From positions 1-39,889 of the forward strand of contig NIVC01003493.1 in assembly GCA_002269645.1 (NCBI GenBank): a DNA stretch of 39,889 nucleotides, written 5' to 3'. The DNA comes from Macrostomum lignano (taxonomy: Eukaryota). A program made the translations under genes and the position numbers. The notes beneath the pieces were generated by a model that was given only the letters and a program-made list of their open reading frames with translations, ran no database searches and was not told where the DNA came from. Below, one piece after another: positions 1 to 39,889 of the stretch (its first letter is position 1; each line of letters opens with the position of its first letter).

Positions 1-190
1 GGTCGAGCAGGCCAGATGAGGGGTTGGGCAGCTGAGTTCTGGGTGAGTGTCAAGGGTGAGTTAAGTGAGTGTTCAAGGGTGAGTTTTGAGATGTGAATGA
101 GTGTCCATAGTTGAGTATCCTCTACGCATGTGGTGATACGCAGACAGAGTTTCAATGTGATCTTAACGGGTAGAGGGTCTGATTGCTTGG

Positions 191-350
191 AATTTCCGAG
201 TAGAGAGGGAAGGGATTCTATTGGTCGAGCAAGCATTTGAAGTGATTTCCGAGTAAAATGTGGAGAATGGATTCTATTGGTCGAGAGGTCCCTGATGAAC
301 GATTTGGTTTGGACCCTGCGGGAGAAGGGCTCCAGTACCCTTTATAAATA
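191..350 (+). promoter_or_regulatory. Putative Pol II promoter of the pPolB gene: duplicated CCAAT module plus TATA box
   Basis: GGATTCTATTGGTCGAG (ATTGG = reverse CCAAT) occurs at 213-229 and 269-285, each preceded by ATTTCCGAGTA. TATAAATA at 343-350; ATG at 411. Confidence 0.5.
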
Positions 351-410
351 AAGCACCTCGGCCCCATAGATTTTTTATTTATTTTAGATTAAATTAAAAA
401 TACAACGAAA

Positions 411-1177
411 ATGCAAATAACTTGCGACTTTTGCGAGTCATCAGTAATCGGGGGCATTGAGGAGCACTATGCGGTATGTCCTGCGATACCAGCACTGTTT
501 GAGTCAGATGACTCCCAGCGATTCATTTTCAACTGATCAAGGAGGCGTTTAATGGCAGGTCCCAACTTTACCGGGCCAGTGCATGCGGCGACCGATGAAT
601 GTTTTGGAAAACACTCGTCAAGCTTTCATTGACTTGATCACCCAGCATCAACGTGAGCCAGGAACCGCCATCAAAGTTCAGCTGCGCCTCGGGGTCCTGA
701 TGCAGCGCATCATTAATGGTAGCTGCGCCGCCGAGAACACTGCCTGGTTTGCTGCCAAGGTCCACTCTCTTCTCCAGAGTGAGGAGGAGTATACTTCTCT
801 GACGACATGCAGACTATCCTCAACCGGATAGAGAAGTAACTACGCAATGGCAGTGGCTGGGTAATCAGGACCACTCGGTGTGTTGACGTGTCAACCGCAA
901 GTTATTATCTACCGCATAGAGCGTCGTGCAAAAGGCCAAGAATGAGTTCAAGAAAGACTGCAACAAGCTGCTAAACAACTCCCTGTAGACCATCGAGTAT
1001 GTTCGCAAGCAAGTGGACTACGTGCTGGTTTATTCAGCAGGGAAGCCTGTGGCCCAGCCGACGTTCCGCGATCAGATGATTTTCAACGGGGATTTAGCTC
1101 TAGTGCACATTCTCAAGACGAATGTTGTGCTCGACAGGCTAGTGTATATCGGCCAGTGCGATCTGTCTGGACACTAG
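411..1177 (+). pseudogene. Internally deleted, frameshifted protein-primed DNA polymerase B (pPolB) remnant
   Basis: Manual translation across frames gives MQITCDFC..EH..C, IKEAFNGRSQLYR, KVQLRLGVLM and RNGSGWVIR (the SGW motif of the Polinton polB N-terminal region). These abut AKNEFKKDCNKLLNNSL*TIEYVRKQVD...QPTFRDQMIFNGDLALVHILKTNVVLDRLVYIG, a decayed polB motif-B region (consensus [27 protein letters not shown]). Exonuclease, motif A and the YxDTDS motif C are absent. Confidence 0.85.
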
Positions 1178-1365
1178 CAAGCTCTTTTTCCCACAAATTT
1201 TTTTTCTTTGTAAATATCTGATTTAAAACAACTATATGCATGTAAATTTAATACGAACATACTATATTTTGAATAATAATAAATACAAGCTTTACTCTAT
1301 GATATCTAATACGCAGAAATAGAGAAAAATGCTCTTTCACAAAAATATTTTTGCTATAATTAGTC

Positions 1366-1685
1366 ATTTTTGTGCACAGCTCTGGGGTAAAATCCCCATT
1401 GAAATGTATGTATTTTATCCACAAGTATGCAAGTTTTCGTCCAGTGATTAAAAGTATGCAATACGGCGTGAATTTTTCGACAAAATGCGTCAATTTTCAT
1501 GCACAGGTTCGGGTACAAATCCCTATTGAAATACATGTATTTTGTGCACAAGTATGCAAGTTTTCGTGCACAGTGTTAAAAAGTATGCAAAGTGTTCGAG
1601 GTTTTTTGTGCACACATTCGGGTAAAAATTCCCATTGAAATGTATGTATTTTGTGCAAACATGCATGCTTTTTCGTGCACAACAG
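1366..1685. repeat. Three degenerate ~110-125 bp direct repeats
   Basis: Core GGGTAAAA(T)CCCATTGAAATGTATGTATTTTGTGCACAAGTATGCAAGTTTTCGTGCAC recurs near 1385, 1510 and 1620. Confidence 0.75.
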
Positions 1686-1789
1686 AGGCTAGAAACGCTA
1701 AATCCGCAGAAACTGGTGGGGTGGCAGTATTTTTTTTTTCAAGCAGGTGTTTGGCATAAGAAAATGATAGGTACTAGAAATTTGGTAAA

Positions 1790-3008
1790 ATGAAAAAGAA
1801 AAAGGCAATTTCAAACCTTCTGCCAGGTATTTATTTTGACTGCAGTAGACCGGGCAGCTATGGCGGCTATCAGGCATTAAAACGAGAGTTGCACAAACAG
1901 CACGGACCCAAGTTTAGTGTAGGGCAGGTATGTATATACGATATACTTCTAAACCAATGATTTTTTAGAAAATTCCAGCTTAGGTTTTTAGTTTTATCCA
2001 CTAGCTAGCAATTTCCAGTTTTTACAATTAAAGGTAAAAACGTGGCTCCAAGACCAAGATGTCTACACACTGCATAGAGATAAACGCAAAAACTTTCGTC
2101 GAGCACCGATTGTGGTGCGGGGCATGGATGACCAGTGGGAACTGGACCTGGTTGAAATGCTACCGTTTGCCAAGTACAATGGCGGCGTACGATATATTTT
2201 ATGCTGCATTGATGTGCTCAGCAAGTTTGCCTGGGCTCAGCCGGTGCGCCGCAAGACAGCCGAGGAGGTTGCAGCCGGATTCGAAGCGATCCTAAATCGA
2301 GCTCACCCTCGATGCCCACGAGCAGTTCGGACCGACCGTGGAAAAGAGTTTTGTAACACCCAGTTCCGAGCCCTCTGCGTAAACCACAAAATTCATGCAT
2401 TCACATCAAGTAGTGACCAGAAATGCGCAGTCATTGAGAGATGGAACCGCACACTGAAATCCCGAATGTGGCGGTACTTCCGTCACAAGTCAACATTAAC
2501 CTGGACCGATGTGCTTCAACCCTTAGCAAAGGCATACAACCAGAGTATTCATCGGAGTATTCAAAGCCGACCAGTTGATGTCGACAAGTCAAACGAGATG
2601 GAAATTTGGCACCGGCTTTACGATGGGAAGCTTCCTGAGACTCGTGAAAAGGTCTCCAGACCAAAGTTCAAGGCAGGAATGATGGTGCGAATCTCTCTTC
2701 GCAATCTGGCCAACCCATTCACCAAGGGATACACAAGGGGATGGAGTGAGGAAGTATTTGAAGTCAAGTCCCTCCACCCCAAGCATTATCCATACATGTA
2801 CACTCTGATCGATGCCCGAGGTGAAGAGTTGGAAGGCAAGTTTTACGAGCCGGAAATGCAGCAAGTGACAGGAAACAAGAAGCTGTGGATCATCGACAAG
2901 GTTCTCAACATTAAGAAGCTGAAGAGTGGAAAGATTCGGTATTTGGTTCAGTGGCGCGATTCAGAAAAACCCAGTTGGATTGACGAAAAAGACTTAAGAA
3001 AAATATGA
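1790..3008 (+). CDS. Polinton retroviral-like (rve/DDE) integrase with C-terminal chromodomain; join(1790..1927,2034..3008), ~370 aa
   Basis: Exon 2 has DDQWELDL, CIDVLSKFAW, RTDRGKEF and IERWNRTLK (DDE intact) and the chromodomain-like IIDKVL...RYLVQW. Exon 1 (MKKKK...YFDCSRPGSYGGYQAL) is the usual Maverick integrase N-terminus and joins in phase 0 via CAG|GTATGT...TTAAAG|GTA to VKTWLQDQDVYTLH. Confidence 0.9.
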
Positions 3009-3785
3009 AAAGGCAAAGATTTCAGGTAATGTCCGGCCCCGATGATGACCCGGCCAACTTTACTGCTGAGCTGCTGCATCCTGTGCTGCTGGATTCTGCT
3101 TTGGACTATGAGTTGGGTCTGCTTGGAATCAGTTTTATCAACTGCATCTACACGATCCCTCATCCATTGTCGCTATATTATCAGCTTGAGGGTTCAATGC
3201 AATGTGCTGAAATTCCAGCTGGGCGCTACAATGACTTGAATGAGCTGATTGATGCAGTAAATGCTTACTGATTGTAAAAGATTTTGATGAGTCTGGAATT
3301 GGCGAAACACCTATAAATGTGCATCTAATTAAATTTACCCTTGATTCAGTTAGCCATTATGTATACTATCAAATGGCTGGGATCTGTGAGAGATTTATGT
3401 TTCCAGAAAACAGCCAGATGGGGAAAATCTTTGGTGCTGCGCAGACAACCTATAGCGAGCAGGCAGGATGCTTTGAACGACCTGGCATGAACCCGGCCTG
3501 GAATACGGATTTGCTGCTTGTTGAGTGCGATCAGATTAGCCCGCGCTGTATTGGAAATCAGTTTACTCCAGCACTGCAGACTTTGAATATTGGTGGTCTT
3601 TTGCAGGTCACCGGTCGGAACTCATCTATAAGAATAAGCTGTTCTTCCCAATAGCAGCAAACCACCGCTTAACACACATGCAAATACGGCTACGACCGAT
3701 CAACTGTATCGAATCTATCCGATTACTCTTTGGACCCACAGTCTTGACTTTTGAGCTGCGTGAGTCATGGACATTCGACAAGTGA
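3005..3785 (+). pseudogene. Polinton minor capsid protein (penton/PX), two apparent 1-bp deletions
   Basis: N-terminus PANFTAELLHPVLLDSALDYELGLLGISF matches the Maverick mCP start. Reading continues after a -1 shift near 3268 (LIVKDFDE...VHLIKFTLD) and a second -1 shift in the T-run at ~3598-3602, into LIYKNKLFFPIAAN..MQIRL...FGPTVLTFELRE, the mCP-like C-terminus. Stop at 3783-3785. Confidence 0.75.
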
Positions 3786-4029
3786 CCGAGTTTTATCGAG
3801 GCAGTTGCTTCAAACTTCCTCATGGGCACGGATATCCCACATCGCTGCTATCTCGACTGCCCCTGAGACTCATGAAAATGCAGTTCTCCTTTCCCGCATA
3901 CCACCTCCATCGCAGAAAAAACATAAGAAAACGCCAAAAATCAAACCAAAGAAGAGCAAGCCAGTGCCCACAAAAAAGCGCAAGATACCGTTAAAAACAG
4001 TCAACCGAGTGCTCGATTCACTCTCATAA
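3767..4029 (+). CDS. Small basic core/DNA-packaging-like protein (PZ-type position), apparently frameshifted
   Basis: Lies between mCP and MCP as in Mavericks. The N-terminus FYRGSCFKLPHGHG resembles the YRG..Q.G.G motif. The Lys-rich tail KKHKKTPKIKPKKSKPVPTKKRK is in the -1 frame and ends at the MCP start. Confidence 0.5.
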
Positions 4030-5300
4030 TGTATCGGACAAATCCACGGCTCAATCTGTTTGAGCCAATGACGCATGAAATTGGAGTGGATAGGTCTCAC
4101 TTCATGGACTTTCATCCCATCGGCAGTCTCACGACTCCTGATGCACCGATTGAATTCAACTGCCATGCCTCCTCTGAGGACTACACCGATCTGCACGCCA
4201 CAGTGCTGCAAGTCACTTGCCGGATAACTCGTGTGATAAACAATGCAGAGCTGACTAATGAAGATGATGCCCATGTCGGACTATCGAATCTCCCGCTTGC
4301 CAGCCTGTTTCGTGATGTCACTGTAAAACTCAACCAGCGGGTTGTGAGTGGTGGGGACCAGCTCTACCCATATCGAGCAATGCTTCAAGTGCTGACCAGC
4401 AGCAATGCCAACCAGCTTCAAGAACTGGCGGCCGCAGGTTATTATCCAGACACCGCTGGAGAGAGTGACACCATTGGGGAGCAAAATCATGGATTCACAA
4501 ATCGTGCGAGATTGCATGAGGCTTCTGCTGTTGTGCAATATGCCGGCCCGTTGTTTTCAGACATTTTCTCAATCCGGCAGTATCTGCTAAACCAAATCAG
4601 CCTGCAGGTCAAATTGACCCGGCACTGCAGCGCTTTTTCGTTGATGGTACCCAATAATGGAGTTCAATACCGTGTTGAAGTCGACAATGCTATTCTGCTT
4701 TTGAGGCGTCTCCGAGTAAACCCAACAGTGGCTCTCGCACATGAACAGGGGCTCTCACAGCGTAATGCTCTCTACCACTTTGATAGAAGAGAGCTTCAGA
4801 CATTCACATTTTCTGTTGGGACAAGAAACAAGAGTCTCGATTCAATCACGCATGGTCAGCTGCCAAAATTTGTGCTCCTTGGAATGGTCAGCCAGACTGC
4901 TTTCAATGGATCTCTGCACCACAACCCGTTTTGGTTCCAAGCATTTGGATTGAATAGTTTAAGCCTGTTTGTCAATGGAGAGCCAATTACTGGGCAGCCC
5001 ATAGAACCACAGCAGCAGCCCTCATCCGAATTTTTGCAGTTTGCCCGCAGTCTCAGTGGAAAATATTGCATAAGCTTTGATGAATTTCGAAATAGTGCCT
5101 ATCTGCTTGCGTTTGACCTTAGTCCAAGTGGCGATGAAGTAGGCAGCTGGTTTGGTCATAGGCAGGGTCAACTACGACTGGATATTCGCTTTTCCAACGC
5201 TCTCGCACAGCCAGTCACACTCATCTGCTTGTGCGTGTATGATTCATGCATGGAAATCACTAAAGAGAGGGATGTGCTGCTGGATTATCGCAGAGCATGA
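4029..5300 (+). CDS. Polinton major capsid protein (double jelly-roll, PY), 423 aa, intact
   Basis: LNLFEP...DFHPIGSLTTPDAPIEF...EDYTDLHAT, NLPLASLFRDVTVKLNQ, YPYRA, GQLPKFVLLGMVSQTAFNGSLHHNPFWFQ, LFAFDLSP-like and GQLRLDIRFSNAL segments follow the Maverick MCP pattern. Confidence 0.9.
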   Translation: MYRTNPRLNLFEPMTHEIGVDRSHFMDFHPIGSLTTPDAPIEFNCHASSEDYTDLHATVLQVTCRITRVINNAELTNEDDAHVGLSNLPLASLFRDVTVKLNQRVVSGGDQLYPYRAMLQVLTSSNANQLQELAAAGYYPDTAGESDTIGEQNHGFTNRARLHEASAVVQYAGPLFSDIFSIRQYLLNQISLQVKLTRHCSAFSLMVPNNGVQYRVEVDNAILLLRRLRVNPTVALAHEQGLSQRNALYHFDRRELQTFTFSVGTRNKSLDSITHGQLPKFVLLGMVSQTAFNGSLHHNPFWFQAFGLNSLSLFVNGEPITGQPIEPQQQPSSEFLQFARSLSGKYCISFDEFRNSAYLLAFDLSPSGDEVGSWFGHRQGQLRLDIRFSNALAQPVTLICLCVYDSCMEITKERDVLLDYRRA

Positions 5301-5770
5301 ATTCCGAAGAGTTGGAAGCGTTCATTTCTCGCTGCCCCACATCTGTGCGGGATGCCTATTGCGGAAATTTTACAGTTGGAACAGTGACACCATTTTTCGA
5401 TTCAACCTGCCGACCCTGCTGCTTCATTTTGTATGAGCCATGGAATGATGAGTGCGGTCACTGGATTGCTGGAGTAGTAACCAGTAAAGTGCATTGTGAA
5501 ATTTTCAACTCTTTGGGAGGCTTGAGTAAAAATATGAAGAGCTGGTTAAAGAAAACTAAACCGACGCGGATGGTGCTACAATGGAATACGGTCCCTGTTC
5601 AGCCCAGTTCGTCAACTCTTTGCGGCTGGTATTGCATTTTTTACTTGATCCATCGACTGCATAAGAGAATGTCATATAATGCCTTGTTCATCAAGGTTTT
5701 GCACCCGGCAGCTGTGGCTCAAAACGATGCAATCATACTCAGACTCAAAAATCAGTTGCAAGGTGTTTGA
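5297..5770 (+). CDS. Adenain-like (peptidase C5) maturation cysteine protease
   Basis: GHW (His), FNSLG (usually FDSxG), VQP (oxyanion Gln) and LCGWYC (Cys) appear in adenain order. Confidence 0.88.
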   Translation: MNSEELEAFISRCPTSVRDAYCGNFTVGTVTPFFDSTCRPCCFILYEPWNDECGHWIAGVVTSKVHCEIFNSLGGLSKNMKSWLKKTKPTRMVLQWNTVPVQPSSSTLCGWYCIFYLIHRLHKRMSYNALFIKVLHPAAVAQNDAIILRLKNQLQGV

Positions 5771-6386
5771 TTCCAGACTGCGGATGGGAGGCTGCATGAT
5801 GGTTTCGGGCCCTTCTCGAGCGGGAAAATCAACATTCTGTTTGCGGTTGCTGTCCCAACGACTGCTTCTGTTCGACCAACCTCCCAAGCGGATGATTTGG
5901 TATCACGGATGCCCGCAGCCGGAACTCCACGCGACTCTGCGGCGGCTAGGAGTGCAAGTATGTGAAGGATTATCGAATTTGGATCTGCAGCCCCATGACC
6001 TGATTGTGATTGACGATTTACTGGATGAAGCAGCTGCAAGTCGAGAGCTACGACATCTGTTCACCCGTGAGGCCCACCACAAGCCCTGCTTTGTCATTCT
6101 CATCACGCAAAATCTATTTTTCAAAGGCAGAGAGTGGCGCACAATTAGCATAAATTGCACCTACATGGTGTTGTTCAACAACCCCAGAGACACCTCTGCG
6201 GTCCAAGCTTTAAGTCAGCAATGCTTTCCCAAACGGCGCACTCTGCTAGTAGAACTGATGGATCGATTGGTGCGAGATGGAGATCAGCGCTATCTGCTGC
6301 TTGATTTTCACCCCGCTTCACCCCATGAACTGCGCCTGAGAGCCAATTTTCTCCCCGATGAGGCCCCGCAGCGAGTTTATCTATAA
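5727..6386 (+). CDS. A32/FtsK-like DNA packaging ATPase
   Basis: Walker A GPSRAGKS, Walker B LIVIDDL, FTREAHH, ILITQNLF and RTISINCTYMVLFNNPRD. Start is uncertain (ATG 5727, GTG 5763 or ATG 5784). Confidence 0.92.
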   Translation: MQSYSDSKISCKVFDSRLRMGGCMMVSGPSRAGKSTFCLRLLSQRLLLFDQPPKRMIWYHGCPQPELHATLRRLGVQVCEGLSNLDLQPHDLIVIDDLLDEAAASRELRHLFTREAHHKPCFVILITQNLFFKGREWRTISINCTYMVLFNNPRDTSAVQALSQQCFPKRRTLLVELMDRLVRDGDQRYLLLDFHPASPHELRLRANFLPDEAPQRVYL

Positions 6387-6416
6387 GAATGGCTCAGTCT
6401 CTGCACTGAGTTAAAC

Positions 6417-6749
6417 ATGGATAAACACATTGCACTAATAACTGTCTTTTGTGAGGGCACTATATCCTTGCGTCGCTGCATACTTACCTATGCAAATAAA
6501 AGCACCATTTGCTTTTTGGTCGAGTGTATTATCAACTTACTAGCAGGAAAAGTTGGCTGTGAAGATAGCTTGAAGCGGAGACTCAGGCGATATCGAAATA
6601 CTCTCCGGCTTGTTGCACAAAGCAAAAGTGTGAAAGAGGCTCGGCGTAATCTCTCACACCCGCATATCCTTCGTTGTCTTCCTCTGATTCTCACCTATAT
6701 AAAAAGACATGTACAAGGAAATGATACTGGTACCCCGGTTGCAGTATGA
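6417..6749 (+). CDS. Conserved small Maverick protein (PW/PZ class, putative virion core protein)
   Basis: Pattern R..IL..A....I..LVECIINLLAGKV.....KRRLRRYRNTLR.VA is recalled from Maverick small ORFs. Position next to the ATPase is typical. Confidence 0.6.
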   Translation: MDKHIALITVFCEGTISLRRCILTYANKSTICFLVECIINLLAGKVGCEDSLKRRLRRYRNTLRLVAQSKSVKEARRNLSHPHILRCLPLILTYIKRHVQGNDTGTPVAV

Positions 6750-7305
6750 GGCACTTGTGAATCAGAGGGGCATGGAGACAGTCTGTGAACCCGAGCTAGA
6801 GGCGGAAAAACAGTTGCGCAAGATTAGGGACGAGCGTTGCGTGCAGCAGCTGCAGGCAAGTGCGACCCAAGAACAGCCTCCAGTAATTCACAAAGAACCG
6901 CAGTGGAAGGAGGTTTTATATCTGACGGTGAATCAGAAATGGCATCATCGTCTGCAGGCATTGATTAGCTTCATAACCGTAAAGTGCAAGTCGATTAGCA
7001 TAGATGATACGTATGAAGTTTCTGTCAATGGTAAACCGTTGTACAACTCAAATATCGTGGACCTGCTGCATTTCATAGTTAAAGATACGTACTCTAAGTA
7101 CCTTCAGCCACCGAATGGGATTAATGAGTTTGTTACGTGTCTTCAAGAAAACCACGTGCCTCTGTCTGCAGTTGGTCTGAACACTACAAAATTGCTGGAA
7201 AAGCCTCGGGAAGAAAAGTCCAGTCCTAAAAAACCTCGACTGCAAGGCTATAAGAAGACTCAGTCTCAGAAAGGATACGGCAAGTGGATCAAGTGGCCAA
7301 GATGA
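6709..7305 (+). CDS. Conserved uncharacterised Maverick protein, 198 aa
   Basis: MILVP start and EVSVNGKPLYNSNIVDLLHF...PPNGINEFVTCLQENHVPLSAVG match the recurrent Maverick pattern G.PI.GSNIVDL...P.G...F...L...NVP...IGN. Confidence 0.65.
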   Translation: MYKEMILVPRLQYEALVNQRGMETVCEPELEAEKQLRKIRDERCVQQLQASATQEQPPVIHKEPQWKEVLYLTVNQKWHHRLQALISFITVKCKSISIDDTYEVSVNGKPLYNSNIVDLLHFIVKDTYSKYLQPPNGINEFVTCLQENHVPLSAVGLNTTKLLEKPREEKSSPKKPRLQGYKKTQSQKGYGKWIKWPR

Positions 7306-7740
7306 TTGTCATTGATTTTGAAGGATTTCCGCACCTCTACAAAACAGAGGACTTTGTGATTAAGGAAATTGCATGGGTTGAGTTTGCATGCGGTCAAACG
7401 ACGGCTCATTACTATTGCTACCAGCCGCCGCACAGCTTTGAGCTCTTTGATAGAGGACAGCGACGAACCTGCTACTGGCTCACCAATAAGCGGCACGGTC
7501 TAGACTGGGACAGGAGTGGGTTCTGACCCTACTCTTGTCTCTGGAGCGATATCTCTCACTTGCAAGGCCCGATATTTAGCAAGGGGGATGTCAAGTGCCA
7601 GTTCCTGTCGCGTCTGCTGCTGCAGCCTGTCTACGACCTCGCACACCTAGCCTTTCCGAGTGCCTCAAAGTACGTGCTACCCTGCGCCCTGGCCAAGGTG
7701 GCGCTGTACGCTGATTGGCTGCGGCCTCGCGGCTACGGGT
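7302..7740 (+). pseudogene. DEDD/DnaQ-like nuclease-fold protein with in-frame TGA at 7524-7526
   Basis: MIVIDFEGF (DxE), FVIKEIA, QPP, WLTNKRHGLDW, then in the same frame after the stop PY..L, IFSKGDVK, VYDL and CALAKV..YADWL. This pattern recurs in Polinton accessory ORFs. The 3' end is uncertain. Confidence 0.65.
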
Positions 7741-7741
7741 C

Positions 7742-7749
7742 TATAAAAG
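7742..7749 (+). promoter_or_regulatory. TATA box (TATAAAAG) upstream of TBP-like gene
   Basis: Consensus TATAWAAR, 46 nt before ATG 7795. Confidence 0.5.
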
Positions 7750-7794
7750 TAGCGATCTGCAGCAGGCACTGGCGTTTCTCTCGATTGTCTAAAG

Positions 7795-8395
7795 ATGGTC
7801 GCAACAATTCGCGTGACAAACATCGTGACAGGAGCCGACCTGGCGACCCGGGTGGGTCTGCCTCAACTAGTGAATTTCCTGACTCTTCATCTGCCTCAGT
7901 ATCACACAATCCGCCATCGCCTGGTTCATCCTCGAACACTGGCAGTGGTGATGAAGAGCGGGCAGCATCGAGTAACCGCGCTGGTGTATCCGACCGGACA
8001 AGTGTCTGTCTGTGGAGCCAAAAGCATGGAGGAAGCTCTCGCAGAGACGGAGAAGATTGTGAAGCTGTGTGCGGACTTCTTGCGATTGACCAGTCTGCCC
8101 CAGATTCGCATCAAGACTATTACCTCTGTGACGGCCTTTCCCGCGGGTCGGCATCCACTCCGGTTGGGGGAAGTCAAGTCTAAATGGCCGCATCGGGCCA
8201 CCTATGAGCCGGAAATGTTTAACGGACTTGTGCTCGAGTTTACTGCCTCTGTAAAAGTTGATTTTGTTTCATTCGTATCGTTGTATAATAGCTGGTGCTC
8301 GCAGCGTGGTTGAGGCTCAGACTGCAGCTGATGCCCTCTCCCGCATTTTGCTACCAGATCAAGCATCCGAACCTACTTTGCTGGACTCTGACTGA
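7795..8395 (+). CDS. TATA-binding-protein (TBP)-like protein, ~199 aa after correcting one +1 frameshift at the A-run 8253-8256
   Basis: Repeat 1: VTNIVTGADL and VTALVYPTGQVSVCGAKSMEEA (cf. TBP [32 protein letters not shown]). Repeat 2: PLRL and TYEPEMFNGL (cf. SYEPELFPGL), continuing in the +1 frame as LILFHSYRCIIAGARSVVEAQTAADALSRIL (cf. LLIFVSGKVVLTGAK...A...I..IL). Stop TGA 8393-8395. Confidence 0.88.
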
Positions 8396-8443
8396 GCTCC
8401 TCTACGGCATAACAGTAGTAGTGAGATCTGCCTATGCACCGAG

Positions 8444-8468
8444 TAATAATAATAATAATAATAATAAT
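8444..8468. repeat. (AAT)n microsatellite
   Basis: About 8 TAA/AAT units read directly. Confidence 0.9.
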
Positions 8469-8519
8469 ATTTTTGCTGTAACTTTACTTCTGTATTTCTT
8501 TTGTGTACAAAAGATAAGA

Positions 8520-8670
8520 AAAAATAAACGCGAATGCGACAATAGTGTTTGTACAACAATGCTTACGAAAATGAAATGTTTTTTTTTGTTTATTTTATTG
8601 GCAGGTCCATGGATTGCAAAGCATAAAATTACATGTTAAAAGCTCGTATTAGCACAAAAAAGTTTATTAA
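8520..8670. terminator. Convergent polyadenylation region
   Basis: AATAAA on + at 8523-8528 downstream of the TBP-like gene. AATAAA on - (TTTATT at ~8594 and ~8663) downstream of the minus-strand ORFs. Confidence 0.5.
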
Positions 8671-8831
8671 GAATGGAAGGGCAGTATTAAGGCCCGTCGC
8701 CTGTATTTACAAAACAGTATTATCGCCCGGAATCAAAGCATGATGGGGCAATATTATGGCCAGTATTGACAAAGCAATATATACAACAGTGCATGATCAG
8801 TACTATGGTTCAAAACTATATTAAAAAAAAG

Positions 8832-9377
8832 TTAATTGACGAAATGACCAGTTGTCGCTTCATGCATTGCGCGTCGCTTCATTGGTGGCTGGTGGAATGA
8901 AGGCTGTTGGTTCTTCTCAGCTGTTGGTGGCTCTTCCAGAGTTTCGAATGTAAATCTCTTTCTAAATTCAGCCTGAACTGCTTGGAAGGCCCCCCAGTGG
9001 TCGTCCCAATCTGCCGACTGCCTGTCAGGTACTTGCATCAGTTGGTCGAGCGTAAGCCTTGCTGCCCATGCTGAACACTTCAGATTCCGTAGGGTGGTAT
9101 CCCATGGATCGCCGATCGGTGGCTCGACCGGAGGCTCTCGCTTGTCATTTTGTCTAGGACCCATTGCTTTTGAGCCCAGACTTCGCGCCAAAGTGTAGTA
9201 GGAAGCGGTAAGGCGTGCCTTAGGTGCACCGGCGGTCCGAGTACAGTTGGAAGGCGCCAGAGTGTGATTACGCCATTTTGCACAACCACTTGCCTGTTGC
9301 CACCCAGAAGGCATTGCGCATCGATACACTTTCTTGCAAACTCTTCCAGTCGTTCCTTCAGGCTGCCCAAGTGGCAA
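8832..9377 (-). CDS. Hypothetical protein overlapping the PC4-like ORF; start uncertain
   Basis: Open frame of 181 codons ending just before the AT-rich terminator region; no recognisable motif. Confidence 0.3.
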   Translation of the reverse strand: MPLGQPEGTTGRVCKKVYRCAMPSGWQQASGCAKWRNHTLAPSNCTRTAGAPKARLTASYYTLARSLGSKAMGPRQNDKREPPVEPPIGDPWDTTLRNLKCSAWAARLTLDQLMQVPDRQSADWDDHWGAFQAVQAEFRKRFTFETLEEPPTAEKNQQPSFHQPPMKRRAMHEATTGHFVN

Positions 9378-9517
9378 AACTGGTGGACGGTGAGCTCCAT
9401 GCCAGGCAGACCTGGTCGATACTCTTCATCAAATTTGTACCACTTTCTGATGCTGATGCACTTCGAGTGCGACCTGACGCCGATTCGAAATCTGTTCGAT
9501 AATGTCTTGAAGTTCAT
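9080..9517 (-). CDS. PC4/Sub1 (transcriptional coactivator p15)-like ssDNA-binding protein, 145 aa, possibly two tandem PC4-like repeats
   Basis: CISIRKWYKFDEEYRPGLPGMELTVHQFCHLGSLKERLEE aligns to PC4 [39 protein letters not shown] (IxIRxW/Y...PGxxGxxLxxxQ(W/F)xxL). TATATAA lies on the minus strand at 9563-9557, 40 nt upstream of ATG 9517. Confidence 0.7.
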   Translation of the reverse strand: MNFKTLSNRFRIGVRSHSKCISIRKWYKFDEEYRPGLPGMELTVHQFCHLGSLKERLEEFARKCIDAQCLLGGNRQVVVQNGVITLWRLPTVLGPPVHLRHALPLPTTLWREVWAQKQWVLDKMTSESLRSSHRSAIHGIPPYGI

Positions 9518-9584
9518 TTTGTTCACTGTGAGCTTTCCTTCCGGCTGTGTGCGAGATTATATACGACGAGAGTTGGTAAGTAAC

Positions 9585-9808
9585 ACCAGCTCCCGCTCCA
9601 TAGCAATAACCAATCCGAACCCCGAATCCAACCCCACACAACAGCCCTCTCGCAGGAACTCTCGGCAAATCAGGAGCCCTTCCGGGGACCACTCAGCCAT
9701 TTAGAAACCAGCTCCTGTTCCATAGCAATAACTAATCCGAACCCCAAATCCAACCCCCACACAGCAGCCCTTTCGCAGGAACTCGGGCCTTAACAAAGTC
9801 TCAGCCAT
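9585..9808. repeat. Imperfect tandem duplication (~120 bp period)
   Basis: ACCAGCTCC..TCCATAGCAATAAC.AATCCGAACCCC.AATCCAACCCC...CAGCCCT.TCGCAGGAACTC...CTCAGCCAT occurs at 9585-9700 and 9707-9808. Confidence 0.85.
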
Positions 9809-10079
9809 CAACGTAACAGGAGGTGGCGGGACCTTCTTGCGGCCCTCTGGCCGCCAAGAAGTAGCGTTCTAGGTCTAACGACCTCACGCTGTACCCGCCA
9901 CAGCAAGATACAGTACAACCAAAGCATGGAATGAGGGTTTTGCCTTGGCTAGCTTTAAAGGCGGTAAGTGAGACAGGTAATAAGACTTGGGTTTAGGAAT
10001 TAGGAGGGGGGAATTGGTTTTGGTTAGGGTACAGGATAGAAGGACCTTGCTACATGGGATGGGGCAAGGCGTAGGATAG

Positions 10080-10390
10080 GAGGGGGCCTTGGTATGGGAT
10101 GCATGGGGTGCAGGACAGGAGGGGGTCTTGGTATGGGATGCACGGGGTGCAGGACAGGAGGGGTGTAGGACAGGAGGGGGTCTTGGTATGGGATGCATGG
10201 GGTGCAGGACAGGAGGGGGTCTTGGTATGGGATGCACGGGGTGCAGGACAGGAGGGGGTCTTGGTATGGGATGCACGGGGTGCAGGACAGGAGGGGGTCT
10301 TGGTATGGGATGCACGGGGTGCAGGACAGGAGGGGGTCTTGGTATGGGATGCACGGGGTGCAGGACAGGAGGGGTGTAGGACAGGAGGGG
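10080..10390. repeat. 39-bp G-rich tandem repeat in the Polinton subterminal/TIR region
   Basis: Unit GGAGGGGGTCTTGGTATGGGATGCACGGGGTGCAGGACA, about 7 copies. Confidence 0.9.
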
Positions 10391-10399
10391 GCCTGGTTT

Positions 10400-10597
10400 G
10401 GGGTCGGGGGTGGGTGCGTGGGTTTGGGGTCGGGATTGGGTGCGTGGCGGTGGTGGGTTTGGGGTCGGGGTGGGTTTGGGGGTCGGGGTGGGTTTGGCGT
10501 CGGGGTGGGCGTCTTCGGGGCGCCCTCTCCCCTCATTGGCCGGGTGCCCCGGCCAATCCCGTGCGATGGCGGTAGAGGGTACCACTTTCCTACTACT
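10400..10597. repeat. Outer part of right terminal inverted repeat with hairpin and (ACT)n terminus
   Basis: G-tract-rich stretch, perfect stem ATTGGCCGGG-TGC-CCCGGCCAAT (10535-10557) and terminal TACTACT. The next 6 bp (CACCGG) would be the target-site duplication. Confidence 0.65.
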
Positions 10598-10957
10598 CAC
10601 CGGGGTGCAGTGATCCAGACCAAGCGCGCCTTTCGTTCGGGCTTTGTCAAAGGCATTTTTCACCCAATTTTTTATTTATCAGAGGCAGGGGGGTTGTGTG
10701 CACCCTGGCGCACTTTAAGCGACATAGGCACACAACCGGCGAGAGGCATTACTGCCCATTCCGCCGACTCCCCTGAGCAGGCACACAAGCGCGCGGATAC
10801 GTACGCAGGCACACACTCACACAGGAGTGTACAGCGGCCCTAACTTTATATTATCGTTAGGCATGTACACTTTACTGCGCCTTGGGGGGTTGGCTCTCAA
10901 GGCCGTTAATTGCACGAGCAGAGCCAAGCCGAGATTCCAATTCAGCCCCAAATTAAT

Positions 10958-11030
10958 GTGACTGCACTTGGAATCGAGCCTGGGTCGCTGGCACACCAGA
11001 GTAGCTGCGCTACCGCTGGGCTACGGCCCC
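10958..11030 (-). mobile_element. Degenerate tRNA-derived sequence (SINE head or tRNA pseudogene)
   Basis: Minus strand reads GGGGCCGTAGCCCAGCGGTAG (A-box-like)...GGCTCGATTCC (B-box-like) at tRNA spacing. The stems do not close. Confidence 0.5.
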
Positions 11031-12265
11031 CTATTTTTTCACCCAAAGAATTCAATAAGACTTTACTCTTGCGGTTAAGGCGATACACATCGTACACATC
11101 GACACATGTTGATTGAAATGCCATTGTTTTAGCCGAATTTTTTGCGCAGACTTTACCTGAAAACGACCGCTTGATACGAGCGTAGCAACTTTCCTAATGC
11201 CCATGTGTCTATCTAACCTTGTCTAAGTAGAATATGTGAGCCAGAATAGCAATCCGGAGCAAGATTTTGGTACAGTATCCTTAGCTTACTTTGTTTTAAT
11301 TAGATCATGGAATTCAGAAGTGCTGTGAGGGTTGCACCTTGCAAGAAGGCTGATGAACTTCTCGAAACTGATCAGGAAAAAACGACTGCTACAGCCTAGT
11401 CTCGCTAGTTCCCTTATGCTTACGTACAGTTCTTACATGTATAGTATGTCTCATTTCTAGTCTGATTGCATCCTAAAATTAGGAAGATCAACTGCCTTCA
11501 ACAGAAAAATATGCTCCTAAGGACTACTCCCACCTACCCAAGAACGGACAAAAAGACCCAAAGCCTGCAAAAGGACCCGGCCTAGCAACAAATTGAAGAA
11601 TAATTTACACCCAATTCATTCGTATCAATGGCTCATCATAAAAACTGGTAAACCGATTTCGTCTACCGGCATTTCGTCAACCGACATTTCGACCACCGAC
11701 ATTTATTTTAAGCCAAAATTCGATCTTTGTCGGGCATGTTAGCCGCTAACATTAACGTCACGTTACTTTTGCTAGAAAAATTGAAGCAGTTTTAAAATTG
11801 AAATAAACAGAGAAACGGACATCAGTCCCAGACTTAAGGCCGTCATCGTAAGATGGCGCCTTCCATAGAAATGCTAAAAGTTGTTACAGGTGCTACAAAA
11901 GTTACGAAAAGTTTTCTGAGGAGTGTACACGTTTTAAACAAATTTGACATCAGATAACGACTTCTCTCACTGATGCAGATGCAGCTATAATCAATTTGCC
12001 GAGTTGCCGCTGTAATGTCTCTGGTTGACCTACTGCCGGTTGACCGAATGTCCTGGAACGCGAAAACTCTATGTGCAGTAAAGAGGCTCTTATTTTTTAA
12101 TTTATTGAAAGCCTTTTTAATATTTTTTTATGAAGGCATACAACTAAATACAATATAATTTAACTATATTAATAACACTTTGTTTATACTGATAGTTTCT
12201 TACAATCACGATTTTAAACAACTACTAAATGTGATTTTTTACATAGAATAGAACCCCTTGCCGAT

Positions 12266-12526
12266 GGGCCTTTTCATATTGCTTGCTCTGGTTCCAGAAC
12301 CAGAACCAATTTGTGAAGTATAACTTTTTGTCTCCATAACTAGAGGGAGATACGTGCTATAAAGTTTTATTATTGAATGACAATCGCCAAGAAGAAAGTG
12401 AAAAATTGTGCTAAGTTAGGTTGTTAAGGCAGTCAAATATATTAACAGAGTTTAATAGTTTTATTGCTGTTTTTCTTGGAATTCCGAACCGATTCTGGTT
12501 CTGGAATTGGTAATATGAAAAGGCCC
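12266..12526. mobile_element. MITE-like element with terminal inverted repeats
   Basis: Perfect 15-bp IR GGGCCTTTTCATATT / AATATGAAAAGGCCC plus inner IR TTCCAGAACCAGAA / TTCTGGTTCTGGAA. No clear TSD. Confidence 0.55.
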
Positions 12527-13182
12527 CTTGTTGTTAAAATTGCTGGCTTCACTTGCTGCAACCGACATGATTGGCATGACTACTCTATAGTCATAGGCCT
12601 GCTCATACTCATAGATAAAACTGTGATTAGTGATATTGTAATATCACCTATGTTATTAGGCCTATGGATAATTAATTTCTATAATCAGTTGCAAGACTTG
12701 CAAGTTGCAGCATTTATAATTATATTAATATATTATCAATATGTGGTCCGACTTAAATTTAAATGGATATTATTTTCTGCTATACAGTTTAGCCTAGCCT
12801 AGGTCTACACTTTGGTATAGGGGTGGTGGGGCCTAATATTTAAATATTGTATAAATTTCTTGATTATTTACCAGGGAGCATAGGCCCCTAACTAAATCTA
12901 AAATCAGTGAATTGAAATTATTGAAGCAAATTGCTTTTGATTTGAAGCAAAAAGGCAAAAATGTCTAATGCCAATGTGATCACTGATCAGCACAAGCACC
13001 TTGAAATTCATATTCCTATTTCTGTCTATTGCTATAGAAAAAAGTCTAAATTTTTAAAAACAAATAAATGCCAAATTATATAATAATAACAAAATATACT
13101 ATAGTCATTAAATTTTGATATTATGTATAATAACAAAAATAATAGCAATGGCTTATGGCTAGAGTTCTGGCACCAAAACCCA

Positions 13183-13434
13183 TTTCTAAAGGCTATGGAT
13201 CTAGCAATGAATGATATTCTAGCAGTGCAGTTTATAGGTATAATATAGCAGAAAAAAATTACTTTTTAATGGGTAATTAATAATAATATTAAGATTTTGT
13301 TTAAGATAAGATCAAAATGAAATGATAAGATTCAAAACAAGATACTTCTAATGATAATGTTCAAAGACTTTATTAATAGGTCTAGATAATTGCCTATAAA
13401 AGACTGTTCCTATTAGATCTATAGCCATTAGAAA
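13183..13434. repeat. Inverted repeat pair (19/21), possible decayed MITE
   Basis: TTTCTAAAGGCTATGGATCTA versus the reverse complement of TAGATCTATAGCCATTAGAAA. Confidence 0.4.
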
Positions 13435-15668
13435 ATAGTCATTATGCAAAATGAGCAAAGATGATCAATGTACAATATAATAAGCCTATGAAAACAAATA
13501 CTTATTTAAAACAATTGGAACAAGGCCAATACAAATCAAACATATATTTCATAATTTCTAAATTGGCATTATTAAAAAATGTTTTGTTTTCAAAGAATGT
13601 TTTTTTATAATTATTATATAAAAATTTAAAATTAACAAATTAAAAAAATTAAATGTTTTTTATAGATTAGAATAAAAAAACAATTTATTATAGTTTGTTT
13701 ATACATAGTATAGCATAATTAAATGAGCTAGAATTTTGTTATTTTGAATTTTAAACTATAATTTCTGAGCATATTTCAATGTAGTTTTTCCTTCTTTTAA
13801 TTTTGTTTATTATGAACTCTTTCTATAGAACTTTTTTGTTTCTCAAAATGTACTTTTTAAAATTCTAACTCTGGACTGTCTACGAGCTATGTCCACATTT
13901 ATCTTAACAAAAATAGCAATAAAATAATAGATAGAAATAGGAAAAAGTTAATTATATCTAGAAAAATACTATTCTTTATAGCAAAATGTTATGTTACTTC
14001 ACTGTTTGCTATTGTTTCCATTATATACAAAAGCAGATGAAGGAAGCTGTACCCTATATAGAAAATCTTTTTTCCAACAGCTTTGCTATATACAAATATA
14101 TATCAAATATACCAGGTTGTGGATGGTATGCATGTATGCCAGAACTTTTCCGGCATACAAAACAGCTACCCTAAGTCCTTGGCATACATAATTGGCATAC
14201 ACAACCCCTGGCAAACTTTGTTGGCATACACTATTGGTGTATACAAGTAACACAGCCACGCATACTTTTTTGGCATACAAATTTTGGTGAATAAATTCAT
14301 GCCGTGCATGAAAATTGTAGTGTAGTGTAAATTAACATTTTTATGTAAAGTAAAGGAAAATTTTTATTGTCAGTGATAAACTTTTTGCTTCATTGAAATT
14401 CACAATAAATAAAATTAAAATAAAGTTTTGCTATGAGTATCAATTATTGCGTCATATTTTTGTAGGTATTACTTAAGTTTGTTTAAACTGAAAATATTTG
14501 TAATGTTTTAAAAACACTTCATACAAAAGCCTTTCTTAAAAAACTATTTGTAAAAACCAAATTACCTGTTTAGGAATTTTTGGCATACATTTTAGCGCAA
14601 CATTTTGTTTTTGGTATACACTGGCATACAAAGTCCCCGATGCCCGAATTTGATCTGGCATATATGGATACATGATCCGCACACTGGCAAATATACAAGC
14701 AAAATTTGAAAAGTTTTTTATTATAGTTGAATGTTAGAGCCAACATTATTTGTAGAGCCAATGCATTTCAACTAAAGTATTTATTGTTAGGACAATATAT
14801 TAAATGAACAAACAAAATGTTTTTTATTTTAACAATCCATAGAGGTATATATAAATAGTCCAATAGGTGAGAGACAGTTGATGTGCATTTTTAGCATGAG
14901 ATAGAAGGTTGTGTAGTCGGATAAAGCAGTTAAAGAGTACATATACAAATGTACACCTCCACACCTCAGAACACATTCAGTTGTTGGCTTGCACCATTCC
15001 CTGCTAATTGAGTATTAAAGTTTGTTTTGATGGCCTTAATGTACATAGCTTCCTAAATGGTCAGCTTAGATTATTTTTTGCAGGTGTCAATTATTTTAAA
15101 CAGGTCTAAGGGTTTTTTCTTGAACACCACCAATTGGATTCCCAAAAAGGCAAAAAAATCATAGGAACTCTTTTCTCATCATGATCCATCTCCCTTTTGT
15201 CTTGATCTGTAGTGAACTTGTCATTCATGAATTTCATGAGTTTCTAGGATAGCCATAGGGACAGAAAATTCTCACGAAGAAACCAAAAAACTGCCAAGAA
15301 TAGAGGATAGAGATGTTGTGTAGTTTATTAAATTTTAAATTCAAATTTGACGCGAGATCTGACGTCATCTTCACTATAATGATAATAATAATAATTGGTT
15401 ACACCTGCCCTATTGGGCAGATGTGAAACCGACAGCTCAGCCACAGCTATTGCACGGCGCATCTGAAGGCTGCGTACGGCTGTTCAGTCCCAAGGACTGG
15501 GGGGTCGCCACGCACAAAATTAACTTTCACTATAAGTCATAGTTATTCATGCCACTAACCTTATTAATGCAACTTTTACACTATAAAATTAAATACCATC
15601 ATCAACTTACTAGTCTGCAACTACTTGCATGCAGTAGTATCTTTTTACACTTTCACTCGAGATTTGAA

Positions 15669-17197
15669 ATGGCCAACTCCGCTGTAAAATCTGTATTCGC
15701 TCCTGGCTTGTTTAAATCGCGCGTTGCCATAGTAACCGGCGGCGGCACCGGAATCGGGCAGGCTATCAGCCGCGAGCTGGCCCACCTCGGCTGCAGTGTT
15801 GTCATTGCATCGCGCAAAGCAGACCGTCTGGCCGCTGCGGCTGAGAAACTCGCAGTGGACTGTCGCGAAGGCGCCCGAGTTCACCACACCGTGTGCAATA
15901 TTCGACAAGAGGCCGACGTTCAGAGACTCGTGTCCGAAACATTGGACAAATTTGGCCGATTAGATTTTCTGGTTAATAATGGCGGCGGACAGTTTGTGTG
16001 TCCGGCCTCGGACATGAAGCTTAAGGTGAGGCTCTCGTCACGGCTCCTGCTGCGTTTCTCCCTTTTCCGCTCCCCCTCCATGTTCCGCTCCCCCTCACTG
16101 TTCCGCTCCCCCTCCATGTTCCGCTCCCCCTCCCTGTCTCCGTTCCCCCTCCCTGTTCCGCTCCCCCTCCCTTTTCCGCTCCCCCTCCATGTTCCGCTCC
16201 CCCTCACTGTTCCGCTCCCCTCCATGTTCCGCTCCCCCTCCATGTTCCGCTCCCCCTCCCTGCTCCGCTCCCCTCCCTGTTCCGCTCCCCCTCCCTGCTC
16301 CGCTCCCCCTCCATGTTCCGCTCCCCCTCCCTGCTCCGCTCCCCCTCCATGTTCCGCTCCCCCTCTCTGCTCCGCTCCCCTCCATGTTCCGCTCCCCCTC
16401 CCTGCTCCGCTCCCCCTCCCTGTTCCGCTCCCCCTCCCTGCTCCGCTCCCCCTCCATGTTCCGCTCCCCCATCTCCCTGTTCCACTGCCCCCCCTCCCTG
16501 TTCCGCTCTCCTTTCTCCCCTTTTCCGCTCCCCATTCTCCCCTCTTCCGCCCCCTTCTCCCCTTTCCGCTCTTCCTTTCTCCCCTTTTCCACTCCCCCTT
16601 CTCCCCTTTCCGCTCCATCTCCTCTTTCATTAAGCAGTGAAATTCCATATTTCCTCGCGTTGCCATAAACACCAACAGGGCTGGAACGCGGTGATCGAGA
16701 CCAATCTGACTGGCACATTCCTGTGCATCCGAGAGGCCCACCGTCAGTGGATGAAGCGGAACGGTGGCAGCATTGTTAACATAGTGATGGACGCCTACAA
16801 AGGCTGGCCCATGTTCGCTCACTCGGCCGCGGCCCGATCTGCCGTTGAAAACCTATCGAAAACGCTTGCGGTAGAGTGGGCCAGCGATCGGATTAGGATT
16901 AACTGCGTGGCGCCAGGGATTATCTATTCGGAGACTGCGGTGGCTAACTATGGCGAACAGGGTAGAGAGGTGTTTCTCCGATCGAAAGCTCGGGTGCCTG
17001 CTCGAAGATTTGGTCACGTTGAGGAGATCTCGGCTGCTGTAGCGTTCCTGTGCTCGCCTGCGGCTGGTTACGTCACCGGACAGACCCTGTACGTTGATGG
17101 AGCGGTCAGTCTCTACCGAACCCAGTTCTTCGACGTGCCCGAGTTCGAACCCGCCGAAGGCTGGTACTGGGAAGAGTCTAGCAAAGCGAAATTATGA
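15669..17197 (+). CDS. PECR: Peroxisomal trans-2-enoyl-CoA reductase (SDR); join(15669..16025,16679..17197), 291 aa
   Basis: VTGGGTGIG, LVNNGGGQF, WNAVIETNLTGTF, HSAAARSAVENLSKTLAVEWA, RINCVAPG and C-terminal PTS1 -AKL. Canonical phase-0 GT-AG intron. Confidence 0.93.
16060..16620. repeat. Intronic ~18-bp minisatellite (CCGCTCCCCCTCCATGTT)
   Basis: Read directly; fills the PECR intron. Confidence 0.9.
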
Positions 17198-17215
17198 GAG
17201 AATTGTTGAAAATGA

Positions 17216-17450
17216 TTACTTCCATATAAGGAAATCCACTCATATAAGGAAATCCTCCCATGTAAGGAAATCCTCCCATGTAAGGAAATCCTCCCATATA
17301 AGGAAATCCTCCCATGTAAGGAAATCCTCCCATATAAGGAAATCTCCCATATAAGGAAATCCTCCCATCTAAGGAAATCCTCCCATCTAAGGAAATCTCC
17401 CATGTAAGGAAATCCTCCCATATAAGGAAATCCTTCCATATTAATTGAAA
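17216..17450. repeat. ~18-19-bp tandem repeat (CCATATAAGGAAATCCTC) just 3' of PECR
   Basis: About 12 copies read directly. Confidence 0.9.
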
Positions 17451-17901
17451 TGACATTTCTTTTCGATACTTATATTTTCTAGAATTCTGAAAATGGCCTT
17501 ATCATACTACTATCAAACTTTGAGTAGCCAAACTATGAGTGCTTTTTCACGAAAATAATCGTGTGATTTTATAAATTTAATGGATCTTTAATAATAATTA
17601 GCATGACTTGTTGATCTTCTTCCACTGATTCTTGCGTTATATTGTTTCGTTTCTCTAATTTTTATCATCTTAAAATCCTTTGTAACTTTTAACAGTTTAG
17701 GCGCCTAAATGTGCATGCACTGTATAGATTTGGGTTGGGCAAAGTAGAACTCAGTTGGTTGTCGCCCGTGAGGGCTACTGTACACCCTGAGTGAGCGGGT
17801 GCTTGATCGGAGGTGAGCGGAATGGGCATAAACTAAATATCCGATATGTATCGAAAAGATGTGTTTTTTAACTTTCAGCTATATTTGAAATTATCATAAT
17901 A

Positions 17902-19864
17902 ATGAGTTTCTACATTGACACTGAGCCTAGCGAGCCTGCTGATGAGGCTGCTGCTGCTGCTGCTGCGTCTTCATTTTATATTGACACTTCAAAGCAGAAT
18001 CTGCAACAGAAGCAGGATCTGCAACAGCTGCCTCCGATTGGCAGGGCGGCGGAGGCGGCGGCGGCGCAGGAATCGCGTCGTTCGACTGGTGGCAAACGGA
18101 AGCGGCCAAGAGCGTCCGAGATCTGGGATCCTGCTGCCGCTACCGCGGAGGGCGAGGCCAAACTGTTTTATAGGTTCGTGTGCAGTTCCGGTAGTGTTTG
18201 CCGATGTTTGTGGGATGTGTTTATGGCATTTGTGTTTATGGCATTGGTGTTTTGTGTTTATTGTGTATTGTGTTTATGGCATTGGTGTTTTGTGTTTATT
18301 GTGTATTGTGTTTATGGCATTGGTGTTTTGTGTTTATTGTGTATTGTGTTTATGGCATTAGTGTTTAGTGTTTATTGTGTTTATGGCATTAGTGTTTTTG
18401 TGTTAATGGCATTAGTGTTTTGTGTTTATGGCATTGGTATTTATTGTTTATTGTATTTATGGCATCGGTGTTTATTGTGTTTATGGCGTTGGTGTTTAGT
18501 GTTTATTGTGTTCTGCAATGACATTCGTTTTTAGTGTTTATCGTGTTTATGGCATTGGTGGCATTGGTGTTTATTGTGCTTAGGGATCGGTGTTCGTAGT
18601 TGTGTCATTTAATGCAGTGTTGTGTTTATTTAATTGGTGCTTAGTGTCGTTTTTACATTCGTGTGTTTATTGGACCTGTTTGTCCTACAGTGTTGTTAAA
18701 TACTGCTTTAATGCTAGTGCACTGTAGTGTTGCTTGTAACATATTGTGTGCTGTTAAGATAAAACTTCTCTTTGTTTCGTTTTCAGGTCAGTTTCTTCAG
18801 GAGAATTGGGCGCCGGCGCCAGCGCAGACGGCGCCGTTGACGATCCGTCAGCTGACGCGCCGCCAAAGATGCGCCGTTCTCGATTTTCGCGCGCGGCGCT
18901 TAATTCCAGATTCTTTGACAGCATCGCTGCCAGCGCCGAGGACGGAACCGGCGGAGTCGGTCAAGGAGAGCTGGGCGGCTTCCGGCCTGGAGTGCTCAGC
19001 GAGCGGCTGCGGTCGGCGCTGGGCCTGGAGCCGGACGAGCTGCCCAATCACGTGTACCGAATGCGCGAGCTCGGCTACCCGCCCGGCTGGCTGCTGGAGG
19101 CGCGCTTCCAATCCAGCGGCGTCACCATCATAGACGACAACGCCAACAATCGGGACGAGGCCAGGCCTGAAGCCGGCGAAGTGAAGTATGACGTCAGCAA
19201 GCTGGTGAAGTTTCCCGGATTCAATTGTCCGCTGCCGCATGGCGTGCGCGATGAGCATCGCAGGCTGGGCTATCCGTCAATGCGTCTGGACGATCACCTG
19301 TCAACCTTTGTGCACTGGCTGGCGGGCAGGAACCAGATACACGCTGTAGATGCCTATCACACCAGGCGGGTGCGCGAGGCGGCGGCTGCTGAGAGGGATA
19401 AGTCTGGACGGAACTCCGCCGCAGCCGGGGAGGAGGATACCGACGAACAGTATGACAATAATGATGCAGAAGAGGAGGAGGAAGCGGATTTAGACGATCT
19501 AGAGGCCCAGAGAATGGAATTGTTGCGCCAATTAGAAGAGAACGGCGATTTAGAAGAGCTTGACAGTTGCTCCGATCGGGGCGAAGATTGCAACAGTCGC
19601 GATGCCGAAGATAAAGAAAAAGCAGAAGACAACGCCGACTTGTCGTCCAGTCTGGTCTCGCCAGTAGCCGTTGTCAGCACCCAGTTTGGCTCGCCAGTCT
19701 TTGCCAGCTATAAAGGTGCCGCTAAGCTGCCGGATCAGTCCAGCTTCAATAGGGATATCGAACAGTTTAGGCCCTTTGAGAATCTGCCTAACGCTGTCGG
19801 CGGCTACACCAAAGTGAACGCTGTTGTGAAGAAGATTCGCGAAAGTCTGCCAAAGATTGCGTAG
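17902..19864 (+). CDS. ZCCHC8: ZCCHC8-like NEXT complex scaffold (PSP domain), join(17902..18173,18787..19864), ~449 aa
   Basis: PSP domain FRPGVLSERLRSALG...LPNHVYRMRELGYPPGWL, VKFPGFNCPLP and C-terminal PFENLPNAVGGY. A phase-2 GT-AG intron joins the two exons in frame. No CCHC knuckle found. Confidence 0.82.
18200..18600. repeat. Intronic TG-rich degenerate tandem repeat (TGTGTTTATGGCATTGGTGTTT)
   Basis: Read directly. Confidence 0.85.
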
Positions 19865-20087
19865 CGAGGATTTTCTTTTTCTCTTGAAATTCGGGATTCT
19901 TTCTGCTGTAATGAATTAACAGACTAATTGATTGAAGACAGCTGATTCGGGGATCTTGCTTTAGTTTGCTGGTTGTCCATTACTATTGCTGTAATATACG
20001 CTTAGCCTTAATGTCGATCTCGGGAAAGTAATGTATTTTAGTAGGTCATATTGACGCTAGATGGGGTCGCAGTGTCTCATGAGGTTT

Positions 20088-20325
20088 CAACCTTGAAATG
20101 AAGCTACAGGAGTCTCGGTGTCACACAAGGTCATGACCTTGAAATGAAGCTACAGGGGTCTCGGTGTCACACAAGGTCATGACCTTGAAATGAAGCTACA
20201 GGGGTCTCAGTGTCACACAAGGTTATGACCTTGAAATGAAGCTACAGGGGTCTCCGTGTCACACAAGGACATGACCTTGAAATGAAACTACGGTGGCCTC
20301 GGTGTGACACAAGGTCACGGCCTTG
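20088..20325. repeat. 46-bp tandem repeat whose junctions form the palindrome CAAGGTCATGACCTTG
   Basis: Unit GACCTTGAAATGAAGCTACAGGGGTCTCGGTGTCACACAAGGTCAT, about 5 copies. Confidence 0.9.
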
Positions 20326-20929
20326 AGGAGGTCTTTGTGTTTCGTGAGGTCATGACTTATGGAAAATACTCTTATAGCCAGGGTTTAAAAGGTCGATGAA
20401 GACTGATATAGGTAGGGGAAATTGTACCTAGAACGCATTGCACTCTTAAGCTAAAGTACTCGAAAAATATTTCTTTGTGTTCATCGTGTTTTAGCAATGA
20501 TTTTCTGTGTGTACATGTTTTTTTAACAATTGAACTGATTGATTGATAAACAAAGTGTAAATATTCAATTACCAGGCTTTACTTGTTACTGTCAGTAACA
20601 CATAGCGGGCGGTTCGACCGCGTATTGAAAGATTAAATTCCCTTTTTAAACTTTGTACTATTTTAATTAAATACTTATGAACTGATTTAGGCTAGCCTTA
20701 TTCAGTTAACAAATAGTCTTGTTATCAATTTAGTTTTTTAGGACTCACTACGCTTGTAAACGCTATTAGTTTTTGTCTAAAATGTTTTTATGATTTATCT
20801 TAGGAAACATGCTTTAGTTAAGTCAGCAGTTTCCTAATTTTATGCTGCCTTTGACTCTACACATTGTACTTCGTTTATGACCTGCGTCAGATTGACCCTG
20901 CCTTCCCTAACTGGACTGTAAGTCCACAC

Positions 20930-21310
20930 AAATCTTGTCTGTGTCCATTCCATCTGGCCTGTGTCCACTCCATTTGGTCTGTGTCCATCCCTTCTGTTCT
21001 GTGTCCATTCCATTTGGTCTGTGTCCACTCTATCTGGTCTGTGTCCATCCTTTCTGGTCTGTGTCCACCCCTTCTGTTCTGTGTCCATTCCATCTGGCCT
21101 GTGTCCACTCCATTTGGTCTGTGTCTACTCTCTCTGGTCTGTGTCCATCCTTTCTGGTCTGTGTCCACCCCTCACCCCTACTGTTCTGTGTCCACCCCAT
21201 CTGGCCTGTGTCCACTCCATTTGGTCTGTGTCCACTCTATCTGGTCTGTGTCCATCCTTTCTGGTCTGTGTCCACCCCTACTGGTGTGTGTCCACCCCTC
21301 ACCCCATCTG
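20930..21310. repeat. ~20-bp tandem repeat (GGTCTGTGTCCACTCCATTT) upstream of PBRM1
   Basis: Read directly. Confidence 0.9.
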
Positions 21311-21531
21311 GTCTGGGCCCAGCCTTATCTTGTCTATATAATAAATTATTTGGTGTCAATTTAATTTGTGTCCATCGTGTATCCAGTCCACCCTGTCTGT
21401 ACCCGCATACTAGTAGTAGTAGTAGTAATTGTTAAAAAAACCACCCACATTCCTGCGATAATTAACCAAGTCAGCCTGTCAGAGAGCAATAAATCATAAC
21501 AAAATCAGCAGTCGGAACTGAACTGTCAATC

Positions 21532-24500
21532 ATGCCCAAGAGAAGCCGTCGCGATTCGCTAACTAGCGAGGAGAGCTGCTTCAGCAACAATGATCAGTCT
21601 TCTCTGCACAGCTCAATTGTCGATCAGTCATCATCGTCGGCTATTGTGGCGCCCGGCGCTGGATTGGCGCTGCGCAAACGGCGCCGCCAAGGTGCCAGTT
21701 TGGGCGCCGCCGCAGCAGCAGCAGCCAAATCTGTGGCAGACCAGTGCCAGCAGGCGTTGGATTCGTTGCGTCAAGCGAAAACTGCCAATGGCGTTCTCAT
21801 TTGCGAACCGTTTATCCGGCTGCCGAGTCGGCGGAGTCAGCCTGAGCTGTTCGAGTCAGTGGCTAATCCCATCGATTTAACCAGGATTCAGGTGAGACTA
21901 ACTAGGGTTCCTTAGGGCTGCGTGTACTTGGGAATTGTCGCATTGAAAGCGTTGAACACGGGTTGCTATGGCATCTGGGGATTTTGTACTTCGTTGCTAT
22001 GAGATTGACAGTTATGATATGAAAGTCGTTGCTATACGAGCTAGTAGCTGGAAGATTTTAGTTTCGTTGCTATGGCAGCTGGAAGTTTTTTAATTCGTTG
22101 CTTTGGTATCTAGGGATTTCAAATTCATTGCTATGGGAACTAGGGATTTTAAATTCGTTGCTATGGGAACTGGGGGATTCTCAATTCGTTGGTATGGGAA
22201 CTGGGGGATTTTAGATTCGTTGCTATGGGAACTGGGGGGATTCCAGATTCGTTGCTATGGTATCTAGGGGTTTTGGATTCGTTGATATGGTGTCTAGGGT
22301 TTTTATATTCGTTGCTATGACATTTAGGGTATTTTAGAATTGTTGCTATGAGAACTGGGGGATTTTAGATTCGTTGCTATGGGAACTGGGGGATTCTCAA
22401 TTCGTTGGTATGGGAACTGGGGGATTTTAAATTCGTTGCTATGGGAACTGGGGGGATTCCAGATTCGTTGCTATGGTATCTAGGGGTTTTGGATTCGTTG
22501 ATATGGTGTCTAGGGTTTTTATATTCGTTGCTATGACATTTAGGGTATTTTAGAATTGTTGCTATGAGAACTGGGGGATTTTAGATTCGTTGCTATGGGA
22601 ACTGGGGGATTCTCAATTCGTTGCTATGGGAACTGGGGATTCTTAATTCGTTGCTATGGGAACTGGGGAATTTTAGATTCGTTGCTATGGGAACTGGGGG
22701 ATTCTTAATTCGTTGCTATGGGAACTGGGGAATTTTAGATTCGTTGCTGTGGGAACTGGGGGATTTTAGATTCGTTGCTGTGGGAACTGGGGAATTTTAG
22801 ATTCATTGCTATGGGATTTCGAGGATTCCAAGCACTTTCCTGTCTTTCTTTTCAAGGCCAAGGTGAAGTCGGACGAGTACGCCAATTTCGAAGCTTTCGC
22901 AGCTGATTTAGACCTGCTGGTCAGCAATGCCCGCTCGGTGTACAAGCCCGGCTCCCAGGAGCTCCAATCCGCCAACGACGTTGCTGAACTGGTGGTCCGC
23001 CTTCGTGCCGATGCCGCCGCCGCCTCCGGAGCTGCAGCTTCAACGACGTCGTCAATTTCGCCGACTGCCACCAGCAGCGGCGGCGGCATGCAGAGGCCTC
23101 GAAGAGCCGCCGCCAGCCGACGCATGGACGGTGGCGGCTCCTCTGTTGCCGGCTCAGATTGCGCCGAGGACAACTCCGAGTTCGACAGGCAGTCGCTGGC
23201 CCATTCTGAGGACGCCACTAACGAAGGCGCAGCTGCCGATTCGTCAGTTTCACCTCAGATTCTGCAGCAGCTGCTGCTGGCTGCTGTCACAAGACTGTCG
23301 GACGACTCTGGCCGGTCTGTCACTGAGCACTTTGAGGTGCTGCCCTCGCCTAAAGACTATCCGCAGTATTATGAGGCAAGATTGGGACTCTGGGGGAAGG
23401 GTGAGACACGTTGGAATGAGGCAGATGTGAGGCACATCGGAGTGAGTCACATGGTGGTGAGTCACATGGTGGTGAGTCACATGGTGGTGAGTCACATGGT
23501 GGTGAGTCACATGGTGGTGAGTCACATGGTGGTGAGTCACATGGTGGTGAGTCACATGAGAGTGAGTCACATGGTGGTGAGTCACATGGTGGTGAGTCAC
23601 ATGAGAGTGAGTCACATGGTGGTGAGTCACATGGTGGTGAGTCACATGAGAGTGAGTCACATGGTGGTGAGTCACATGGTGGTGAGTCACATAGTGGTGA
23701 GTCACATGGTGGTGAGTCACATGGTGGTGAGTCACATGGTGGTGAGTCACATGGTGGTGAGTCACATGGTGGTGAGTCACATGAGAGTGAGTCACATGGT
23801 GGTGAGTCACATGAGATGAGAGTGAGACAATGAGAGTAAGACACATGAGATGAGAGTGAGACACATGAGAGTAGGACACATGATAGTAAGACACATGAGA
23901 GTGAATCACATGGGAGTGAGACACATGAGAGTGAGACACATAGGAGTGAGACACATGGGAGTGAGACACATAAGAGTGAGACGCATGGGAGTGAGTCACA
24001 TGAGAGTGAGAAACATGAGATGAGAGTGAGGCACATGAGAGTGAGACACGAGATGAGAGTGAGACACATGAGAGTGAGACACATGGTGGTGAGTCACAGG
24101 AGAGTAAGACACCAGACATCAAGCCAGCTGTCAGCGCCAATAGAACCCAGCCGCTCAGTTCCAGAACCCACCAACTCCGCACCGCCGCAGGTGATCCGCG
24201 ATCCCGTCGATCTCCGCATGATCGCCAACCGGGTGTTACGCGGCGGCCACTACAAATCCCTAGAGGATCTGGAGCGCGACCTCGCTCTGATGGTGCGCAA
24301 CGCTCGAACATTTAACGAGCCGAAATCGGAGGTGTACCTGGACGCTCTCGCTATTAATCGACAGTTGAAAGCTTGTCGAGTCGAAGTGCTCAATAGTCGA
24401 GGCGTTCGTTCGGCTGCTCTGCTAGCGGAGGCCAGAGCTGCCACTGAGCGACTGTCTAAGCTGCCAGATCCTGAGGTGGCCGAGCTGTTGGACGAGGAAG

Positions 24501-27500
24501 CCGGCGGAGACGCTGGAGCAGCTAGCGGGGAGGCAGAATCAGGTGAACTAAGCGTATTTTTAACACTTGTGCATTGCGTCTTCTCTTATGCACTAATTTT
24601 CCTCACTTCATTTTCATCATTTATCCCTATTTTCACCATTTATCCCATTTTCACCATTTATCCCATTTTCATCATTTATCCCCATCTTCACCATTTATCC
24701 CATTTTCATCATTTATCCCATTTTCATCATTTATCCCATTTTCATCATTTATCCCCATCTTCATCATTTATCCCCATCTTCATTTATCCCTATTTTCATC
24801 ATTTATCCCATTCTCATCATTTATCCCATTTTCATCATTTATCCCCATCTTCATTTATCCCTATTTTCATCATTTATCCCCATCTTCACCATTTATCCCA
24901 TTTTCATCATTTATCCCCATCTTCATTTATCCCTATTTTCATCATTTATCCCCATCTTCACCATTTATCCCATTTTCATCATTTATCCCTATTTTCATCA
25001 TTTATCCCATTCTCATTATTTATCCCCATTTTCATCATTTATCCCCATTCTCATAATTTATCCCTATTGTCATCATTTATCCCATTCTCATAATTTATCC
25101 CTATTGTCATCATTTATCCCATTCTCATCATTTATCCCTATTTTCATCATTTATCCTATTCTCATCATTTATCCCCATCTCATCATTTATCCCCATTTTC
25201 ATCATTTATCCCCATTCTCATCATTTATCCCCATTCTCATCATTTATCCCCATTCTCATCATTTATCCCCATTCTCATCATTTATCCCCATTTTCATCAT
25301 TTATCCCCATTCTCATCATTTATCCCCATTCTCATCATTTATCCCCATTCTCATCATTTATCCCCATTCTCATCATTTATCCTATTCTCATAATTTATCC
25401 CCATCTCATCATTTATCTCTATTTTCATCATTTATCCCCATTTTCATCATTTATCCCCATCTCATCATTTATCTCTATTTTCATAATTTGTACCCATTCT
25501 CATCATGTATCCCCTATTCCCTCATTTTCATCAGTTATCTCATCTTTATTATTTCCGAATTCAGTTTAAATTTAGCAGTCAACTCTGTTCATCAGCCACT
25601 ATCAACTTTATTAAAAAATTGCCTTCTTACATAAACAGTTTTCTATGCATATCGGGAAAAGTAATTACTTGTTGTACTTTATTTTATTCCATTCGCGCGC
25701 ATTTCATACTACTTTTAGCTATCATTCAACGACGACCGCCGGAGAGGCAATCCGCTACAGTGTGCAAGAATAGCATCTTTATTAGGCTATTGAGCCCCAA
25801 TCAAGGCACTGCTCTTTTTTGTACTTTGCTTCAAATTTTTGTTTGAGTTAAAAACGTTTAAAGTATTAAGTATTTTTTGTTTTACTGTAATTCAACGCGC
25901 TTTTGGGTTGGGGTTCGTACTCGTAAATTGTAGTTTTTAGTTTACTCTCATGAAGTTTATTTTTATTGTTTAATGCAAAAACATGCTGATTAAGCTACTA
26001 TGAGTAAGTCAGTAAAACATTTAATTTTCTAAAAATGTAAGTGCAAAATCAAAAAATGTTTACAATTCTAAAGAATTAAATCTGTTCAGTTTTTTATCAT
26101 TTCAATGCAGCCTTCGTTTTTATCTAAATTGGAATCGAACTCCGCACCGCACAGAAGAGGACGAGACCTACTCGCCAGACGATCCCAGGTCGACTCAGAT
26201 TCGTCTGTTCACCTTTGTTGTCAGCTACCGCAATAGTCAGGGCCAGAATTTGGCCGAACCCTTTCTTAGACTGCCGCAGAAGCGGTGAGTTTGGTGGTTT
26301 CTTTAATGTAATCAGGCGTATCTCTAGTGTGATTAGGTGTATGTCTAATGTAATTAGGTGTATGTTTAATGTAATTAGCCGTATGTCTAATGTGCTTAGG
26401 CGTGTGTCTAATGTAATTAGGCGTATCTTTAATGTAATTAGTCGTATATCTAATGTAATTAGGCGTATGTCTAATGTAATTAGACGTATATATTAGACGT
26501 ATAGGCGTATATCTAATGTAATTAGGCGTGTGTCTAATGTAATCAGGCGTGTGTCTAATGTAATCAGGCGTGTGTCTAATGTAATCAGGCGTAGATCTAA
26601 TGTAATTAGGCGTATCTTTAATGTAATTAGGCGTATGTTTAATGTAATTAGGCGTATGTCTAATGTAATTAGGTTTTTGTATAATCTCAATAGGCATTAC
26701 AATGGTCTAGTACATTAGTGAACACTGCAAAGTTTGAAGTCTTAAACTACGAGTATATATTTAGAAAGAATTATAGAGTAACACCTAAACCTGCTTTAGC
26801 CTCTACCCGGACTACTACGAAGACATCAAGAACCCGCTGTCGCTGCTGCAAGTTCGCTCCCGAATTCGCCGTCGCTTCTATCCGAACTTGGACGCCATGT
26901 TTGAGGCTCTCAACTTGGTATTCAACAATGCCAGGCAGTACAACATTGAGGAGAGCAAGATACACAAGGATGCCGCTAGGCTGCAAAAATTAGCGAGAGC
27001 CAAACGGGACGAGCTGTGCGGATTGGCCAGCAGCTCCTCGGGTGCGGAGGCCGCCGCTGGGGGTGGTTCGGGTAGCGACGATTTGAAACCGCTGCTGCCG
27101 CAGAAACTGGTTAATCCGCTTTTTCCGCAGCAGAGCCTGTTTAATGTGAGCTTCTTGACCTGTTGTTGGTGGGTTCAGTCTTTGTCCTTTAAATAACTAA
27201 AATTCGCCGTAAATAATCGCCCTGAACTGTCCCTGAGAATCGCCCTGTAGTAACCCTGAGAATCGCCCTGAACTATCCCTGAGAATCGCCCTGAACTATC
27301 CCTGAGAATTGCCCTGAACTATTCCTGAAAATCACCCTGAACTGTCTCTGAGAATTGCCCTGAACTGTTCCTGAGAATCGCCCTGAACTGTTCCTGAGAA
27401 TCGCCCTGAACTATCCCTGAGAATCGCCCTGAACTATCCCTGAGAATCACCATGAACTGTTCCTGGGAATCGCCCTGAACTGTCCCTGAGAATCACCCGG

Positions 27501-28676
27501 AACTGTTCCTGAGAATCGCCCTGAACTGTCCCTGAAAATCACCATGAACTGTCCCTGAGAATCACCCTGAACCTTCCCTGAGAATCACCATGAACTGTCC
27601 CTGAGAATCGCCCTGAACTGTTCCTGAGAATCGCCCTGAACTATCCCTGAGAATCACCATGAACTGTCCCTAGGAATCGCCCTGAACTGTCCCTGAGAAT
27701 CACCCTGAACTGTTCCTGAGAATCGCCCTGAACTATCCCTGAGAATCACCATGAACTGTCCCTAGGAATCGCCCTGGACTGTTCCTGAGAATCACCCTGA
27801 ACTGTTCCTGAGAATCGCCCTGAACTGTTCCTGAGAATCGCCCTGAACTGTTCCTGAGAATCACCCTGAACTGTCCCTGAGAATCGCTATGACTTGACGC
27901 AAAAATTAGTGTTTACTGTAAGTAATATCAGATGTCAACTATATTTTGGATCCGCATACTTTTATAACATTATTAATTATAATTTATATTTACGCATTTT
28001 TTCTTGAAATGTCAGGCCAACACCAACTCAGAAACTTCTCCTTTGTCCTGCTCTGTTGCCGTTGCTTCTTTGCAAAAGCAGGAACAGCAGCAACCCAGCC
28101 TTCTCATGATGGCTTTGAGCCCTCGAGGCCTTTCTGCCTGTCCAAATTCCATCTTGTCGTCGAATAGCGATTCGCCGTTAAAGTTAAAAGTACTTGTTGA
28201 ATATATAGAATGCCGCCATTATTTTCAATTAGTTACACAATGCATGCTATTGTGTGTATTATTGGTGTGAACTATCTGGTGGCTATGCTGTGAGTCAGAC
28301 TCTTGCTTAACTATTCATGTCTTGCAATGCGGTGGGGCTTGACAGGTCGATATAAGTTTTTTATCTATCCATTAACTGAAGCACGTGTTCCGGTTTGCCA
28401 GAAGCGTCCCTGGGACTCTGTTTGGCTCAGTACCAGCTGCATATGCCTTGTAGAGCTTTTGTCTGTGTTTTTGTTTAATACTAATAATGGCATGATGACG
28501 TCACTGTGGGTGGCATTTTGGCACTGGCATCCTCTTTTTGGTTGCAATTTTTCTGTACCTGTCTGTCTGTGTGTCTGTCTGTGTGTCTGTGTGTCTGTCT
28601 GTCTGTCTGTTTATACCTGTCTGTCTGTCTGTCTGTCCGTCTGTGTCTGTTTATCTGTGTCTGTCTGGTCTGTCTG

Positions 28677-28740
<64 letters not shown>

Positions 28741-28816
28741 TCTGTTTATCTGTGTCTGTCTGTCTGTGTCTGTCTGTCTGTCTGTCTGTCTGTCTTAGTG
28801 TCTGTCTGTCTGTGTG

Positions 28817-28855
<39 letters not shown>

Positions 28856-31800
28856 TCCAGCCTGTCCATATCGCCCAGTAAGGCCCCACAAGCGAAGGCT
28901 ACTGTGCGCAATGCACTCTCTACAATGCCCCCACTCAGTGTCTCATTACCAAATCCTTCTTCAACAGAACGAAGACAGCATGGGCTCATCCTCAGCATCG
29001 GCCTCCATGATGCTGCACCATCAGCAGCAGCCTCAGCATCCGCAGTTCTCAATGACTCACACGCCAACTCAGCAGCAGCAGCCGCCATCAACTGGTGAGA
29101 AGCGCAAACGGGCGGCCCCGGACCCTCAGGAGGTGCTCCAGCGCCGGCTGAACAACCTCTATGGCCACGTCTACAATGCAACAGAAGAGGGCACTGGCAG
29201 GCTGTTGCGGGAAATCTTTGTTAAACTGCCGCCAAAAAATGAGTACCCAATGTACTACGAAGTGATTCCCGAACCGATCGATCTGACCATTATTCGAGCT
29301 AAAATTGATGCTAGAAAATATGAGACACACCATCAGCTGGTCAGCGATCTGAAGCTGATGTTTGCAAATGCCAAGCACTTCAACGAGGAGAAGTCCCAGG
29401 TGCATCAGGACGCCATCTATTTGGAGAAGCTGCTGAAAAAGAAGATTAAAAATCTGGGCCCGGTTGTTAATGCCAGCGGCGGCGGGCCCGGCGGAGCAGG
29501 TTCGGGCCCTGGTTCGACTCCCAGACTGAAGAAAAGGTTGGTGCCGTCTACTGTTTTTCATTTACAGTCAGACGCCCCGGCCAGGCTTGCCTCCCAGTAT
29601 GCTTCAGCGTCATTTCTTTGTCTCAATAATGATGTCCACCTTAAACAGCCCAAAGAATCGCCCTTAAACAGCCTGAAGAATCGTCCTTAAACAGCCTGAA
29701 GAATCGTCCTTAAGCAGCCATAAGAATCGCCCTTAAACAGCCTGAAGAATCGTCCTTAAGCAGCCATAAGAATCGCCCTTAAACAGCCTGAAGAATCGTC
29801 CTTAAGCAGCCATAAGAATCGCCCTTAAACAGCCTGAAGAATCGTCCTTAAGCAGCCATAAGAATCGCCCTTAAACAGCCTGAAGAATCGTCCTTAAGCA
29901 GCCATAAAAATCGCCCTTAAACAGCCATAAGAATCGCCCTTAAACATCCCAAAGAATCGCCCTTAAACAGCCATAAGAATCGCCCTTAAACAGCCATAAG
30001 AATCGCCCTTAAACATCCCAAAGAATCGCCCTTAAACAGCCATAAGAATCGCCCTTAAACATCCCAAAGAATCGCCCTTAAACAGCCATAAGAATCGCCC
30101 TTAAACAGCCTGAAAAATTGCCCTTAAACAGCCATAAGAATCGCCCTTAAACAGCCTGAAGAATCGCCCTTAAACAGCCTGATGAATCGCCCTTAAACAG
30201 CCTGAAGAATCGCCCTTAAACAGCCTGATGAATCGCCCTTAAACATCCCAAAGAATCGCCCTTAAACAGCCATAAGAATCGCCCTTAAACAGCCTGAAGA
30301 ATTGCCCTTAAACAGCCTGAAGAATCGCCCTTAAACAGCCTGAAGAATTGCCCTTAAACAGCCTGAAGAATCGCCCTTAAACAGCCTGAAGAATCGCCCT
30401 TAAACAGCCTTAAAATGGCACCTTAGCTTCTCATCCAACGCTACTTTCTTTTTGCTTTCGCCTGGCAATTTCGACCCCCGTTGCATGTCATTGATGTAGT
30501 GCTTGAACTGTCTTCTTATATTTTAGCTTTTTAGTCAGTGGCTGTTGTCTGTAAATATTGATTATTATAATTTTACTATGGTACCCTTATTGCTATCAGA
30601 GAAACAATTTTTTACAATTCAATAATATTCCAGCGCCACGGATGTCTCAATCACGTGAGTTTATTACTGTTTTTTAGCAAATCATTACTCTCTGCGGCAT
30701 GAAAACAACTTCAATTAAACAAAAATCTTTAATTTTACTAACCTTTTTCACTACATATTGTGTATACTTTTTATCATACGTGTAAATATTGTGTTTGTTT
30801 TAATTCACTCCTCTTTTTCACTCTCGAATTGCTTACTTGCAGTAGTAAATGTTTAATATAAACCGTATAAGCATTGCTGGCGATTCTCAACGGCCAATCT
30901 AATTACTGCTAATTATAACAAGACTAAGCGCCCTAACTCACCTGACCCTCATCTCTCTCAGTGCTCATTGACCCTTATTCCTGCTCATTGAAGGTCATCT
31001 GTGCTCATTGAAGGTCATCTATCCTCATCTATGCTTATCTGTGCTCATTGATGATCATCTGTGCTCATTAAAGGTCATCTGTTCTCACTGAAGGTCATCT
31101 GTGCTCATTTAAGGTCATCTGTGCTCATCTGTTCTCACTGAAGGTCATCTGTGCTCATTGAAGGTCATCTGTTCTCACTGAAGGTCATCTGTGCTCATTG
31201 AAGGTCATCTGTGCTCATCTGTTCTCACTGAAGGTCATCTGTGCTCATTAACCTTCAACATCTGCTCATTCGAATTTATCTCCCATCATCTCTCTCATCG
31301 AAGGTCTTCAACCAGCGCAGCTCAGCAGGCGGCCGTCAGCTCTTCGAGCTCGCTGCCCCGCCGTCTGCAGGACCTGTTCCACACCGTCAGAGACTACCGT
31401 GACCCAGTCTCCGGGCGCGTTCTCTCATCGGTGTTCGCCCGCCTGCCCACCCGGCAAGAGCTGCCGCAGTACTACGAGTTCATCAAGAAGCCGATAGATC
31501 TAACCAGCATCCAGTCCAAGCTGGGCTCGGGAAAGTACACCCAGGCCGCCGATATGCTGGCAGACTTTGAGCTCATGTTCGACAATGCCTGCCTGTTCAA
31601 CGAGACCGGATCGCAGATCTATCAGGATGCGCTGGTGTTGCTGCGGGTTGTCATGGAGAAGCGTCGGCTGCTGCGATTGGACGAAGACCCCGCGGCTGCC
31701 GAGGTGCCCGACGTGATGGCGGCTGTTCGCGATGTGATGAAGGGACTGCTGACTCAGACTATGAATCATGCGGTGAGCTGACGGGATTCGTGTTTGGAGT

Positions 31801-33675
31801 ACTTATCCTGGAATCACCTGGGATTAGTTATCCCATTATGGGATATTGTTTTGAATCACATGGGATTAGTTATCATATTATGGGATATTGTTTTGAATCA
31901 CATGGGATTAGTTATCATATTATGGGATATTGTTTTGAATCACATGGGATTAGTTATCCCGCTATGGGATATTGTTATGACTCACCTGGAATTAGTTATC
32001 CCGCTATGGGATATTGTTATGACTCACATGGGATTAGTTATCCCATTATGGGATATTGTTATGACTTACCTGGAATTAGTTATCCCGCTATGGGATATTG
32101 TTATGAATCACCGAGGATTAGTTATCCCATTATAGGATATTGTTATGACTCACCTGGGATTAGTCATCATGCTATGGGATATTGTTATGACTCACCTGGG
32201 ATTAGTTATCCCGCTATCGGATATTGTTATGACTCACCTGAGATTAGTTATCCCATTATGGGATATTGTTATGACTCACCTGGGATTAGTTATCCCGCTA
32301 TCAGATATTGTTATGACTCACCTGGGATTAGTTATCCCATTATGGGATATTGTTATGACTCACCTGAGATTAGTTATCCCATTATGGGATTTTGTTTTGA
32401 ATCACATGGGATTAGTTATTCCACTATGGGATATTGATATGACTCACCTGGGATTAGTTATCCCGCTATGGGATATTTTTATCAATCACCTGAGATTAGT
32501 TATCCCGCTATGGGATATTGCTATGAATCACCTGAGATTAGTTATCCCATTCCAGGACGAGGACGGCCGCCTCCTAGTGGACTCATTCGACGAGCTCTAC
32601 GACGAATCCCATCGCGCGGCCAGCGCTGACGGCAGCAGCGACCGGCCAGTCATTCCTCTGGAAGAGATTTTCCACCGAGTCCAGTCAGGCCGCTATCGCC
32701 GATTCCAGCGCTTCCAGGAGGACCTGTTCGACGCATTCGCTCGGATCCGAGCCGCCGCCCCGTCGCGTCAGTCGCAGATTTATAAAGACGCCTGCGAATT
32801 GCAGCGATTCTTTGTTCGAACTCGCGACTCGATGCTGTGCGTGTCGAAATATTCCACGGGCAGCTCGGGCTCGCTGCAGTCTCCAGCTAGCGGCTTCACC
32901 TGCAAAATGCTGGAAGAATTGCTCAAATCTGAGGCCGCTAAATCTGCCACGGACTCGACGGCTGAAGCTCCCGTCGATACTGACGACGGCTTTCAATCGA
33001 ATACCGACATCAAGGAGGCTGAAACCACTGCCGGGGTTAAAGTGCTTGTCAGCGATTTTGTCTACGTGAGGGATGAGGATCAGGTAATCAATTTCTTTGT
33101 CACCCCAGTGCTCCTTCTGACACCCCAGTGTTCCTTCTGACACCCCAGTGCTCCTTCTGACACCCCAGTGCTCCTACTGACACCCCAATACTCCTTCTGA
33201 CACCCCAGTGCTCCTTCTGACACCCCAGTGCTCCTTCTGACACCCCAGTGCTCCTGACACCCCAGTGCTCCTTCTGACACCCCAGTGTTCCTTCTGACAC
33301 CCCAGTACTCCTTCTGACATCCCAGTACTCCTTCTGACATCCCAGTACTCCTTCTGACACCCAAATACTCCTTCTGACACCCCAGTGCTTTTAACAAACT
33401 TGCACAAAATTCCTCTCCCCTTTTAAAATCTCTTTTCAGACCTTGGAGCCGATCCCCGATCCGTCCCAATCCGGCCAAGTTCGAATTGGTCAAGTTGTTG
33501 GCTTCGCCTGCGAGACCAACAGCCCGACTGAATCCGCCAACGGCGAGGGCGGCGGTGGCGGAAGCCGCCTGCTGGTTCGCGTCAACTGGTTTCTGAAGCC
33601 CAAGCAGACTGTGCACAGCAGGCATAGGAAATTCCTGCCTAATGTGAGTGCTGTCTGTCTGTCTGTCTGTCTGTA

Positions 33676-33758
<83 letters not shown>

Positions 33759-36700
33759 TCCAATCTAATCTAATTTATCTTTAACCATCCAGCCCTATTA
33801 TAATATTCATCTCTACACCACAGGAGGTGTTCAAAACGGACCAGCGTGCAACAGTGCCAGCCAATAGCATTCTTGGCAAGTGCATGGTTATGAGCATCAA
33901 AGATTTTGAAAATTTTATGCCTCGCGGCTTCGACTTCAAGGATGTGTACGCCTGCGAGTTCCAATACTGTGCCGGCCAGCACAGCTTCTTCCAGAAGATA
34001 ACGGTGAGTCATAACCACCTGCCCCCGAGTCCCAATCCCCTGTCCCCGAGTCCCAATCCCCTGTCCCCGAGTCCCTGTCCCCTGAGTCCCAATCCCCTGT
34101 CCCCCGAGTCCCAATCCCCTGTCCCCTGAGTCCCAATCCCCTGTCCCCTGAGTCCCAATCCCCTGTCCCCCTAGTCCCAATCCCCTGTCCCCGAGTCCCA
34201 ATCCCCTGTCCCCTGAGTCCCAATCCCCTGTCCCCCTAATACTAATCCCCTGTCCCCCTAGTCCCAATCCCCTGTCCCCCTAATACCAATCCCCTGTCCC
34301 CCGAGTCCCAATCCCCTGTCCCCGAGTCCCAATCCCCTGTCCCCTGAGTCCCAATCCCCTGTCCCCCTAATACCAATCCCCTGTCCCCCGAGTCCCAATC
34401 CCCTGTCCCCTGAGTCCCAATCCCCTGTCCCCCGAGTCCCAATCCCCTCTCCCCCTAGTCCCAATCCCCTCTCCCCGAGTCCCAATCATTACAAGCATCA
34501 ATTTACTTCGAATTCACCTACGAGTATATTGGAATCCCAATTCCCCCCGCACATTCTCTCGCATCCAGCGCTGGACATCGCCCCGTCCCGACGGTGTCAC
34601 CAACGACAAGCGGCCCAGCCCAATCGGTCTGCACCGCATGGCCGTGGTGCCCTACGTCTTCGAGGCGCCCAAGCATGAAGATCCGACCGCCACCTCAATC
34701 ATTGAGTCGCTACGGGAGAATGTAGTGCTGGAGGATCGGTCCCAGACTGAGGGCCTGATCACCTACGATCAGTACGCGGCTGATCCCAACTCCGGGCTCT
34801 GGCTTCGGCTGGGTGACTTTGTCTACGTGCCCAGCGTTGATGGCACTGGCAGGACCATCGTTAGGGTGAGACTCGTGCTCGCTTCGCTTTTGTCTCATCT
34901 CCCTCTCACCCTCATCTACTCTCCGTCTCTTTTCTCCCTCTCACCCTCATCTACTCTCCGTCTCTTATCTCCCTCTCACCCTCATCTACTCTCCGTCTCT
35001 TTTCTCCCTCTCACCCTCATCCACTGTCTCTCCGTCTTTTACTCCCTCTCACCCTCATCTACTCTCCGTCTCTTTTCTCCCTCTCACCCTCATCCACTGT
35101 CTCTCCGTCTTTTATCTCCCTCTCACCCTCATCTATTCTCCGTCTCTTTTCTCCCTCTCACCCTCATCTACTCTCCGTCTCTTATCTCCCTCTCACCCTC
35201 ATCTACTCTCCGTCTCTTATCTCCCTCTCACCCTCATCTACTCTCCGTCTCTTTTCTCCCTCTCACCCTCATCCACTGTCTCTCCGTCTTTTATCTCCCT
35301 CTCACCCTCATCTATTCTCCGTCTCTTTTCTCCCTCTCACCCTCATCTACTCTCCGTCTCTTATCTCCCTCTCACCCTCATCTACTCTCCGTCTCTTATC
35401 TCCCTCTCACCCTCATCTACTCTCCGTCTCTTATCTCCCTCTCACCCTCATCCACTGTCTCTCCGTCTTTTATCTCCCTCTCACCCTCATCTATTCTCCG
35501 TCTCTTTTCTCCCTCTCACCCTCATCTACTCTCCGTCTCTTATCTCCCTCTCACCCTCATCTACTCTCCGTCTCTTTTCTCCCTCTCACCCTCATCTACT
35601 CTCCGTCTCTTATCTCGCTCTCACCCTCATCTACTCTGTCCTTTATCCCCTTTTCACCTTCATCTACTCTCCGTCTCTTATCTCTCTCTCACCCTCATCT
35701 ACTCTCCGTCTCTTATCTCCGTCTCACCCTCATCTACTCTCCGTCTCTTATCTCCCTCTAACCCTTATCTACTCTCCGTCTCTTATATCTCCCTCTAACC
35801 CTTATCTACTCTCCGTCTCTCATCTCCCTCTCACCCCATCTTCTCTGTCTCATATCTCCTTCTCACCTAATCTAATCTGTCTATTATCTCCTTTTCATCT
35901 TTATCTACTCTCTGTCTCTTACCTCCGTCTCACCCTCATCTACTCTCCGTCTTACCCTCATCTACTCTGTCTCTTATGACCTTCTCTCCTTATCTATTAA
36001 TATATTTCCCATTTTACTGCCAGCAGTACCCTTTTACAAACCATTCTCCATCCCTCATTCATCAATCAACAGGTGGACAAGCTGTGGCGCAACACGGTAC
36101 AGAACTGCGTCTACTTCAGCGGTCCCTGGTTCCTGCCGCCCAAAGATGTTGAACACCTGCCCACTATGACCTTGTACGCCAAGGAGTACTTTCTGTGCAG
36201 TGTTGAGCACTCTACTCACATGCTCTCCTCTGTGCTCGGCCGTTGCTGCATCCTCTCGCTCGCTGACTACTCCGCATGCCGGCCAACCGAGTATGCCGAA
36301 GACGACGTGTACATCTGCGAGAGCAAGTACTTCCTGGAGGACAAAGCCATCAGGAAGTTGAGAAAGGGTTTGAAAAAGTTCACCAATCAGCCAGGCACTA
36401 TCGAGGACGAGGTGTACTTTTTCAAGCAGCCAATAGTGCCGAGAAAATCGGTCACGCCGCTGCTGTACGAAGCGTCTCAGACTCCCCTGGATATGGACCA
36501 GCTGACCGCCTCATCTGCTGCCGCAGCTTCCTCAGCCTTGAGCAGCGGCGGCGGCAATGGTGCCGGATCGTTGAACTTTGACGACGACAACACCCGCGAC
36601 AGCATGTCCACCAGCACCACCATGGACGAGGTGCCCACCACTCCCGGCACTCCGCAGGGCGGCAGGAATAACAGGACTGGCGCCTCGTCTGTGAGTGACG

Positions 36701-39577
36701 CACACTTGCTTAGGTGTCCTTTGATTCTCTGTGCCAGCCTCCCAGATCCTCTGATTCTCTGTGCCAGCGTCCCAGATCCTCTGATTCTCTGTGCCAGCGT
36801 CCCAGATCCTCTGATTCTCTGTGCCAGCCTCCCAGATCCTCTGATTCTCTGTGCCAGCCTCCCAGATCCTCTGATTCTCTGTGCCAGCCTCCCAGATCCT
36901 CTGATTCTCTGTGCCAGCCTCCCAGATCCTCTGATTCTCTGTGCCAGCCTCCCAGATCCTCTGATTCTCTGTTGCTGGGCCACCAGCCTCCCATATCCTC
37001 AGTTACTGAGCCAACCTCCCAGATCCTCAGTTGCTGGGCCATCCAGCCTCCCAGATCCTCATTTCTGTGCCACCGCCAGCCTTCCAGATCCTCAGTCGTT
37101 GAGCCAGCCTCCCAGATCCTCAGTTGCTGGGCCAGCCTCCCAGATCCTCAGTTGCTGGGCCAGCCTCCCAGATCCTCAGTTGCTGGGCCATCCAGCCTCC
37201 CAGATCCTCAGTTGCTGGGCCATCCAGCCTCCCAGATCCTCAGTTGCTGGGCCAGCCTCCCAGATCTTCAGTTGCTGTGCCAGCCTCCCAGATCCTCAGT
37301 TGCTGGGCCAGCCTCCCAGATACTCAGTTGCTGGGCCACTACATCATGTTTCCCTCACCACCCCCTATTGCAGAAGAAGAAGAAATGCCCCAGCGGCTAT
37401 GTCGTGTACGCCAGCGAAGTCCGCAAGCGCATCATGATGGAGAACGAGGGCGCCGGGTTTGGCGACATCAGCGCGAGGTCGGACAGATGGTGAGCGTTCT
37501 GCCAGCTTGTTTGAACGATTTTTTGGTTTTAATTTTTTCATTTTAATTTCGTATCCCAATTTGTTTTTCTGTGGGATTCTAGTATCTGTACGATTTTTTT
37601 CAGTAGATCTTTAAAGAATTTTGGGATCCTGGAGTATTTTCGACCTGTTGAGGTACTCTGGGATCTATTGGGATACTTTGGGATCTGTTGGAGTATTTTG
37701 GAATCTGTTGGGGTATTTTGGAATCTGTTGGGGTATTTTGGGATCTGTTGAGGTACTTTGGGATCTGTTGGGGTATTTTGGGGTCTGCTGGAGCATTTTG
37801 ATATCTGTTGGAGTATTTTGGGATCTTTTGGGTATTTTGGAATCTGTTGGGGTATTTTGGGATCTGTTGGAGTATTTTGGGATCTATTGGGGTATTTTGG
37901 GATCTGTTGGGATATTTTGGGATCTGTTGGGGTATTTTGGGATCTGTTGGGTATTTTGGGATCTGTTGGGGTATTTTGGATCTGTTGGGATATTTTGGGA
38001 TCTGTTGGGATATTTTGGGATCTGTTGGGGTATTTTGGGATCTGTTGGGTATTTTGGGATCTGTTAGGGTATTTTGGATCTGTTGGAGTATTTTGGGATC
38101 TGTTGGGGTATTGTGTGATCTGTTGGTGTATTGTGGGATCTGTTGGGGTATTGTGGGATCTGTTGGGGTATTTTGTTGTAGTGGGCTCTTTATGTATTAA
38201 AGCAACAGACATCCATCAATCGCCTGCCATCAACACTGACACCCCAGTGGCGCAAGCTGCCCCAGTCGGAGAAGGACGTCTACGAGCGCCGAGCTGCCGA
38301 CACCCGCGCCAAGATGGAGGCGGAGAAGGCCGCCGCCGCTGCCGCCGCCGCCGCCACCGCCGCCGCCAGCGCTCCAGTCGCCAGTCGCCTCCGACTCAGC
38401 AGCAGCAGTACCCGATAGCCCAGCCTCCCATGATGCCTCATCATCAGTATCAGCCGGCCTATCAGCAGCAGCCTATGGTGCCTCAGCAGCAGCAGCAGCA
38501 GTTTATGGGCCAGCAGCCGGTGTACCCTCAGCAGATGGCCTACCCGCCGCAGCAGCCGCAGCAGGGTGTCACATTCTACCCAGTTTCTGGCCCGGCCCAG
38601 CAGCAGATGCAGTACCAGCAACAGCATCGCCCAGCTGGCGTTAATGGTTTTCCGCCTCATCAACAGCAGCAATGCTGTCCATGCAGCAGCCGCAGCAACA
38701 GCAGCAGCCGCCGCCTCAGCTGCCCGTGTTTGTGGCCGCTCCGCCGAAGACCACCAGAGCTCTGCACAGCGAGATCTATAAACGGTAGGGTTCTTTAGGA
38801 GGCTTTGATTGGGCGCCATTGTCCATTGCCTTGTTTGCCATTCTTGGAATCGAATTTCAGAGTGCCTTCATGAGTGAACTTCACAAATATCCAAAGTGCC
38901 ATTTCCAAATGTCAACAGTGCCATTCTCAACTATCCTGAGTGCCATTCTCAACTATCCAGAGTGCCATTCTCAACTATCAACAGTGCCATTCTCAACTAT
39001 CCAGAGTGCCATTCTCAACTATCCAGAGTGCCATTCTCAACTATCCAGAGTGCCATTCTCAACTATCCAGAGTGCCATTCTCAACTATCCAGAGTGCCAT
39101 TCTCAACTATCAAGAGTGCCATTCTCAACTATCCAGAGTGCCATTCTCAACTATCCAGAGTGCCATTCTCAACTATCCAGAGTGCCATTCTCAACTATTC
39201 TGGGTGCCAGTATCAAATCGAGTGGCATTCCCAACTATCCTGAGTGCCACTATCAAATCTGAGTGCCATTATTGCGTGAACCCGCCCCTCCCTACGCCAG
39301 GTACATCGAGCGGCTGCGCTCGAACAGCGCCTACCTGAGCGACTGGGACCGGCAGGCCACTCCGGCCCAGCTCAACTGCAAGGCCCAACGCTAGCGTTAC
39401 GCAGCAGCTGCACGACTCGTTTCTGGGCGCCCCCGCCTACCAGAAGCAGCAACAGCAGCAGCAGCAGCAGCAACAGGCGAGCTCACCAACGCTCTGTGCA
39501 GCCTGCGAGACCACCTGCTGAGAGATGCCCTGAAAATTGAATTATCGCTTAATCAGCTGTTGAGACTGTCTTATTAA
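21532..39577 (+). CDS. PBRM1: Polybromo-1/BAF180 (6 bromodomains, 2 BAH, HMG box). Exons: 21532-21891, 22857-23375, 24191-24542, 26155-26284, 26800-27145, 28968-29536, 31304-31772, 32556-33083, 33440-33643, 33824-34003, 34569-34865, 36073-36690, 37374-37489, 38248-38784, 39301-39577. Apparent 1-bp indels in the last three exons.
   Basis: BD1 [24 protein letters not shown]; BD2 NARTFNEP; BD3 [23 protein letters not shown]; BD4 [17 protein letters not shown]; BD5 [18 protein letters not shown]; atypical BD6 [19 protein letters not shown]; BAH1 and BAH2 ([18 protein letters not shown]); [12 protein letters not shown]; C-terminal [29 protein letters not shown]. Splice phases were checked by hand and are consistent except where indels are noted. 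Confidence 0.93.
21960..22830. repeat. PBRM1 intron 1 minisatellite (~31 bp, GCTATGGGAACTGGGGGATTTTAGATTCGTT)
   Basis: Read directly. Confidence 0.9.
23442..24100. repeat. PBRM1 intron 2 minisatellite (15 bp, GTGAGTCACATGGTG; 25 units to 23810, then degenerate)
   Basis: Read directly. Confidence 0.92.
24600..25560. repeat. PBRM1 intron 3 minisatellite (~19-20 bp, TTTATCCCCATTTTCATCA)
   Basis: Read directly. Confidence 0.9.
26300..26680. repeat. PBRM1 intron 4 minisatellite (21 bp, CTAATGTAATTAGGCGTATGT)
   Basis: Read directly. Confidence 0.9.
27215..27890. repeat. PBRM1 intron 5 minisatellite (23 bp, GAGAATCGCCCTGAACTGTCCCT)
   Basis: Read directly. Confidence 0.92.
28555..28860. repeat. 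(TCTG)n microsatellite, intron 5
   Basis: Read directly. Confidence 0.92.
29640..30415. repeat. PBRM1 intron 6 minisatellite (23 bp, AAGAATCGCCCTTAAACAGCCTG)
   Basis: Read directly. Confidence 0.92.
30960..31250. repeat. Second intron 6 minisatellite (20 bp, GTGCTCATTGAAGGTCATCT)
   Basis: Read directly. Confidence 0.88.
31810..32550. repeat. PBRM1 intron 7 minisatellite (42 bp, GGGATTAGTTATCCCATTATGGGATATTGTTATGACTCACCT)
   Basis: Read directly. Confidence 0.92.
33100..33390. repeat. PBRM1 intron 8 minisatellite (20 bp, GACACCCCAGTGCTCCTTCT)
   Basis: Read directly. Confidence 0.9.
33651..33757. repeat. (TCTG)n microsatellite, intron 9
   Basis: Read directly. Confidence 0.92.
34020..34485. 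repeat. PBRM1 intron 10 minisatellite (21-22 bp, GAGTCCCAATCCCCTGTCCCC)
   Basis: Read directly. Confidence 0.92.
34900..35990. repeat. PBRM1 intron 11 minisatellite (~35 bp, CTCTCACCCTCATCTACTCTCCGTCTCTTATCTCC)
   Basis: Read directly. Confidence 0.92.
36710..37330. repeat. PBRM1 intron 12 minisatellite (30 bp, CCAGCCTCCCAGATCCTCTGATTCTCTGTG and variants)
   Basis: Read directly. Confidence 0.92.
37620..38180. repeat. PBRM1 intron 13 minisatellite (~20 bp, GGGATCTGTTGGGGTATTTT)
   Basis: Read directly. Confidence 0.92.
38920..39260. repeat. PBRM1 intron 14 minisatellite (22 bp, GAGTGCCATTCTCAACTATCCA)
   Basis: Read directly. Confidence 0.92.
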
Positions 39578-39889
39578 TCCAAGCTCTTTAATCTGACCTG
39601 TTGTGCGCTATGCAATATTATTCATATAGTTAATTCAATATTGTTGCGTCTCAACCCTACGTTTTCGCTACGTATGAGCCATGAGTTCCTGTGTAATCGG
39701 TTTTTTAAATGCAGCTTTTTATCAAAATTTCATTGCTTGAATAATGCAAGTTTTATGCTATTACTGTTTATTGTTAATAATACTGTTATCTTGCGTTCGT
39801 TTTTTATTGATCTGTATGAGTTTTACTGCAATAATTAGTATTAAATTGCTTTTAATTTGGGCATTTAATAATTACTGTGCTTTGCTATT

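Follow-up and report, generated by a model that had tools for sequence, protein, structure and literature searches.

A divergent TATA-binding protein encoded by a Macrostomum lignano Polinton, and a TAAGAA box that it may read

What switches on the capsid genes of integrated Polintons, and whether these elements pass through a virus-like late phase in animals, is an open question. It is raised by a Polinton of the flatworm Macrostomum lignano that encodes a divergent TATA-binding protein (TBP) and carries a recurrent TAAGAA box upstream of its virion genes. We analysed a stretch of 39,889 nucleotides from this genome (contig NIVC01003493.1; hereafter the window), for which a preliminary description had suggested a viral TBP of altered specificity or a decoy acting on host initiation. 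The Polinton takes up the first 10.6 kb, and the window holds its right end only, at 10597. Beyond the element, positions 15549-38800 contain host genes with introns full of 8-42 nt tandem repeats; presumably these are short-chain dehydrogenase-like, bromodomain and BAH-like exons.

The element is one of many in this genome that carry a TBP gene. An own-genome search gave at least 151 TBP matches (150 of 190 candidates were scored), and among the matches listed are about 40 near-identical copies of family A, to which the window element belongs, and about 110 copies of a second family, B, at 37-48% identity. TBPs of the two families are 31-41% identical. The window element has the order PolB remnant, integrase, minor and major capsid, protease, ATPase, two accessory genes, exonuclease-like gene and TBP, with a PC4-like gene on the opposite strand:

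411..1177, + strand: N-terminal remnant of a protein-primed PolB; the catalytic part is missing here and present in sister C114
1790..3008, + strand: rve integrase (PF00665, E 1.7e-13) with a predicted GT-AG intron at 1928-2033
3005..3785, + strand: gene that we take, from motifs and position, to encode the minor capsid protein; in pieces in the window copy
ATG at 3767, + strand: small basic gene
4029..5300, + strand: presumed major capsid protein, with no Pfam match
5297..5770, + strand: cysteine protease (Peptidase_C48, E 0.0085, below cut-off), overlapping the capsid stop and with no box of its own
5784..6386, + strand: packaging ATPase (AAA-type matches below cut-off), 45% identical to that of family B
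6417..7305, + strand: two conserved, overlapping accessory genes of 110 and 198 aa, with a box before the first alone
7302..7751, + strand: gene that we take to be DEDD-type exonuclease-like (no Pfam match), with an in-frame stop at 7524-7526 in the window copy
7795..8395, + strand: two-repeat TBP-like gene (PF00352; unbroken in sisters; modelled from sister L002), with a frameshift at 8253-8256 in the window copy
8832..9517, - strand: PC4-like gene (PF02229, E 2.5e-5, just below cut-off), its 3' part frameshifted in the window copy
10580..10597, - strand: outer end of the right terminal inverted repeat, an 18-mer identical at both ends of seven sisters

Labels for the capsid, protease and ATPase set come from motifs and gene order, as the protease and ATPase matches lie below cut-off and the capsid has no Pfam match. 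The 198-aa accessory protein gave no usable match in the Atlas. Sister C114 carries a protein-primed PolB (PF03175, E 2.1e-12), and the window element is a PolB-deleted derivative. Such PolB-deleted family-A copies (C738, C255, C176, C2126 and C1131) have spread with intact ends and target duplications, which suggests that they moved in trans; a long PolB ORF persists in C114. Seven sister elements at different sites are flanked by 6-bp duplications, exact in six and with one mismatch in one. The integrase intron (phase 0) was predicted from reading frames and splice sites. Family B reads through without an intron, and the contig sets covering 1928-2033 gave no splicing (two run unspliced; contigs are uninformative on transcription and start sites).

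Gene order from capsid to TBP is the same in family B, with PolB facing it. In the window element and in all but one of 13 other mapped elements, drawn from both families (C110, C530 and C136 included), the TBP gene follows the exonuclease-like gene. The PC4-like gene is also present in both families, but at opposite element ends. In both families the exonuclease-like ORF has an open tail of low complexity (window 7527-8183), which shares 330-390 nt with the TBP ORF in another frame. Apparent exonuclease-TBP fusions (L022-L024, L028 and P0008) have differing junctions, and we regard them as indel errors or mutations and not as a programmed product.

The window copy of the TBP gene is, as assembled, split by an indel in a run of A. 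Its first ORF (7795-8313, 172 aa) matches PF00352 at E 3.5e-13 (Pfam), and the rest of repeat 2 is encoded in frame at 8255-8395, with a weak match to the end of the PF00352 model. The preliminary description had read the 172-aa ORF as a truncated TBP and had proposed that removing one A from the run at 8253-8256 would give a complete two-repeat protein of about 199 aa. Sister copies bear this out. Across its 600 nt the gene departs from L002 and L003, two sisters, at the A run and nowhere else; of the 29 family-A sister loci fetched, 17 carry the ORF unbroken, at 198-216 aa and mostly 199 aa; and L002 as it stands in the genome matches PF00352 in two stretches (68.2 bits against a cut-off of 22.9; E 5.6e-19). 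Searches and folds were run on natural reading frames. In four of four sequencing runs, the break is absent from the main contigs. A real mutation and an assembly slip at 8253-8256 look alike here because contigs drop rare variants; the break is private to the window copy or an assembly slip, and more indels elsewhere in the element, relative to the same runs, lean toward a slip.

Could the gene be a recent, functionless copy of host TBP? The window TBP is broken as assembled, which is the one point in favour of this reading, and we give it almost no credence. The element protein is only 25% identical to host TBP, and grouping with host TBP was rejected by an AU test (p 0.0048, 27 rows). The gene recurs in sister elements of two families, with the at least 151 matches noted above. 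Across eight family-B copies, dN/dS is 0.06-0.31 wherever dS is computable (not saturated), and thus under 0.32; pN/pS is about 0.4 across ten family-A copies. By these ratios, the Polinton TBP gene is under purifying selection. Relatives of the family A or B TBP at 46-75% identity are present in ENA, Logan and JGI records. Together, identity, the AU test, copy number, dN/dS and relatives refute a recent host retrocopy, and on this sequence evidence the TBP gene is old and selected.

Trees place the Polinton TBPs on one side of a long branch, with support of 99/100 in a 69-row tree (every third of 115 cellular matches plus 15 of 80 archaeal loci) and 100/100 in a 27-row tree. Of the groups against which the preliminary description had proposed to place the gene, host TBP is rejected as above, grouping with TRF2 is not rejected (AU p 0.09, 27 rows), and giant-virus TBPs were left out of both trees and of the AU test. 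We detected no TBP relatives in the viral contigs searched and none by alignment search in metagenome contigs; one other match in metagenome contigs was a spliced cellular TBP and hence false. A profile search of representatives returned mostly cellular TBPs, a bias that we attribute to the host row in the query alignment; the best 150 of 8273 matches were considered, and distant Polinton TBPs may lie below these. In family B, L031 has a recombination boundary near 5085, within the TBP gene: repeat 1 goes with the virion module (dS 0.02-0.74), and repeat 2 and PolB are saturated between copies.

The encoded protein is predicted to fold as a TBP. A model of sister L002, built from an 11-row alignment, has pLDDT 89.7 and TBP topology, with ten strands and four helices. 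Foldseek with this model returned TBP structures at E 1e-12 to 1e-9. The best 40 PDB matches listed were all TBP-containing entries (TM 0.64-0.72), and giant-virus TBPs at 11-18% identity were among the ten best structural matches in BFVD. The TBP family match and fold that the preliminary description had anticipated were thus both recovered.

The predicted DNA-reading face departs from that of cellular TBP in a consistent way. We mapped residues with the yeast contact list in Table 1 of PMC12529657 (accessible part) and compared 12 Polinton sequences. In 12 of 12, N69, V71, T112, L114, F190, F207, E186 and E188 are invariant. All 12 share F116Y, T124C, Q158K, N159T and V203K, together with V122S/T, V161T/S and P191N/S/T. 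Canonical TBP has four intercalating Phe; here there are two Phe (F190 and F207, which are F142 and F158 of the element protein), one Tyr (F116, now Y65) and one residue that is non-aromatic or shifted. This last, the F99 position, is non-Phe in either of two alignments, although its register is unsure (L49 or P46). Of the two central Asn, N69 is kept as N9 and N159 is Thr in all 12 (T108). The pair of glutamates that binds TFIIB in canonical TBP, E186 and E188, is likewise kept in 12 of 12, as E138 and E140 in an E138-P-E140 stirrup. The preliminary description had already noted the retained Phe of repeat 2, the changed Phe of repeat 1 and the loss of the second Asn only, and our mapping agrees, with the caveat on F99.

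Cellular TBP (PF00352), host TBP (L045) and a host TRF2-like protein (L046) share with the element TBP the two-repeat saddle, N69, V71, L114, F190, F207 and E186/E188. Unlike cellular TBP, the element protein also lacks an N-terminal extension, lies inside a mobile element and has a repeat-1 stirrup that is shrunk, in the L002 model, to a two-residue turn. Since the same substitutions persist over very long branches, they suggest a rewired surface and not decay. These comparisons and the model support a divergent TBP with an altered DNA-reading face.

What might such a surface read? We scanned 42 upstream windows from four elements (the window element and three family-B elements) for k-mers without a seed. 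The top 6-mer was TAAGAA, present in 23 of 42 upstream windows and in 11 of 373 background windows. In its extended form, YWTAAGAA, the box lies in both families at comparable distances upstream of the integrase, minor capsid, basic, major capsid, ATPase, 110/112-aa and exonuclease-like genes. The boxes of the window are the following, with the ordinary TATA-type boxes listed after them:

1755..1762, + strand: CATAAGAA, before the integrase (ATG 1790)
2993..3000, + strand: CTTAAGAA, before the minor capsid gene; a second TAAGA lies at 2912
3627..3634, + strand: TATAAGAA, before the small basic gene (ATG 3767)
3922..3929, + strand: CATAAGAA, before the major capsid gene (ATG 4029); at -102 to -110 in family B
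5660..5667, + strand: CATAAGAG, before the packaging ATPase
6382..6389, + strand: TATAAGAA, before the 110-aa gene (ATG 6417)
7249..7256, + strand: TATAAGAA, before the exonuclease-like gene (ATG 7302)
341..351, + strand: canonical TATA-type box, before the PolB remnant
7742..7749, + strand: canonical TATAAAAG, 53 nt upstream of the TBP start
46 nt upstream of the PC4-like gene, - strand: TATATAAT, from the upstream scan

The 28 boxes aligned follow the pattern C/T, T/A, TAAGA, A: 18 begin with C and the other 10 with T, and T stands at position 2 in 18; a few start positions in the scan and the box alignment are off by 1-3 nt. Position 2 differs between families: A stands there in all but one of the 7 boxes counted in the window, against 0 of 8 in the family-B element C130 (p 0.0014). 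The box falls in different reading frames and yet at homologous places across families whose proteins are 24-57% identical. At the integrase end, where the box precedes the minor capsid gene, family B has the same codons (Leu TTA, Arg AGA). Boxes lie 33-147 nt from the ATG of the starts used, and an out-of-frame ATG follows 5 of the 28 by 4-12 nt. These distances of at least 33 nt and the out-of-frame ATGs fit an element at -30. For the minor capsid gene, an alternative ATG lies just 10 nt past the box. No box precedes 13 of the 42 starts, the C211 integrase among them, and none of the four elements has one before its protease or 198/230-aa gene, each of which overlaps the preceding gene in the window.

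The TAAGA signal is positional and strand-specific. In the core of the window element, TAAGA occurs eight times, always on the sense strand and never more than 150 nt from a start (p 6e-6 at 150 nt, a limit picked after looking at the data, and 0.003 at 100 nt). The TATAAGA 7-mer counted over the whole window is at chance level, with 6 seen and 5.1 expected. TAAGA precedes 29 of 42 starts in TBP-bearing elements and 4 of 23 in Polintons without a TBP, four annotated elements of higher A+T (p 8e-5); for the window alone, the figure is 7 of 12 against the same 4 of 23 (p 0.02). Since the three family-B elements are related, this co-occurrence in effect compares two families that bear a TBP with four elements, from other lineages, that do not. 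The TBP-less class rests on 14 stretches of seven elements of other lineages, in which we found no TBP match. Other AT-rich Polinton families with no detectable TBP (L072-L085) are abundant in the same genome, with 136 and 150 matches.

Not all genes of the element sit behind TAAGAA. In the window (family A), the PolB, PC4-like and TBP genes have ordinary TATA boxes in its place. A TATA box TATAAAAG does start at 7742, where the preliminary description had put it, and TATAAAA precedes TBP in all 28 family-A loci in which an anchor was found. Family B carries CTTAAGAA at the place homologous to window 7742..7749, and its TBP gene lies behind a TAAGAA box in three of three copies. The TATAAAAG at 7742 is more likely a host-read promoter of the TBP gene than a target of the viral TBP.

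We therefore propose an early-to-late switch made of one protein. The element TBP probably binds YWTAAGAA and recruits host TFIIB and Pol II, a reading that we favour on sequence grounds with some reserve. Ordinary TATA boxes would first let host TBP start transcription of PolB and of the PC4-like gene, and in family A also of the TBP gene. The viral TBP would then occupy YWTAAGAA about 30 nt upstream of the start site, its E138-P-E140 stirrup docking host TFIIB, and the protease and 198-aa genes, which overlap their upstream neighbours, would ride on box-driven transcripts. Use of host TFIIB is suggested by the invariant Glu pair and by finding no TFIIB gene in the element. A PF00382 search of the genome, which could miss a very divergent TFIIB, gave 15 matches, none on the listed TBP-bearing contigs, and the two that we inspected are intron-split genes. 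In cellular TBP, P191 favours T at position 1 of the TATA box (PMC12529657, accessible part), and we count its loss in element TBPs, alongside the C at box position 1 in 18 of 28, for the switch.

Some observations pull against the proposed switch. All four wedge Phe are needed in the herpesvirus TBP ORF24 (PMC12529657, accessible part), and the loss of F99 in the element TBP therefore counts against it. A family-B TBP gene behind its own box would need leaky or read-through expression to start. The 13 starts with no box also count against the switch, as do the choice of the 150-nt limit after inspection, the small number of lineages behind the co-occurrence and the minor capsid ATG so close to its box. 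The single changes in some boxes presumably resemble the G(-26) and T(-30) changes of the adenovirus TATA box. Wild-type TBP is listed in the PDB as crystallised on these two variants (1qn5 and 1qna), which suggests that some of the boxes, the TATAAGAA copies at least, may be readable by host TBP.

That point bears on a reading in which host TBP takes the TAAGAA boxes for weak TATA variants and the element TBP is a decoy or repressor, tying up TFIIB or blocking host or early promoters. Crystals of cellular TBP on single-change variants of a similar kind speak for it, as do three window boxes that are one base away from TATAAAA; and TFIIB-type glutamates kept on a protein with a much changed DNA face would suit a TFIIB sink. 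We nevertheless consider it unlikely. Most boxes carry two or three changes, as the counts at positions 1 and 2 imply, box position 2 differs by family, and TBP-less Polintons of the same host lack the enrichment. Moreover, substitutions that are invariant over very long branches would be needless for a mere sink. The divergent TBP with a changed DNA face thus stands from the preliminary description, and its decoy option is the less favoured.

The TBP might also bind DNA for a purpose other than initiation, such as bending the terminal repeats in replication or packaging, with another factor reading the box. Repeat 2 of family B does go with the PolB side, since copies are about 95% identical over the virion module and saturated from inside TBP onward, and ORF24 also affects viral DNA replication (PMC6541308, accessible part). 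A Glu pair invariant in 12 of 12 is hard to explain without a role in initiation, and we identified no other candidate reader of the box in the element, so that we hold such a role to be quite improbable. Baculovirus late promoters have a TAAGA-type initiator, and the TAAGA of these elements could be an initiator used by a helper-virus polymerase or some other factor, unrelated to the TBP gene. The invariant core is indeed just TAAGA(A), and the 33-147 nt to the ATG would be compatible with it. If transcripts began in the box, however, the out-of-frame ATGs 4-12 nt after 5 of the 28 boxes would be decoys, and the intron predicted in the integrase speaks for transcription by Pol II in the nucleus; we rate an initiator as very improbable. 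The switch driven by the element TBP remains the reading that we prefer.

How does the proposed switch compare with known viral solutions? As described in the accessible parts of PMC6541308 and PMC12529657, the TBPs of beta- and gammaherpesviruses (KSHV ORF24, EBV BcRF1 and HCMV UL87) offer a close parallel: these viruses too have no RNA polymerase of their own, a TBP-fold protein with a more polar DNA face and a non-standard TATA box before virion genes. KSHV ORF24 reads TATTWAA late promoters (PMC6541308, accessible part). ORF24, a large protein with a Pol II-binding N-terminal and a DNA-binding C-terminal domain, has all four Phe but no TFIIB glutamates, and it needs five viral partners (PMC6541308 and PMC12529657, accessible parts). 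The Polinton TBP, by contrast, is a bare core of 187-199 aa that keeps the glutamates, is associated with a YWTAAGAA/TAAGAA box and has no partner complex that we could see. It likely resembles ORF24 in mode of action but lies outside the ORF24/BcRF1/UL87 family.

Large DNA viruses also encode divergent TBP folds. According to the accessible part of PMC7221094 (section 11), the Glu pair is the signature of TFIIB binding; in most viral TBPs these positions vary, and the virus supplies a TFIIB of its own. A viral TFIIB accompanies almost every TBP found in large DNA viruses. The Polinton TBP differs from these in keeping the pair, in its 11-18% identity to those among the ten best structural matches, and in that no TFIIB gene was found in the elements. 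By sequence and gene content, it is not part of a viral orthogonal TBP-TFIIB pair. We suggest more tentatively that this may be the smallest late switch known: a 190-aa TBP that reads a private TAAGAA box with a family-specific position 2 would work directly with TFIIB and Pol II of the host, and the element would supply neither of these two nor a co-activator complex.

Our literature search, which did not extend to subscription journals and some supplements, brought up no study that analyses a TBP from a Polinton or the promoter of such a gene. The sole earlier Polinton-related mention found is a figure-legend label in the adintovirus paper (PMC8502044), where 'TBP' marks a TBP-like gene on maps of a Polinton-related MELD virus (PMC8502044, Fig. 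5 legend; bioRxiv 10.1101/697771, legends of Figs. 5 and 6). That entry belongs to a section on non-animal datasets, and the accessible text gives no residue, promoter or mechanism analysis for it; the readable part of the supplement does not mention TBP.

Why would it matter if a Polinton reads its own promoters? If the proposed switch is true, the element TBP would be a natural case of changed specificity combined with continued use of host TFIIB, a design unlike that of the herpesviruses and unlike that of the giant viruses. It would also mean that animal Polintons run a temporal programme. With both the TBP and a matching box carried by the element, the idea is open to direct test in a laboratory flatworm.
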